Source: Salisapilia sapeloensis CBS 127946
Taxonomy: Eukaryota; Protista; Oomycota
NCBI GenBank assembly: GCA_023334545.1
Contig: JAADVB010000039.1
Span: 38,063-102,062 of the forward strand
Direction of reading: 5' to 3'
DNA: 64,000 nt
Part shown: in pieces, positions 1 to 64,000 of the stretch
How the letters are laid out: every line of letters begins with the position of its first letter
Position numbering within the stretch: the stretch's first letter is position 1
Notes under the pieces: generated by a model
What the model saw: the letters and a program-made list of their open reading frames with translations, nothing else
Databases searched by the model: none
What the model was told of the DNA's origin: nothing
Position numbers and translations under genes: made by a program

Positions 1-2852
1 GCTAGAGTACCAGCCGCAATAGCAGAGATGAACGCAGCGACGTGGTCTTGTAGCTTTTGGACTGATTCGCTTACCGAAGTTGATTCTGTTGTCGACTTCC
101 CGCTCGTCAAGACACCTTTCGGATAGTCCCAGTCGTTGGCCGCTGGGTTATGCCGAATCGCAGACATCCAGCCAGACTTGAGGTTCGAATCAAACGTCAG
201 CGCGACCTTGCCTTGATTCACATCCGCTGCCAATCCATCTGCATGCAGTTCAGCCGCACGCCAAATGCCTCGCAACGCTTCAATATCGTCTTTTAACGCT
301 TCCACGAACCGTCGAAAGTCACTGTCATTCGTATACACGGCACCATGGCGAGTATATTTTTTCTCCTCATCTTCCAACGCCGTGATGGCACGAGATAAAT
401 CGTCATGAGTCACATAGCGCTTATCAGACACTTCATTCGAGAACCCGAACAACGTCCGAAGGTACTCGAGTTCATCCTTTTCTGATCGAGCTGGCAATTC
501 CTCCTTTCGAGCACGTAACCACTTCCGAACGGTGGACGGAAGATGCTGTAGTCGAATAGCTCCTTGGTGTTCATCGTCATCATGACAACCTGGCGTTCCG
601 AGTTTCTCGGACTTTAGCATTCGGAAAGAAGCTTCCGGAAGTAGTTGATCAGTGCTAGGTGCACCTAACGCAATATGAAAGTGTGCGAATTGAGAGAAAT
701 TAACTAGTCCAGAAGCATCATGGAATAGAAGAGAGAATGCAAGTGCCATGCCACGATCATATGCTACTGGTGATGGCAAATCTACTTTCTCGACATCATT
801 GTCACCTATACTCGCTTGCACTCGTCTCGGTCGAGACAACATCTTTTCCAGATCGTCTCGAGTAATAAACGATTCCTCTGTTTCAGACCGACTTTCTCGA
901 CTCATCTTCCGAAAGAGATTAAACAAAGCAGCGGATCCACTGCGTGTGATCGTCAAGAAACTCGCTCGATCCATGCACCATACTTTAGCATCCTCCAGCG
1001 CCGTCACAGTGGCACCTCGTCGACTATTGTACAGCAACGCAGCTTCTCCAAACGTTGATCCAGACCCAATAACACGATCGACAAACTCTTCCGTTCGGTT
1101 GGGTTTGTGTCTCGTGATTTGACACCGACCGGACTGGATCAAGTAAAAGTAGTCGCCTTGGTCACCCTGTCGCAATACAGTTGATCCTGCTCGTACGTCC
1201 AGTGGAAAGCACTTGCGCACTGCCATCGCCTTGGCTCGTTCACCCAACTCTGCAAACAACGGATGGTCCGATATAGCTTCCAGAAGGAAGCGCTGGTCAT
1301 CTAAAGACTTCTGACTATCAGGATGAGTTGACACGATCTGCCGGAATGTCGGTTTATCTAATCGCCACAGCACTGCGCCTTGCTTACTACGCACAGTGGC
1401 ACGACGAGGCGTGTCGTACATGAGAGCTGACTCTCCTAGTGCAGATTCAGGTCCATTCGTAGCAACCAAGACACTTTGTTGACCTAAATTTGACCCATAG
1501 ACACCCATTGCTCCAAGTGTCGAGCGACGTGTCAGTCGAGTCGAGCGAGATCGAGACAATTTCGAAGCAGATTGATGAGTTTCGGTCTTTTCTTCATTAC
1601 TTTTTGTGTGATGGTAATCGTCATCCATCGTCGATTCATGCAAGTAATGATCATAGTCCACGTATACATCACACTCTCCTTCCTCGACAATGTAAAAGAA
1701 CTCACCTGCTTCTCCCTGATAAAACAACGTTTCTCCTGCAAGCAGTTCTCGTCGACGAAACTGCTTGGCGATGGAAATAAGCTCCGGTTCACTCAACATG
1801 TGGAAGAGCTGGTGTCGACGTAGACAAGCAACGAGCTGCGATAGTTCCTTGCCTTCCTGTGGCTGCCTTGACGTCTTCTCTTCCTCCAACTGACGAAAAC
1901 GATGTTCCATGCTGGTCAAATGCTTTCGTAGCGAGATTTCAGATAAGAAGCTCACATCCTGTTGGAATTTAAGATAGTCATTCACACCTGTTCCATCTCC
2001 TTCCTTATCCGAAAAGTGCTTCGGTAGGTAGGAATTGGAAGAAGGGTATGGTAACAAGAGACCTAGGTATTGATATAACGCTGCAGCCAATTGAGAACAG
2101 AAGACTTTACTGGAAGCACCGGACGGCATCACTTGTCCGTCTCTATCTTTTGGAAACAGCGGATCCATCTCATTCTCAAAGATGGAACGCTCCGTCTGCC
2201 GTAATTGCTCCGTCAGAGCTCGATACTTTTCACCAACACGCTCGCGCTCAGTTTCCAATGCATTACGCTCAAACTGAGGCATGTTACGTCGGTGCTGCAA
2301 GTCCCCATCTAGTCTCACTAGCTCCTTTTTGGCGGCAATAAGCGAATGGAATAACTTCTCTCGACCTTGACGTGTCGGAACGTTGACACCAGCGTTGAAT
2401 AAACGCTGTGGACGGTTTTCGTACGGACTATCGAGCGCCCAGTGGGCAAATTCCCACGCTTTTTCACAAAACTCATCATCTCGAACTGCCTGAAGCTTTC
2501 GTAACGTGACTTCATGAGCTCGAGATCGACGAATGCGCTCGGATAATGGTCGTAGCTTGACACCAGATAGAGCAGCTTCAAGTAAAAACAACTCACCCGA
2601 TTCCGGGTCCCGAATGACAATGCCATTATGGTCAAAACGAGTTCTACCAAACATCTTTGCAGCCACACAGATCGATGCACCATACGGCGACATGGACGAA
2701 CAAGCTCGGTCGAAGAGCACAATGTCTCCCGTATCAGCACCTAGTAATTGCAATACATCTTTCAATTTGGCATCTTCAACCTGTTCCCGAACATCCTTTT
2801 CATTCAATTCCTTTACTTCATCTTCCGCCTTGTCCGTCGTAAGAGATGCCAT
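1..2852 (-). CDS. Multidomain protein, 3'-partial: permuted papain-like amidase (C92/YiiX-like) + 2 cNMP-binding domains + EF-hand-like segment + probable start of a mitochondrial carrier
   Basis: Hand translation gives one open frame from ATG 2852 to the window edge; no stop falls in the window, so the ORF track omits it. Motifs in order: TGDIVLFDR..RFDHNGIV..LLEAALSGVKLRPL..SPYEN..VFCSQLAAALYQYLGLL..SYLPKHF; LFHML..GETLFYQGEAGEFFYIVEEGEC..LGESALMYDTPRRATV; VLRQGDQGDYFYLIQSG..FGEAALLYNSRRGATV; SGLVNFSQFAHFHIAL; DHVAAFISAIAAGTLA at the edge. Confidence 0.85.
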   Translation of the reverse strand, partial: MASLTTDKAEDEVKELNEKDVREQVEDAKLKDVLQLLGADTGDIVLFDRACSSMSPYGASICVAAKMFGRTRFDHNGIVIRDPESGELFLLEAALSGVKLRPLSERIRRSRAHEVTLRKLQAVRDDEFCEKAWEFAHWALDSPYENRPQRLFNAGVNVPTRQGREKLFHSLIAAKKELVRLDGDLQHRRNMPQFERNALETERERVGEKYRALTEQLRQTERSIFENEMDPLFPKDRDGQVMPSGASSKVFCSQLAAALYQYLGLLLPYPSSNSYLPKHFSDKEGDGTGVNDYLKFQQDVSFLSEISLRKHLTSMEHRFRQLEEEKTSRQPQEGKELSQLVACLRRHQLFHMLSEPELISIAKQFRRRELLAGETLFYQGEAGEFFYIVEEGECDVYVDYDHYLHESTMDDDYHHTKSNEEKTETHQSASKLSRSRSTRLTRRSTLGAMGVYGSNLGQQSVLVATNGPESALGESALMYDTPRRATVRSKQGAVLWRLDKPTFRQIVSTHPDSQKSLDDQRFLLEAISDHPLFAELGERAKAMAVRKCFPLDVRAGSTVLRQGDQGDYFYLIQSGRCQITRHKPNRTEEFVDRVIGSGSTFGEAALLYNSRRGATVTALEDAKVWCMDRASFLTITRSGSAALFNLFRKMSRESRSETEESFITRDDLEKMLSRPRRVQASIGDNDVEKVDLPSPVAYDRGMALAFSLLFHDASGLVNFSQFAHFHIALGAPSTDQLLPEASFRMLKSEKLGTPGCHDDDEHQGAIRLQHLPSTVRKWLRARKEELPARSEKDELEYLRTLFGFSNEVSDKRYVTHDDLSRAITALEDEEKKYTRHGAVYTNDSDFRRFVEALKDDIEALRGIWRAAELHADGLAADVNQGKVALTFDSNLKSGWMSAIRHNPAANDWDYPKGVLTSGKSTTESTSVSESVQKLQDHVAAFISAIAAGTL

Positions 2853-2927
2853 CGTCGTCGATATGTCGGTGACAGCTTCGTGACCAGTCTGATCGGAGGT
2901 ACCCTTGTTGTAACAGACAAACACGAC

Positions 2928-3608
2928 ATGTGGACACAAATGCGGACAAGACCGATGTGGTCGATGCGAGCTACGTCTAGGCTGCTTCCACGATCACTAT
3001 CGACGAATACAAACAGACTAAAAGGATTGGCATTAGAAGAGCAAACCGTGGATGTGATGCGATCGATGAAATGTGAGCTTACGCCGACGCAAATATCCCA
3101 AGATGGAGGCATCGATCATCATGTACATGCGTCATGCTTATGAGTGCAATTTTATGTTGTATGTAGCTGATCGTTTGCATGTTTGATGTGGATACCTAGG
3201 GTGTATGGGATTTACCGGATATGCAAGTGGAAGTTGTGACGCAATGCAAGAATGAATCAAGTGCCGTGGGTGTCCAGTCCCTGCGTGAATTCCATGGGTC
3301 TTTGAGTCGTTATTCGACGCATACAGTCGGTCTCTTTGTTTCTGCTTCTGGCTATAGCATATACGCTCGTAGGTAAGTCACCACTCTTCTATAAGCGATG
3401 ACAAGCATGATAATAAAGTAGATTCTGTAGATTTTTCCAGCGCATGGATCAGCCTTGTATACTAAGCACCATCGAAAACGGCCAGTTCACCTCCTTTTTC
3501 CTAAATACCGCAGCTCATAGTCTGCTTCCAAAGCTCACTTGCGCCACTATGTTCAATGACTATGCACATGAACTAGTACTCACGTACGGAGGCGAAATTT
3601 TAGGCTAA
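2928..3608 (+). CDS. Restriction-endonuclease-fold (Mrr-like, RRG7/DUF2034-like) protein, probably mitochondrial; 3 exons
   Basis: Exons 2928-3122, 3200-3372 and 3431-3608 splice in frame: MWTQMRTRPMWSMRATSRLLPRSLS..KGLALEEQ..DGGIDHH|GVWDLPDMQVEVVTQCKNESSAVGVQSLREFHGSL..GLFVSASGYS..R|FFQRM..LNTAAHSLLP..GEILG*. The N-terminus is Arg/Ser-rich with no acidic residues. Confidence 0.75.
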
Positions 3609-3990
3609 GTAAACAGCGTATCGTCAGTAGCAATCTGTGTACCGATTAAAATACACAAGACGCCATTATGTGTGTTTAATAGTCTTATTTAAACATCGCT
3701 ACCTTCCTATTCTATAGTTAAGAATGAGTATAGAATTAACATATTAACTTTATACACGAAACAAAGTTGGATGGAAATCAAGTAGAAATCTGTTTTGGTT
3801 GTATACGATTGTGCCTAACGGTCCTAAGAATACCCACTGCTCTTTATCACAGCCAGTACTGGACAGATATCGAGTATGCGTACTTAGTATACTGCTACGA
3901 TTGGATCAACTTTCTTTGGCAGTGCAGCTATTCATCTCACTATCATCCATCATCAGCGTCCTTTTTAATCCAACTATCTAGAATGAATAC

Positions 3991-5156
3991 TTACGCTCGA
4001 ACGTCAACCACCATGACGCAGATATTGTCCATGCTCCCACGCGTAAAAGCTTCTTCCATCAACTTTCGCGCACCGTCCTTCGGATCGTCATAGCTATTCA
4101 CAATCTGTCCTGCCTCGTCATTCGAAATCATGTCCCACACGCCATCACTTGCCAGTACGATCGATCGCATGTTCGATGTAATACTCGTCTCTTTCACTTC
4201 CGGTTCCCCGGTAACGAACTGCTTGAGCATACGATCTCCAATGGCACGAGAGACAGCCAAAATGCCTTCGACACGCCAGACACCCCAGAAAACGACAGAC
4301 CCACCGAGCTGCTGCACTCGGTCGCGCTCATCTTTTCGATTCGGCTTGTGGTCGTCTGTCAATGCAATGATCGAGTCGTCATGATTCACGATAATCGCTC
4401 TCGAATCACCCACATGCGCGACGTAGATCTTTTCTCCACGCGTCAAGACCGCCACAGCGGTCGTTCCGTCCTCTGAATTTCTCCGATTGGCGATTTCGAG
4501 GTACTGTTGTATGCATGATAAGTTGTGTATGGAAAGAGAGAGGTATAGACATATACTTCTTTATCCGTCTTGACAAATCCTTCCTTTAAAGCTTTCTTCG
4601 GATCTTTTCGTATCGACTTGTGCTGGATGACGTTCTGGCATAAAGCTTCGACGCAGTAGCTACATACCACGTTAGCACCTATTGCTTCGAATATGGGATC
4701 AATAAACAGTACTTGGCTGCTCCATCACCTCCGTGGCCATCAAAGAGGCCATAGAATGACTGTGTCGAGTCGCCATTCAGCTCTCCGACAGCTACATGCC
4801 GATCCTCCATATACGGCCTCCTTCCCTATCGTAAAAGTTAGTCATGCACTTTTGTATCAGGCAACAGGATTTGTATACCTGCAATTGTGCAACTGCGTAG
4901 CGATATTGCACATTGTCCACTACAGGCGGCAGGATCGGTAGCTCAAATGGTGATGCCCCAGAGCTACTAGCAAAACACGATTAGTTCATATCTACATTCT
5001 ATCGTGCAAATAGACTTTAAATGCAGACCCGAGTGCTGCCACGACGTATCGGAAGATACTAAAGATGGCAAGAATGGCCAACGCGTGGCTTACGTAGCTA
5101 TCACGTAGCATGCTCGCTAAGTTCTGGAGCGTATCGAGACTTATGGGGCCTGCCAT
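3991..5156 (-). CDS. Protein phosphatase 2C (PPM family), multi-exon
   Basis: Q|GRRPYMEDRH, FYGLFDGHGG, DGTTAV, VAHVGDSRA, DHKPNRKDERDR, GILAVSRAIGD, LASDGVWD, GSMDNI across exons. The start at 5156 is less certain. Confidence 0.93.
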
Positions 5157-5848
5157 GATATCAAAAGGTGTCTGTTGAAGGTATACACTAGTCTAGAGCT
5201 GTGTTCGCGACAGGGAATGGCTAGTAGCGAAGCGTATCACTCGGCGATGCGAATTCCGACCTTGGGACAGCTCCACAATGCTGGAAAAATGGTTACTCCA
5301 CGAAAGTGAATGCTGTAGGAGCTACTGTATGATATCTGTTGTACAATTGTTTTATGCAGGCCCTGTCTACGATCAAGTTGAAAATTACGATGCCACACCG
5401 GCTTCGCTTGTGATGCTGAATGAAGGCGATGGTATCAACTCGTCGTTTGCTAGCTTCAAATCAGTACAAGTAGATTAATGAGCGGTAGAAATCAGGAGGA
5501 TCCTGTAGTCTATATTTAGCATGTATATTTTTATCCTCGTAAGTTGCCTGCTAGCAATACTCTTGCGCTTCAATCCTACTTGGACATGTACACCAGCTCT
5601 ATTTCTATTTTCTCTACTTCGTTCGCTGTGTAGGAAAATAATCTTCATCCAAAGCACTAGGGACGATACGGGGACTCACTTCTTAGATATGTAGTTTACT
5701 TTCATATGAACACCGGACGGGTGCAAGTTTCCACTGGAGGTGGCGATTGCTTTTGTATCTTACAATGTCCTATCACCCTTTCGTCCATTTATATCGATAA
5801 CATTCAAAAAGCACACATGATAACATACAGCAATAGTTTATTCCACGC

Positions 5849-7412
5849 TTACATCTTTCTCAAGTTGCATACATCCCATACAGCTTCGCTTGTCGCGATC
5901 ATACGCCATGCTTTATTCACGACCATGACATTCTTCACATCGTCATTCGAGAGAAACGACAGGATGCTCCGACATGGGCCAAATCCCATGGGTGGCATCA
6001 TTTCTCCAAACAATGGAAATACAAGCACTAGGTCGGATGCATGCTGCTGATAAGTTGACACCGTGCCACTCGACTTATCCATCATCTCTTCCAGTCGCAT
6101 CGTCGCCACCGACTTTTTCAACCTCGTTCGAACACGAGGTAGTGACGGAGAGACGAACATATCGTCTGCATCACTCCATGGTGACTGCAACGCACATCGA
6201 CTCTTTTTGCTCGAAGAAGGCGTTCGATTCCGACATTCGACACAAACGCACTTGTCTCCACACGGAATGCCGGCTTGGAAACACTCGCAATATCGTTTCG
6301 TACATCCACTTCGTTTACAATGACAACCGCTCTTGTGCTGCAGTCGCTGTCCTTTGGTCACAAGCGTCCCAACACGTCGTTTCTTCGATTCGATCTTGGG
6401 CTTAAATGCATCCGGACGCTTCAAAAGGAGACGCTCAATCTTATCCTGTCGCTCACTTTCATGCTCACGCGTGTTTAAACAATTGACACAACGACATTGC
6501 GGATGGCAGTACCCTCGTTCGCCAAAACAGACACAATATAACTTTAGACATCCGGTCCTTTTACAACTACAAGACGTGACGTTCAGATCGACCGGAGCTG
6601 GGGATTCAGCCATATCTTCCGTCACTAACTTTCGCTTGGTCGGAAGTTTCGCTTTCTCTTTCCTCATCTTGAATGTCGAGAGAGGTGGCGTATTCTCCAC
6701 TTCTTCTGGTGGAATGGACTTATATGACATCGGTAGGATAGTACTATCAGGTACAGTAGTAGGTGGGCTACTCGGGTTTGTGTTGGTCTCGAAAGACTGA
6801 AGCTTGGATCTGGCTTTATCACTACAAAGGATGAGTGCCATGAAGAGAATAAAAACGCAATCAACTAGTTACATCATGTCGTTGACAGCTTCCAAGGTAT
6901 GTGGACCGCCTTCACCTGGTGAATTCAGCTTTACTTTCATACTGTTAGAAGACTTCCATGTCTTTCGGAGCTGAGATTCACATCCGTTGCGAATTGTCAC
7001 TTCCACTCGTCCATTGAGAAATGAACTTGTATGTACTTCTTCTTTACTTCCCTCCGGTTCAGATCTATATTTGTTCATTGAATAACCGTAGTGGGATGCA
7101 AGATAAGCATGAGAAAGCGTACATGAGCTGGAGACCGGGATCCGACCGACGGCGTTTTCGGCGTGATCGATACTGCCGTTCTTCTTGTGTTGGCATTGGG
7201 GATATAAGACCTGGCGGTACGAAGGAGAAGCATAGATCTAGATCTTCTAGCGGATTATGCAGTCCGCTAGGAAGACTTTCCAACTCTTCTTGATCGTCAT
7301 GCACGCTCTCGAAAGCATTGGCCAACGGCGACGTCGAGCGCCAGACAAAGTCCTCTGCATCTAGGGCACTGAATGGAGGAGATAACGTATTGACAGTAGG
7401 TACATCCTCCAT
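5849..7412 (-). CDS. Tesmin/TSO1/LIN54-like protein with two CXC domains and a C-terminal F-box-like motif; 3 exons
   Basis: CSCKRTGCLKLYCVCF..C..C.C.NC.N, linker RPDAFKPK, GCHCKRSGCTKRYCECFQAG..C...C.C.EC.N; terminal ILSFLSNDDVKNVMVVNKAWRMIATSEAVW. Upstream exons are joined by GT-AG introns (e.g. 7065-7122). First in-frame ATG is 7412; the track's 7460 start is a GTG. Confidence 0.88.
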
Positions 7413-7478
7413 CGTAAAGCAGTGTCGAAGGAGGACTGGTACGGCGCTTCGAGATGCCACTGCCTTTGGTACTGGATC

Positions 7479-7557
7479 GATTGGCGCCTTTTATTCAAAG
7501 TGAAAACGCGGGAAAAGTCCACCAATCATAATCGGTAAATGCATAACTCCGCCAATC
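7479..7557. promoter_or_regulatory. Cluster of three CCAAT boxes, an E2F-type site and a CHR-type hexamer upstream of the tesmin gene
   Basis: GATTGG 7479-7484, TTCAAA 7494-7499 (TTTGAA on the gene's sense strand), GCGGGAAA 7508-7515 (TTTCCCGC sense), CCAATC 7522-7527 and 7552-7557. Confidence 0.45.
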
Positions 7558-7659
7558 ACACACAAGTTGAAGAGGAATGGTACTGAAAAGGCACAAAAAG
7601 GCCACTAGTGGCAATGAAAAAGAAATCGATTCAAAGAAAAAGAATTTAGAGGCAACTGC

Positions 7660-9732
7660 TTACACGTCGTACATGGCTTCGATTGTCTCCGAGTACTTGT
7701 CCAGCACGACCGGACGCTTGAGCTTGAGCGTCGGCGTCATCTCACCGCCAGCGATCGAAAAGTCCTTGTCCAAAATGGTGTACTTGCCAACGTTCTGAGC
7801 GCGCGACGCTGCCTTGGCGTTCGCACGCTTGAGGCCATCGTCCAAGTACTTTTTCACCTTGTCGTCGTTCTTGGCCTCCGACACGGTTTTGGAAGATGAA
7901 CCGATCTCCTTCATAATCGACATGGCCGTCTCGTCCAAGTCGTCCGTCGGGTGACCTTCTTCATCGACGGTCGAACGGAGCGTGAACAAGGCCGAGAGGA
8001 ACTTGCGCTTGTCTCCGATGACCATGACGTTGGACAGGAGCGGCAATTCCTCCTTGAAGACGTCTTCAATCAAGACTGGCGGGACGTTCTCGCCACCGGC
8101 CGTCACAATCAGTTCCTTAATACGTCCCGTAATCTTCATGAAACCATCCTGATCAATGTCACCGATGTCACCGGAGTGGAGCCATCCTTCCTCATCGATC
8201 GTGTCACGCGTCTGCTCTTCGTTGTTTAGATATCCCATCATAATGTTACGGCCACGGAACAAGAGCTCGCCCGTGTCCTCAGCACACTTAATCTCCGATC
8301 CGGCGATCGTTACACCGCACGAACCGATCTTCCACCAGCCCTTCATATCACACGTCTGCGGTCCAGTCACTTCACTCTGTCCGAAGAACTCGTAGATTGG
8401 AAGGTCGAGGGCGGCGAAGAAGTTTACCACCTCGTCGCTGATCGGAGCAGCACCACTGAAACTGGCCTGACATTGGTCTAGACCGAGCGCTTCCTTAATA
8501 CGCGTCAACACGAGAGCATTGGCAATACCGTAGCCGCACGGGGCTCCGCCTGACTCGCCGTACTGAGCCATTTGTGACTTTTGCATGCCCTTTTCACGAG
8601 CCCATGTTGCTAGACGCTTCTTGATGCCAGTCGTCTGTGCACCGATGAGCTTCATCTTCTCCATAATCTTCTCCCACACTCGAGGGACACCGAAGAAGAG
8701 AGTCGGACGCACTTCCTTCATCGTGTGCGCGAGGGATCCCTTCAGGGCATCCGGCTGGGCAAAGTACATTTGCACACCGTGCGTGACGGGCAAGTGGATG
8801 TCAATCAGCTGGGCGGCAATGTGAGACATAGGCAGGTAACTGACGAGTCGGTGGCGATTGTCGACGACCAAGTCGTGGTTCCTCGCGATCTCTCTCGCGA
8901 CCGTTTCAATCGTCCACATGATATTGTCGTGGGAAACCATCACACCCTTGGGCTGGCCCGTCGTTCCGGACGTGTAAATGAGCGTGCAGCACTGGCCTGG
9001 ACGTTGGTCCTCCATGGCCTTATCAATGGCCTCATCCTCGTCCTTGGCACCCAATTGCATAAAGTCGTCCCACGAGTAGACAGGGACACTACAGTCGAGG
9101 CCTTCAGGCACAGGCTCGTTGTAGATAACAAGTGCTTTCAGCTTTGGTAGGTTCTTGTGGACCGACACAAACTTCTCGAGCTGGTTCGCACCGTCACAAA
9201 CCACCGCCACGGCATTCGAGTGGTCGGCAATGTATTCGCAAGCTTGCGGTGTGTTGGTCGTGTAGATACCAGCAGCAACACCGCCAGCAAAGATCGCACC
9301 AACATCGGCAATGACCCACTCGGGGGAGTTAAAACCGATGATACCGACGCCTTGGAAGCGATCCATGCCGAGGTGCAAGAGGGATTTACCAAAAGCCTTG
9401 CACTGGTCATAGTACTCTTGATATGTCATCGATTGCCTATGCAAATACAAAGATAAGTACGATGAAAGTGCAACGTGGAAGCAAAGGCACAGTACCATTC
9501 GTTGTTGCGCTTCACGTGTAGCGCATGCGAACTACCGCACTTGGCCAAGGTGTTCTTAAAGCCACCAACGACCGTCTTAGGCGCGAAGGATGCGTTACCG
9601 GATTCGGTCACGCGGAGTTTCACTTCGTCTTGAATGTTCCAAGTCTGTTTTTTAAGTACGGGCACAGTAAGAATCGTGTCGGAGGTGGTCGAGAGGAGGG
9701 ACACGTACCACATATTCGTTAAAGCCCGACAT
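7660..9732 (-). CDS. Long-chain fatty acyl-CoA synthetase, bubblegum (ACSBG)-like; 3 exons
   Basis: LIYTSGTTGQPKGVM, YLPMSHIAAQ, FGQSEVTG, GWLHSGDIG, ITGRIKELIVTAGGENVPP, TPTLKLKR. N-terminal exons read MSGFNEYV|TWNIQDEV..NNEW|QSMTY. Confidence 0.95.
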
Positions 9733-10485
9733 TTTGATCTTTCCTTGAAAGTACGCGCGTAGGTTTCCTTTGTGCTAATGGAGGCGGATTCTTAAATGAC
9801 GAGTCTCGTGGTTTCTCGGTCCAGCATCTGCATCTTTTTGACCAATAGACGGAGAACGGAAGCTTGAACATGTGTCTTGTTTGCTTTCGAACTTTTCGCT
9901 GCCTCTTCATCTCACTTCGCAAGTTACGGAAAAAAGTGGATTAAAAAAGTAGATGAAGATGTATCTATCTTATTGAATGAGATAGTAGAGGAGTAGGAAG
10001 GAGTGACTTTTAGACAAAACGTAGATGGTTTATTGGATCTGGATCTGGATGGGATTCGGATCGTAAGATCAAAAAACATTACTCGCTTGTCAGTCGTTCC
10101 ACGCTCTGATTCTAGCGTAAAAATCGACGCGCTTGATCTGGTCATACAATTAAATCGCTGCGGGTGTTCATAATCGAACGTGGCCGTCAAGAAGATCGGT
10201 TGAACTACTTCAACGTACAGTAGCTATCTACTCCTACTGTTTCTCTTGTTGTTTTGCAAAAACGGAGCAGATATCCAAAGCTAGGAAAGGAAATCATTGT
10301 ATAGCACCAGACATAATCTTTTCTTTAGGCAGCTTTCTCCTCGGATTCCAAAAATTACAATTCGGCACAGATCACACCTATTCGTCCATGCTTTGCAACA
10401 AACTGCTTATTCGCCGATCGACCGCATCAAATTGACACAAACGCTCAAGTAGAAGAGATCGAGTACTCGGACCAGCCTCTTCCCC

Positions 10486-11803
10486 ATGTACCCCAAGAGC
10501 ACAGTAAGCAATCTAGACCAGATACTTTCTTCCTTACAATGCTACATGGTACGTGCTATCTGACTCCTTTTCGAATCATACATGCATCTGATACCGTTTA
10601 TCTAAACAAAATGTGTAGCAAAGTAGTCGCGTACGAGGCGACGTCTACAATTTACTTCGCCAAGTACCATCTCTCCAGCCTTCGTGCGGCACTTTTGGTA
10701 TGACATGTCTATCGTCAGCATGAGATTTACCTAACAGGAAGCACGTAGCCCATAACGATGGTACCACAAGCACGCTACTTAATCTAGGAGGCACGATTCC
10801 CATCTTCTTCCGAGGCAATCAGTACAATATCCCGGTAGAGTTTTGGATCGCCGAAAACTACCCCACTGCTCCACCAGTATGCTTCGTCCGACCCACAGCA
10901 GGTCCGCTCTCTTATTTCAAAACTACGTAGCTATCTGCTGACCATGAAGAATCCATAGAGATGATGGTCAAGCCAGGACATCCACACGTGACGAGTGAAG
11001 GTTTTATACAAATCCCATACATCACCAATTGGCAGCAAGGATGCTCTCTCGTTGAACTCGTTGCTCACCTCTGCTCCATATTTGGTGAAATGCCACCGGT
11101 CTATCGTCGTCCGGCCCATCAGCCGCCACCCATCCCAGTGTCCACGCGACCAAACCATCAACTCTCCTCTTCTTACGGCTCTGTTAATAGTGCTGCCACT
11201 GCATCTCCATCTCCCAGTAGAAACAACTCGGAGAACGAGTACTTGTTCGGGCCTCCAACCGAGTCAAATGGGACGGAAGACACGGCAGAATCAAAGAAGA
11301 ACGCGTTAAAAATGGAAGTCACAGGGCAAATCCAACAAAAGATGGAAGCAAAGTTTAAAAAGATACGTGACAACATTGATGTTCAGTTCGAATATCAGCT
11401 CCAGTTGACACAATCTCGACAGGATGTTGAAAAAGGAATCGACGACATGAAGAAACTGAAGCAAGACTTGACGAAAGCCCAATCGATCATTGCCAAGCAA
11501 GATAAGGAATTGGAACACTGGTTGGAGGAACATGAAGGCAAGGATGAAATCGATCCAGACGCTGTACTCGTTCCGACGGATGCCTTGTCCAAGCAACTAA
11601 TCAAAGTCGTTGCAGAGAATTATGCCATTGACGATGCACTCTACTTCTTGGATCGTGCTTTGGCCAATGACGCGATTAATCTAGCGTCGTTTCTAAAGGA
11701 AGTCCGGAAGCTATCGAGGAAACAATTTATGTGTCAAGCGTTGTCCCAGAAGATTCAGCATCTACAGCAACAGCAGCAAGGTGGTGGCGTGTATACCAGC
11801 TAA
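10486..11803 (+). CDS. TSG101: ESCRT-I subunit TSG101/Vps23; multi-exon
   Basis: UEV domain (LLNLGGTIPIFFRGNQYNIPVEFWIAENYPTAPPVCFVRPT..HPHVTSEG..YITNW), coiled coil, and steadiness box (ENYAIDDALYFLDRAL..FLKEVRKLSRKQF). Confidence 0.93.
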
Positions 11804-12897
11804 ATCCAATTTCTTTCATACATCTTTTTCTTACTTGCTTTTATTGATTTGCATTCAACACGATTGATGGAAATGATGATGAGTTGATGATGCAGTGATT
11901 TGAATGTCGTCGGTATCCAAGGATATCTCATTGCGATATGAAAGTGTCCGCTGTCGTCTACACGATGAACATAAGGAATAGTTGGCGCCATCCATTTCGA
12001 CTCGAATGTCCCATTGTGTAGATGATACGGCAGTGATGCGAGTACGAATGGACGAATAGATATTAAATATCAGTTTACATGACGTGTGTAAAGATATTAA
12101 TCGACATCCATCCATCCTTTGTAGCATCATTGGCATAAGTGCATATGAATGCAAAGCAAGGATCGTTCGACTGATCGTTCGCAGCAGCGAAAAAGACGAT
12201 AGAGCGACTGACAGATCAAGATGCGATGCCACGATCCATGATGCCTTAACTGGTAATTTCCCATACATCCAAATAGGACATCGAGTAAAGGTCCATCAAT
12301 GAGAACCTGTCAGACTTCCAATGCATAATGACAGCATTTCGATATCATGCTTTATTTTTCAATGTGCATCGCTCAAGGAAGCACACACTTGCTCCGCTTG
12401 AACATCAATATCTACCTCAGTGTAGACTTCTACCTTTACCAACTACCTTAGCTTGGATTGTCCATTCTTCTCTCTACATTAAATAAGGTTTCAGTATGTT
12501 CACTCAGCATTGGCTTAGTATCCTGACTGTAGAATGGCACCTAAGCTATTGCTATCATCGCTATCTCACTACCAGAATGGCCACGCTGGATGTCAATGTA
12601 GCCACGCAAATTACCATCTTCTCACTCTCTGTGGAAACGTACAATGCATAACTTGGTAGAGACATCTATCTCGTAAATAAAAATAAAAAGTACAAAATAA
12701 TTTCTTATTCTAAGCAAAACGCTCCATCTCTCTACGCTATCACAAGGTGAAGAGTACAAAGATGTATCTTTGTGCTGCTTGTCTTGAAGTTCGAATCAGG
12801 CATATAGATACAAACTTCGGAGAAGATAATAATGTATTATCGACATTTCATTGGCTATAAATAGACCAACTTTTTCGACCACAACTTCAAATTCGAC

Positions 12898-14163
12898 ATG
12901 AATCGCGTCATTCGTCGTCATGCCAAGGTCTGTCGCTCCCTGCATGCACACTACAACACCAGCCTTGTGCAAAGCTACAGCACAGCACCCACATCTTCTT
13001 TGAATATTGGTGTCGTTGGCCTAGGAGCTGTTGGCACCACTTTCTTAGGAAGACTAGCAGGGCTAGCACAAACACAACACAACTCGATCGACAAAGTAGA
13101 CTCGAGCCTACCAAGCCTGCAAGTCGATGCTTTTGTAAAGCCTTATCAAATTGCAAAGCTTCAAGACGGCGTCAAAGTCTGGGTAGGTGGTCAGGACGAT
13201 GTTCCAGAAGCTCACATCCAAGCAGACGGATCCAGCGCCGTCCGCTTTCGTACCATCGACGAGCTAACGGCAGATGAACCTTTAGATATCTTGCTCCTCG
13301 CTGTTAAGGCCTTTGACAGTGCTAGTCTTCTACAGTCACTTTCTTTACGTCCAGAAGCTACTGTCGTGTTGCTGCAGAATGGCTTTGGACAGCTACCAGA
13401 AGGGAGTAGACTACCGTGGCAGATGGCTCATGGCATCACGTATGTCAGTAGTCGTCTCACTCACTTTGGTGAAGTGATAGTAAGTGGACAGGCAGGTGCT
13501 GTCAAGACATATATAGCACCAATGGATTCCGAATCGACAACACAGGAGACAGATAGGACGACAGCAAATTTAGACGCTTTGCAACGTGTATTGACTGCAG
13601 CTAAATTACCGACTGAAGCGATTAGTACAGACGAGATGAAGTCAATTTTGTGGCGAAAGCTGTTTGTAAACGCAGGCGTCAACCCCGTTGCGGCACTCAC
13701 AGACCTGCTGAACGAGGTACGATCTCTTCTTCAGTCCACTTGAGACTATGTCCTTGACGCATCATTTTGCTATTTCAGGAGGTTGCAGACTCGACATGGT
13801 GTCGTAACTGTATCACATCCATCATAGAAGAAGCTGCCGCCGTTGCCCGTAGCCAGAAAGTTGACATTCCCTCGTCTAATGAAGAAATCGTGGAAGACGT
13901 CGTCGGCGTCGCACGAGCAGGGCAGAAGAATGTGTGCTCGATGCTTGCAGACATTCGGGCTGGTCGCAAGTATGTTTATTAGATATGTGTTCGTGCGTCT
14001 TTTAATTTTACTTGTCTACAGGACAGAGATTGAAGCCTTGAATGGACATATTATTGACAATGGCAAGAAGCAAGGTATCCCGACACCAGTGAACGAATTC
14101 ATCTTCTCTCTCATTAAAGCACTTGAAATTCGACGAATGAAGGAAGAGGAGACAGTAGTATAA
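12898..14163 (+). CDS. Ketopantoate reductase (PanE/ApbA family) with a putative mitochondrial presequence; 3 exons
   Basis: GVVGLGAVG, LLAVKAFDS, LLQNGFG, WRKLFVNAGVNP, CSMLADIRAGRK|TEIEALNG. Confidence 0.88.
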
Positions 14164-15843
14164 GTAGATAGAGAAGACTTTTGGAAATAGATCTCTTTCG
14201 AGAACATGTCCTGAACCTGCTTTGTGACAAGACGCTTCTGAATGGCAGCGGTTTAGAGCATACTAGGACATGATAACTTTGCAATCCGTTATGTTATTTG
14301 TAAAAACACTATGTCATTTCGCTTCTGAAACTATCTACGTCACTGCTATCGACTTCTTTCGTTACATGATAGCGATAGATGTGCCATCGACATCTTAATA
14401 CAGCTTTCCAGTGTCCTTTCCGAAGTTGTCAGTCCTGCAGCTGAACCTATTGGGGCTGGACTTCTGGAGCAAAATACGACACTTCAAAATGAACGTTAAC
14501 GCAAGAGGAAGAAGCATTGTCCTGGACAATAAAATACGCTACTGAAGGAGCAGAGGAACGGATGGCGTTTCTATTGAAGTAGCGTGTGTCTGAAGTAGTG
14601 CAGCATCGTTTAAATGTAGACTAGTCTGCGAGTGGCTAGATCACACATTTTCAGAGGCTACAAGGCGATGTATATTTCTGCAACTGCAGCGTTGGCTATG
14701 CTTACGATGGCGGTAATGAGATGACAAAAGGGACCTTTGCAAGGACTTAGCTCTACAGTCAGCGTACTAGACGATTAGTGAATGACCAGATGCACGTCGT
14801 GCATGTCGTATAAAGGGCTGTTGAGCCACAAATCGATCATTGGATTGCAAATACCCTACATAAAGTTTGTATTTTTCTCAGCACTGATTTAGTCTCTCTG
14901 CGTCATGTTGCTCAGTTCATTCCTGTCTGTCCATTCGCACTCGCATCACTTAGTCGACAACAAGGTAAGGTTTTTAATTTCGGATAAAGGATCTCGAGTA
15001 CCCTTCAAATTGACCATGTGGATAGCGATGTAGTGGCTCACAGCGAACTAATAAATTTTTGAACCCGTGAATCGATGGTAATGCAGCAAGATGCATTCGT
15101 CGACTTCCATGTTATTTGAATCAAGTTAAAAATCAAGTGAAGGCAGTCGTGTACTCGTTTTTACCGACGACTGGTGCAACTTTTTCTTAAAGAGAAATTA
15201 CAAAGCGGGAAAACGGAGCGGTATCTGTACCAAGTTACCAGTAGTATAGCTCTCCTGGGTCTACCGTAAACTAGCGACTAGCATTTCCCTGCCCATTGAA
15301 ATGCTTCGGGAGAACCGTCGATTGTTATTTATCCTTTTGCTCCTGCACTCCACATGACGCCACCGCCCCTTCTGACTCCCTGCTCGTCAGTCTTCCTTAA
15401 TCTCTGTGTACCTAGTGCGACTCCAGCGCCATGCTTCTACTCACTACGGGGATATACTTAAATGAAGTCGAAAAGATCTCTCTTTTTGGTGTGGTGATGT
15501 TCTCGTTTTGCAAACTGACATTCACCTACTTCATCAATCCAGACATGTCCACCTGGCAATGACTCAAAACCCATCATTTGGCAGCTTGACACCACATTAT
15601 TCCACCGATGGCTCGATCGAAATGATTGAAGTTTCGTACTAATGTAATTTTGCACCAATGACCCATCTCTATTTCGAATTACCACCAATTGCAGTCGGTC
15701 ACGACATCAAATAATCGTTCCATCCGGTCCGGCGACGAGTACAGACGTAGCGGTCTGCAGGCAGTCGACGTCAAGTACCAGTTTGTAGATAGAAAGTACC
15801 TGCACAGGAGCATCACAGGCACCCGGCATTGCGTACGGAACAG

Positions 15844-15859
15844 TCCATTCTAACTTTGC
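15844..15859 (+). promoter_or_regulatory. Candidate oomycete INR/FPR-like core promoter element
   Basis: TCCATTCTAACTTTGC resembles the oomycete YCAYTYY + MWTTTNC composite with one mismatch, and lies about 50-65 nt upstream of ATG 15909. Confidence 0.3.
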
Positions 15860-15908
15860 ACCCGAGCTTCAAAAGCTATCACTGACGTCTCTATCATACG
15901 CGAGTGCC

Positions 15909-18900
15909 ATGCCCGTCGCAAATACTAGTATCGAAGATGTCGGCAAGCAGTTGATACCGTTGAGTCGATACGAGAAGAAGTATTTGATCAGCAAAGCCAA
16001 GGACACGATCAGCTCACTTATTGATCACGCCCATACGCTTCGTGGTCCAGTCCAGTGGCATTATAATGGCAAATTCCACGGCATACAAATGTACAGAGGG
16101 GAAGGAGAGAGCAAGACGAGTGATCGTATCGAGTTTCTATGTGGCGTCACGACAATGCAAGGCCATTTGAGCGAAGTGTCCGCGTATTTTGACCAGAGCA
16201 CGACTGCTCGCATGCGTCAGAAGATGCCGGACGACATGATCGACTGCCGAGTGCTCTACGATCTCGTCCACGGCGTTCAAGGAAATGAATTCCAGCGCAT
16301 TGCAGTCAAATACGCCGCTTATGAAGGTCCGTCCGCTCTCTCTCGAGGTCGAGACTACTGTTTTCTAGAGGTACAGTCTCTCATACGAACCATTTTATCC
16401 GTCCTAACTTTGTTTTCTCCAGTGCCAAGACACTTTCTACCACTCGTCTGGACGTAGAGGATGGGCTCTAAGCATGCATTCGATCCGACTGCCTACTTGT
16501 CCAGAAATCGAAGGTATCGTCCGAGGTAGCATGTATCACAGTGGCTACGTCTTTGTCGAATCCGAGCGAGAAGGATACATGGACGTCTTGCACAGTCTCC
16601 AGATCAACTTCAAAGGATCCAATCGTTTACCTTACTTTTTACTAAACGCGACGCTTAAACGTCGTATCTCGAGCGTCGTCGATGTCTCGAGAGAGATACA
16701 GACACTTCGATCTGGTAACCGACCGCTTGTGCGTCGTAAGAACCTCGTACCAAAGAACATGCGTGCGTTTTGTAGCTGTTGCTCGCGCAAGTTCTGGCTC
16801 CTCATGCCAAAAGTTCGTTGTCGTATGTGTGGAGAAGTCGTCTGTCGTCCTTGTGCTCCGCTCATGGACTATGACATCCCAGGTTACCGTCGTTCTCGCG
16901 TACGTGTCTGCACAGCATGCACGAAGCGAGAACAGACACGAGCATCTAGATCTCAAGACCAACGCTCTGCTTCCAATATGAACTTCTTGACGAACAGTCT
17001 AGTTCTAGATGACGACAACGGGACAGATTATGAGGACGAACCGAATCATGCGGATGACTATTACCCGACAAACCACTACGAAGATGATGCAGAAGCAGAT
17101 GAGAGAGCAAGAGAGGATGGGTTGGAGATACAGACGGCAACATCTACTTTTTCCCAAGAGCTCTTTACGAACTCTAGTAAGCACGTCGAACCACTCAAGA
17201 TGCGTGAACCCATGGCCGAGATCTCGATCGACCAAGAGTCTTATCGAGATAGTTCGTACGGACATAGCTACACGGACGGATCGCAGAGTCGCATCGGCAG
17301 TGCGATAGACTTTTCCGCCGACTCAGAGAACAGTCGAACGTCGTTTGGTTCGCAACTGAATTTCTTCGACTCATCGTACGTGTCGAAGGATACGGACGAA
17401 GACTTGGACGAACGAGCGTTGCGGTACCGGTCCAAGTCGTCCTCATCTAGTGAAGCTTCGAGTCACCCGACGACACCAAGCGCTACGTTTGCTGCGCCTG
17501 TAATTGCAGAAGTCGTAGAGGAAGAGAAGGAGGAGGACGGGAAGGATACATTATTACGTCAAAACAGTGATGACAGTAGTAAGAGTCGAAAGGCAAAAGA
17601 CAGTCGGAGTAACTTTGAAGCATCGATTGATGCGGCGCATAAGTCGAAAGACGAAGCAGAACGACGTGGAAAACAAGAAAGTAGTAGAGGATCCGATGTG
17701 TCGAGTGAAGAGCTGACGAGTAGATTCAGTGACGTCCAAGCAAACGTCCGTTCCTTCGGCCGAAACCACATTGATGACGATCTATCCTTCTCCATATCTC
17801 CATCCACGACACATGAAACGATAAGTGATCCTTTACCAGCTCATCGAGGTATCGAGAAGCCATCTAGTCGAAGAAGAGCAGGGAGTGAAGGAGGTCAAGT
17901 GGAAGTAGCGACGGCAAAGGCGCTGCCTAGTACCGACAGTGTACCTGCATCTCCCTTTGAAGATCGTACTCGAGACAGTGAGGTAATGACGAGTGCAACG
18001 ATTGATAAGAAGGTCGTGCAACCAGTGCAGGAAGACGACAAGGAGTCGCAGCCGCTCTCCGAGTTCGATCCGGATGCGCATCGAGATGACAGCACGACTG
18101 TACCAGTAAAGGACGAGAGTCCAGCGACTGATACGCCTAAAGACAAGAAACATCGACAAGGGAAGAGCACTTCGGAAGTTACTGCGAGTGGACAGCAGGA
18201 GCTGTCGATCTCGTCTAGATCTAGTTCCATGTCTTCATCGAATCTCGCTTCATACCATCTGCATGAACTATCCTCTGATCGGTCCTCCCGCTCTAGGCCG
18301 TCTTCAAGACGTCGGTCATCTGGTCGTAGACCGATGCGAGAGCCCGAGTCGAGCTTATCGAGACTGGATGAAGAATCGACAGTCGATCGGGAGAGTACCA
18401 TGTCGGAAGACTTGGTGGAGCAAGTGCGTGGACATCGAGAATTGGCCCAGCAAGATGCGCCGGAAGAGTACTTGAATAGCAATCGTTTCCTTCAGTTTGA
18501 AGATGCCCATGCAAAGGAGATGGCCGAGTATGCGCGTATGGCCAAGGAGCTGACAGGTGTAGCTGACGTGACGCAGCTACCACGTGCAAGTGAAGCGTCG
18601 TCTGTCGACACAAGGGGTAGTGTCAATCGAGCGTCGATGCAGAGCTTGCAGATCGAACGAAAGTTGGCTCGAAAGAAGTCGAGTCAGAAGAAACGCATGG
18701 CGAAGCTCCAGTTGAAGATCGGGAAGGTCCAGAAGTTGGAAGAAGAATGTCGAGAGTCGATGGCATCGTTTGTAAGTACTGATGAACTAGCTGCGATGGA
18801 AGGTAACCAAGTGGATATTGAAAACGACTCATCGCTCGTCCGATCTTCGATATCCAGTGCTGATTTAATGCAAAGTGTCCGGTCTGATCTGTCGACGGAC

Positions 18901-19074
18901 GAGATTACTGAGATGGAAGAAGAGTTGTTTGAAGAGCTGACGGAGCTAAAGAAATTAAAGAAGCAGATTGCTGCTGCCAAGTCCAAGGACAAGGCGGACG
19001 AGTACAAGCAACGGTTTAAGGAACAGTATCAAATGATCCAAGACCTCAAGCAAAGACGTAGTCAATGGATCTAA
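15909..19074 (+). CDS. START-like + FYVE-type zinc finger protein with long disordered tail and terminal coiled coil (paralogue 1)
   Basis: Intron about 16371-16421 joins RGRDYCFLE to CQDTF..GRRGWALSMHSIRLPTCP..VRGSMYHSGYVF, followed by CSCC..CRMCGEVVCRPC..RVCTAC. Confidence 0.85.
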
Positions 19075-19309
19075 ATAAAGAGCATGTAAAAATCGAATCG
19101 ACTGCTTGTTCAACGTAGCGTTTACGCGCTCAATCCTATACGGACTTGTACGCTTCCCTAGATAACGCACCGTCTGGTGTGTGTGAACTTAAAGCCGGAG
19201 TCGTTACATACATGATGGCTTGACCAGGCCCACTTTTGCTTTGGCCGAGCTATCGGTCGTACACACTTGCTTTGGCCGATCTACGATATCGACTTGAGGC
19301 CGCGAGCGG

Positions 19310-21230
19310 ATGGACGAACGAATGAGTTTAGCAGAAGATGAGGTGAAGTATTGGACTCGATATGGTGCCAAAACGTTTTCGAATATGTTTGCACTATTGC
19401 GCGAGTCTGACACGCATGCATCTGGCCGACAAGACAAGTCGGACAATGTGTCCGCGACGCAATTGCGAAAGCAATTGCAATTGCCACAAAGTGTCATGGG
19501 CATACTTGACCGACGGCGTGTGCACGGGAGTTTGGAGGAAGTCGCCGAGTTCTTCGTGAATGACGATGCGATCGTGCTCGACTTTTCAGCTTCGCGCGTC
19601 GTCATGACACTCCAGGATCCGACGCCAGAGCAACCACTCACACGTACAGAGCTTCGGTGGTCGCTCTTTAAGTCGCCGTCGAAAAAGATCGCACGTTCAC
19701 AAGACTTTTTCTACATCACGTACATGCAGCCTTTCGTTGGTGCTGGCGGACGACGTGGATGGGCCAAGTGCTCCCACTCGATCACTCTCGATTCGGTCTG
19801 TCCACCGACGCCAGAGTACAATCGCGGCAAAATCTACTTTTGTGGCACTGTCTTCCAGGAGACACGACACTCGAATATCTTGGACGTTACGTTCTTTTAC
19901 AATGTCGACACGACGAATATCCCGAGCATCGTGGCACCGATGATCATGAAGCACAGAGGTAAGAATAATGCCGAGCTACTGGATCACTTCTTGACCGTCC
20001 TACGGGCGCAGGACGCGTCGACAGCTCGGGAAAGCATCATCCAGCGAGACTTGAAAGCTCGCAAGCACTGCAGTGGATGCTGCAGCCAACTACCCTCCTG
20101 GCGACACAAGGAACGATGTCACTTTTGCGATGCGGTACGTCTCCTGTGCTGTATGTCCTAACATCCTCGTCTGACATCTTGTTTCTAGTACATTTGCAAG
20201 AAATGCACGACGATCATCCGGCAGAGTTACAACTTTACATCGTTAGGTAAACGCAACGCTTGCTTCCAATGCGCTGAATCCAAGGTCGATCGAGTGCATG
20301 CACCAGACAGGACTATATCCGACGATACTTCATCCGACGGTACGTCCTTCTTACAAACATGTCCACTGTTTCTTCTCATCTGACGTACGAACTTTAGATC
20401 ATGAATATGAAAGTGGTCGTTTCTACTTCCAAAGTGACCATCGAACCATTCAACCTAAACAGAAGGGGGGGAAGATTTTCAACGTCGAAGATGAAGACGA
20501 GAGCTCGAGTCGAAGTCGTCAAAGTTCATCTCAGTCCAGTGGACAGGAGATTTCTGCTAGCAAGGGCACCACTGCTCGAGCGCACTCTGCACGGACGATT
20601 TCACAGCGGCCTAAGGCGAAAAGACCGCAGGCACGTAGTGCTGACAACGATGTTATCTCTCTATCGCGCCAGTCATCCAGAGCTGATGGATATGAAAGCC
20701 ATCCTGTCGGCCCTTCCGGACGTGCAAGTCCAGTCGTGGAAGAGAAGACGGATCTGGCTTCCACTGTTCGTTCGGATGGAGACCCGCGATCCAGTACACT
20801 TCGAAAACAAGTAAGTGACGAGCGGTCGGCACGACGACGACGATCGAAGTCGAGTGGCAATGGATTTGTCCTGTGCAACGATGCGAAAAATCCATCGTAC
20901 CAAAGCATCAAGGAGCCGTCTCCCGCGGAAAAGCAAGTAACTCCGGAAGTAAATGGTCGTGAAAAGTCAGACAGCTCGCAGTTGACCGGACCTGCGCAAG
21001 CGATATTAGCGAGTATTAGTGCCCGTCGACGTGTCAAGTCCAAATCGTCTTCCGTTCCGCCATCTGAAATGCATGGCGTACATCTGCGTAGTGATATGAA
21101 GCATACGTCGAGTAAATTGAATGGAAGCGAGGAAGATAGAGATGAATCGCAAGGGTCGGATGATACGATCCGACGGCCAAAGCCTGGCGAGCTATTCGAT
21201 TTATCTTACTTGAATAATTACAAGTTCTAA
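19310..21230 (+). CDS. START-like + FYVE-type zinc finger protein (paralogue 2); 3 exons
   Basis: QDFFYITY..GRRGWAKCSHSITLDSVCP..YNRGKIYFCG; HCSGCC..CHFCDA|YICKKC..ACFQC; Ser/Arg-rich tail. The start codon is uncertain. Confidence 0.8.
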
Positions 21231-21859
21231 ATGTACTGGAGTTTCATCCGTAAGTAGTGAAAACTTTGCTTTTTCATAGAAATGTATCGGGTTTTGTCGC
21301 AGGTAGATGCGTGGTAGAAAGATGTATCCGAAGGTACAATCTTATCTTCTTCAGCCATCGGTGTACGCAGTCGACTTGCTATGGTCAGTTCCGACCGTTT
21401 TCGATGCTCGTTGCACGAAACCAGTAGTACAAAGTCGAGTCGGAATCAAATTTTGATTATGGACCATGGCACGCCATCGCGTTGATTTTGTATCCTTACT
21501 GACCACATTGATGATCGGCGGAATGAACCGTTCCGAGATCTAGAGGAAGAGGCCATATGAGGTTCTATCTTTGTAAAACAAGTGTCCAGTCGATCAATTG
21601 TGAGCTATCTCTTCCCACCTTTTGTTCATCCATGATGATCGATAGCGATTACTTAGTCGACCTGACCATTTTGTAGCCAATGTAGGCAGAGGATGTCGTC
21701 AAGTTATCAGTTGCAACTGACTTCGTCAATATCGACCTCATTCTTTCTATTTCGTCTGTCGCCGGTTCCACCGGCACCATAACTGGTAGAAAGATTATTT
21801 CCTACCGTCCATTGCAGTGCCATGCCCAACGTGGTCATCTTCTCACTTTTGAATCGACC

Positions 21860-23119
21860 ATGATCACCACAAGTCGGTCTTTCAGCACGATGGCAGCTGA
21901 TCTACATTTCCCGATTGCCACGCTATCTGATGAGGAAAGCCAGGCACTAGTCGACCAAGGTTACGACGAATTCACCAATCTCTTCCCTCGTATCCAGACG
22001 GCCATGGAGAAACCTTCTTCACCAGTCCATTCGAATAATAAGCAGAGACGATGGCGATGCGAACCAACATCGACGAATGAACTCATGACCATTTGCCACA
22101 AATCACACATTGATGCTTCATTAAACGAAGTCGGCTCCGTCTTCTTCGGTCCGTACATCAACCTTTGCGGTGTCTCGCAACGTGGCGCACGACCCAAGTT
22201 ACTCCACTCTCTGATTACACCAGATGACCAGTATACCATGCGAGCATGTGGTGTCTATTGGTCCATGCTCGATGGTATGCCGACGAATATCTCTCGACCA
22301 CGTGATCTCGTTTACATCGAGTACTGTGATGAGTTTGTGGACGACCACGGACGAAGAGGATGGGCAAGATGTTTCCAGTCGATTGACCACCGGAGCTGTC
22401 CATCGTTAGAAGAGTCCCATGGCATCATCCGCGCTGAGTTTGACTGCTGTGGAGTGACGTACACAGAGTGTCAAGATGGTAGTCTAGAAGTCGTGTCTTT
22501 CTACGCTGTCGATACAAAGGGAAGCACACCGAAGTGGATACAACAAATCTACGCGTCGATCTGCAATTCGAATCACCAGCAACATGCCGTCCATCTCGAA
22601 CACGTGGTCCGACTCGCTCGGTCCGTCGCGTCTCCACCTGGTGTGGACGACAAAATCCCAAGTATGTGGTCGCACGATGACTGCTATGGGTGTGGTGGCT
22701 CTCTCGCAACGTTCCGTCGGAGCCGAAAGTGTCATGTGTGCAAGGAATCTCTGTGCAAACGTTGTGCCGATATCGAATACTCTGGCGTCCAACAACTACG
22801 CGTGCTCACTGAGATCTGTATCTCGTGCGTCGATGCTTTCTTAGGAAACAGTAATGAACGAAGTGTACTATATAGTGAAAGCGCGACGAGAAGATCATCG
22901 ATGGATCTACCGAGTGCAAAGGCACTTGACGACGCCCGACATGTTGGATCCACACGTCTATCCAGGCTCCATGTAACCACGCCGAAAGAAGGCACGATTC
23001 GCCACCGATCCATGTCCATGAGTCCCAGTATGCTCCTTCAAAACGCAAGGTATACACCCCCCGAAAGTAGGAGGAAATTTGACCTGCGGTATCTGGAGGA
23101 CTTTCGTCTATCAAGTTGA
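21860..23119 (+). CDS. START-like + FYVE-type zinc finger protein (paralogue 3), single exon
   Basis: RPRDLVYIEY..GRRGWARCFQSIDHRSCPSL..GIIRAE; CYGC..CHVCKESLCKRC..ICISC. In-frame ATGs at 21860 and 21890. Confidence 0.85.
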   Translation: MITTSRSFSTMAADLHFPIATLSDEESQALVDQGYDEFTNLFPRIQTAMEKPSSPVHSNNKQRRWRCEPTSTNELMTICHKSHIDASLNEVGSVFFGPYINLCGVSQRGARPKLLHSLITPDDQYTMRACGVYWSMLDGMPTNISRPRDLVYIEYCDEFVDDHGRRGWARCFQSIDHRSCPSLEESHGIIRAEFDCCGVTYTECQDGSLEVVSFYAVDTKGSTPKWIQQIYASICNSNHQQHAVHLEHVVRLARSVASPPGVDDKIPSMWSHDDCYGCGGSLATFRRSRKCHVCKESLCKRCADIEYSGVQQLRVLTEICISCVDAFLGNSNERSVLYSESATRRSSMDLPSAKALDDARHVGSTRLSRLHVTTPKEGTIRHRSMSMSPSMLLQNARYTPPESRRKFDLRYLEDFRLSS

Positions 23120-23312
23120 GCAAGTTTCTACGCCGAAAGTACCAAGTTGAATGTACCCTCCGGCATAGATAGTTGCTTCGTAGCTAGTTGAAGTTGATAG
23201 CGACCTTGTAAGATCGCACTAGCTCCCCATCTGTCACTGTGCAAGTAAAATAAACGATCGAAGTTGAAAACTATACTCGGATAGAACAAGTACGTGTTCC
23301 AAATCAAATCAA

Positions 23313-23555
23313 ATGGAGGGAGATGCGGAGCTATTGGAGCTAGAAGCCGAATACGAGAAGCTCCTGATGCAACAGTCCGCTCTTCAGCATGAACTTGATG
23401 CTAAAATTCACGAAATCCAAAAATTAAAGACGACGTTAAACCGATATCAAGGGTCGACGAAAGCGTCCATAAAGGACAAGAGATGCAAGGCAAAGGAGTG
23501 CAAAAGACAAGACCAAGATACTCTTTGTTCACACTGTCTTCCAGGTCATAAATAA
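23313..23555 (+). CDS. Small coiled-coil protein with a C-terminal Cys cluster
   Basis: 80-codon ORF with heptad pattern ELEAEYEKLLMQQSALQHELDAKIHEIQKLK, then RCKAKEC..LCSHC. No family recognised. Confidence 0.4.
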   Translation: MEGDAELLELEAEYEKLLMQQSALQHELDAKIHEIQKLKTTLNRYQGSTKASIKDKRCKAKECKRQDQDTLCSHCLPGHK

Positions 23556-23682
23556 AAGAGAAAAGAAAGTTGAAAAGAAAAAAAGTAAAGAACTTGACCA
23601 TTGGCGTTTGCTACGGCGTCCCTACTTTCGGATCCACTTTTCCATGCCCAACTCTCCACACGATCGATCCAATCTCTTGGAA

Positions 23683-25116
23683 TCACATGGATCCACCTGG
23701 AGACATGCTCAAGTGGTTTCCATTCGGAGGTGGCATATGCTACCATCGGCATCAGTAATTTACATTATCTCTAGCTAGAGTAGAAATCGTACCTGATACG
23801 CACGCTGCGAAGCATAGCGACGATTCATCGCTTCGTGGTCCTCGGGTTTCGTAAAGTCCGTCAGATTCTCTTCTTGGGGGCTGCGGCCATACCCGTGCTG
23901 ATACCCCTGCGGCATCTGTCCATGCTGCCCGCCGTAGCCATAGCTGCCGTAGCCTGCATACGCGCCATGCTGGTACTGCTGCGGGTAATAACCTCCATAT
24001 CCGTAATAGTTATGGTAACCGTACTGACCAGCATACTGGTTGTAGTACGCGCCAGTGCTATTGACTCGAGCGGCCGCGGACCTGCCCCACGCACATCGCA
24101 CCTTGACGTTCCCGATCATCGCGCCGTTCATCTGGGCAATCGCCATCTCCGCTGACTCGCGCGTGGCATACTGGACGAAGCCACAGCCACGTCCAGGAGG
24201 CACCTTAATGGACAGAATGTCGCCAAAGCCAGCGAAGCGAGATCGGAGGTCTTCCTCCGTCGTGGTGGCTTCCAAGCCTCCGATAAAGACAGTCGTGTTC
24301 ACGCTGTCCTCCTCTACCTGTCCGAACTGTCCTTGCTGCGCCTGACGCTGCTTCGCCTGACGGTCCGTCGCGACACATACGCGCATCGGACGTGAGGAAC
24401 AATAGACACCGTTCATGGTCTGCAATGCCTGATCTGCCTCCTCCTTAACGCCAAAGCGGACAAAGCCAAAGCCCTTGGGCATGCGCGTGACGGGGTCCAT
24501 GACGACTTTCGCGCCACGGACGCTTGGGAATCGAGCCGAAAAGGTGCTCATGAGCAACTCGTCATTGACGTCGGCAGCAAGATCACCGACAAAGATTGAG
24601 TGGTCGTCCGAGGCTTCCGTGCGTCGACCTCCGCCCCAGTTTAATCGGAAACGCTGCATCGTATTGGCTACAGAACGGATGAATGCTTGCGTTTATAAGA
24701 TCAAGGACGGATATATCGTACGGATAGGTTGGCCGTTATACGCTTCAAGGACTTGCTGCGCCACTCGCTGCGTCTGGAACTCGAGGAATCCATATCCGGC
24801 CGGGTATCCCGTCACTTTATCACGGATGATTTTTACTGTCGGTTGTTCCGCTACAAGTAGATAAAACGATGAGCAACTAATTACGTATATAAAAAGTAGA
24901 CATGTATAGCTGCTATATCATCACGATAGTAGGTACGTTCAAAGCGCATGAGCTAGTAAAACGTGGATGGATCGGGGGGATCTCGATAGCCAGTGTAAAG
25001 AAGAGATCAAGAATTGATAACGTACTGCAGTTGGCGAAGAGGGAACTGATGAAGGCTTCGTCCCAGTTCATCTGGACGTCGCCAATCCATAGTGTCTTAA
25101 GGTCCGCCGTCTCCAT
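23683..25116 (-). CDS. Triple-RRM RNA-binding protein of the NAM8/RBP45-47/TRNAU1AP type; multi-exon
   Basis: KTLWIGDVQMNWDE, VKIIRDKVTGYPAGYGFLEF, SIFVGDLAADV..KGFGFVRF, NTTVFIGGL..GRGCGFVQY, and a Tyr/Gly/Gln-rich tail. The last exon and stop are tentative. Confidence 0.9.
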
Positions 25117-25541
25117 GCCGAATAAATGCTACTGAATGTCCCTGCGGTTGGTCCGAAGGAAGAAACGAGCTTTGGAACGTGCTGCCGAGGGTGGCGTTAC
25201 AGTGAAATAGCTGCTACGCCATGTTAAGAACATCATCTTGAAAAGACGGAAGCGCAAACACGACAGACACGACGTTTCGATCGGAAAAACGATAGCTAGA
25301 GGCCTTTTGGACACGGGATAGACTACATTCAATGTGTTACGTTGGTAGATAGACTTTTGTCGTAGACATCAACAGAGGTAGAGCAAGTACTTCAATAGAA
25401 CTTCAAAATTTAAACACGATCAGATGATTTGTCACCTCTTCCGCGAACGATGAGGAGCGTCAGTACCGCTTCCTACCTCTGCTACACGCAGAGCACGGTG
25501 GTTTATTTTTACCTTTTCTATTCCTGTCTCAAGGGCGTATC

Positions 25542-26779
25542 ATGTTTAAGCATGCCATTGATAATCTTTGGGGTCCGTCTTCCGAGTCACGCGGTGACGA
25601 TTTTCCATTGACACCGCAGATGACGTCGAACACGGTTGTGCCGTTCACAGAGGTACGAGACCTTGAGAATGGTGAAGCCAATGGGGATTGTGTGACGGCG
25701 CAGGAAGCTTCTATTCGCCAAGCTTTGGACGCCATTAAACAATCTCAGGCAGGAGAGCGACTCGACAGATCCCTTGAAAAGCAGCTCGATCCCTTTAAAG
25801 CTTTTTTCCAATTGACGCGTCTATACAGGCCGATTGGTCTTGGACATGTCCTACTGTTTCTATACTCTCCTTTTGGTCTCATCCTCATGAGTATCCGTAT
25901 CTTCTTCGTCATACTCCTTGCTCTGATTATCCCGCAGATTCTATCGGAGAAACAAATGGACCGTTGGCTATATCGAATGGTGGCATGCATCACAGGGACG
26001 ATTGTCCGAGTGAATAATCGAGAGAGGTGGGACGAAGATGCTAGTATCATCGTCTCCAATCACATTAGCGAATTTGATGCACTAGCGTTAAGAGCGTTGT
26101 CACCGTGCTACATCCTCGGATACGAGTTCTATAAACGCATCCTTCTCTTCCGACTACTTGGAGACAAAAGTGGACTCATCTACGTCCCATACGCATCTAG
26201 AAGTCAAGGTGGAGAAGCAGGTAGGAACCAACTACGACAGCTCATCACCGATACACTTGCAAAAGGAGACAAGAAGCTCGCTGCCTTCCCAGAAGTAAGT
26301 TTATCATCTCCATGCTTTTGTCGCCGACGCTTAGTGCATCATTTGTAGGGAGGACTGACGAACGGGAGGAATGGACTGCTTCAGTACCATAAATTCCTCT
26401 TTTCACTCGAGAAAAAGGTGCAACCGATAGCTCTACGTGCTTCCGACGGACCATTCGTACGTCTCTTCAATAACTTATGTTGTTACCACCAACTTTAATA
26501 GTAACATGCTGTGAGTAGCCTGTGAATATCAATGATGAGACTAGCACATTCACTGCGAATGTCTTATGGTACTTCTTCGTACCATGGCATACCTTTCGCA
26601 TCGACGTTTTGGCCGCGACGACGATGCAGCCAGAAGAAAACGACCTTGATTTTGCTCAGCGAGTGATGCGCACCACAGCTCAAGCACTTGATCACGAGGC
26701 AACACCGTTCTTGTACAGAGATAAGATCACTCTGACACGGTACTTTAACGGCCTTCCTTCGAAAGGGAGGAAGCGATAA
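25542..26779 (+). CDS. Lysophospholipid acyltransferase-like protein (LPCAT/AUP1-type); 3 exons
   Basis: Transmembrane segment, IIVSNHISEFD (HX4D), AFPE|GGLTNG..LLQYHKFLF, and a final exon ending at TAA 26777-26779. Confidence 0.8.
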
Positions 26780-26829
26780 GTCAAAAACATCGCTTTTGTT
26801 CATACCACTCGTTCATTTATCTCATGAAT

Positions 26830-29310
26830 TTAATCTCCCACTCTGTCGTACGTGCCCGGACCTGGTGTCGGTCCTTTAGCTTGTAGAAGTCGCCACGAGA
26901 CTAGTTTAGAGAACTCAAAGTGATCTCCCATGTGCGCTCGAGGTGGCTTTGGAAAAGTCAAAGTACACTTTTCAGGATAAATAGGACTTTGAGCCTCCGA
27001 GACCTTGGCAGGTGGTAGACGGTCGGCAACAGAAGATCCGAAAGCGACGTTCTCAGGAAACTCTACGGGCTGTATTGCTCCTGCTTCGTGATGATGGGGA
27101 GTAGTGGCAGGTCGTGGTGCTGGCACATTTACGTCCAACACTGGGCGAGGCTTGGCAATGGCCAACGTCCGTCCAAACGCGCTTGCTACCGTCTTTCGCC
27201 TTGGTGGAGCTGTTATCGGTGGTATGGGAGCACAAGACTGTGATCGTACCTGGACAATTGTCGACGGACATCTACTTTCGCTTTCCTTTTTCAATGGAAA
27301 TCTCGCTGCCATACCAAACTTATAACTTGCAGATTGGTTCGACACGGGTGCACTGCGCTTGGCCACCCACGCATCATATCCATGGACATTTGGACGACTT
27401 GGACACATTGACTCGCTTCTTCCATCGCTATTAGCAACGGAGTTCGCTTGCTTTTTGCTTTGTAAAAGACATGCTTGTGCATTATTGTGTGGAGTGCGAT
27501 GTTTTCTGTTCGCGTTTTTCGTTTGAGAAAGAAGATTTCGGCGGAAGAGCTCTTCGCGTGGTATTTTGATCTTATAGGAGCGCATAAAGGAGAGGTATTT
27601 AGCTTCTTTCGACGGAAGATCATTCACATTAATCTCGTTGCGCGACGTGTCCATTTGATTGTCGTGAGTCGATTGTTGATTCCCTTCGGTATCACCATCC
27701 TGATGAGATAAAGTCTCATCGAATAGATGAAGCGATGAAGCGTGGTGATCCAACTCAATTGATTTGGCTGCATATACGAGGACACTGAAATTATCGCTCA
27801 TCGCAATGTGAACTAACGACTCTCTCGTAGGAGTAGTAACCTCTATGGTAGATTGGTGTTCGACGTCATAGGCTTTGACCTTTTGGGTTGACTTTGGCCA
27901 ACGCAGAGAGTATATAGTACTAGTGGCTGGTTTTAAAATGGGTGTTAAGCTGCCTGAAGTACCACCGTCAAGTTTATGACTTTCATTTTGGCCCCAGACA
28001 TACATCGTCCGATCATCCGCAAGCGCTATACAAGAATCTCCTGCAGAGTGTATCGCAGTGACGCGAAAATGGTGCTGAAGAAGGAAGAGCATATCCGTGG
28101 CGGATGTGTTGCTTTCGCCAATGGATTCACATGATTCGGTATTGGCATGACTGGGAGCATTCGAGTCATTTTCGAGATGTACTTCTTGCGGCTCAGAAGT
28201 GTTTGTAGTAGATGCCAAGCCAAGCTGTCCTTCCATTCCTCTCCCCCACGCATACACAGAGCCGTTTCGACCGAAAGCAATCGTATGCCTGCTACCACAT
28301 TGGACGGTGGCAACCGGATTCTGCTCGTTGAAGAACTCTACTCGACGAGGTTTCAATTCGCTTTGGTTACTACCATGACCTAGTTGCCCATCACGACCGT
28401 CTCCCCATAGAAAGAGTTCACCAGTTGAAGCCACTGCCGCACTATGTGACCTACCGGCATGAATATAAAGAATATGAGGTATCGTAGCAGCAGCATATAC
28501 TGTCTGAAACTCGGTCAGCAATGCTCCTGTGAACTTATCGCATTCGTTTCCAACACCCAGTCGTCCATTCATGTTATCTCCAAAAGCGACGACGCGGTTG
28601 CGACCTGATCTTCCACCTGCATTTGGCTGAGATACGATCGTTAATGTATGCCGATCACCACAGCTAATATCAAGGAAGAATACTGTGTCATCGACTTCTT
28701 TCTCACCATCATGCAGAGTAGCAACGGATGTTGATTGCCTCTCTTTCGACGTATAATCTTCGAGAGAGCTAGTTGGAAGTCTAGAATGATGACGCTGAGA
28801 ATCAATAGGATTGACTTCAAGTGCACTAAAGTCTCCCCAATGCATGACCACAGGTATAGGCTGAAATTGGCATTTTTCATTCCCAGTCCCCAATCTACCA
28901 TAAGATCCTCTTCCGAACATGAACAATTCACCGTTTTCAAGTACGAAGCCTCCATGTTGGCTTCCACTCGAAACACGCTTGACTTGTCGCATTGGCGTGA
29001 AGGTTACCGGTCGTGGAAGCCATTGAACGGTTGTGTGCCCAAGTCCAAGTTGGCCGTAATTGTTATGTCCGAACGTATAGCATTGACCGTGGGAGGTAAG
29101 GATGCAAATCCAATCATTCCCACACGAGATATCCGTGATTTCAGAATATAAATGGAGAACCATTTCAGACATGGCGAGATGTGATCGACGAAGTTTCGGC
29201 ACAAGGCCGGGAAGATCACCAACTATTGTAAGCACATATGTGTGACTTGAGGGTCGTAGGATACGCTTCGGCTTAGAAACATTCTCGTCAATATCATCGT
29301 CATCATTCAT
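26830..29310 (-). CDS. RCC1-repeat protein with C-terminal PG-rich (SHIPPO-like) motifs
   Basis: Repeated YTFGHNNYGQLGLG, MFGRGSYGRLG, AFGDNMNGRLGVG, LWGDGRDGQLGHG, AWGRGMEGQLG, VWGQNESHKL; ends GPTPGPGTYDRVGD. Further 5' exons are possible. Confidence 0.85.
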   Translation of the reverse strand: MNDDDDIDENVSKPKRILRPSSHTYVLTIVGDLPGLVPKLRRSHLAMSEMVLHLYSEITDISCGNDWICILTSHGQCYTFGHNNYGQLGLGHTTVQWLPRPVTFTPMRQVKRVSSGSQHGGFVLENGELFMFGRGSYGRLGTGNEKCQFQPIPVVMHWGDFSALEVNPIDSQRHHSRLPTSSLEDYTSKERQSTSVATLHDGEKEVDDTVFFLDISCGDRHTLTIVSQPNAGGRSGRNRVVAFGDNMNGRLGVGNECDKFTGALLTEFQTVYAAATIPHILYIHAGRSHSAAVASTGELFLWGDGRDGQLGHGSNQSELKPRRVEFFNEQNPVATVQCGSRHTIAFGRNGSVYAWGRGMEGQLGLASTTNTSEPQEVHLENDSNAPSHANTESCESIGESNTSATDMLFLLQHHFRVTAIHSAGDSCIALADDRTMYVWGQNESHKLDGGTSGSLTPILKPATSTIYSLRWPKSTQKVKAYDVEHQSTIEVTTPTRESLVHIAMSDNFSVLVYAAKSIELDHHASSLHLFDETLSHQDGDTEGNQQSTHDNQMDTSRNEINVNDLPSKEAKYLSFMRSYKIKIPREELFRRNLLSQTKNANRKHRTPHNNAQACLLQSKKQANSVANSDGRSESMCPSRPNVHGYDAWVAKRSAPVSNQSASYKFGMAARFPLKKESESRCPSTIVQVRSQSCAPIPPITAPPRRKTVASAFGRTLAIAKPRPVLDVNVPAPRPATTPHHHEAGAIQPVEFPENVAFGSSVADRLPPAKVSEAQSPIYPEKCTLTFPKPPRAHMGDHFEFSKLVSWRLLQAKGPTPGPGTYDRVGD

Positions 29311-29771
29311 CCTTCGATGAGCTGCTAATGTAAAAAGTATTTATAGATGGACGATTAGTTCTAGGTAGCTCAGACTTAGGTCACCTACGCCAACGCCACA
29401 GCATCATGTAAGGACTCAACACAGCAACAATCCATTCTCACGATGCCTCGAACACTTCTCACGTGCACATGGACAAGTCCTGGTCCAAATATTCACTCGA
29501 TTAAACGTTTCCTGATTTATACATGAGTAAGAAGCTCGTTCTCTAGTCAGTTTAGCATGCGTACTCCTACAAATGTGTATGAAAAGAATGATTCTCTTGT
29601 TTATGATCCATTACGAGAGATAAATTCTTTTACTCCGTTGCGATGTATTCCTGGAATGCTTAGCGGAAGAAAAATATACAAAAAGTAGCAAAGAGATCAC
29701 ATGATGTTCAGCTATATATGTTGACCGATCCTCCACGTAGACTCTCCAAACGTAGTTGATGCAAGGACGGT

Positions 29772-30212
29772 CTACAGCATGACCACAACTGCTGCTCCTG
29801 CCGCCGTCGCAAGCGCCGCTGAAAACGTGGTCGAAGCCGCTCCATCGCCGGAAGAACCGTCGTCCTTGCTCTCTTCCGGGCACTTGCCCTTGGAAACCTG
29901 CTTTAAGTCCTCGTTACTGCACACAGCGTTCTTCAATCGGCACCCGTTATCGTACGTCTTTCCGTCCGAACCACAGATATAGTCGATCGTTGTTGGGCAT
30001 CGCGACGTGCATCCGCCCGGTTTCACTCCACCATCATTGTCTCCAGCGCTTCCGGTCGTACTGCCACTTCCAGTCATCTCGTCACCGCCCGCGGTACTCT
30101 CGCTCCCGGTCATCCCAGATGACTCCGTCGTGCCACTCGCAGACGCTTCTTGAGCGACGCAGGTCGAAGCGAGCATCGCGATGGCTAGGACAATGACTTG
30201 AAATACTTTCAT
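29772..30212 (-). CDS. Kazal-type serine protease inhibitor, signal peptide, probable GPI anchor
   Basis: Signal peptide MKVFQVIVLAIAMLASTCVA; six-Cys Kazal CTSRCPTTIDYICGSDGKTYDNGCRLKNAVC..KGKC; hydrophobic C-terminus AALATAAGAAVVVML. Confidence 0.92.
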   Translation of the reverse strand: MKVFQVIVLAIAMLASTCVAQEASASGTTESSGMTGSESTAGGDEMTGSGSTTGSAGDNDGGVKPGGCTSRCPTTIDYICGSDGKTYDNGCRLKNAVCSNEDLKQVSKGKCPEESKDDGSSGDGAASTTFSAALATAAGAAVVVML

Positions 30213-30382
30213 TCTTCTTCACGTAAGGTAGTACTAGCAGTAGTAGGAAATTTGGACTTTAAAAAGCATGCACGTCGACTATTTTGGACGGATGTTCCGA
30301 TCAGACGACCGAACGGACGAAAGGTACTGTGAAAGGGTATTTGGAGACCTTGTCGGTGGTTTTATTCGAAAGATTGATCCTG

Positions 30383-33189
30383 CTAATACGTCTCTGCCAT
30401 GATATTCACCACGAGGGACGTCCATCCAGCAAATGGATGAACACGTTGGCCATGGCCATAGTCGCCTGTAGCTCGAAAGTTGCCATTGTACTGTTCCCAC
30501 AGGTACCCCGTTCGGTCGTACTCGCGATAGATATTCGAGATCACATTTGTTCGTAGTGCGTTGTAGGCGGCAGCGAATTGGTCTTGATATGGACTATTCG
30601 TCGAAGGCTGGGCGTAGTGGTATAGCGCTTCGAGCGCCAAGTAGTTGCCACAAATCCAGACGGAGCCTCGCCAATACGGTGCATCGCCTGGTGCGTTCTC
30701 TTGCTCATAAAACGTATCAGCAGCTGATAATGACCTCAATCCAAACGGTGTCCAGAGATGGTCCGGAGATGTCAATCGCTTGAGCGAGATTAATAACTCG
30801 GGTGCATCCGGTGGTAAGAGTTTTAGTAGCAGTGGAAACATACTCACATATCCAATGCGCGTGACGTGCTGAAGTGCAATCTATCTGAAAGTTAGTCACA
30901 AGTGTATACAGTTGATCAGCAGGTTCTTACCGTCCTCGAAACGTAAACAGGCTGCATCACGACTTTGCCCTTGCCATCGCCCATCGGGAACATGTACGTC
31001 GGATAAGACGGCGGACAATTGGCTGCTCGCTGGTCGAGTTTATCCGGAGGCGCCGTTACGTCCCTAACTTGCCCTTGAGCATTGCGGCACCGGATGACGG
31101 CGTGGTATTCAATCCTTCCATCTTCACTATGCTCTCCCACATCAAAGAACGCGCCGTACTTGTCGCTCCAATGATACTCGAAAAGTCCATTTAGAAACCG
31201 TTGTCGATCCTTTGTTAACGCCTTTGCCTTGTCCTTCTCATCCACGATCATTGCAAGCTTGCTTAGAATGTCACTCGCTTTGATCATCCAGCACGTGAGA
31301 TCTACATGCATCTCTTCATCACTCACAGATGATGCACGAGGGTAGTCATCTAACCCGGACGACAAGGTGTTGGCAATCAACTTGCCATCATACGGATCTC
31401 GTCCTCGCCATCTGAAACTCGCTCGATCTTTCTCGACCTTTGGTCCTCGCTGGACTTGTGCCATCCAGCGATACCATCGCTCTAGAAACGGCATGACGAT
31501 ATGAACAAACTCTTTCATACTAGCTACATCTTCTGATCGAGCTAGTAGTTTATCTAGAAACAAAAGCAACGTCGGTGGATTTGCATGCTCAACGTGCTGC
31601 ACGAGGAACTCGGATGGCACACGTCGTCGAGACGACTCGCCTCGGATCTGTTCTCGAGCAATATATCCGCTTTCTTCCATGAGTCCAAGCCAATGCGCTA
31701 AAATGTCACGTGAAATGTCTTGGTCGAACATGGAGATACCCATCTGATGGAAACCTTCATCCCAGATGAAGCCTCGGGGGAAGAAGGATCGAGAAGGAAC
31801 GGCTGTAAACAGAGGTCGAGCGTCCGTTTCCACGACTTCCGGGCTCGATGGGTCTCGCTGGACGAGAGACGTGCCGTAAAAGTAGCTGATACCACCCATG
31901 AGCTGACTGAAGGCTGCCTGAGCAAAGGCAATGTGACTGGCATTGAAACGATCTGCCGTCTTGTCATCGACTAAAGACGAGTCCATGGACTTTTCAGACA
32001 AACGAAAGACCTGTTCGAATCGATCGTTGAAAGCTGTCGATCGTTTCATGATTTCTGCGCTCAACAAGTCATGCAACTCGATACCTGCGGTCTCCTTTTG
32101 TCTTTCATCAAATGCAATATCGAACGTAACGTCATTTGGATGGAAATGAGAGATATCAGCGATAAATGTCGCTTGAATCACGAGCAGAGTGCTATCATCT
32201 TCGACGGTGTTGTCTAGCACGATCTTCCGATCTCCTTTCTTATCGTCCTGAACGCTCTGCTTTACTAGTTTCTCTTTGACATTCAATAGATTCGCAGATC
32301 GATAACCAGCGAAACGAAGATCAGGCTTATTAATATGCTGCTTCGTCCGGAGCTGAGTACGAACTTGGAAACTAAATGGGGCATTGCTAAAGTCCACATC
32401 AGATTCGCTTGTCGGTTCTGTACTTTTGAGCACTAGATCCATACACATATCGGTGGTATCATCATCACAAGACGTCGGAGCCATGGGCTCTACTATAGCC
32501 TCCATGTTCGTCTCTTTGATATGACGTCGACATTCATCTTCCAGCTTTTCATCTCCACATTCTAGATCGATGTAGAAGAATAGAGACACCTCAGTCTCCT
32601 TCACGTTTGTCTTTCTCATACGCTTATCTCGTGGCTCGAGATAAGATGGAGCGATTCGAGTCGCCCAACCTTCCAAACCATTTGCATCTTGGTGATGGAG
32701 ACGAGTGTAATACGTTTCCAATTGAACGTGATTGTACTGATCCTCGATTGATTGCCTACCATAGTTTCGACCATCGTGTTGCAACCATCCGTACTTTTGC
32801 AATCGATCTTCTTGACGGCATTCATGACGGAGCTGCGAGATACTGTCGCGGTTTGTGCCCCATAGCAGGCCAGCTGAGACAAAGTACGGGTATGTACGTG
32901 ATCGGATGCCTAGATACAATCCGGAACGATAGGTTCCCCAACGCAAGTCTTTTTTGGAGTTTGCAGCAGTGTACTTCGACAGGGCATCGAAATCGAGCGG
33001 TGGAGGCGGTTGATACGCATCGCGATGGAGCTCTGACACAGGCTCCAACAACTCCCCTGTTGGAAAGATGTACCCGTAGAGGGTATCATTGTCTAAAAAT
33101 GGCGAAGTGGGCAACAATAACGCTATAAGTACGGCCACAATGGCACTCACGATGCTAATGGCTACTGACCGAGCACTCGCCATGGCCAT
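30383..33189 (-). CDS. MOGS: Mannosyl-oligosaccharide glucosidase (glucosidase I, GH63); 2 exons
   Basis: N-terminal anchor; WGTYRSGLYLG, LFTAVPSRSFFPRGFIWDEGFH, TLSSGLDDYPR, YWRGSVWI, YLWEQYN, HPFAGWTSLV..IMAETY*. Confidence 0.96.
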
Positions 33190-34129
33190 GATAGCGATCA
33201 AGATTTTCGTGTCAAATACGAAGATAAAAGTATTGAAGATATCGTTTTATTGCAGATGACAGGTACATCGTATATAACGATCTACAAAGCGGCGAAGTTT
33301 CCACGTCTCGAGCTGTTGAGTTCGTTACTGCATTCGTGGGGTTTACCAGACTTTTGAACAGTTTCTGGACGGTGTTAGTGCAAGCAGATCTCCTCGATGC
33401 AAGTGTATCGTCTGCAGGATTCATCCATCCAGACCAGACACAAGTCGGAATCTCTTTTACCGGAATGGAATGGTTACTCTAGTGGATCACCGATCTACTG
33501 ATGGAAGCTTTCGGTGCTTGGAAAAATTCGATGTTCTGTACGTGGCACAGAGGTATCTTTGTCTCCCAGTTGACGACTACATGTCTTTACAAAAATTCCA
33601 TTGAAGGCCGCAAGAAGCGACAGCAAAAGAAGTGGAAGCCAAAGAGTCGTGACACGTGGGATCTATCGTTAACTGCGTTGGCATTCGCCTCTGCCGAGGA
33701 AGACTCTCTTTATCGTTTCCAATTGCTGCGTTTCAGCTCAGGTGCGCTTATTCTCCCCGTCTAGTCGATCTATTCCAAATCCACGTGTGAAAATCCGTGT
33801 TGGTGGCAGAAAGAAGTCAACTCGTGATGCCAGACCAGGAAGACCATGACGCGGGAAAGTAGTGTTGGATAAACTGCTTGGAGAATATATCGTCCGATCT
33901 CAAGCGAGCTTCGCCTCCAAGTGTTTTTTGATAAAAAAGGGGAGAGACTTTCAGCGACATGCAGCGATCAACCTTAATATAGACAGTATCCCATGCCCAT
34001 TCTTCCATTTCTGTCGACGACGCTTTAGCAGATCATTACGGACGCTTGTTTCGCGTCTTCTTGTTTAACAGCTAGTTCCTAGTTCTGAACTCGACTTGCC
34101 CCCATACGCTTCATTCCAAGCATTTTACC

Positions 34130-35041
34130 ATGCATGCGTTTCATTCCCGTGGCATGTCCCCACGCAGTCCAAGCCCAAGTCGCTCTAGCTCCAGTGCTAG
34201 CAGTGCACATTCAGCCGACCACATGTCACTGCATCACGTCGTGCTCCAGTCGAAGCAGCAGAAGCTGAGCCACCAGCACGAGCGTGTACGTCTAATAGGC
34301 CGTCGTAGCCATGTAGACACCTACTAAATATATATATATATATATCCTTAGCTGTCCAAGCAACGCGCTTTTATAAGACACGAACGCCGAAAGCTTTTGC
34401 TGAAGAATGCGCTGCTCGAGTCAGAACGAGAACGATTTGAAGCGTCTAAAACGTCCGACTGGTTTTGCGCCAACGCGTTTGAAGGGTCCACAGAACGCCG
34501 TGTCACTCTCGATGTCGGCGGTCAGATTTTCGAGGTATCTTCTCGACTCGCATCCAAAGACCCTGGCTCGCTCCTCGCAGCTCTTGCTTCCTCCGATTCG
34601 CCTCTAAATGAAACACAACCTGGCTGCTTTCGTATTCATCGTGACTGGTACTTTTATCTCTACCATCTACCCGTCCGACTGGACTTCTAACTTGCTGCTC
34701 TTAGGTGGCTCTTTCGCTATATCCTCCAGTTCCTCCGCGACGGCGTCTTACCTCAAGACGCATGTCTTCTCCGTCAACTCTATCTAGAATCCAAGTTCTG
34801 GAAACTTGGGTCGTTACAGCAAGCCATCGAAAGCAAGAACCTAGAGCTCCTTCAATCAGCGTCCGACTCGACCGACCCGAAACAAGTGTGGCTGCAGGAC
34901 GCACCAACGTGGTGGGGTACTCGCAAGTCGGATCCGCCACTGAAAGCAACATCCGAGTCGACGGAAGAAGTAGAAGACTGGTGGACCGGGACCAAGTACA
35001 AAGGTGTCGACTACTCACTCTCCGTCGATCAAACGTCCTAA
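34130..35041 (+). CDS. BTB/POZ (potassium-channel tetramerisation-type) protein; 3 exons
   Basis: RVTLDVGGQIF..SLL..FRIHRDW|WLFRYILQFLRDGVLP..LYLESKFWKLGSL; introns after HER and RDW. Confidence 0.82.
34328..34345. repeat. (AT)9 microsatellite in the first intron of the BTB gene
   Basis: ATATATATATATATATAT read directly. Confidence 0.85.
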
Positions 35042-35091
35042 TGCCTTAATCCTATCTGATTTTATCTTGCGTCTCGTTTATTACCAAGTAC

Positions 35092-37064
35092 TTATCGTTC
35101 ACGTCTCGATCTCTTTCGCTCTCGACGGCTCGTGCGATAGCTCGGCCGACGACTTTCACTGCAAGTGCTGCAGCTACTGCTAGAGTAGCTGCGTCCACGA
35201 CTACGACTACGACTACGCCTTCGTCGGCTGCTTCGACGCCTCGGGCTTTCGCTACGACTCCGTCGACGTCTCGACCTGTACGACCTGTCTCGACTGCTCT
35301 CTCGCTCCCTACCTCTTTTCTCGGCATCTCGACGACTGTATGAACGTCTAGGCTTCGATGCTGCCTCCTTCTTCACCACCGTCTTCTCTTCCTTGGTGTA
35401 CTCTTCCTCGACTTCAATCGTCGTCACATCTATCCTCAAACCTCCTCTCTGTTGGTTAAACCCTTCGTCTCCACTCTGTGACTCCTTTAACGCATCGAAT
35501 CGACGCTGCTGCTCTAGCTTCCACCTGTCCAATTCATCATACGCCGCCAACATGTCCTTGGCCTTGCGTTCCGTCAAGACATTCCCGTCACGTAATCGAC
35601 GACACCAGCTAAAGCTAAACACTCGATTCTTCTTCCGACACGCAATGTAGGCTGCTGCTTCAGCTAGGAAAGGTGCTGGTACATGCAGACATTGTGGCAG
35701 CCAGAAGAACGCGTTCAAGACACGATCCGCTCGATCGGCAATGGCGTTGCGAAAGTTCTCTGGCATCTCATTCAACACTTGACGCAGGTGGAGGAACGGG
35801 AGCTCCGTCGTGAGTTCATACTTGATGCCTTGGAGCACTTCGATCTCGTAAAAGAGTAGATGCAGTCGCTCCATCTCGAGCACATCTTCATCTCCTGCAA
35901 GCAACGGTCGCTCGAGTATCTCGTGCATCATGTGGACCATGTGCAAGAGCTTCATGCGTTTACTCGAAGCTTTTGCCGAGAGGAAGACACATGCAGCAGC
36001 GAATTTAAACCGCTCTTTTGCGTAGATGCCTCGTTCAAAGACGCGATGGAAAAAGATAGAGGCTGTTAATGCCACATCTCGATCCAGTCCAAGACACTGT
36101 GTCAGTACGTCGATGAACGCGATGGATGTGAAGCGCCAGTGCTGCTTCTTCGCTTGTCTCGAGCCCAAATCACGCGGCTCAAAGAGATACGGACATGTCG
36201 TCCGGTCCACTCGGTCGTGGAGACGACTGGAAGGAGGTGGTGGAAATTGCTGTGCCTGTGCCTCTCGCATCTCGTCTATCCTTTCAGCTTCTGTCTTTGG
36301 CAGCTTCCCTGGTCCTCGCTTCGGCTTGGCCTCTCCTGCAACCAACTTTTTCCATTCCGGGATCTTCATCGGGTACATCCCGAGCTGTGCCCATCTCGTT
36401 AGTGTCTTGTTTAAACGCTTTCGTCCGTCATCTGATGAGCGAGTACTACGGACACAAGCTTGGATGACATCGTCGATCGTTTGATACCACTGGCGCTCAA
36501 CCTGTCGCCTGGACTCTTCTTGAAAGAGTTTCAGAAACTCGTATAGAGCGTAGAAGACCATGAGCCTCGATTGAAAGGGTATGTCTGCATACAAGGCTTT
36601 CTATATAATCGAGCATGACGTTTAGTTATTTGGACTTGCGTACGTAAGAAGAACGAAACGACATGGAGATATGAATCGACAAAGGACCATGCTTGGGTCC
36701 ATCGATGTTTATATCTAGAATCATTTGAATGTATTAACGCTACCTGTTTTAGTTTGACTTGAATCCAAACGGCGTGTTCCGAATGCTCCTTGATAAACGC
36801 CGCCGTCCTGCTCACGAGCTCTCCTTCCGACAATCGAGTCGTTAAACCTTCCAACAACATGTCAAACTCCTCCAGTTCCGCTGCCCACCTTTCATGTGCA
36901 TCAAGAGGCAATTGAGACGTTGGTGGAGGCGTGCCATCCCAAACAAGCGCCGGTCTCGATGGTCCCGATGGAACCTCCTGCTTAATCGGTCGATCACTCG
37001 CGTGACCTGGTCGAGGTGCTTGCAATGCACCCTCCATAAACTTTCGATCGCCAGACCCGCTCAT
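35092..37064 (-). CDS. CID-like domain + transcriptional cyclin (K/L/T-like) + RS-domain protein; 2 exons
   Basis: A phase-0 intron (about 36604-36743) joins AFIKEHSEHAVWIQVKLKQ to KALYADIPFQSRLMVFYALYEFLK..LNKTLTRWAQLGMY. Cyclin box: FIDVLTQCLGL..TASIFFHRVF..AAACVFLSAK..YEIEVLQGIKYELTTELPF. Tail: RSRSRSRGRS. Confidence 0.82.
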
Positions 37065-37269
37065 CACGAGTACAAAAGCGGTTTGAAGCGGATAGGAACG
37101 ATAGAGGCACGTGGACGCCGTCGACCACTGCACGTACCAAGGAAGGCTTTGATCGCGTTTTTACTCTTCGTTTAAGTATACTTTAGAGAAGGTTGCTCGA
37201 AGGTTGCGTATTCTTCTACACCAACAATATAGCACAAGCCATCTTCGTGTGGAAGCAAGGGCCGAGACC

Positions 37270-38892
37270 ATGGCCATGACAGCCCAAGCAGCCGAGAAGG
37301 CCCCAGTACCGAACGACTCGACTGACAGAGCCTTGGATGGCACGTCGTCTCCCTCAACTTCGTCAAAACCCGATGCTTCAAGTGAGAAGGAGCAGATATC
37401 GACGGCCATTGGTGCCAACGGTGGTGTCGACGGTGATGTCGTCGGGGCTGATCTGGTCAAGTGGTTGGAGAAGGAGAGTGCCGATTGCAGTAAACTAGGT
37501 CTGAGGCAGTATGCACCTGAAGTGCGAGGTGTCCACAGTCAGAAACCACTGGTGCCTGGAGAACGCATTCTAACGGTCCCGAAGCAGTGTCTGATCACGG
37601 TCGAGATGGGCAAGAACACATCCATCGGTCGGAAGCTCCTGGCGCATAACATTGACTTTGTCGCACCCAAGCACATCTTCCTCATGATGTTCCTACTCAC
37701 GGACATGGAGAACGTATCTATCTTTATGCCACACTCATCTCGTCAATCTGCTCACGCTTGTATCCTGTAGGCCGATTCATTCTTTGCGCCTTATTATAAA
37801 ACTCTTCCGTCTACTTTAAACAACATGCCGATCTTTTGGACGGACGAGGAGCTCGAGTGGCTACAAGGGTCGTACATTGTTCAGCAAATCCAGGAACGCA
37901 AGGCAGCGATTCGAAAGGACTATGACACCATCTGCCGCATCGACCCAGACTTTAGTCGTTTTTCGCTAGACAAATTCTCATGGGCACGTATGATTGTCTG
38001 CAGTCGGAACTTTGGCCTGACGATCGACGGCATCAAGACCGCTGCCCTCGTGCCGTTCGCAGACATGCTCAACCACTACCGACCTCGCCAAACGAGGTAT
38101 CATCTATATGTATCTATCTTTATGCTTCCGTTCTTATCTCTTCATCATCCTAGTTGGACGTTTGATCAGCAGTTGGACAGTTTTACCATCACGTCGCTCG
38201 GGACACTTGCCACTGGAGCCCAAGTGTACGACTCGTACGGAAAGAAGTGCAACCACAGGTTCCTCCTCAACTACGGCTTTGCCGTGCCGGATAATACGGA
38301 GGAAGACGGTCGAAACCCGAACGAAGTCATGGTCGACTTCCAGCTCAATCCGTCGGACGGATCGCTCTTCTACGACAAACGAGCGTACCTCCAGGATTGG
38401 GGCATCTACACGATGGACTCTCGTCTCAGCTGCTCCCACTCGGACGCCAACACACGCGAAGGTCTGAGCTTTGCTCGTCTCATCGTCGCGACGGAGGACG
38501 AGTTTGCACAGATCAAGCGTCGATCTCCTGCTGCCTACTCTTCCCCTCCTGTCTCGTTTGACAATGAAGTCCGAGCGCTCAAGTATTTGTCGTCGCTCAT
38601 GACAAGTCAGTTGGAAAAGTACGGCACGACGATTGAACAAGATGATGCGTTGCTTGCATCTGGCGACTACCCAGAGTTTTCCAACCGCGTCCAAGCGTTG
38701 TATTTTATACGTGGTGAAAAACGTGTGTGTAGGTACTATGTCGACTTGGCAGAGCAAGTGTCACCGTTATTCAGCTTGCCACTACAAGAGTGTAAGCAAG
38801 AGCTTCAGCGACGTTTTGATGGCGACAACGACGTCTGTCGATACGCACAGGATGTCGTGGCGTACCTCGTGACTGTCCAGCAGGAGAGTTAA
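37270..38892 (+). CDS. SET-domain methyltransferase, SETD3/Rubisco-LSMT type; 3 exons
   Basis: RGVHS..GERILTVP, WARMIVCSRNF, ALVPFADMLNH, QVYDSYGKKCNHRFLLNYGF, and a helical substrate-binding C-terminus. Confidence 0.92.
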
Positions 38893-38959
38893 ACGAAATG
38901 AACAAAGAGTCGTTGGATACCACTTAAAGAAAAAAGAGCTTTCTTTCGTTCGAGTTGGT

Positions 38960-40176
38960 TTAGAAGCCCATCCAACCAGTGTACCATTGGTTCTTGAATT
39001 GGTAGCAAGAGATCATCTCGCGGTACATGACGACGAAGCCGAGACCACACCCAGCAATCGCGAGGTTACGCAGACGATCGTCCTTGATGTAGATAGCCCA
39101 CTGCGCCATGAGGATGGCGAAACCAGCGGCAGCGACGTCCAGACCACCGACGATCAAGCCTTCGACGACGAATTGAGAGCGACCTTGCGGATGGAAGTAC
39201 CGGATCTTGCCACCACGTTCAAAGGAAAAGGCGGGAGGCTCACGGATGATGCAGTAGACCATGCCAGAGACGGAGAGACCGTAGAAGAGGAGAGAGACGA
39301 CCATCCATAGACGCTTGGTGCGGAGTTTAGTGAGAACAAAGTCAAAGTGTAGCAAGACGAAACGAGCTGTGATCGCTAGAATGACGACGACGCCGGCTAG
39401 GAGCGTGTAGGCAAAGACCATGGAACGGCGGATGGCAAAGTCAAAGCCAGTTTTTTGCGCCACGAATGCACGCATGTCCTCTGCTTTCTTCCCGAGAGTA
39501 TACGCATTGTACACGTCACTAGTGGGAACCTGGATTTGCGTCGGCACTGGCTCATTCAAGTCTTGACTACGGTCTGGAGCGACGTAGACGACATGTGGCG
39601 CAGACGTGTATCCGTACTATGGCCATTAGTTAGATGCGGAGGTTGTGAGGAAAGTAGACAAGTCAATTACGATGGCAAAGATGTTTTGAGCTGACTCAAA
39701 GTCGACGACAGCAAAGTACACGTCAAGTCCGTCCCGTGTGTTGATGCCATCAACCTTGGCAGCATCGAAGGACTCGCCCAACACGACGTATTCCGGCATT
39801 AATTGACTAGAAGGGCATTAGCACTCGAGTTTCATAGTCGAATAGACCGATATGGACGACTTTATACGTACTGGCAAAGGTCACACTTGTACTTTTCATT
39901 CTGGACAGTGAACATGACAAAGAGATGGTACGGACGATCAGGCTTGAGCACTAGATCCTTGTACTTTTGCGAATCCAACTGGATCAGACCGTCGCGCTTG
40001 GACTTGTCAAGCTTGGCGATCTTGTCCTTCCCCGACAAAATCGATCCACCAGCTTTCTTTGTACGCTTGGCAGCTACACCATCCTGTACGACGCTTAGGC
40101 TAAGAAGCAGCACGAGCGCCAAGGCCGTGGCAAATCGAAGCGATCGACGTGCCATCTTGCAAACAGGTTTCTGCAT
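38960..40176 (-). CDS. Oligosaccharyltransferase subunit OST3/OST6 (TUSC3/MAGT1 family); multi-exon
   Basis: Signal peptide; RPYHLFVMFT..CDLC thioredoxin-like motif; YFAVVDFE; transmembrane segments with VSGMVYCIIR and QGRSQFVVEG. Confidence 0.9.
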
Positions 40177-40200
40177 TTATGCTCGATCTTGTATTTTTAT

Positions 40201-40239
40201 CCAATCATATATACGCATGAAGGCGTATTTTGACCAATC
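40201..40239. promoter_or_regulatory. Paired CCAAT boxes in the OST3/phosphatase-1 divergent spacer
   Basis: CCAATC at 40201-40206 and 40234-40239. Confidence 0.45.
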
Positions 40240-40278
40240 AAACACGAACAAGCGGAGGTTTAACTTCAAGTTTCGACC

Positions 40279-41528
40279 ATGAATGCGTCATCCAAAATGG
40301 AGCTTGTGCATGTACTAGTGGTATTTCGACATGGAGACCGTTCTCCTTTATCTCGTAAGGTGGAAGGGAAGCTGGCGATGGACTCGAGTGATGCTCAGTT
40401 TTGGATGGAAAAACTACCCGATTTGAGTGATCTACAGCCTCTGAACGATGCTACTCAGATAGTTCGATGTAAGCAGGAGAAATTGATTGACACGGATGGA
40501 CAGGAGTTTCCACCACCTAAGCATGGAGGTAGATGGCCTTATGGACAATTGACAAAAAAAGGCATTGAGCAAATGCAAAGTCGCGGTCAGCAACTCCGAC
40601 ACCAGTACGAGTCGGTTTTCATGCATATGGACCCACTACAGGATGTCTACGTCCACTCGACACACATCCGTCGTACGATCCATTCTGTCCAAAGTTTACT
40701 TTCTGGACTCTTCCCGGACTACTTCCAGCAGCCAAATGGTCAACAGTTCCAAATCCACGTCGACAGCCAAGATACTCTCGCACCATCCCATCCGTATGAT
40801 CTGTACCACGACGTCGCTAGCATCATCGCTGATGATCTAAAGCGTCATCCTCCATCTAAACTACAGGAGACATCGACTCTAGTACAGAAAATTCTTTCAT
40901 TAAACTCTCTTCGACGTATTAACTGGACAGCATGTACAAATATTCATTTCTAATTTCTTCATCGCATAAACTCATCATTTCTATGGATAGTACGAGAGAT
41001 CCTTGTGTGTCGCCAAGCGCATGCACTCGAAATGCCCAAAGGACTGACCGACGAGATCATTGAACAGATTAATAATATCGATTGCTGGATGTGGTATACA
41101 TTGTACGGCAACAAAACGTTTTGCTTTGCCAGTTACCACGCTGGTGTCTCTTGGATCTACTCCCACTTGACAAACGTCCTCCAGGTAGCTATTCTTTCAA
41201 TTCATGTTATGCATCCATACTGAAGTGTACGAAACAGGATAATCGGTACAAGCTATCTTTGCTTTCCGCTCACGACAATTCACTTGTCGCTTTGATCTCA
41301 GCTCTTGGGCTACACATGGATCCGCCGGAGCTACCTTCTTACGGTGCAAACCTGTGCTTCGAATGCTATCGAGACCCTTCTACAAATGACGTGTATCTCC
41401 AAGTTATCTTTGAAGGCAGAGCGATACATTTTAAGAACTATCTTTCTTCCTCCATCGTCCCGTTCTCCCATTTCCAGCATCAGGTCGAAGAATTCCTTCA
41501 TCAACCATCTACAGTAGCTTCACTTTAA
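40279..41528 (+). CDS. Histidine acid phosphatase 1 (ACP6-like); 3 exons
   Basis: VFRHGDRSP, GQLTKKGIEQM..GQQLR..Y, STHIRRTIHS, LSAHDNSL. Introns 40934-40990 and 41185-41237. Confidence 0.93.
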
Positions 41529-41568
41529 GGATTGCGTTTAATAACAATCAACTTGTCGTTTTGATTAT

Positions 41569-42444
41569 CTATCTACGAAACTCTACTCTTGAAGATGTGA
41601 GCTGGAATGCTGACGACACGAAGCGTCCACATGAACATTTCATGCCGTACCAGTTGTATAATCCTAGTTTTGCCTGACACTTTGGACACTGGAGTTTACC
41701 TGATGAAGGATATACTTGCGTTGACATCCATGGCATGACTTCGAGATAGATATTCTGGCAATTGGTATGGTCGAGAGGAATCTGGTTCGACTCACTCCCA
41801 ACGATGAACCTGCACTTCCTACAGCACAATGAGCGCCCACTTGTGGCTGGTTCGTATGTCAACGCAAGGTCTCCATGGTCTTTTCGAGCCTTTGATACGA
41901 TTTGTAAACGAGCGACGGCATGGGCTCGAGAAGCATGATGGAGATCTGGATCTGCTGTCATATTTTCAAAGAGCTCTAGTTGATGCAAGAAACCTTTGTT
42001 GATGTAAATGCAGTTTCGTGCTTCTTGTACAACGTCATACGCTTCCACTAGTCCAAGCTTCTTGGCATGCATGAGGTACGCGACGCACATTGCAGCTGAT
42101 CGAGACTGACCATACACGCAATGCACTAATACGGTCTTATTCGCTGCTAATGCGTCGTCAATAAACTCGATGCTTGGCTGTAAGTGCTCGAGGATAACTT
42201 CCTCTTCAATGTCGAGTACGGCTACGTGCAAGACATCGCAATGGTCTGGAATTGCTAGGGTGTCCGTGCAAATGGATAGTATGGACGTGATGCTATTGTC
42301 ATGGAGGAACGTAGTATCCTCTGCTGCCACTGCATCTCCAATAAACAAGTTGATATCATGTACCTTAGCTGCATGTACGTGTTCATCCACTGCGGGATGG
42401 TTTCTTTGTCTGTTTAACAACGCATCTACTATGCTACTTTGCAT
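41569..42444 (-). CDS. DUSP12: Dual-specificity phosphatase with C-terminal zinc-binding domain (DUSP12/YVH1)
   Basis: VLVHCVYGQSRS catalytic loop; CCRKCR..NC..MPWM..KLQCPKCQAKLG.YNW.GMKCSCG. First plausible ATG is 42444. Confidence 0.92.
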   Translation of the reverse strand: MQSSIVDALLNRQRNHPAVDEHVHAAKVHDINLFIGDAVAAEDTTFLHDNSITSILSICTDTLAIPDHCDVLHVAVLDIEEEVILEHLQPSIEFIDDALAANKTVLVHCVYGQSRSAAMCVAYLMHAKKLGLVEAYDVVQEARNCIYINKGFLHQLELFENMTADPDLHHASRAHAVARLQIVSKARKDHGDLALTYEPATSGRSLCCRKCRFIVGSESNQIPLDHTNCQNIYLEVMPWMSTQVYPSSGKLQCPKCQAKLGLYNWYGMKCSCGRFVSSAFQLTSSRVEFRR

Positions 42445-42505
42445 CCTTTCGTATGAACGATTATGAGCCCTACATTTATTTCTGAACCTACTCTGTATCG
42501 CATAA

Positions 42506-43637
42506 ATGACGTCTGAGCTAGTACTACGATCGCTCTGTGTCATGCACCGGCATGGCGACCGTGCGCCTGTATTCCAAGAAGCAGGCACGAACTTGCGTGT
42601 CACGGATGAAGACCGAGAGTTTTGGAAGCAAGCCATTGGGACACAGGAGCAAGTGGATAAGCTGAGCAAAGTTGGCAAACCGAGTGGGTCATCACAAGAC
42701 CCCAAGCACGGTGGTGAATGGCCATGTGGACACTTGACGCAGAAAGGAATTGGTCAGATGACCCAAGTTGGTCGTGCCATTCGTGACCAGTATGGCGACT
42801 TTATCAACCAAACGTGGCGCAATGACCACGTGGAAGTCCTGTCGACGAATTACTATCGGACTCTCCAATCCGTTCAGGCAGTCCTCACTGGTCTATTCGA
42901 ACTGGACGAGAAGGACGTGAAAGAGCCTTTTGTCATTCGAACGACGGATGAGGATGCCATGGGACCGACGCATTCCATGTCAGTTTATACGGAGATGGAA
43001 AAGTGGGTTGCAAAGGATGTGGAAGAAGCTTTTGATCCGGAGGAACTAAAAAACTTTCGTCAGCAAGTCCGTCAAGTGATCGGACTGCATGGCGATGAAA
43101 TCGTTGGATGGACTGCTGCACGTGACTTAATCACGTGCAATACTGCGCATGGAAGGCCGATTCCGAAGGATTTGGATGACAAGTTAAAGCAGCGTATTTT
43201 AGATATGGAAGGCTGGCTTTGGCATCGACTGTATGCCGACGCAAAGCTATGCCATGATGCCTTTGAAACGGGTGTGCAGGAAGTCTACTCTCGTCTAAAG
43301 AACGCAGTAGAGGTTTGTCTTAGGTGTTCATCGAAGAGATACCGGTACTGATACATGATCATAGGGCAACATTCCACCTGAGCTATCCATTCTGTCAGCA
43401 CACGATGCGTCCATTACGGCGCTTGTGTGTGCTCTCAAGATGGATGCACCAACGCAGAACCCACCATATGGAAGCTATCTAACATTCGAAGTGCTGGAGG
43501 ATCCATCAGACCGTGCTTTCTATATTCGAACGAAACTGAATGGACAGATCCTTCACTTCAATGGCCAGAGCGAAGATGTCGCTCCTTTCTCGCTTGTCCA
43601 ATCTATCTTCGAGACGTTCTTAGGTCACTCTGTCTAA
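42506..43637 (+). CDS. Histidine acid phosphatase 2 (ACP6-like); 2 exons
   Basis: MHRHGDRAP, GHLTQKGIGQM, STNYYRTLQS; intron 43313-43364; LSAHDASI. Confidence 0.93.
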
Positions 43638-43739
43638 TACGACGTGAGAGAGGGAAGATATAGGAGGTTGATAAACACAAACAAGTCTAAAAACCTTGCA
43701 ATCAATGAGATTGGAAATCTGGAGTACTATTGTACTAAC

Positions 43740-44411
43740 CTAGCTATCTATACAGATACTACGTGTATCCTGACGGAAAAGGTTCACACGTGTAGATGCT
43801 GTAGCGTGAAGCCGTCGACGAAGGAGCTCGAGCTGTCGAAGCATACCTTCACCTGCTGTATTGAGTCCTTTCGTCGTTAAAAATGGAGAGAATAGCATGC
43901 CTAGTGGTCCAATGACGATGTGGTTGTATTCATTTGCCTTTGAGGATGCTGTATACGGCTGTAGTTGATGCAACTTGGACAATACGACGGACATATCTCG
44001 ACAAGGAATAAATGTAGCTCGTTGTAGAGCTTCTGAAAAGTGATGTATCAACGAGGAGATCTGAACAGAAGTGTCCAAGCGCTGTCGTGCCATTTCCATC
44101 GCGAGCAATTTACTCATGTACTGACCATTGGGTACTAGGAAAAGCACTCGTTTGCCTTCTAAACTTGCAAGAGCAGTTTCTCGAATACATTCCTGTAGAC
44201 TAGCTGGCGCTTCATCTACTCTGCTCCAAACAGCCTGATCACGAGGCGATTGCTGCTCTAGCATCGTGGCCATTGACGTCATAGGTGACGCAAATGACTT
44301 GGCAACCTCCCAACGTAGCTCCTGTCGATTTTCATCACCTAGTGGTTGCCCCAACAGCTCCTCCACAGTCCCATCTTCCTCCCGACCGAGTACTCGACCT
44401 ATATTCGGCAT
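43740..44411 (-). CDS. Degenerate RAD51D-like RecA-fold protein lacking Walker A and B
   Basis: Colinear resemblance to RAD51D as I recall it: TVEELLGQPL, ELRWEVAKSFASP..TMLEQ, VLFLVPNGQ..SKLL, EALQRATFIPCRDMSVVLSKLHQL, IVIGPLGMLFSPFL, GEGMLRQL. No GxxxxGKT motif. Confidence 0.6.
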   Translation of the reverse strand: MPNIGRVLGREEDGTVEELLGQPLGDENRQELRWEVAKSFASPMTSMATMLEQQSPRDQAVWSRVDEAPASLQECIRETALASLEGKRVLFLVPNGQYMSKLLAMEMARQRLDTSVQISSLIHHFSEALQRATFIPCRDMSVVLSKLHQLQPYTASSKANEYNHIVIGPLGMLFSPFLTTKGLNTAGEGMLRQLELLRRRLHATASTRVNLFRQDTRSICIDS

Positions 44412-44516
44412 GATGTTGTGAACCCGTTCGAAACACAGAAACAGATCGGATCGGAGAGCGATCGATGCTTCGCGTCATAACAACTTCCGTGTCTATTCGT
44501 ATTCGACTTCTACCTC

Positions 44517-45671
44517 ATGAACACCGATAATCTCGTACTGAGGCATGTACTTGCCATGCATCGCCATGGTGAACGTACCCCTGTTACTCCTTACGTAAGT
44601 GACAATTTGAAAATGGATATGGAAGTCTGGAGACAGAGGCTATGCACGGACGAGATTGATGACTTAAATCGTGCGGCCAAGGTCGTCGGGCCGACCAAAA
44701 CCAGTTCCCCTCACGTATATCCCATTCATGATGGCGATAAAGGTCTTCTTGGTCATCTCACTCACCAAGGTACCAAGACCATGCGGGAGCAAGGTCGCAA
44801 GCTACGTGAACGATACGACTCCTTCATCCACGTCACGAGTGACGAGGAACCGGACGACATCGTGCACATCGTTTCCAGCAGCGTCCCACGCACCATTCAG
44901 TCGGTGCAAGCTCTATTACATGGCTGCTTTCCCGAATTGATTGTCAATCAGTCATCTACACCTCCGTTCCACATCCATACGTACGAACGTAATGTCCTTG
45001 CTCCTCAGCATCCTACGAGTGATCTCTTCAAGATCGAGACGATGTTGCAAGACGAAATTGCCAAGCGTTCTGACAGTGAAAAGGAAGCGAATGCAAAGTT
45101 GAAAAAGCTCTTGCAAACGCAGCTTCATCTCCCAGAAGACCAACCGTTCGTCTGGACGCTCATTCGAGACACTTTGCGTTGCAATCAAGCGCATGGAGAA
45201 CCATTCCCGGATGGTATTACGGACCAAGTCTTTAAAGAACTAGAGGCGTACGACTCGTGGCTATGGAAAGGTTACTACCAACCTCGGGAAGCGTGTGCAA
45301 AGTACTTTGCCGATGGCGTGAAAGAGATCTATCGTCATCTAGAAAATGCTGTCAATAGGTCCAAAGCAATTGATGCTCAGACACCATCCGCGTCGTCTCC
45401 AGCACCAAGACTAACGATCTGCTCTGCCCACGACAACTCCCTCGTCGCTCTCTCCTACGCTTTGCAACTACAAGTCGTCGACTCTTTGCCAGACTATGGC
45501 GACATGGCGGTCTTTGAAGTCTACGAAGATGTAACGACTCGTGCATTCTACGTCAAAGTCACCTTCGCAGACAAGGAGACTACGTTCAGTGCTTACCCGT
45601 CGTCTGTCTACTGTCCATTCGAGACCTTCCAGGGCATCGTCCAGACGTTTGTCCAGACACAAACAGCTTAA
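44517..45671 (+). CDS. Histidine acid phosphatase 3 (ACP6-like), intronless
   Basis: MHRHGERTP, GHLTHQG..MREQGRKLRERY, SSSVPRTIQS, CSAHDNSL. Confidence 0.93.
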   Translation: MNTDNLVLRHVLAMHRHGERTPVTPYVSDNLKMDMEVWRQRLCTDEIDDLNRAAKVVGPTKTSSPHVYPIHDGDKGLLGHLTHQGTKTMREQGRKLRERYDSFIHVTSDEEPDDIVHIVSSSVPRTIQSVQALLHGCFPELIVNQSSTPPFHIHTYERNVLAPQHPTSDLFKIETMLQDEIAKRSDSEKEANAKLKKLLQTQLHLPEDQPFVWTLIRDTLRCNQAHGEPFPDGITDQVFKELEAYDSWLWKGYYQPREACAKYFADGVKEIYRHLENAVNRSKAIDAQTPSASSPAPRLTICSAHDNSLVALSYALQLQVVDSLPDYGDMAVFEVYEDVTTRAFYVKVTFADKETTFSAYPSSVYCPFETFQGIVQTFVQTQTA

Positions 45672-45748
45672 GACTGTCACAATCAAATTGAAAAAAAGGG
45701 TTTGCTCTTGTTTCCATCGTTCTCCATTCTTGTGGACATCTATCTCCT

Positions 45749-47936
45749 TTATGTACTCGCCTGGGTCTGCAACTTGGGTACACGCTTCGGCTTGTCGAGA
45801 GAAATGTGTTGAATACGCACCGTTCCCAACACATTCTCCGGTAGCTCTTCTTCCGTCTGTGCTTCCAATAAGAACGCCATGTCGACTACAAGTGACTTGG
45901 TGACGCCTTGGACCATCCCAACGATATGATTCGCGACGGAATTGGACGAAATGTCCACATCCACTTCAAAGTAGTTCTCTCCTTTATGATACGGACACTG
46001 GAGTTTATTCCCGAGCAACGTCGGCTTGGATCCGACGGACTGTTTAATGATAAAACTACCTTCGACAATCGTCGGAATGAGTTTAAATCGAGAGTTCCGG
46101 AACGCATCGTCTCCGTCCAAAAAGTCAGTCAAGAGTTCCGAGAAAGGAGATCCGTCGTCAAAGATATTATCATGCGTCGGTTGGAAGTACATGGCAAGAG
46201 ATAGATTCTCTGGTCCGGGAATAATCATATTGATGACAAACGTGAACTTGGAGGACGTTTTGCCAATACTTTCCGGTCGAGACGAGATGTGATATCGTTC
46301 TGCTGGATCTTCAAATGAAAAGAGATCCATGCCGACCGTGTGGAATTTCGATGGACTCGATGGCACTTTCTTCTTACTCACCAAGTAGCTCGGTCCACGT
46401 ACCATAAAGAGCGCAGCATCGGGCTCTGCCCAGTACTTTTGAGACACACTCGTCTCGACGGTCTGAACACCCAGGACGATGCCAGACGGATCCACCGTCG
46501 TGCCTTGCTCAGCAGACGACCCGGCTTCCTCCGCCAACGCCTCAGCACTCTCCGGCGTCACCGTCACATTCGGCGTGACAAAGTCCACGTGACTCATTTC
46601 ATCTCGAATGCCAATGACACTACGTAGCATGGGCAAGACAAGGTCCACATCCATACCTAGTTGATGATAGATCTGGGACCACCCACATGGATCCATTCGC
46701 ACGACAAGGCTCACGAGGGATCGAATGGCACCACTAGAAGACACCTTCTGCGGTGCAATGACGAATCCACCGCCCATAAAGTTCGCACGAACGTAGTTAT
46801 GACGCACACGACACTCTGGATGAGCGACACTCTGGTACATGACAAAGTAAGATCCATCTTCCTCTCGACGCCAGTAGCGTAAGAGGACAAGGTCTCGCGG
46901 TTTATGCCACACTGGCCACAGATACGTCGGACGCTGCGTCATGTATACGATATCTGCGTGATCATCCAGTTGCTGGATGACCTTCATGGTCGCGATACTT
47001 GGGTTCCATCGCTGGTACCGGTTCGAATTCATGATGAGCCGAAAGACATCGGAAGGAGAACCATGCACCACTTGCGAGACACGGTAGGAAGGGATCTCGA
47101 GATTGGCTGGCGTCGGCACCACCGCCATGCAGCACACAGCGACGGCGGCACCGGCAGTAAGGAAGCACAGCAACATGTTCGACACGAAAGAGTACATGAT
47201 ACTAAAGGAAAGCACAGCCGAGACGACGCTCGACAAGACCAAACCATTCGCCGTCGCGGCATGTTGCGCGTAGATGGAGGCAGCGACAGTGTGGCCGAGT
47301 GGACACTCCTGCATGATACGCAGACCTTCCGTGACTCTGGCGAGCCACCAGCCTTGTTCCTGCTGCGGGTCGTCTCCATCCAGATTAAAAAGCTGCACCG
47401 TGTCTTCATCACGTTGTAGCATCTTGGGCACTGGTGCTGGAGTTGGAAAGTCATATGCGTCCGTCTTCATCTTACGCTGGTGACGTGCCTTCTCCTGCAA
47501 GGACCGGACGCCGTCTTCAATCGCTCGTTTCCAGTCCCGAGCATCTTGCTCGGTCTTGGCACCTAATTCTAAGAACCGATCTTTCTTAGAACTCTTCTCT
47601 CGCTTCTCGACACTGAAAGTGATGCGGAACATGTAGACTATCACGGAGATAAGTTCTGCTTCTTAGATACGATGGATAAATGTCTACCATGATGTTTGTG
47701 CTTATCTTCAGAATTATACAATTCACCAACGACACAGCCTTCCGTTAGGACGTACGTGCCTCGAGGAGCAGGATCACCTCGACGACGATAGTATCGAAGC
47801 TGATTCCCATCAAGCACAAAGTAGCGCTCCACTAGATTCATCTTCGTAAGTATGCGAGTACGTGGTGTAATTGGAAGGTATACGCACACCAGATGAGGTT
47901 CATGTGATCTCTTCTTTTCGTCAACCACCCTTCCAT
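45749..47936 (-). CDS. PH + START + EDR2-C (DUF1336) protein, EDR2-like; at least 3 exons
   Basis: MEGWLTKR..W|LERYFVL (PH); RYQRWNP..KPRDLVLLRYWRREEDGSY (START); FMVRGPSYL..KK..FRNSRFKLIP..WxxK-like FIIKQSV..YFEVDVDISS. Extra 5' exons are possible. Confidence 0.92.
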
Positions 47937-48197
47937 CGTCACTCGATCTCCAATGCTTCCCTTTGATTCCTAAATGGGATCGAGGACGCCCGAAGGCTAT
48001 TAGCTGCTATGATACACACGATGTCTAGTAACAAAAGACGAACCTGGTATTGCCGTTGCTGTCTGTCGTTCAGCAACTAATGGAGTGAGGCACAAATGTC
48101 TAAATGAGATACTTGGGGGACGTCCGACGCTGCGATGCACACCCGGAGTTCAGTCTTGAGATCCGCTTGATCGAGCTTCTCATGTGTAATGCTACAA

Positions 48198-48239
48198 CCA
48201 ATCAACAGCCGTGTGGATAAAATAATAGACGATGATTGG
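48198..48239. promoter_or_regulatory. Inverted pair of CCAAT boxes in the EDR2-like/TACO1 divergent spacer
   Basis: CCAATC 48198-48203 and GATTGG 48234-48239. Confidence 0.45.
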
Positions 48240-48279
48240 ACATACCTGATCTCCGTCGACACAAATATTCCGTTTGGAT

Positions 48280-49180
48280 ATGCGGTGGCTACGACCTCGA
48301 CCGTTCGTCCAGACTGCGCTTACGCAGTCGATATGGAAACTCAATGTCCGGTATATGGGTCGAGGACCGACGATTCAAGGCCGGAAGAATGCTACAGATG
48401 CCGTATGAAAGCTAGATAATGCTACATATCGTCCTAGCTAAGATCATGTCGATGCATATGTAGAAAAGGACGGCCACGAATGCCAAGCTTGCACGTGAGC
48501 TTACTGTCATCTCCAAGTCTGTGAACGGAGACCGTGACAATATGGTATTTAGATTATCTACTTTTGTATAGTCAAAGATCCTCATATAAAACTAGCGTCT
48601 CGCTTCGGTCATCACGAAAGCCAAGTCGGCCAATATGCCCAAGGACAAGATCGACGCAGCTATTAAGCGTGGCGTCGACGGGAAGGACGGTGCTAACGTC
48701 GAAGAAGTCCTGTACGAAGCGTCTGGTCCAGCTGGAAGTGCCTTTATGATCGAAACGCTGACGGACAATCGAAAGCGTACGGCACCAGCTCTCCGTAGCA
48801 TCCTCGGCAAGTACAATGGCTCGCTCGGTACGACCGGCTCGGTCGCATGGAACTTCCAACGCAAAGGCTATATCGAAATTGACCTCGCTAGTTCCAACAA
48901 AGATGAGGATGAGTTGATGGAGCTAGCGTTGGAAGCAGGTGCCGACGACCTGGAAGTCCGTGACGCTGTTGCTCAAGTAACGTGCGATCCTTCCGACCTT
49001 GCGTCCGTTCGTCAGAGCCTCCTCGACGCCGACTTGGAGCCATCCATTGCAGAGCTCATCTATGACGCGAATGACTACCTTGATCTCGATGCATCGACGA
49101 AAGAGACATTCCAAAAGCTAGTAGACGCTTTGAACGACAATGAAGACGTGAACCAACTGCATCACAATGTGAATGAATAA
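48280..49180 (+). CDS. TACO1: YebC/PmpR/TACO1-family protein with mitochondrial presequence; 3 exons
   Basis: MGRGPTIQGRKNATDA|KR..AKLARE, RLASVITKAKSANMPKDKIDAAIKRG, YEASGPAGSAFMIETLTDNRKRT, NEDVNQLHHN. Confidence 0.92.
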
Positions 49181-49235
49181 CACGCTCGTTACGAAATTCC
49201 AACATCTTTACTTATATACAGACACTCGTGTCAGA

Positions 49236-50606
49236 TCAGACGCTACGTCCACTCGAATCCTCTTCTCCAGACGCATCACTTTCATCTGCACTCACGTCCA
49301 TCTCATCCTCTTCCTCCGACTCGACTTCAAACTCGAGACAGTATCTCGTCGGATCGAAGCGAATGTGCTTCTTCCCTTTGGTCTTCTTTTCCGTCGATAC
49401 ATACACCTCGTCTCGGAACTCGACTGGAATACGTGCTCTCGCTTCTCGTAGTCGCTTCGTTAGCTCCGATGTCGCAGGGTTACTGATCGATGGCTTTCGA
49501 CTGCGAATGGATCGAGGTCGAGACGACCCGCCTCGGCGCTGGGACATATGTGACTTGTATCCGCCTAGGAACTCGGTCACGTTGGCCGAGTTCTCGGACG
49601 AGACGATGACTTGTCCGTTCTCCGTCGCCGAGTTCTGTCTCTCTCGAGGGTGAAAGTCGACATCCTTGACGTTGAGGAAAGAAGAATTCATCAAGTGCTC
49701 GACTTCAACGTCTTCTTCATCCGAATGGCGCTTCTCCGGTACGTTACACGGATGCACAGGGACACTCGAGTCACGGCGTGGTAAGCCATCGACGGATCCA
49801 TCTTCCCCCACAAGTGTCACTGGATCTTCTTGCTTGGTATCATCCGTCGAATAGTTGTTTCCACTACCCAAGACTGCTGTAAATGCTGCTTCATCCTCGG
49901 CATCGATCGTAGGACTCTCGTGACGGAACTTTTTGTTCTTGATTTTATTCTTGAGCTGGAGTAGCTTGGACTTCTTTTCGTGTTTATCATTTTCATGCGA
50001 ATGAAGTGAATGACGGACGGAAAACCTTTGGCTCCGTTGCGACTTGTTCGATCGATGGATGAACAAACCCTCGCGACCTGCTTCTCGTAAGAACTCTTCG
50101 TCATCTAAATCCGTCCGACTCGTCTCGAGAGATGGAGATGACCGACGCAGTTCAGACCAGCGTAATTGCGGATTCGTCTTGGGATTTTTCACACTCGCAG
50201 ACTTGCCAACTTCTTCCAGAACGCTGGATAACGATGTCAGTTTGCGTCCTTCGCATGTCGTCGTGTCTGGTGTAGACGAATTATAAATGGCAGGGACGCT
50301 ATGAAGACCGGTGGAAGACCTTGGACGAGCACGATTTGCTCGTAGGTTTGTCGTGCGCGAGAAACAACGTTCATAGGTGGTCATCCCGGGTTTGACAAAC
50401 CGACGTCGAGGTCGACGCTCGGAAAACTCTTCATCGTCCATCAAGTCCTCACTTTCATACGCTTCGAGACTGTACGAAGCGACCGTTGAGTCGTTGGAAG
50501 TAGGCGGTGCATCGCACATGTGACTCGTTCCGTACGTATTGCCAGGAGACGCCATCGAAGACGGAGAGTGGTCGTCGAATTTGTCGGCAAAATTCACGGC
50601 TAACAT
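49236..50606 (-). CDS. Hypothetical Ser/Arg/acidic disordered protein with an RVxF-like motif near the C-terminus
   Basis: 456-codon ORF filling the gap between neighbours; KKHIRFD followed by an acidic tail. No globular domain recognised. Confidence 0.7.
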   Translation of the reverse strand: MLAVNFADKFDDHSPSSMASPGNTYGTSHMCDAPPTSNDSTVASYSLEAYESEDLMDDEEFSERRPRRRFVKPGMTTYERCFSRTTNLRANRARPRSSTGLHSVPAIYNSSTPDTTTCEGRKLTSLSSVLEEVGKSASVKNPKTNPQLRWSELRRSSPSLETSRTDLDDEEFLREAGREGLFIHRSNKSQRSQRFSVRHSLHSHENDKHEKKSKLLQLKNKIKNKKFRHESPTIDAEDEAAFTAVLGSGNNYSTDDTKQEDPVTLVGEDGSVDGLPRRDSSVPVHPCNVPEKRHSDEEDVEVEHLMNSSFLNVKDVDFHPRERQNSATENGQVIVSSENSANVTEFLGGYKSHMSQRRGGSSRPRSIRSRKPSISNPATSELTKRLREARARIPVEFRDEVYVSTEKKTKGKKHIRFDPTRYCLEFEVESEEEDEMDVSADESDASGEEDSSGRSV

Positions 50607-51123
50607 ACTGTATGGCGAATATGGAGGTATGTCTTATACTGAAAACGATGGCTAACTGTTCCACGACTGCTGTGACTGCTACTACTCGCTTGCAAGCGTT
50701 TCTCTACTATCGACGCGACTGGGTAAGCAGGACGGGACGAAGAGGAGAATGCACTTCGATACTAAAAACACATCAGACTCGGCGAGCCAATCGCTAACGA
50801 GAATCCAATTCAACCCTACCCATGCCGTCCGATTGTCACTTGCGCACACATATACAAGGTGTATAAACCTGCCCCTGGTATGCATTAATGGTGGCGGAAG
50901 TTTCTCGAGAGGCTCGAGTCATCTCGACTTCCTGCACAGCCAGGTGGAAAGGTGGCAGGATAAGCCAGTGATACATGGATGATATATGTACGGAGAACCC
51001 TATGCTAACAAGTTGCCCGTGTTGATCTTGATATCCGTACGGCATGGACGAACATGGTAACCTACGAGTCTGTATCTGATGCTCTGTGTACTAGGAATAT
51101 TGTATTTGCTCAGTCAAAAGATC

Positions 51124-52395
51124 ATGGATCTATACCACAAGCACGTACGGTCCATTTTCGCAAACGATGGCGCGATATTCGATCCGGTGCGACACGGCCA
51201 CGGTTACCAGGATCAAGACGCTTCGGGAAGATTTTGTATTTATCAACTCAACATGCCGAGCCCAACGCCACACTTCCATTGCCCGCAACTGTCTGCCTCG
51301 CGCCGACAGCAAATTATTAAGGAAGCAAACCTCGCGTGTGATGAGCTAATTCGCTTTTCTGCTGGCGAACTCTTCGGCGCGACGAACGCCGATCAAACTC
51401 CATTCCACCCCGATGACGTTCGAGTCAAAAAGTCCACTTCGAAAACACGCAAATCTATGTTCTACCTACGTGGCGAAGCGCATATCCAAGCACCAGTCGT
51501 CGACCTCATGGCAGCATTTACAGTTCACGACGATCCGAATGACAATGCACGTCTGACGCCGGATCTACTCCAGTCCTCTCTGCTCTACGAGCTCAAGCCG
51601 TACGACTCGGAAGATACGACAATCTTCATTGGCGTCTGGTGGATGGCCATACGTGCACCATATAGCTCTGCCTTGTCATCTCCGCGAGACTTTTGCCTCC
51701 TCGAGCTCCAACGTCGTTTCACACTACCCGACGGTCGGAATGGATTTGCTCGCTGCCTCCACTCGGTGACGATCGAAGCTTGCCCTGACTTACAGGAGGG
51801 CTATGGCTACGTTCGAGGCAGCATGTACCGATCTGGCTATCTCGCAGTCGAATCCCAACGCGACCCTCGCTACACGACGGATGCCGTCCAAGCAGTGTAC
51901 ATGAACTTGAAAGGTGCTGTCCCGCGATGGGTCACGACGGTCGATATGCGCAAGAAACTGCTTAATCTGCGCCACTTGAAGACACACGTCGAGACGAAAC
52001 GCATTGCCGGTCAAACTTTTGCTCGTGACCGTGATCTCAAGAATGTCGGGGACGTGACGAGTTGCTACGCCTGTTTAGCCGAGCTCGGACGCTTCCGTCG
52101 ACGTTTCAATTGCCACAAGTGTGGTGAAGTCGTCTGCTCTTCGTGCAAAACGAGCGTGAGAGCGAACATGCCGGTCGCGGGGCGTGTGAAAATCACCATC
52201 TGCTCCTTGTGCTCTTTATCCATGGACAGCAGGCGGACACTCACGAGCGGTCAGTCACTCGAAGATTTACGTCAGTCGATGCCGAGAAGTCAGAATCTGT
52301 ATATGTATCAGGCCAAGACAAGAGTTCGGGAGCGCGCAGTGAGTTGGGAATCCTTCCGGACGCTCCAGATCGATCAGACATACCTTGAGCAGTAA
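51124..52395 (+). CDS. START-like + FYVE-type zinc finger protein (paralogue 4)
   Basis: SPRDFCLLE..DGRNGFARCLHSVTIEACPDL..GYVRGSMYRSGY; CYAC..CHKCGEVVCSSC..ICSLC. Confidence 0.88.
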   Translation: MDLYHKHVRSIFANDGAIFDPVRHGHGYQDQDASGRFCIYQLNMPSPTPHFHCPQLSASRRQQIIKEANLACDELIRFSAGELFGATNADQTPFHPDDVRVKKSTSKTRKSMFYLRGEAHIQAPVVDLMAAFTVHDDPNDNARLTPDLLQSSLLYELKPYDSEDTTIFIGVWWMAIRAPYSSALSSPRDFCLLELQRRFTLPDGRNGFARCLHSVTIEACPDLQEGYGYVRGSMYRSGYLAVESQRDPRYTTDAVQAVYMNLKGAVPRWVTTVDMRKKLLNLRHLKTHVETKRIAGQTFARDRDLKNVGDVTSCYACLAELGRFRRRFNCHKCGEVVCSSCKTSVRANMPVAGRVKITICSLCSLSMDSRRTLTSGQSLEDLRQSMPRSQNLYMYQAKTRVRERAVSWESFRTLQIDQTYLEQ

Positions 52396-52438
52396 AACAG
52401 CAAAAGAATGTACTTCTTTTATTTCATCCAACGCGTTT

Positions 52439-55400
52439 CTAGTTAATCGAGTCGATACCAGCACGCACACCTCCACGCATGAGCAAGTCGGCAATATCTT
52501 CCTTACTAGCAATACCCGAGCTTTCAATGTCTCCCACCAGTTTCTCCACCTTCTTCTCTTGCTTGAGGTATTGGAGAGCCAACTCTGCCAAGTTCTTTTC
52601 CGATAAAGACTCGGTGAATTGCAGACCTTCACGATAGACAATCTTGGACGCAAGACCTGCGGCCACGATACTCTTGACGTATGCCAAAGGCACTTGCTTC
52701 TGCACACGGTCAAGCGCCATTTCTCGGAGCTTGGGCGGCAAGTGGTTCTCAACTAACGTCAGCAACATCTCTTGCTCGTCCTGCGCAAAGCTGTCGAAGC
52801 GGTCAAAGACCGTGTCGTGCACGCGCATGATGGCACGACTGATACGTTCACTGACAGGAGGAAGCGCCTCATGCGGCTTCTTCTTGTACTCACGGAAGAG
52901 CAGCTGCGCTTCGACGCGAGCGAGTTCACGCAGCTTGTCGACGACTTCGACCACGAGCTCCGGCTTTACATCAAGGAACTCTTCCGTCTCCAATAGCATG
53001 CTCGCAACGATTTCGTAGGAGCTGCAGACGACACCACACTTGTTCGCCGAACTGTCCTTGACGATGACGACACCACCCTTGTCAAAGAGCAATTGACGTG
53101 CTTCAGGCGTCACGAACAAGTTGGCACCTTCCACAATGAGCTTGCACGACGGGTTACCATTCACATCCAAGTACTCGTGGTAGTTGTTCTCGTTGATCGT
53201 GTTCGGGCGACCGCCAGCAGGGATGAACAAGTCACTCTTCACGCGGTTGTGCATCGAGTTACGTGCTCGGATGCCTTCACGCGTTGTGGCATCATGCGCA
53301 ACGCCGTTAGCACCAACCTTGCTCTTATCAAAGGACGAGAGAGGCTCGGACGCGTCCACAAGACGCAAGAGCTCATTCATGTCGAGTCCTTCCGGGTCTT
53401 CCACGACACCCGTGCCGTCGCAGATACCCACAACGCGAACGTTGCTGCCGTACTCTCTCGCGAGGATCTTGATAATGTTACCAGCAACATCTCCGTCCGT
53501 ACCACCCGTGATCTTGACCGTGAACGGCTGCGAGCGTCCGTCAATGTTCTGAGATTTGAGCGCGACGTCGGCAAAGACAGCGACACCTTCGCTCGTGACA
53601 CCAAACTCCTTGTGGTTAAAGCCAGCGTCTGGCTTGGAACTAATAAACGCACGCGGGACAGGGTATCCTCTCTGGACAGCACGGTTGGTCATCCACGTGA
53701 TGTCCTGCGGGATGATGTTCTCATCTGGACCCAAGTAGATGAGCTCGTCCTTACCGTAGTAGTCCGTGATCTTATCCAAGACGGTCTGATCACGCGTGTT
53801 CAAATCAAGAAGAGCGTCTGAGAAGGCCTTGACACTCTTGCGAATGATAAAGTCCTTCGGGGCAAAGTCACCAATCGGTCCGACCTCTGGGTCACACAAG
53901 ACGACGGCCTTAGATCCACCTTCGGGAATGTCCTTGTTCTTCAGCTGCTGAGCAAACGCCAGATTGTACGCTTCGTTGTACTGACGAGCACTCTCCTGTG
54001 CATACGCGTCACCAGAGCCAGGGTACACGACACGCAGACCACCGCGAGAGATGTCACGGAAACGGACGTGGAAACCCTTGAATCGACGACCATAGATGAA
54101 GAAGACACCGTACGGGATCTCGTCGCCGACAGTGCCGTAGCCCATGACCGATGGGTCCATACGCAGCGCGAGGGCGTACCTGTCACGCACAAACTTGTTC
54201 GTACGAAGAGTCTTGGTGACAGCGTCGACGAAAGCGTTCAAGATCTCGATACTATCCTCCGTCTCGACATTACGACGAATGTCAGCCTTGATGTCAGCAG
54301 CCTTGTTCTCGGTCTCTTCGTCCGTCAATTTGGTACGGGACGGATCGAAGCGGTCGTTGAAAAGATCTCCGATGCGAGATGCGAGAGGCAAGTTCTGAGG
54401 ATGCTCCAGCACCTCCAAGATACGGTTAAGAGAGTACGCGAACGGGTCTTTGCGTGCCAACATGCCGTGGAGCATGTTTCCGTACGCGTGGATGATCTCG
54501 GCTCGAGAGAGACCGAGCTCCGGGTACTTGGTCGTCAGCTGCAGCGGCTTGTCATCGACCCACTTGAGGTACTTGAGGTTACCACCAATCTTAAGCCACT
54601 CGTACTTTTTCTCACGGGCAATCGCTTCGTCGGTAGGAGACACGAGGATACGGAGCATGCTCACGTCCTTGTTGTCGTGCTCGGCATCTTCAATCACGTC
54701 CAAGTGAGCACGAACGACGTTGAGCTCGCATAGACCGAGGTACGTCGCTGCCTTTTGCATCAACGACTTGGCAAGAATGTTGGACGCAGCGATCGTGATC
54801 ATCGTCTGGGGACGTCCAGTGCCAGTGAGCTTGTTCTCCTGGACACGGTCTTCCCATCCATGCTCGACATCGACCTTAACACCTTCCGTGCCCTTGACAC
54901 GTTCGAACAAGGCGATTTGGGAAGCAATACGACGAGGGTGGCTGTACTGGACGTAGATGGAGTTGCAACGCTTCAAGAAGTTGTCAACAGCGTCAGGCTC
55001 AAAGTACGGAGCTGGCTCCGGGTACCCTTCCTGGTCCTTGTACTTGCCACTTTGGAGGTCAGCAATGAACGTTTGGATTTCATCACGAGCAGACTGTTCT
55101 TCCGCCGTCTTGCCAGTGAACATGTCTTGGTACCCGTAACGGAACATGTCGAGGCCCATGGTGTCGTCCAACGCCGTGAAGATCTTGACACGTGCGAGCT
55201 GGCCGCCATCGACGTCAGTCGGGAGTTGCGCCAAGACTTGGGCGAGTCGACCAGGGTAGTTGGCACCAGGACGGATATGGGAGAAGACTTTGTCGTCCGG
55301 AGATCGGAGCAGGACCTCTGGCTGCTGGGCATGTTGCAATGCCGTGATCGCGTTCAAGTGCTGGAGGCGATCCGACTCACCGATGGAGCGGAAGTAGGAC

Positions 55401-55725
55401 ATGGGCATGTTGTCCAGAAACCATCTAGAGGATCTAGCGTGAGTATGATAGCACAAGATACGGATAGAATTGCAAAGCGTACGAAACGGATTTGTTGGCA
55501 GCTTGCTGCTGGAAGTTGTTCAAGTCCTGGAGCAACTTGTCCTTGGACTCGGGTGGTGTCTGCAGTACATGTGAGAAGATTGCAAGGTGGAAGAGAGGGG
55601 ATGGATTCTACCTGCGTCGCGTACGAGTTCGAGATGGCAGCAAGGGTGTTGCGCTGCGGACGCTGGCTGACGCGTGTCGTCGCAATCGAGGCACGGGTCC
55701 TCGAGGCATGCTGGATGGCACGCAT
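52439..55725 (-). CDS. Large NAD-specific glutamate dehydrogenase with mitochondrial presequence; 3 exons
   Basis: GFHVRFRDISRGGLR, QQLKNKDIPEGGSK, LGPDEN, SSKP..G.NHKEFGVTSEGV, GGTDGDVAGN, IVEGANLF, DSSANKCGVVCSSYE. 5' exons read MRAIQH..YATQ|TPPESK..KSVS|WFLDNMP. Confidence 0.96.
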
Positions 55726-55863
55726 GGTGTCGAGAAGAAAGAAGGTGTGGGGGGTAGACAGCAAGCTGCAAAGTGTGCCTCGACTGGTCTAGAGGAGGCC
55801 GGAGGTAGCTAGGTACCAAGATCGACCTCACGATTTTAAGCTTGCAATTTGTATACTTTCAGC

Positions 55864-55895
55864 GATTGGGGCTATATTTCGATTTAACGCCAATC
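55864..55895. promoter_or_regulatory. Inverted pair of CCAAT boxes in the GDH/MORN divergent spacer
   Basis: GATTGG 55864-55869 and CCAATC 55890-55895. Confidence 0.45.
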
Positions 55896-56017
55896 ATATC
55901 TACGTACGAACTTCAAGTTGTCTGTCTCATGGTTATGAGTTGGGGGATTGTGCTCGAAATGCATTTTCGGTAGTACTTACGTGACTGTAGAGGTTGTGAC
56001 TCGTAAAATTGAAACGG

Positions 56018-57475
56018 ATGCATGTATATGCTCTAGTGTCTACACGAAGAGAAATGGAGGGCTGTATGGACAAACAAGTTGTGAGCATGAATCTCGAGCA
56101 CCAATGCCAAGTGGTTGAAGCAATGACGCATGAATTGGATATTACTGACACGCGTTCGTCTACGCCGCGTCGTGCAGATCCGGTATCGAGTACAAATTTA
56201 CTGGAGATCGACTCTGCCAAAGCAGAGATGTCGATTCATGATAAAGTTCAACAAGAGCTGGAACAATACGCGGCGCGAGTATGGCAGAGCGATGTCTTGC
56301 AACGTCGGACTTGGACGGATAGACCGCAAACGAGCTTCGAGCTGGTCGTCCTTGAAGCTGGGGAATTATTGGATGTGATCTCGCTCGATTCCGGTGCAAA
56401 ATATTTTGGGCAAACAGTGCCAAGAGACGAAGCAAATGTGCCACACGGACTGGGCGTGCGCACCGATGAGGACGGATCTAAGGCGTGCGGGTACTACAGC
56501 AATGGGCAGCTTACTTCCTACGGAACACTACGCAGTGAAGTTTTCTCGTATGAAGGGATGTTTCAATCGAATCAGCCGGAAGGCTATGGCATAGGCCGCT
56601 GGAGCTGTGGCTACTTTTTCCAAGGAGTATGGAAAGCTGGGAAACCCTTTGGTCTCGGTCGTCTCCATAACGCGATGAAGCCACTAGATGAAGATTGCGA
56701 AATCGGGTGGTTCGACGGCATCGCCAACCTCCGTCCTTGCACATGTGCCCATGAAGATACGGACGTTGCTGCCACCCAACTGGTGCACCATCCTCAACGA
56801 GGTCTTCACCTTCTTTGCAATCAAGTGGACACGTGGTGTGTTCGTCAGCTGCGACGAGCTATGAACACGTGGATGAGACTTTGCTGTCACAACGTTCTGA
56901 GCATGGCGAGGGAGAGTCGTCTACGAGCTTTAGATGCGTGGAAGCAAGCCAACGATGTCGAGCGACAAGCCTGGAATGCACACATGCAACGTAGAGAAAT
57001 GCAATATAAAGTCGATGAACATGATTTCTTAAAGGCAGTTGGGAAAGCACGTGAAGAGTACGATCAAATGAATCGTACAAAAGAGTTTTACGCTATCAAG
57101 TTAAACGATGCAGTACTTCGAAACAGAGCTGCAAAAGCCGTTATAAGCTCCCAAGAAGCAGTTGAGAAAGCAGTCGAGAATCAAATTAGAGAATGCAAGG
57201 TACGTATCGAGGATACACATGAAGCAGAGACAAGATACAAGCAGCGTCAGCAGGAGCTTGAAACCGTTTATAGTCACATCGATGAAGCTGCAGGCACTCT
57301 AGCGGATCTTGACCACCAGCTACATACTCTTCTAGCATCTCAAGCTACCGAGACGACGGTAGAACCGACACCTCGACCGACGCTACCATTTGTCTGTGAC
57401 TCGGACGGATGCCAATGTGGCATTCCACGAGATGTGTATCTACGCGTTGCGTCGGTACTTAATGGTGATCAATAA
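56018..57475 (+). CDS. MORN-repeat and coiled-coil protein
   Basis: KYFGQ..PHGLG, GYYSNGQLTSYG, YEGMFQSNQPEGYG, FQGVWKAGKPFGLG; long coiled coil; terminal VCDSDGCQCG. Confidence 0.8.
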   Translation: MHVYALVSTRREMEGCMDKQVVSMNLEHQCQVVEAMTHELDITDTRSSTPRRADPVSSTNLLEIDSAKAEMSIHDKVQQELEQYAARVWQSDVLQRRTWTDRPQTSFELVVLEAGELLDVISLDSGAKYFGQTVPRDEANVPHGLGVRTDEDGSKACGYYSNGQLTSYGTLRSEVFSYEGMFQSNQPEGYGIGRWSCGYFFQGVWKAGKPFGLGRLHNAMKPLDEDCEIGWFDGIANLRPCTCAHEDTDVAATQLVHHPQRGLHLLCNQVDTWCVRQLRRAMNTWMRLCCHNVLSMARESRLRALDAWKQANDVERQAWNAHMQRREMQYKVDEHDFLKAVGKAREEYDQMNRTKEFYAIKLNDAVLRNRAAKAVISSQEAVEKAVENQIRECKVRIEDTHEAETRYKQRQQELETVYSHIDEAAGTLADLDHQLHTLLASQATETTVEPTPRPTLPFVCDSDGCQCGIPRDVYLRVASVLNGDQ

Positions 57476-58155
57476 TTTTAAAGAAGCGTAAAAGGAAAGC
57501 ATGTATGTTCGTACCCACTAGGCTACTGTTTGCTCAACCGTTCGGCCAACGACTTCTGGTCATGTTCACGCATTGCGCTGCGGAGCAGGGCTCCCGAAAA
57601 TTAAACACGGAAAATAGCAAACTCAGTTATCTGGATTGGCCAGAATTATTGCTCGGGCAATCATGAACTGGTGATATATTCTGCATTTTACTCAAAGTTT
57701 TCAATAGGAATTAAAACAACCATGTGAGCTAACTCGTTCAGCAGATCTTTCAATACATTTTCCTATATATTTTGCTCTGGTGTGATCCGGCACATGCTTA
57801 TGCAATGCAATTGGTAGAACAGTAAAATTGTAGCTAATCAGATATAATGCATGCAGACAAAATCATGCAGGGTAAGAAATCTGGACAGAAAGCATAATCG
57901 GTATTTGGTGTCTTTTTGGAGACTCTGGAGCAGGACTTGAAGTTGTGGAGGATTTTCTTCTAGGGTGCCTCATGGAGAAAACAAATGCGCAAATTAGGAA
58001 CCCATAAAGCCGAGTATGGTCTATCTACTTGAAATTTGTATGTGAGAATGTTTTATAATGTAATTCGTATACGACTTCAAATAGATATACGAAAAGAATA
58101 CTATTTAAAGTAGCTACATCACTTAGTCTATTTAATCTTTAATTCGGCGTGAAGT

Positions 58156-59560
58156 CTAAAATTCTTTATCCTTTATTCGTTCGGCATTGTTGATCGTCAT
58201 ATTGCTTCGACAAATTAGCTCCAGTCCCCAATTCGCGATTACAGCGTACAAGTAAAACCATTCCCAGAGTAGCGGGACTGGATCATTTTCCCCGAGGCGA
58301 GTAGACAGCCTCTGCCAAAGAAAAGAGCTTTTCTGCATCATTAGGTGTTCCGAGTACCCATTCAATATTAATATATCGGTATTTATCTTCATGTGTTCGT
58401 AGTTCCTCTAAAAATAGCGACAGTTGCGAAGTCTGTTTTACTTTGTTCTTCGGCTAGAGCAGCACTTTCACGCCAACGCTTCCTGAAATTTTTTACAGCT
58501 TCTATTTCACTTTCTCTAAAGTCTGTCTCGTTTCCTTGTAATACCTTAATGATGCCTCTTTCAAAGTCTTTATATTGGCGTATGTCTGAATTGTCAGACA
58601 AATGCTGTGTGCAACTTAATGGATACTTTTGGATCAGCCTGTTAAAGATAGTTCTGGTAGCATGAGGCGGTATGTCTTCAGCTAATTGTAATTGCTTTGC
58701 ACACGACTCGAAATCTTTTCATTCTTTTTAAAAGCGTTCATTTGTAGATTTTCATTAGCAGTAGGAAACAAGATAGCAATAAATCGATCTATGGTTTTTA
58801 ACTGGTCTCTGATTTTAACGCATCTTTAGAACCTACGATAAATACTAGACCATCTTTTATCGTTGCGAATCACAGGCATAATTAAATCTAGTTCTCGCAA
58901 GACAGTCTTTTTAGATTTCTTGAATTCATGCGTTCATGTGTCCACAACCTCAATAGCATCTTCGTAATTTTTAAATGTTTCTTAATTGCTAGGTTTAACT
59001 GGTGTGAGGCACAACCGATCACTGGTATAGAGACGTTTTGTGCTAATACTTTATTTACACTTGCATTATCAGCAACGAAGGATGCTATTATAAGTACATG
59101 CAGATGGTAGTCATGTAGCATAGAATCACATAACTTGATATTAGTATCAGAGATAAATATGACAATATTTAACTTTCTTAATCCTTCTTGAAGTTGAATC
59201 TTATCTTCGAATGGTTCTAACGCATTGAAATCACGATGCTGCGCCTTCGTTCGAATAAGTTTGAATGTCAAAAGATACGTTTTGGATTCGGAGCTATTTG
59301 AGTCGCATTGACAAACAGCAAGTACGCCTAAAGGATGCTACGGTTCCCCGCGCCAAAAGAAAACAATTGTCATTTTCTCAGCTTTGGCTTTCTTTGTTGG
59401 CTTTAACAATACTTTAAATCGTCAATTGCATGTTCGCTAAACATTCGCGATGACTTGTTGGCTACATTACTGTATGTGCGTGATAACGAGACCTCTGTCA
59501 ATGTGGCAAACTTACTTAAATGGCATAACGAGCATAACATATGCTCTAATTTTGGCATAT
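58156..59560 (-). mobile_element. Degenerate hAT-type DNA transposase relic inside an AT-rich island (about 57590-59930)
   Basis: Frame-broken motifs ALEPFEDK, FVADNASVNKVLAQNVSIPVIGCASHQLNLAI, PVIRNDKRWSSIY, DFERGIIKVLQG..E.EAV..F, and terminal L.EW..L...NW. Many stops and frameshifts; terminal inverted repeats not confirmed. Confidence 0.8.
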
Positions 59561-59957
59561 AGAATTGCAGTTGTTAGATTTATATTAGCTAAAATGGCGA
59601 TGATAAGCATTTACAAATGAAATATGCAGGGAAACGAAATGAAACGGTTTACCGCTTGCAACGGCCAATAAAAATGCAAGAATTTAGACCACTCAAGTGA
59701 ATTAGTTGTTAATATAAGTTCCCCTTCTGAATTTATCTACTAAAATGTAGCAATATCGAAATATGCTTTGTATGTAAATGGCCTTTGCAGCTTATCCATC
59801 TGTGTAAGTATTTATCAAGCACTAGACTCAAAATCTGTGAAATCCTAAAACTATCCGGTACAAGTATATTATAATATATGTGTTTGAAATAGATGTAATA
59901 AACTTTAAAAGTAGCCGAGTGTGAACAAAAGTTTGGAACCTCAGACGAGAATCGAAG

Positions 59958-61649
59958 ATGAGTACGCAATTGCGCCGTGGACTGCGCCGTGGATTCGTAC
60001 GTAGCCTTGTGCAGGCACCTACAAGCCGCACACGACTGACTAGACAGTCAAACCTATCCAATTACTTCCGTGCTTTCTCGGCGGCGCCAAAACCGCCTGT
60101 GCAAGCCGCTGAAGCGTCGACGACCACAAGCTCGAGCAAATCTTCCAAGGCTTCTGCCACAAGCGAAGCGACTCAAAAAGCAGAAGAACAATCTGGTATG
60201 CATCATTTCTACTATGTACCTTCATCTAGACTAATTGACCTGCTTTTCACCTGATAAATAGCTGGAGCAAACGTCGAAGATGTGAAAATCGGAGTGGAGA
60301 CGGTTGGTGCCGAGAACACGCGCACATTGACCATCGCAGACGTCCTGTCCACTCGCGGCGACAACTCTGACAAGCGATCTCAGTTTGAAGACTGGGAAAG
60401 CATCGCTAGCAACGTACATTCTCTATATTCCATACCATATCTCTACCTAATCTGACAAAAAACCTCTTAGAAAACGGTGCATGATGCCATCAATCTAATG
60501 GTCAAGCGTAAGATGGGCTCGCTCATCGTCACCGAAGAAGACGGTGGTATCGTCGGCATCGTCACGGAGCGCGACGTCCTGCGCAAGATCTCTCCTCGCT
60601 CGATTCTCAAGGACGAGACGCCAGTAAAGCAGATCATGACGTCCCAGATCACTTGTATCCACGAGTCTACGACCATCATCGACGCCCTAGCGACCATGTC
60701 CGAAGAGAACGTTCGTCACTTGGCCGTAATCAATGAAGAGGAAGCTCGGAAAGCTATCAAGCGAGACATTGTCCCGAAGGAAGCCATGCGTTGTGTTCTA
60801 TCGATTAAAGACATTATCAAGGCGTACTATCGTTTCGAGTCAGAGGAAAATGAGGCTGAGTTAGTGGAAGAAGAGGAGAAGCAGAAAGCACCTAAGGGAA
60901 AAAAGATCAAAGACAAGACTGCTGCCAAGGAAGAAACCAAGGAAGAAAGCAAGGAAGAAGCGTCTGCGTCTAAAGAAGAAACGGACGTCAAGGAAGAAGC
61001 TGCGGAGAGTGACGAACCAATTATCACAGCTCTGACACTCGTGAAGAAGAAGAATCAGACGGTCAAGATGATTCTCAACACGCGCTTGGATGACGGCGTG
61101 ACGGTGGCAGATGCTGTCGAGTCCATGGCTCGAAACAACTTTGGCGCGGTTCTTGTCGTGGATGAAAAGCAGCAGGTGCTCGGTATCTTCACGGAGCGTG
61201 ACTACCTGACCAAGGTCTTGAATAAGAAGCGTGACCCGGAGAAACTCGAGATGATCGATGTCGCTACGACCGACCTGTCTCTCCTCCTCTCTCACGATCC
61301 TCTCGCTAAGATCTGGAAGATGGCCGCGACCAAGTACTTCCGACACTATCCTGTCGTGAGCAAGGCACAAGAAGAAGGCCATGAACTCGTTGGTCTCTTG
61401 AGCATTAAGGATCTTGTCAAGGAGCTCACGAAAGACCATGATGCGTCTCGAGGTTTCCGTCTCATGGACTTTTTCAAATCCAAGATGGAGAGTAAGAAGG
61501 AGGAACCAAAGGTAGAGGAGCAGACGGATGTGAAGGCTGAAGAACCGGTTGTACCAGTGGCTGAATCCGACGACGTCGAACAAGATAAAGAGGTACAAGT
61601 GGATCCAGCGAAGAAGAAGGCTGCACGTCAGAAGCAGACGGAGGAATAG
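59958..61649 (+). CDS. Four-CBS-domain protein with mitochondrial presequence; 3 exons
   Basis: TVHDAINLMVKRKMGSLIV..VGIVTERDVLRK..VRHLAVI; TVADAVESMARNNFGAVLV..GIFTERDYLTK..FRHYPVV..GLLSIKDLVK; acidic/Lys-rich linker. Confidence 0.9.
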
Positions 61650-61704
61650 ACACGAATGGAAAGGACATACCTTTCGGATCAACTTGTTCTATGTTTAATT
61701 GTAT

Positions 61705-63216
61705 TTATTCCAAAACGGGTGGAAACGCAGCCTTGCGCGATGTTGCTCTTGGTACAGACATGAGACTCTCGGATGTTGTAAAAGCATGCCAAGAGCAGAA
61801 TAAATCTTCGTTCCAATCTCGTGCGAGAGAATCTTCCACTTGGATCGTCTGCGTGTGGATACCCAGATCGTACAGTAGTACCTGAACGTCACGTAACGTC
61901 TTCTTCGCATCTGCGTTAGGTAAAATATGGACACTTGCAGCTAAATCGTTCTCGGATAAAGACCAAATGCGCAAGTCATGGACGTCATACACCGATTCGA
62001 CCTGTCGCAACCGCTTTTCCACGACACGCAAGTCGATCTGTGGAGGCGCGGCTTCGAGCAGGATGAGGACGCTACGGCAGAAAACGCCGTAGGTGGTACC
62101 TAAGACTAGGATCGATGATAGGACCGTTGCAATCGGGTCTGCCAACTGCCACGTTGGCTGCCACCAGATGAGGACACTAGCGAAGCAGACGCCGACACTC
62201 TGGATAAAATCTCCTAACGCATGAACGTACGCTGCTCGAACATTCAAGTTTTCAAAGACAGAAGAAGACGACTGGCGTTTCAACGGAGCATCGTCGTCGT
62301 CTGTAGATTGAGCGACGGTCGCCTCCTTATCCTCGTCCATTAACGCCACGGCTGACATGGGTGTCTTGACAAAGTTGTTTCCGCTAGTGGGAGGGCTTGG
62401 CTGTGCTTCTTCACGGGTGTGAGCATGGGGGTGACTGTGAGCATGGCTGTGGGCGTGGCCGTGGGAATGGCCCAGAATACCCATGAGTATGATGTTAAAG
62501 AACAGACCGATAATCGAAACAATGAACATTGCTTCACCATCGACGACAGTGCCTTCATCCTCGGACAAGAGCTCCTCGTCCGACTGCTGAACTTGCGTGA
62601 CGATGCGTTGGATGGCAGTAGCAAGCAGAGCTCCAGTCAGTCCCCATATGACCAAGACACTTACGAGAGCACCAAGTACCTCAGCTCGATGGTACCCAAA
62701 TGGCATGCTTGGGGAAGGTGGGAAGGCAGCAATGTATACTGCCAGGAGGGAGATGGCAAAGGACGTTACGTCCGAGGACAAATGTGCAGCGTCGGTCATG
62801 ATCGCTAGACTGCCTGCATAGTAGCCACCAACGAACTGTAAGATCATGAAAACGACCGAGACACCACATGCATATTGTAATTTGTGTATGGCGGACTTTG
62901 TCATGGCGGATGTATGCTCATGCCTGTCCTTGTCTCCATTCCCTACGTCCTCATCTTCATCAAAAGGACTAGCAATGTCCGATGGAAATGAATCTGGCTT
63001 GTGTTTACTCGACCGAGATGAAACGAGTCCTTCCTGTTGTACTCTCCGTTGCGTATCGACAAGATTGCGAGGCATGCGAGGTGTGTATCCACCACTATCC
63101 TCGTCAATATCTACATGGAGAGACAGCTTTGGTACCTTTTCCTTTGCACTGGTGGCAACTTGCGGCGGACGTTCTCCCTCTGATGAGGCTGACGCCATCC
63201 TTTTTAGACTGGACAA
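61705..63216 (-). CDS. Cation diffusion facilitator zinc transporter (ZnT2/MTP1-like)
   Basis: GSLAIMTDAAHLSSD, FGYHRAEVLGAL, His loop HSHGHAHSHAHSHPHAH, NVRAAYVHALGD, ADPI, VHDLRIW. Confidence 0.95.
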   Translation of the reverse strand: MSSLKRMASASSEGERPPQVATSAKEKVPKLSLHVDIDEDSGGYTPRMPRNLVDTQRRVQQEGLVSSRSSKHKPDSFPSDIASPFDEDEDVGNGDKDRHEHTSAMTKSAIHKLQYACGVSVVFMILQFVGGYYAGSLAIMTDAAHLSSDVTSFAISLLAVYIAAFPPSPSMPFGYHRAEVLGALVSVLVIWGLTGALLATAIQRIVTQVQQSDEELLSEDEGTVVDGEAMFIVSIIGLFFNIILMGILGHSHGHAHSHAHSHPHAHTREEAQPSPPTSGNNFVKTPMSAVALMDEDKEATVAQSTDDDDAPLKRQSSSSVFENLNVRAAYVHALGDFIQSVGVCFASVLIWWQPTWQLADPIATVLSSILVLGTTYGVFCRSVLILLEAAPPQIDLRVVEKRLRQVESVYDVHDLRIWSLSENDLAASVHILPNADAKKTLRDVQVLLYDLGIHTQTIQVEDSLARDWNEDLFCSWHAFTTSESLMSVPRATSRKAAFPPVLE

Positions 63217-64000
63217 GCGCTACTTCGTAGAATCGCTTCAGTTGTTGTACTAATATTCATTTCGAGGAAATCACTTGACTTTTGTATGGCTCGACCATCC
63301 AAAATGTCAGGTATTCCGACACGATCGTCGCAACTCAGGAACACTTGGAGCAACTATGGGCGGCTGTACTCAGACTCGTATATCACGAGTACGAAACACC
63401 GCTTGAAACGGATAGATGGGTGATTCGAGTAACTGATAGCGACATGGGCTTAAATGCAGTGCTATCTTTGTCTTTGTAGCAAATATACTTGTTTTCTCTA
63501 CTTTGATTACTGATATGTGGAGATAATGGGATCTGCCCTAGTGTACAATGCATTCGGACGTACTTGTCTCGCCATGTAGGTATTCACGCGTACTTTACCT
63601 TGTCAGCTACCATAATGCAATGAGAGACTATCTATAGCCACTCGAGTCGGCTTCGTTGAGTGAAATTTTGCGTAGATACCTCGCGGCGTAGTGGCTGTCT
63701 CAGGTTTCCGCATCTAATTCAGTCCGCTACTATAACAATTTGCAAATCTTTCGAGGAGGGTAGCTAATGTGTTCGAGACCTGCTCATGAAGTGAGTGATA
63801 GTTTCTGTTACTTTGCATTAAGAAGAGTCTGATAGCTGTGGAGAGAGTACATCGCGTCATTAATGCCGCCTTTTCTCTTCGAGAACTAGAAAACAACTAG
63901 AAAGTCATGCTTAATGAAAAGCTCTGGCTAATTTGGATGAGTTACTACAACGGTAGAATCTGGCACGTAGCAGAAGGAGGAAGTGTCCAGGCATTGATAA

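What the first reader, a model, noticed from the sequence alone, without database searches (positions are those of the whole stretch)
1..2852. Papain-fold enzyme + tandem cNMP sensors + EF-hand-like segment + probable mitochondrial carrier in one polypeptide
Seen: a single open frame of 950 codons with His-before-Cys catalytic motifs (DHNG, His codon 2628-2630; FCSQ, Cys codon 2097-2099), two cNMP domains that keep the Glu and Arg of the phosphate-binding cassette, GLVNFSQF..F....L resembling the Aralar/citrin EF-hand region, and a hydrophobic helix starting at the edge. Established: His-then-Cys order defines permuted NlpC/P60 (C92/YiiX) amidases and acyltransferases; Aralar-type carriers have an N-terminal Ca-sensing domain in the intermembrane space. 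Inference: a cyclic-nucleotide-regulated metabolite carrier with its own thiol enzyme, i.e. a self-contained signalling-to-mitochondrial-transport module. I know of no characterised protein with this architecture. The carrier call rests on only about 15 residues.
Basis: partly seen in the sequence, partly recalled or inferred. Interest (0 to 1): 0.85.

Follow-up and report, generated by a model that had tools for sequence, protein, structure and literature searches.

The report
Cyclic-nucleotide-sensing mitochondrial carrier with fused enzyme
The window holds the first 950 residues of a real, expressed, single-exon gene that joins a thiol enzyme, two cyclic-nucleotide sensors and a worn-out calcium-sensor domain to a mitochondrial-type transporter; the family is conserved in oomycetes, red algae and some green algae, and I found no paper that studies it.

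Summary
Window 2852..1 (minus strand) is one open frame of 950 codons. It encodes four modules:
- A YiiX/YaeF-type (Peptidase_C92) permuted papain-fold domain with invariant His75, Glu92, Tyr144 and Cys252. The predicted fold matches 2if6 and 3kw0 at Z 14.
- Two PKA-R/PKG-like cNMP-binding domains with intact phosphate-binding cassettes.
- A four-EF-hand-fold domain.
- The start of carrier helix H1 at the window edge.

About 49 oomycete orthologues continue from that exact point into three Mito_carr repeats with Px[DE]xx[KR]. An RNA contig of 3845 nt is colinear with window 1..2870 and runs 975 nt past the edge, so this is one intronless mRNA.

The EF-like region is homologous to the Aralar/MICU-type EF-hand domain. 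The link runs through red-algal homologues: hhalign E 1e-11, then Aralar1 E 2.9e-10. Its calcium loops are degenerate in all oomycete members.

The same architecture occurs in red algae and early streptophyte algae, so it is ancient and not specific to this genome. I found no paper describing it.

It is best read as a cNMP-regulated relative of the Ca-regulated carriers (AGC/APC) carrying a lipid/acyl-type thiol enzyme. The architecture is shown; the regulation and the enzyme's substrate are inferred. The same stretch was also noted in another window of this scan.

The parts
1..2852 (-). Coding sequence for residues 1-950 of a protein of about 1263 aa. It is intronless, and the ATG is at 2852-2850. 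The gene runs off the left edge of the window.
   Evidence: Open frame. First ATG after an upstream stop. RNA contig of 3845 nt colinear with 1..2870, with no mismatch and no joint. Orthologues of 1040-1320 aa.
1923..2741 (-). Peptidase_C92 (YaeF/YiiX) permuted papain-fold domain, aa 38-310. Catalytic residues: His75 (2628-2630), Glu92 (2577-2579), Tyr144 (2421-2423), Cys252 (2097-2099).
   Evidence: Pfam 28.2 bits as an isolated piece (cut-off 27), and 45 of 45 family members hit. Foldseek top hits 2if6/3kw0 at E 4e-5. VIA Z 14.1 and 13.9 over 150-162 residues. The four residues are invariant in 45 and in 18 wide-set sequences. They match the roles described for BcPPNE and YiiX (PMC3142127).
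2178..2411 (-). Helical hairpin (coiled-coil-like) of about 75 aa, inserted between the catalytic Tyr and Cys of the C92 domain (aa 148-225).
   Evidence: Model helices H159-187 and H193-219 at pLDDT 85-97. This stretch matches only coiled coils in VIA. The Tyr-to-Cys distance is 91-127 aa in all homologues, against 13-27 aa in YiiX and BcPPNE.
1317..1835 (-). cNMP-binding domain A (aa about 340-512). The phosphate-binding cassette is GESALMYDTPRRAT (E474, R483).
   Evidence: Pfam cNMP_binding. PKA-R and PKG alignments. Cassette conservation.
1479..1655 (-). Insertion of about 55 aa in domain A, carrying a basic Ser/Thr motif (RRSTL, aa 442-446, nt 1515-1529).
   Evidence: The alignment shows [RK]-R-K-T-[IL] conserved in most orthologues. 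No counterpart appears in the PKA-R/PKG alignments, which resume at aa 463.
918..1295 (-). cNMP-binding domain B (aa about 520-645). The cassette is FGEAALLYNSRRGAT (E603, R612). This is the cassette conserved across the whole family.
   Evidence: Pfam best stretch 553-636. PDB matches to PKG and PKA-R at E 1e-35. Gly and Arg are invariant and the Glu is kept (Asp in two) in the 18-sequence wide set.
348..932 (-). Four-EF-hand-fold domain of Aralar/MICU type with degenerate Ca loops (aa 641-835). Loops lie at about 651-664, 710-718 (GLVNFSQF), 752-767 and 802-815.
   Evidence: Model pLDDT 81 with four helix-loop-helix units. Foldseek top hits are Aralar 4p5x and citrin 4p5w, followed by many EF-hand proteins. 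VIA Z 8-10 to calcineurin B, GCAP3, SOS3 and CHP1. hhalign to the linkers of distant homologues: prob 97.4, E 1e-11. The Galdieria linker matches Aralar1 at E 2.9e-10. No PS00018 loop is present.
150..320 (-). Two long helices after the EF domain (aa 845-901). The first is amphipathic and carries Trp864, invariant in the oomycete family. It is a candidate locking-pin helix.
   Evidence: Model helices H205-231 and H240-261. W224 of alignment A2 is invariant in 49 sequences. The analogy to the APC amphipathic helix is inference (PMC6283063).
3..74 (-). Start of carrier transmembrane helix H1 (aa 927-950), cut by the window edge about 8 residues before the first Px[DE]xx[KR] signature.
   Evidence: Alignment with orthologues. 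Helix H287-309 in the model.

Best explanation
The gene encodes a regulated member of the mitochondrial carrier family with a regulatory module of about 930 residues ahead of the six-helix carrier. By the conserved carrier topology, this module should face the intermembrane space, which is open to cytosolic small molecules. Aralar/citrin and the ATP-Mg/Pi carrier are arranged the same way.

The module descends from an Aralar/MICU-type EF-hand regulatory domain. A tandem PKA-R/PKG-like cNMP sensor and a YiiX-type thiol acyl-hydrolase/transferase were added to it in a common ancestor shared with red and streptophyte algae. In the oomycete lineage, this gene included, the calcium loops have decayed and both cNMP cassettes are intact.

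Proposed mechanism: cAMP or cGMP binds the cNMP domains, with domain B as the conserved sensor. Binding rearranges the module. The pseudo-EF-hand domain and the following amphipathic helix with its invariant Trp then release or block the carrier, in the manner of the APC locking pin. The carrier itself is of nucleotide type. The C92 domain keeps its full catalytic set and probably works on a fatty-acyl or lipid-linked substrate at the membrane surface, possibly under the same cNMP control.

Shown: the domain architecture, residue conservation, homology links, a single intronless transcript and the phyletic spread. Inferred: location, topology, ligand, direction of regulation, transported substrate and enzyme substrate.
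For: - Open frame and domains.
- Orthologues with Peptidase_C92 + cNMP_binding + three Mito_carr repeats.
- The window protein ends in carrier helix H1, and orthologues go on with PLERLK, PLDVVR and PFDLLR.
- One RNA contig of 3845 nt is colinear with window 1..2870 and extends 975 nt beyond. The neighbouring genes assemble as separate spliced contigs.
- C92 fold and catalytic residues. Roles of the residues and the fatty acid bound in YiiX: PMC3142127.
- Phosphate-binding cassettes.
- EF-hand fold. Homology chain from the window family to red-algal homologues (hhalign E 1e-11) and from those to Aralar1 (E 2.9e-10).
- Canonical EF loops exist in distant homologues at the aligned position.
- Nucleotide-type carrier. 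The best solved relative is bovine AAC1 at E 3.6e-26, with G-V aligned to AAC1 G-I on H4. JGI labels homologues SLC25A23/24/25/41.
- Locking-pin precedent: PMC6283063.
Against: - The carrier domain of this particular gene lies outside the window and was not read here.
- No experiment on any family member was found.
- The window's own linker has no sequence hit in the PDB, and the structural Z-scores for this helical domain (8-10) are in a range the tool calls common.
- In most non-oomycete homologues the Glu of cassette A is lost, so tandem cNMP binding is not a family-wide feature.
- Nothing here shows that cNMP binding is coupled to transport.
- Mitochondrial location is assumed from family membership. 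Some carrier-family proteins sit in peroxisomes or plastids.
Confidence: 0.6

Rival explanations
1. The N-terminal module is mainly a scaffold or docking platform, not an allosteric gate. The tandem PKA-R-like domains, together with the conserved RRxT/RKT motif in the domain A insert, would bind or be phosphorylated by a PKA/PKG-type kinase. This would anchor cNMP signalling at the mitochondrial surface in the manner of an AKAP or R subunit, while the carrier works constitutively.
For: The closest solved relatives of the cNMP tandem are PKA regulatory subunits and PKG. A basic [RK]-R-K-T-[IL] motif is conserved in the insert. The EF loops are degenerate, as in the static EF4-8 dimerisation part of Aralar (established knowledge; PMC4250520 was listed but not read).
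Against: In true R subunits the inhibitor site lies N-terminal to domain A, not inside it. The motif is absent from the distant homologues, which lack the insert. Covalent fusion to a carrier, conserved from oomycetes to red algae, argues for direct control of the carrier.
Confidence: 0.15
2. The protein is primarily a membrane-anchored, cNMP-regulated thiol lipid hydrolase or acyltransferase. The carrier domain would serve as a membrane anchor or substrate-delivery device rather than as an independent metabolite transporter.
For: The four C92 catalytic residues are invariant across the whole family. cNMP domains commonly sit next to the catalytic domain they control: patatin-type lipases with cNMP domains appear among the weak hits (P0051 and P0052). 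Relatives of YiiX handle fatty-acyl substrates.
Against: Orthologue carrier domains keep the three Px[DE]xx[KR] motifs, the [FY][DE]xx[KR] motifs on H4 and H6, and the conserved Gly at the H4 contact point. This is expected of a working transporter. A homologue with the cNMP, EF and carrier parts but no C92 domain exists (P0149).
Confidence: 0.12
3. The protein is not in the mitochondrial inner membrane but in another organelle membrane, such as a peroxisome or endomembrane. The module would then face the cytosol directly.
For: Carrier-family members outside mitochondria are known (established knowledge). A module of 930 aa is much larger than the intermembrane-space domains of Aralar or APC. 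No localisation data were found.
Against: The nearest relatives with known location (AAC, APC, Aralar) are all inner-membrane proteins. Their EF-hand modules are intermembrane-space domains.
Confidence: 0.1
4. The long frame is an artefact: two adjacent genes (a regulatory protein and a carrier) read as one, or a pseudogene.
For: In several Logan assemblies the gene caller split the homologue into an N-terminal protein of about 1000 aa and a carrier of about 270-295 aa on the same contig (for example P0001 with P0053).
Against: There is no stop in 950 codons. A single RNA contig runs across all in-window domains and 975 nt beyond. More than 30 independent NCBI gene models are one protein. The cluster of one split Logan piece (P0003) also holds a full 1265-aa NCBI protein. 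Catalytic and ligand residues are conserved.
Confidence: 0.02

Closest known systems
Ca2+-regulated aspartate/glutamate carriers Aralar/citrin (SLC25A12/13; N-terminal domain structures 4p5x, 4p5w)
   Same: An N-terminal EF-hand regulatory domain is fused in front of a carrier domain. The EF region is homologous. Red-algal family members match the Aralar1 N-terminal domain at E 2.9e-10 over EF1-3. The window's GLVNFSQFAHFHIALGAPS...EASFRML aligns to Aralar GLISYQEFLAFESVLCAPD...VAFQLF through them. Aralar and citrin are the top Foldseek hits of the window's model.
   Different: Four EF-hand units are modelled here, not eight. No canonical Ca loop is present in this protein. The carrier domain is of nucleotide type, with G-V rather than R-[DE] at the H4 contact point in orthologues (the rule comes from established knowledge). 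The additional C92 and tandem cNMP domains are absent from Aralar.
ATP-Mg/Pi carriers APC/SCaMC (SLC25A23/24/25; yeast Sal1)
   Same: Both have a four-EF-hand regulatory domain, a linker helix and an AAC-like carrier. JGI labels family members as SLC25A23/24/25/41. The nearest free-standing carriers, at about 32% identity, include that type. The locking-pin mechanism is a plausible template.
   Different: The EF region is closer in sequence to Aralar and MICU than to SCaMC-1 (E 2.9e-10 against 6e-4). The Ca loops are degenerate. The cNMP sensors and the thiol enzyme are added. The carrier shares only about 30-33% identity with that type, so it is not an orthologue.
[quoted passage not shown]
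   Same: The fold matches (Z 14, rmsd 2.7-2.9 A over 150-162 residues) and so does the profile. The permuted order His-Glu-Tyr-Cys is kept, with all four residues invariant.
   Different: A helical hairpin of about 75 aa is inserted between Tyr and Cys. The protein is eukaryotic and the domain is fused to signalling and transport domains. The substrate is unknown. YiiX itself is only known to bind a fatty acid.
Tandem cNMP-binding domains of PKA regulatory subunits and PKG
   Same: The best solved matches are Plasmodium PKG at E 2.6e-36 and yeast PKA-R at E 1.2e-35. Both domains align in tandem and keep the G-E...R-x-A-T cassettes.
   Different: There is no kinase domain, no dimerisation/docking domain and no N-terminal inhibitor site. 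Domain A carries an insertion of about 55 aa. The residue after the cassette Arg is Arg in domain A and Gly in domain B, not the Ala of PKA or the Thr of PKG, so ligand preference cannot be read off.

Membership tests
Peptidase_C92 (YaeF/YiiX permuted NlpC/P60) | Profile match at or above the Pfam gathering score | tested here: met
   28.2 bits against a cut-off of 27 for the isolated N-terminal 335 aa, and 24.7 bits in the context of the 950 aa. All 45 family N-termini match, best E 1.5e-11. The window sequence alone is borderline; the family as a whole is solid.
Peptidase_C92 (YaeF/YiiX permuted NlpC/P60) | Papain-like core with circular permutation (His and polar residue before Cys) | tested here: met
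   His75 and Glu92 precede Cys252. The model aligns to 2if6 and 3kw0 over nearly the whole chains, Z 14.1 and 13.9, far above the next hit at 8.0.
Peptidase_C92 (YaeF/YiiX permuted NlpC/P60) | Catalytic Cys/His/acidic triad plus conserved Tyr | tested here: met
   H75, E92, Y144 and C252 are invariant in 45 oomycete-clade and 18 wide-set sequences. The roles follow PMC3142127. The geometry in the model could not be measured with these tools.
Peptidase_C92 (YaeF/YiiX permuted NlpC/P60) | Thiol-dependent hydrolase or transferase activity | not testable with these tools
   Needs recombinant protein.
cNMP-binding domain (PF00027), PKA-R/PKG type tandem | Profile match and phosphate-binding cassette with Glu and Arg | tested here: met
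   E 2.1e-37 and 127 bits. E474/R483 and E603/R612 are present.
cNMP-binding domain (PF00027), PKA-R/PKG type tandem | Binds cAMP or cGMP | not testable with these tools
   Inferred from the intact cassettes only.
Mitochondrial carrier family (SLC25, PF00153) | Three tandem repeats of about 100 aa with Px[DE]xx[KR] | tested here: inconclusive
   Only the first helix is inside the window. Orthologues have three repeats, with PLERLK, PLDVVR and PFDLLR. The RNA contig extends 975 nt beyond the edge, which is enough for about 313 aa plus a short UTR. The sequence itself was not readable here.
Ca2+-regulated carriers (AGC Aralar/citrin, APC/SCaMC) | EF-hand regulatory domain N-terminal to the carrier domain | tested here: met
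   Fold. hhalign E 1e-11 to homologues with Pfam-significant EF hands. Those homologues match the Aralar1 N-terminal domain at E 2.9e-10.
Ca2+-regulated carriers (AGC Aralar/citrin, APC/SCaMC) | At least one canonical Ca2+-binding EF loop | tested here: not met
   No PS00018 match in the window protein or in any of 49 orthologues. Pfam EF-hand models give only faint hits. At the loop-3 position the window has DDEHQGAIRLQH, with His where the bidentate Glu should be. The gene should therefore not be filed as a Ca-regulated carrier.
Aspartate/glutamate carrier (AGC) subfamily | Amino-acid-type substrate contact point (R-[DE]) on H4 of the carrier domain | tested here: not met
   Orthologues have G-[VAS] aligned to G-I of bovine AAC1. 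The rule is from established knowledge (Robinson and Kunji 2006), recalled and not checked here.

The most novel reading that the evidence does not exclude
This is the first cyclic-nucleotide-gated member of the SLC25 carrier family. An ancestral module sensing both Ca2+ and cNMP (still seen in red algae) lost Ca2+ sensing in oomycetes, so cAMP or cGMP alone now opens a nucleotide-type carrier. The fused YiiX-type thiol enzyme processes an acyl-linked substrate at the carrier mouth, coupling second-messenger signalling, lipid or acyl chemistry and mitochondrial transport in one polypeptide.
Probability: 0.35. Interest if true: 0.8.

Novelty: new variant of a known kind. Interest (0 to 1): 0.62.

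Why it matters
The only mitochondrial carriers known to carry their own regulatory domains are the Ca2+-regulated AGC and APC types. The two SLC25 reviews that came up in the literature search showed zero occurrences of "cyclic nucleotide-binding". A carrier family with intact cNMP cassettes and a conserved thiol enzyme would be a second regulatory principle for SLC25 transport. It would also be a direct route from cAMP/cGMP signalling to mitochondrial metabolite supply.

The family is conserved across oomycetes, including major plant and animal pathogens, and across red algae and early streptophytes. It was not seen in animals, fungi or land plants among the hits examined here, so it is also a lineage-restricted piece of mitochondrial physiology.

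It gives the poorly understood YaeF/YiiX enzyme family a defined eukaryotic context for finding its substrate. The red-algal members, with a canonical EF loop, and the oomycete members, without one, form a natural pair for asking how a Ca sensor is converted into a structural relay.

Tried and rejected
- **Recovering the missing left part of the gene.** An exact-protein look-up of a neighbouring ORF found nothing, and the homology search gave no self hit, so the genome is not in those collections. The read-laying output does not print the contig sequence beyond the window.
- **Sequence searches of the PDB.** The N-terminal profile A1, the linker profile A2 and the window linker alone returned nothing meaningful. 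The links had to be made by fold and through distant homologues.
- **HMM of the oomycete linker against distant homologues.** Scores were insignificant. Only the profile-profile comparison detected the relation.
- **A working Ca sensor.** Rejected on the absence of canonical loops.
- **An Aralar-type (amino-acid) carrier.** Rejected on the nucleotide-type features of the orthologue carriers.
- **An oomycete-specific invention.** Rejected after the representative search found the same architecture in red and streptophyte algae.
- **The CENP-Q, DUF4878, 7tm_6 and EcoEI_R_C Pfam hits**. These are below their cut-offs and fall on coiled-coil or helical stretches, so I treated them as noise.
- **Literature.** Six of the seven literature searches found no description of the fusion; the seventh supplied the YiiX references.
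- **Phylogeny.** I did not build a tree of the family, so its origin (vertical descent or transfer from a red alga) is left open.
Full report
**Observation**

The reverse strand of window 1-2852 is one open frame of 950 codons. The ATG at 2852-2850 is the first ATG after an in-frame stop 50 codons upstream. The frame runs off the left edge of the window.

**One gene, one transcript**

Four RNA runs of one organism hold the stretch. In run X1 a contig of 3845 nt lies on window 1..2870 with no mismatch, gap or joint, and continues 975 nt beyond the edge. The two neighbouring genes assemble as separate contigs with GT..AG introns of 53-77 nt removed, so these libraries are RNA and contig ends follow transcript ends.

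The figures add up: 2852 nt of in-window coding sequence, about 940 nt more, and UTRs of about 18 and 35 nt match a coding sequence of about 3792 nt. That is the length another reader of this scan noted for the whole gene in an overlapping window (an unchecked lead, consistent with the contig length). The missing part could not be read here because the genome is not in the protein collections.

**Orthologues**

About 49 proteins from Phytophthora, Pythium, Globisporangium, Lagenidium, the downy mildews, Albugo, Saprolegnia, Achlya and Aphanomyces match at 39-53% identity and E down to 1e-289.
- Full-length models are 1040-1320 aa and carry Peptidase_C92, cNMP_binding and three Mito_carr repeats.
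- The window protein ends ...HVAAFISAIAAGTL, exactly where orthologues continue ...ARTVCAPLERLK. The edge therefore cuts helix H1 about eight residues before the first carrier signature.
- Orthologue carriers keep PLERLK, PLDVVR and PFDLLR on the odd helices, and YEFLR and YEKIR on H4 and H6.
- Some Logan assemblies split the gene into two called proteins on one contig. The cluster of one split piece (P0003) also holds a 1265-aa NCBI protein, so the split looks like a gene-calling effect.

**N-terminal enzyme**

All 45 family N-termini match Peptidase_C92, best E 1.5e-11. The window piece scores 28.2 bits against a cut-off of 27.

An AlphaFold model built on 45 sequences has pLDDT 87 and pTM 0.83. 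Its top Foldseek hits are E. coli YiiX (2if6) and the B. cereus enzyme 3kw0 (E 4e-5 to 4e-4). VIA-align gives Z 14.1 and 13.9 over 150-162 residues at 2.7-2.9 A, well clear of the next hit at 8.0.

His75, Glu92, Tyr144 and Cys252 are invariant in the oomycete set and in a wider set that includes red and green algae. They correspond to the His/Glu/Cys triad plus Tyr described for this family, in which YiiX was found with a fatty acid in its hydrophobic pocket (PMC3142127). Related permuted enzymes such as LRAT, PLAAT and LnsA are acyl-transferring.

A helical hairpin of about 75 aa (aa 148-225) is inserted between Tyr and Cys in every homologue.

**cNMP sensors**

Pfam scores cNMP_binding at E 2e-37. 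The best solved relatives are PKG and PKA regulatory subunits at E 1e-35 to 1e-36, aligned as a tandem.
- Domain A has GESALMYDTPRRAT (E474, R483). Domain B has FGEAALLYNSRRGAT (E603, R612).
- Domain B's cassette is conserved throughout the family.
- Domain A's Glu is kept only in the Pythium/Phytophthora-type oomycetes, the group the window's protein most resembles. It is Asp in the saprolegnians and hydrophobic in algae.
- Domain A carries an insert of about 55 aa with a conserved basic Thr motif, RRSTL here.

**EF-hand-like linker**

A model of aa 641-950 (pLDDT 81) shows four helix-loop-helix units with short paired strands, then two long helices, a disordered stretch and H1.
- Foldseek's top three hits are the Aralar and citrin N-terminal domains, followed only by EF-hand proteins.
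- VIA gives Z 8-10 to calcineurin B, GCAP3, SOS3 and CHP1 over about 160 residues. The tool warns that this range is not decisive for helical folds.

The sequence evidence is stronger.
- A whole-library search found more distant proteins with the same architecture. They come from Galdieria, Cyanidium, Rhodosorus, Mesostigma and Chlorokybus, from a transcriptome labelled Papus (a kinetoplastid, so contamination is possible), and from metagenomes.
- Several of these have Pfam-significant EF hands and a canonical loop, such as DRNNNGTIGLDEY, at the position of the window's third loop.
- The oomycete linker profile aligns to the linker profile of these homologues with probability 97.4% and E 1e-11 over 144 columns.
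- The Galdieria linker matches the Aralar1 N-terminal domain at E 2.9e-10, Dictyostelium MICU at 1.6e-8, citrin at 1.5e-4 and SCaMC-1 at 6e-4.

However, neither the window protein nor any of the 49 orthologues has a canonical Ca loop. This is a pseudo-EF-hand domain.

**Carrier type**

Orthologue carrier domains match bovine AAC1 best among solved structures (E 3.6e-26), with G-V opposite AAC1's G-I on H4. The nearest free-standing carriers are only about 32% identical and include SLC25A23/24/25/41-type proteins. JGI uses that label for family members. The carrier is therefore nucleotide-like, is not an Aralar orthologue, and has an unknown substrate.

**Mechanism**

By analogy with AGC and APC, the module should face the intermembrane space, where cytosolic cNMP is available. 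This rests on established knowledge of carrier topology and was not tested here. I propose three steps:
1. cNMP binds, with domain B as the core sensor.
2. Binding is relayed through the pseudo-EF-hand domain and the following amphipathic helix, which carries an invariant Trp864.
3. The carrier is gated as in the APC locking-pin model (PMC6283063).

The C92 enzyme would act on a fatty-acyl or lipid-linked substrate nearby. Only the architecture, the conservation and the transcript are shown; the rest is inference. The rival readings are a kinase-docking scaffold, an enzyme-first reading, a non-mitochondrial location and a gene-model artefact. They are listed with their tests in the Rival explanations section.

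**Novelty**

No paper describing this fusion was found. In the search listing, two SLC25 reviews showed no occurrence of "cyclic nucleotide-binding". The proteins are nevertheless in public databases for many species, under generic names. I rate it a new variant of a known kind: a carrier with a fused regulatory domain. It is ancient and widespread, not specific to this genome.

Noticed in passing
window 2931-3675 (+): A small spliced gene lies head-to-head with the carrier gene. Its exons are about 2934-3122, 3200-3368 and 3427-3654, with GT..AG introns of 77 and 58 nt. Its RNA contigs start at 2931-2934 and the carrier gene's contig ends at 2870, so the two 5' ends are about 60 nt apart with no overlap in the contigs. 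Another reader called it an Mrr/RRG7-like protein with a presequence. I did not test that.
   Followed up: partly
window 3770-4964 (-), continuing beyond 4964: A PP2C protein phosphatase gene (Pfam PP2C E 4.9e-48 on the 3995-4503 exon). It has at least four introns of 53-55 nt. Its RNA word depth is about 5-10 times that of the carrier gene.
   Followed up: partly
window 1515-1529 (-), aa 442-446: The insert in cNMP domain A carries RRSTL. Orthologues show a strongly conserved L-[RQ]-[RK]-R-K-T-[IL]-[AS]-L-P-[ED] at this position. This is a basophilic-kinase (PKA/PKG-type) site or a pseudosubstrate-like motif. It is absent from the red-algal and streptophyte homologues, which lack the insert.
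   Followed up: partly
P0149 and P0124 (representative library): Related architectures exist. P0149 (925 aa) has cNMP domains, canonical EF hands and three Mito_carr repeats but no C92 domain. P0124 (592 aa) shows C92 plus Mito_carr without a cNMP match and may be a partial model.
   Followed up: no
L001 3001-5982 (ENA metagenome scaffold, P0048): The most divergent member with oomycete-like linker motifs (34% identity, NFSQF kept) sits intronless on a 52.9-kb eukaryotic metagenome scaffold of unknown taxon. It lies between a TPR/Aha1_N gene and a WD40 gene.
   Followed up: no
P0127 (EukProt, labelled Papus ankaliazontas): A homologue with the full architecture is filed under a prokinetoplastid. 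The source is a transcriptome of a predatory flagellate, so prey contamination is possible. The phyletic range outside oomycetes and Archaeplastida is therefore uncertain.
   Followed up: no

What the first reader, a model, noticed from the sequence alone, without database searches (positions are those of the whole stretch)
35092..37064. CID-cyclin-RS fusion: a Pol II CTD reader joined to a CTD-kinase cyclin
Seen: once the intron is removed, the N-terminal helical domain follows the CID pattern (..EH..HA..I......A....RL..FYAL.E..K..L.KTL..W....Y), followed by a cyclin K/L/T-like box that keeps the CDK-contacting Lys (LSAK) and Glu (YEIEVLQ) but not the usual KxEE acidic pair, then an RS tail. 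Established: CIDs (Pcf11, RPRD, SCAF4/8) bind phospho-CTD; cyclins K/T/L activate CDK12/9/11; cyclin L has an RS domain but no CID. Inference: a reader-writer module that recruits a CTD kinase to already phosphorylated polymerase and couples it to splicing or 3' processing. The two track ORFs hide the fusion.
Basis: partly seen in the sequence, partly recalled or inferred. Interest (0 to 1): 0.7.

Follow-up and report, generated by a model that had tools for sequence, protein, structure and literature searches.

The report
CID–cyclin T/K–RS fusion protein gene
This oomycete gene encodes one protein joining an RNA polymerase II tail-binding type domain (CID), a transcription-type cyclin and an arginine/serine tail; the architecture is conserved across oomycetes, I found no description of it in the papers searched, and its function is untested.

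Summary
On the minus strand, exon 1 (37064-36744) and exon 2 (36600-35092) are joined across a 143-nt GT..AG, phase-0 intron and give a 609-residue protein.

- **Cyclin:** the exon-2 product passes Pfam's Cyclin_N cut-off. A profile of the cyclin region is closest to cyclin T and cyclin K, and much further from cyclin L.
- **RS tail:** the last 102 residues are 60% Arg plus Ser.
- **One gene, not two:** the intron sits at the same KQ|R/K site in Phytophthora and Globisporangium. Saprolegnia and a metagenomic relative encode the CID and the start of the cyclin in one uninterrupted frame, so the fusion does not depend on a splice prediction.
- **Distribution:** the family occurs in Peronosporales, Pythiales, Albugo and Saprolegniales. 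One metagenomic protein of unknown taxon shares the layout with a canonical CID.

Function is inferred. The closest functional parallel is fungal CTDK-1, where a CID-like subunit (Ctk3) binds the cyclin and the kinase. I rate it a new variant of a known kind, of moderate interest.

The parts
36744..37064 (-). Exon 1, 107 codons. It encodes a low-complexity N-terminus (residues 1-61) and CID helices 1-3 (residues 62-107, window 36744-36881).
   Evidence: Translation. It aligns to orthologues up to the shared ...IK.KQ end. An in-frame stop lies upstream of the first ATG.
36601..36743 (-). Intron: 143 nt, GT..AG, phase 0, GC 38%.
   Evidence: The same KQ|R position holds an intron in G. polare (L001) and P. 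sojae (L003). The Bremia model P0014 and the model P0004 carry insertions at exactly this junction.
36328..36600 (-). First part of exon 2: CID helices 4-7 (exon-2 residues 1-91). It includes FYALYEF (36535-36555) and RKRLNKTLTRW (36391-36423), which align with the CTD-groove helices of RPRD1A.
36211..36327 (-). Conserved linker between CID and cyclin (family consensus GE.KPRRAP..LPRSE.ER). Function unknown.
   Evidence: Family consensus and invariant columns.
35518..36210 (-). Double cyclin box (exon-2 residues 131-361). The Pfam Cyclin_N hit covers 35860-36174; LSAKASS is at 35962-35982 and YEIEVLQ at 35830-35850.
35095..35400 (-). Arg/Ser-rich (RS) C-terminal tail, exon-2 residues about 401-502. 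The stop codon is at 35092-35094.
   Evidence: 22 RS/SR dipeptides, R 35%, S 25%. Full-length orthologues from both oomycete branches have RS-rich tails too.

Best explanation
The gene encodes a single-chain regulatory subunit of a transcription-type cyclin-dependent kinase, conserved across oomycetes.

Shown: an N-terminal CID-class helical domain, a conserved linker, a cyclin T/K-class double cyclin box and an RS tail lie in one polypeptide of 609 residues, made from two exons.

Inferred: the cyclin part binds and activates a CDK9/CDK12-class kinase that phosphorylates the RNA polymerase II tail, which in Phytophthora has YSPTSPA repeats. The CID part either docks the complex on the (phospho-)tail or on a tail-like motif of another factor. 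The RS tail links the complex to SR-type splicing and 3'-processing proteins. In effect it places on one chain what fungal CTDK-1 splits between the cyclin Ctk2 and the CID-like subunit Ctk3, and it adds the RS feature seen on cyclin L, CDK12 and SCAF4/8.
For: One gene:
- The splice geometry leaves a single in-frame solution.
- The exon-1 and exon-2 products align colinearly with full-length orthologues.
- The intron position is conserved in G. polare and P. sojae.
- In Saprolegnia diclina residues 1-302, which hold the CID and the start of the cyclin, lie in one uninterrupted stretch. In metagenomic P0050 the whole 620-residue CID-cyclin-RS protein is one ORF.

CID:
- Pfam CID passes its cut-off in four orthologues (25.1-27.3 bits against 23.9). 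It gives consistent hits of about 20 bits in most of the other full-length orthologues scanned.
- AF2 pLDDT is 94.2.
- hhalign to P0056, whose CID scores 54 bits in Pfam, gives 96.9% probability for the domain and 98.9% colinear over both domains.

Cyclin.

Constraint:
- The window protein keeps 84 of 89 positions that are at least 95% conserved in the family, and the five changes are conservative.
- Family-invariant residues cluster on the helices that align with the RPRD1A groove: Y64, H67, E68, K108, K112, R116, W117.

Published context:
- RPRD1B Arg106 salt-bridges pSer2 or pThr4 (PMC11378909), and D65, R106 and R114 mediate CTD binding (PMC11730240).
- Ctk3 binds both cyclin and kinase in CTDK-1 (PMC10746219; PDB 7jv7 and 5ce7 appear).
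Against:
- The window's own CID could not be scored or folded as one piece.
- Positions aligned to CTD-contact residues are not canonical: N64 to H (Y in the window), D65 to E, R106 to K, R114 to L. As I recall from Muhlbacher et al. 2015, which I could not open, Ctk3's CID-like fold does not bind CTD peptides. Fold alone therefore does not show reading.
- The near-universal KxEE of cyclins is KASS in crown oomycetes, which may mean an altered kinase interface or none.
- The profile search of the CID against PDB sequences is weak on its own (RPRD1A top hit, E 0.57).
- The kinase partner was neither identified nor searched for.
Confidence: 0.6

Rival explanations
1. The CID-like domain is a Ctk3-type structural or allosteric module. 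It packs against the cyclin and kinase in cis to assemble or activate the complex, and it does not read the polymerase tail.
Against: No Pfam CTK3 family hit at E up to 1 in any member, while the CID family is the hit. Sequence and structure rank RPRD1A first. The groove-aligned residues are invariant and include a basic row, K108, K112 and R116, as expected for a phospho-ligand site. Ctk3 contacts Ctk2 through its C-terminal domain as I recall, and this protein has no counterpart of that domain that I could detect.
Confidence: 0.25
2. It is a pseudo-cyclin scaffold. The cyclin fold no longer activates a kinase, and the protein acts as a CID/RS adaptor in RNA processing, like SCAF4/8 or RPRD proteins.
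For: The KxEE pair is lost (KASS), and this is invariant in crown oomycetes. There is graded decay across relatives: KAED in P0056, KTEN in P0050. The same genome is reported to hold other fusions with dead CDK-cyclin modules (earlier notes s1-282317 and s1-282303, not tested here).
Confidence: 0.12
3. It is a gene-model artefact: two separate genes or transcripts, a small helical protein and a cyclin-RS protein starting at the internal Met (MVFYALYEF...).
For: No RNA evidence could be obtained. The Albugo database models P0039 and P0040 start at exactly that internal Met.
Against: A start at that Met would leave helices 4-7 of a 7-helix domain without helices 1-3. Exon 1 carries family-invariant residues. 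Saprolegnia and P0050 encode the fusion without any intron there. The intron position is conserved in phase.
Confidence: 0.03

Closest known systems
Fungal CTDK-1 / CTDK-I (Ctk1 kinase, Ctk2 cyclin, Ctk3 with a non-canonical CID; S. pombe Lsk1-Lsc1-Lsg1)
   Different: Here the two are on one chain, with the CID N-terminal to the cyclin. There is no Pfam CTK3 signal, and the sequence is nearer to RPRD-type CIDs. An RS tail is added. Ctk3 is reported to be confined to fungi (PMC10746219), so this is probably an independent solution.
Cyclin T (P-TEFb, CDK9) and cyclin K (CDK12/13)
   Different: KVEE is replaced by KASS. A CID is attached at the N-terminus and an RS tail at the C-terminus. The subclass (T or K) was not resolved.
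Cyclin L1/L2 (CDK11)
   Same: A cyclin with a C-terminal RS domain.
   Different: The cyclin box is much more distant (26.6 and 24 bits against about 52-55 for T/K). Cyclin L has no CID.
SCAF4/SCAF8 and RPRD1A/1B/2, Rtt103, Pcf11, Nrd1/Seb1 (CID proteins)
   Different: None of these carries a cyclin. Contact residues are conservatively or non-conservatively replaced (D to E, R to K, R114 to L). No RRM or coiled-coil domain was detected.
Metagenomic protein P0056 (470 aa, taxon unknown)
   Same: Colinear CID-cyclin layout: hhalign 98.9% over both domains. Pfam CID 54.2 bits plus Cyclin_N 33.2 bits.
   Different: It has a canonical YxxND groove motif, KAED in the cyclin, and a Gly/Gln-rich tail instead of RS. 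It is a singleton in the word search.

Membership tests
CID (Pfam PF04818) | Match to the family profile above the curated cut-off (23.9 bits) | tested here: inconclusive
   The window's domain is split by the intron and exons were not joined. Exon 2 alone gives no hit. Orthologues P0038, P0041, P0042 and P0044 pass at 25.1-27.3 bits, and most of the others sit near 20 bits.
CID (Pfam PF04818) | Right-handed superhelix of 7-8 helices, distinct from VHS/ENTH | tested here: met
CID (Pfam PF04818) | Groove residues that contact the CTD (RPRD1 Y61, D65, R106, R114) | tested here: inconclusive
   The HMMER alignment gives Y kept, D to E, R106 to K and R114 to L. All four are invariant within the family. 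Residue roles come from PMC11730240 and PMC11378909.
CID (Pfam PF04818) | Binding to (phospho-)CTD peptides | not testable with these tools
   This needs a binding assay.
Cyclin (Pfam PF00134), transcriptional T/K class | Cyclin_N profile above the cut-off (23 bits) | tested here: met
   24.5 bits, E 2.4e-5, on the window's exon-2 product. Most orthologues score 25-31 bits; four fall just below the cut-off at 20.2-22.4 bits.
Cyclin (Pfam PF00134), transcriptional T/K class | Two cyclin-box folds, closest to T/K | tested here: met
Cyclin (Pfam PF00134), transcriptional T/K class | Conserved Lys and Glu of the first box, and the KxEE motif | tested here: inconclusive
   Lys (LSAK) and Glu (YEIEVLQ) are kept, while KVEE is KASS. 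The effect on kinase binding is unknown.
Cyclin (Pfam PF00134), transcriptional T/K class | Binds and activates a CDK | not testable with these tools
   The partner was not identified.
Cyclin L | Cyclin box of the L type together with an RS domain | tested here: not met
   The RS tail is present, but the cyclin box scores 26.6 and 24 bits to L1 and L2 against 52-55 bits to T/K.
Ctk3 (Pfam CTK3 families) | Match to the Ctk3 N- or C-terminal family profiles | tested here: not met

The most novel reading that the evidence does not exclude
This is a natural single-chain reader-writer for the polymerase II tail. The CID recognises already phosphorylated YSPTSPA repeats through the invariant Tyr, Glu and Lys groove. 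The loss of the Arg114 equivalent would go with the Ala-7 tail of oomycetes. The CID holds the fused cyclin-kinase on the tail so that phosphorylation spreads along it, while the RS tail hands the transcript to splicing and 3'-end factors. The layout would predate oomycetes (P0056) and would be an independent counterpart of fungal Ctk2 plus Ctk3.
Probability: 0.3. Interest if true: 0.7.

Novelty: new variant of a known kind. Interest (0 to 1): 0.55.

Why it matters
How CTD kinases are kept on the polymerase tail and coupled to RNA processing is usually explained by separate reader and writer proteins. A conserved natural fusion of a CID with a T/K-class cyclin and an RS tail acts as a "Rosetta-stone" link: it argues that these activities work together physically. 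It gives an experimentally tractable single protein in which to test feed-forward phosphorylation of the tail, in organisms whose tail lacks Ser7. It also corrects gene models, since several database entries lack exon 1 or read through the intron. It may also be an oomycete-specific transcription component in a group that includes major crop and animal pathogens.

Tried and rejected
- Exons were searched apart by reference, and full-length work used database orthologues.
- The profile of the N-terminal domain against PDB sequences gave only a weak top hit (RPRD1A, E 0.57). Fold comparison and Pfam on the orthologues were needed.
- The ESM Atlas feature search gave only generic cyclin clusters below 0.8.
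- The word search with P0056 found no relatives, and its neighbours have no Pfam hits, so its taxon stays unknown.
- P0120 and P0086, which have long N-termini before a cyclin, match the cyclin part only.
- The tree did not place the window's protein within a named genus. It sits on a long branch, nearest Pythium at 61% identity.
- Eight literature searches found no paper describing a CID-cyclin fusion. The Ctk3 structure paper (PubMed id 26219431) is not held.
- The T-versus-K subclass was not resolved, because no named reference cyclin sequences could be fetched by id.

Full report
**Gene model**

The region holds one minus-strand gene. The first ATG is at 37064, with an in-frame stop 33 codons upstream.

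Exon 1 runs to 36744 (107 codons, ending ...VKLKQ). It is followed by GT at 36743-36742. A 143-nt intron with 38% GC, against about 52% in the exons, ends in tatatAG at 36602-36601.

Exon 2 opens at 36600 and runs 502 codons to the stop at 35094-35092. The codon just upstream of exon 2 in its frame is TAG, and exon 1 ends in phase 0. This acceptor is therefore the only in-frame solution.

The intron has no stop in the exon-1 frame. That is why ORF lists show two overlapping ORFs, 36531..37133 and 35092..36594, in different frames.

Each was searched by reference, and all full-length work used database orthologues. The joined step is left out.

**The two exons belong to one protein**

Word searches found 22 and then 46 relatives, all oomycete or unlabelled metagenomic. 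They come from Phytophthora, Plasmopara, Peronospora, Hyaloperonospora, Bremia, Nothophytophthora, Pythium, Globisporangium, Albugo, Aphanomyces, Saprolegnia and Achlya.

- The products of exon 1 and exon 2 align colinearly and back to back with these proteins. The window reads ...IQVKLKQ|KALYADIPFQSRLMVFY and G. polare reads ...FQIKIKQ|RAFCESARQFQAKLMLFY, a difference of one residue in length.
- In G. polare residues 1-200 end on that same Q, followed by a 410-nt gap. In P. sojae residues 1-167 end on the same Q, followed by a gap of about 295 nt. The intron position and phase are therefore conserved.
- The Bremia model P0014 and the model P0004 carry insertions exactly at the junction, which are most simply read-through introns. 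The Albugo models P0039 and P0040 start at the internal Met (MLFYVLHEF), so they lack exon 1.
- Most tellingly, Saprolegnia diclina residues 1-302 are encoded without interruption, and they hold the whole N-terminal domain and the start of the cyclin. The metagenomic relative P0050 encodes all 620 residues in one ORF. The fusion does not depend on any splice prediction.

**N-terminal domain**

*Pfam.* Exon 2 alone gives no CID hit, as expected for a domain cut after helix 3. Most of the full-length orthologues scanned give CID as the family hit over profile positions of roughly 17-115 of 120. Most score about 20 bits (E 4e-4 to 3e-3). Four pass the 23.9-bit cut-off: P0038 at 25.3, P0041 at 27.3, P0042 at 25.1 and P0044 at 26.2.

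*Sequence against PDB.* A 16-sequence profile puts the RPRD1A CID first over its whole length, but weakly (E 0.57).

|---|---|
| RPRD1A (rmsd 2.0 over 127 of 130) | 16.9 |
| SCAF8 | 15.8 |
| SCAF4, Rtt103 | 15.6 |
| Seb1 | 15.5 |
| RPRD2 | 15.0 |
| Ctk3 | 14.8 |
| Pcf11 | 14.4 |
| Nrd1 | about 14 |
| CRM1 repeats | about 10 |
| VHS domains | 9.1-9.4 |

*A bridging relative.* The exhaustive profile search found a metagenomic protein, P0056, whose CID scores 54.2 bits in Pfam and which also has Cyclin_N. hhalign links the oomycete domain to it at 96.9% probability (E 1.6e-10) and both domains colinearly at 98.9%.

**Ligand groove**

The HMMER alignment to RPRD1A gives these correspondences:

| RPRD1A | Oomycete family | Window |
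|---|---|---|
| Y61 | Tyr, invariant | Tyr |
| N64 | His, invariant | Tyr |
| D65 | Glu, invariant | Glu |
| R106 | Lys, invariant | Lys |
| R114 | Leu, invariant | Leu |

Published work assigns D65, R106 and R114 of RPRD1B to CTD binding (PMC11730240). Arg106 salt-bridges pSer2 or pThr4, and R114 is within reach of pThr4 only (PMC11378909).

Family invariants cluster on the helices that align with the groove. They include a basic row, K108, K112 and R116. This fits a conserved phospho-ligand site but does not prove it.

Phytophthora RNA polymerase II has YSPTSPA repeats (PMC11062530). A link between Ala-7 and the altered groove is speculation.

**Cyclin**

- Cyclin_N passes its cut-off on the window's own product (24.5 bits).
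- A family profile against PDB sequences ranks:

| Cyclin | E-value | Bits |
|---|---|---|
| T2 | 1.1e-13 | 54.8 |
| T1 | 3.3e-13 | 53.2 |
| K | 9.5e-13 | 51.7 |
| C | 1e-9 | 41.7 |
| L1 | 4.3e-5 | 26.6 |
| L2 | 2.7e-4 | 24 |
| H | 0.03 | 17.3 |

The Lys of LSAK and the first Glu of YEIEVLQ are kept, and KVEE of cyclins T and K is KASS here.
- KASSKRM is invariant in the crown family. P0056 has KAED and P0050 has KTEN, which suggests stepwise loss.

**Tail**

The last 102 residues hold 22 RS/SR dipeptides, with 35% Arg and 25% Ser. Full-length orthologues from Peronosporales and Saprolegniales have similar tails.

**Constraint and distribution**

The window's protein keeps 84 of 89 positions that are at least 95% conserved in the family. 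The five changes are K to R, L to V, H to Y, E to Q and R to H. It is therefore a working orthologue on a long branch, nearest Pythium at 61% identity.

In the exhaustive search, 14 representatives score below 1e-30. All are family members or fragments of them. After P0050 at 264 bits, scores drop to 103 bits or less. Below that the hits are short N-terminal-domain fragments or ordinary cyclins that match only the cyclin part, apart from P0056.

The layout is thus oomycete-wide, with at least one outside relative of unknown taxon.

**Mechanism**

*Shown:* the architecture, its conservation and the class of each domain.

*Inferred:* the cyclin activates a CDK9/CDK12-class kinase. The CID tethers the complex to the polymerase tail or to a tail-like motif. 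The RS tail links it to SR-type factors.

The closest functional parallel is fungal CTDK-1. Its third subunit Ctk3 has a CID-like fold, binds both cyclin and kinase and helps to activate the kinase. It is reported to be fungus-specific (PMC10746219; bioRxiv 10.1101/2024.10.14.618141; PDB 5ce7 and 7jv7 appear among the fold hits). No Pfam Ctk3 family matches this protein, so I treat the resemblance as functional rather than as membership.

The main rival is that the CID acts like Ctk3, structurally, without reading the tail. A lesser rival is a pseudo-cyclin adaptor.

**Novelty**

Eight full-text searches found no description of a CID-cyclin fusion.

Databases already hold the proteins as hypothetical or "Cyclin N-terminal domain-containing" entries. 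One source names the Achlya orthologue "CID domain-containing protein", and precomputed Pfam lists both families for the A. euteiches orthologue. The pieces are visible but, as far as I could see, not discussed.

I rate it a new variant of a known kind.

Noticed in passing
L005:1885-3297 (protein P0056; also L006:87-1499): A metagenomic single-ORF protein of unknown taxon with a canonical CID (Pfam 54 bits), a T/K-like cyclin (KAED) and a Gly/Gln-rich tail. It is the only CID-cyclin relative found outside the oomycete family. Neighbouring ORFs have no Pfam hits, and contig GC is 48-61%.
   Followed up: partly
P0039, P0040 (Albugo); P0014 (Bremia); P0004; P0025 (P. aleatoria): Public gene models of the orthologues look faulty. 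The Albugo models start at the internal Met and lack exon 1. The Bremia model and P0004 carry insertions exactly at the conserved intron site. P0025 (1046 aa) also carries a SHIPPO-repeat family, so it is probably merged with the upstream neighbour seen in P. sojae (L003:1-1369).
   Followed up: partly
window 36211-36327: The linker between CID and cyclin carries a family-conserved motif, GE.KPRRAP..LPRSE.ER (GEAKPKRGPGKLPKTEAER in the window). Its function is unknown; it may be a nuclear localisation or docking motif.
   Followed up: no
L004:3276-5624 and L001:71-970, compared with window about 29772-34068: There may be local synteny. A glycoside hydrolase 63 (glucosidase I) gene lies near the cyclin gene in metagenomic contig L004, and a Kazal gene lies upstream in G. 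polare. Earlier notes of this scan report glucosidase I and a Kazal inhibitor upstream of this gene in the window.
   Followed up: no
   Followed up: no
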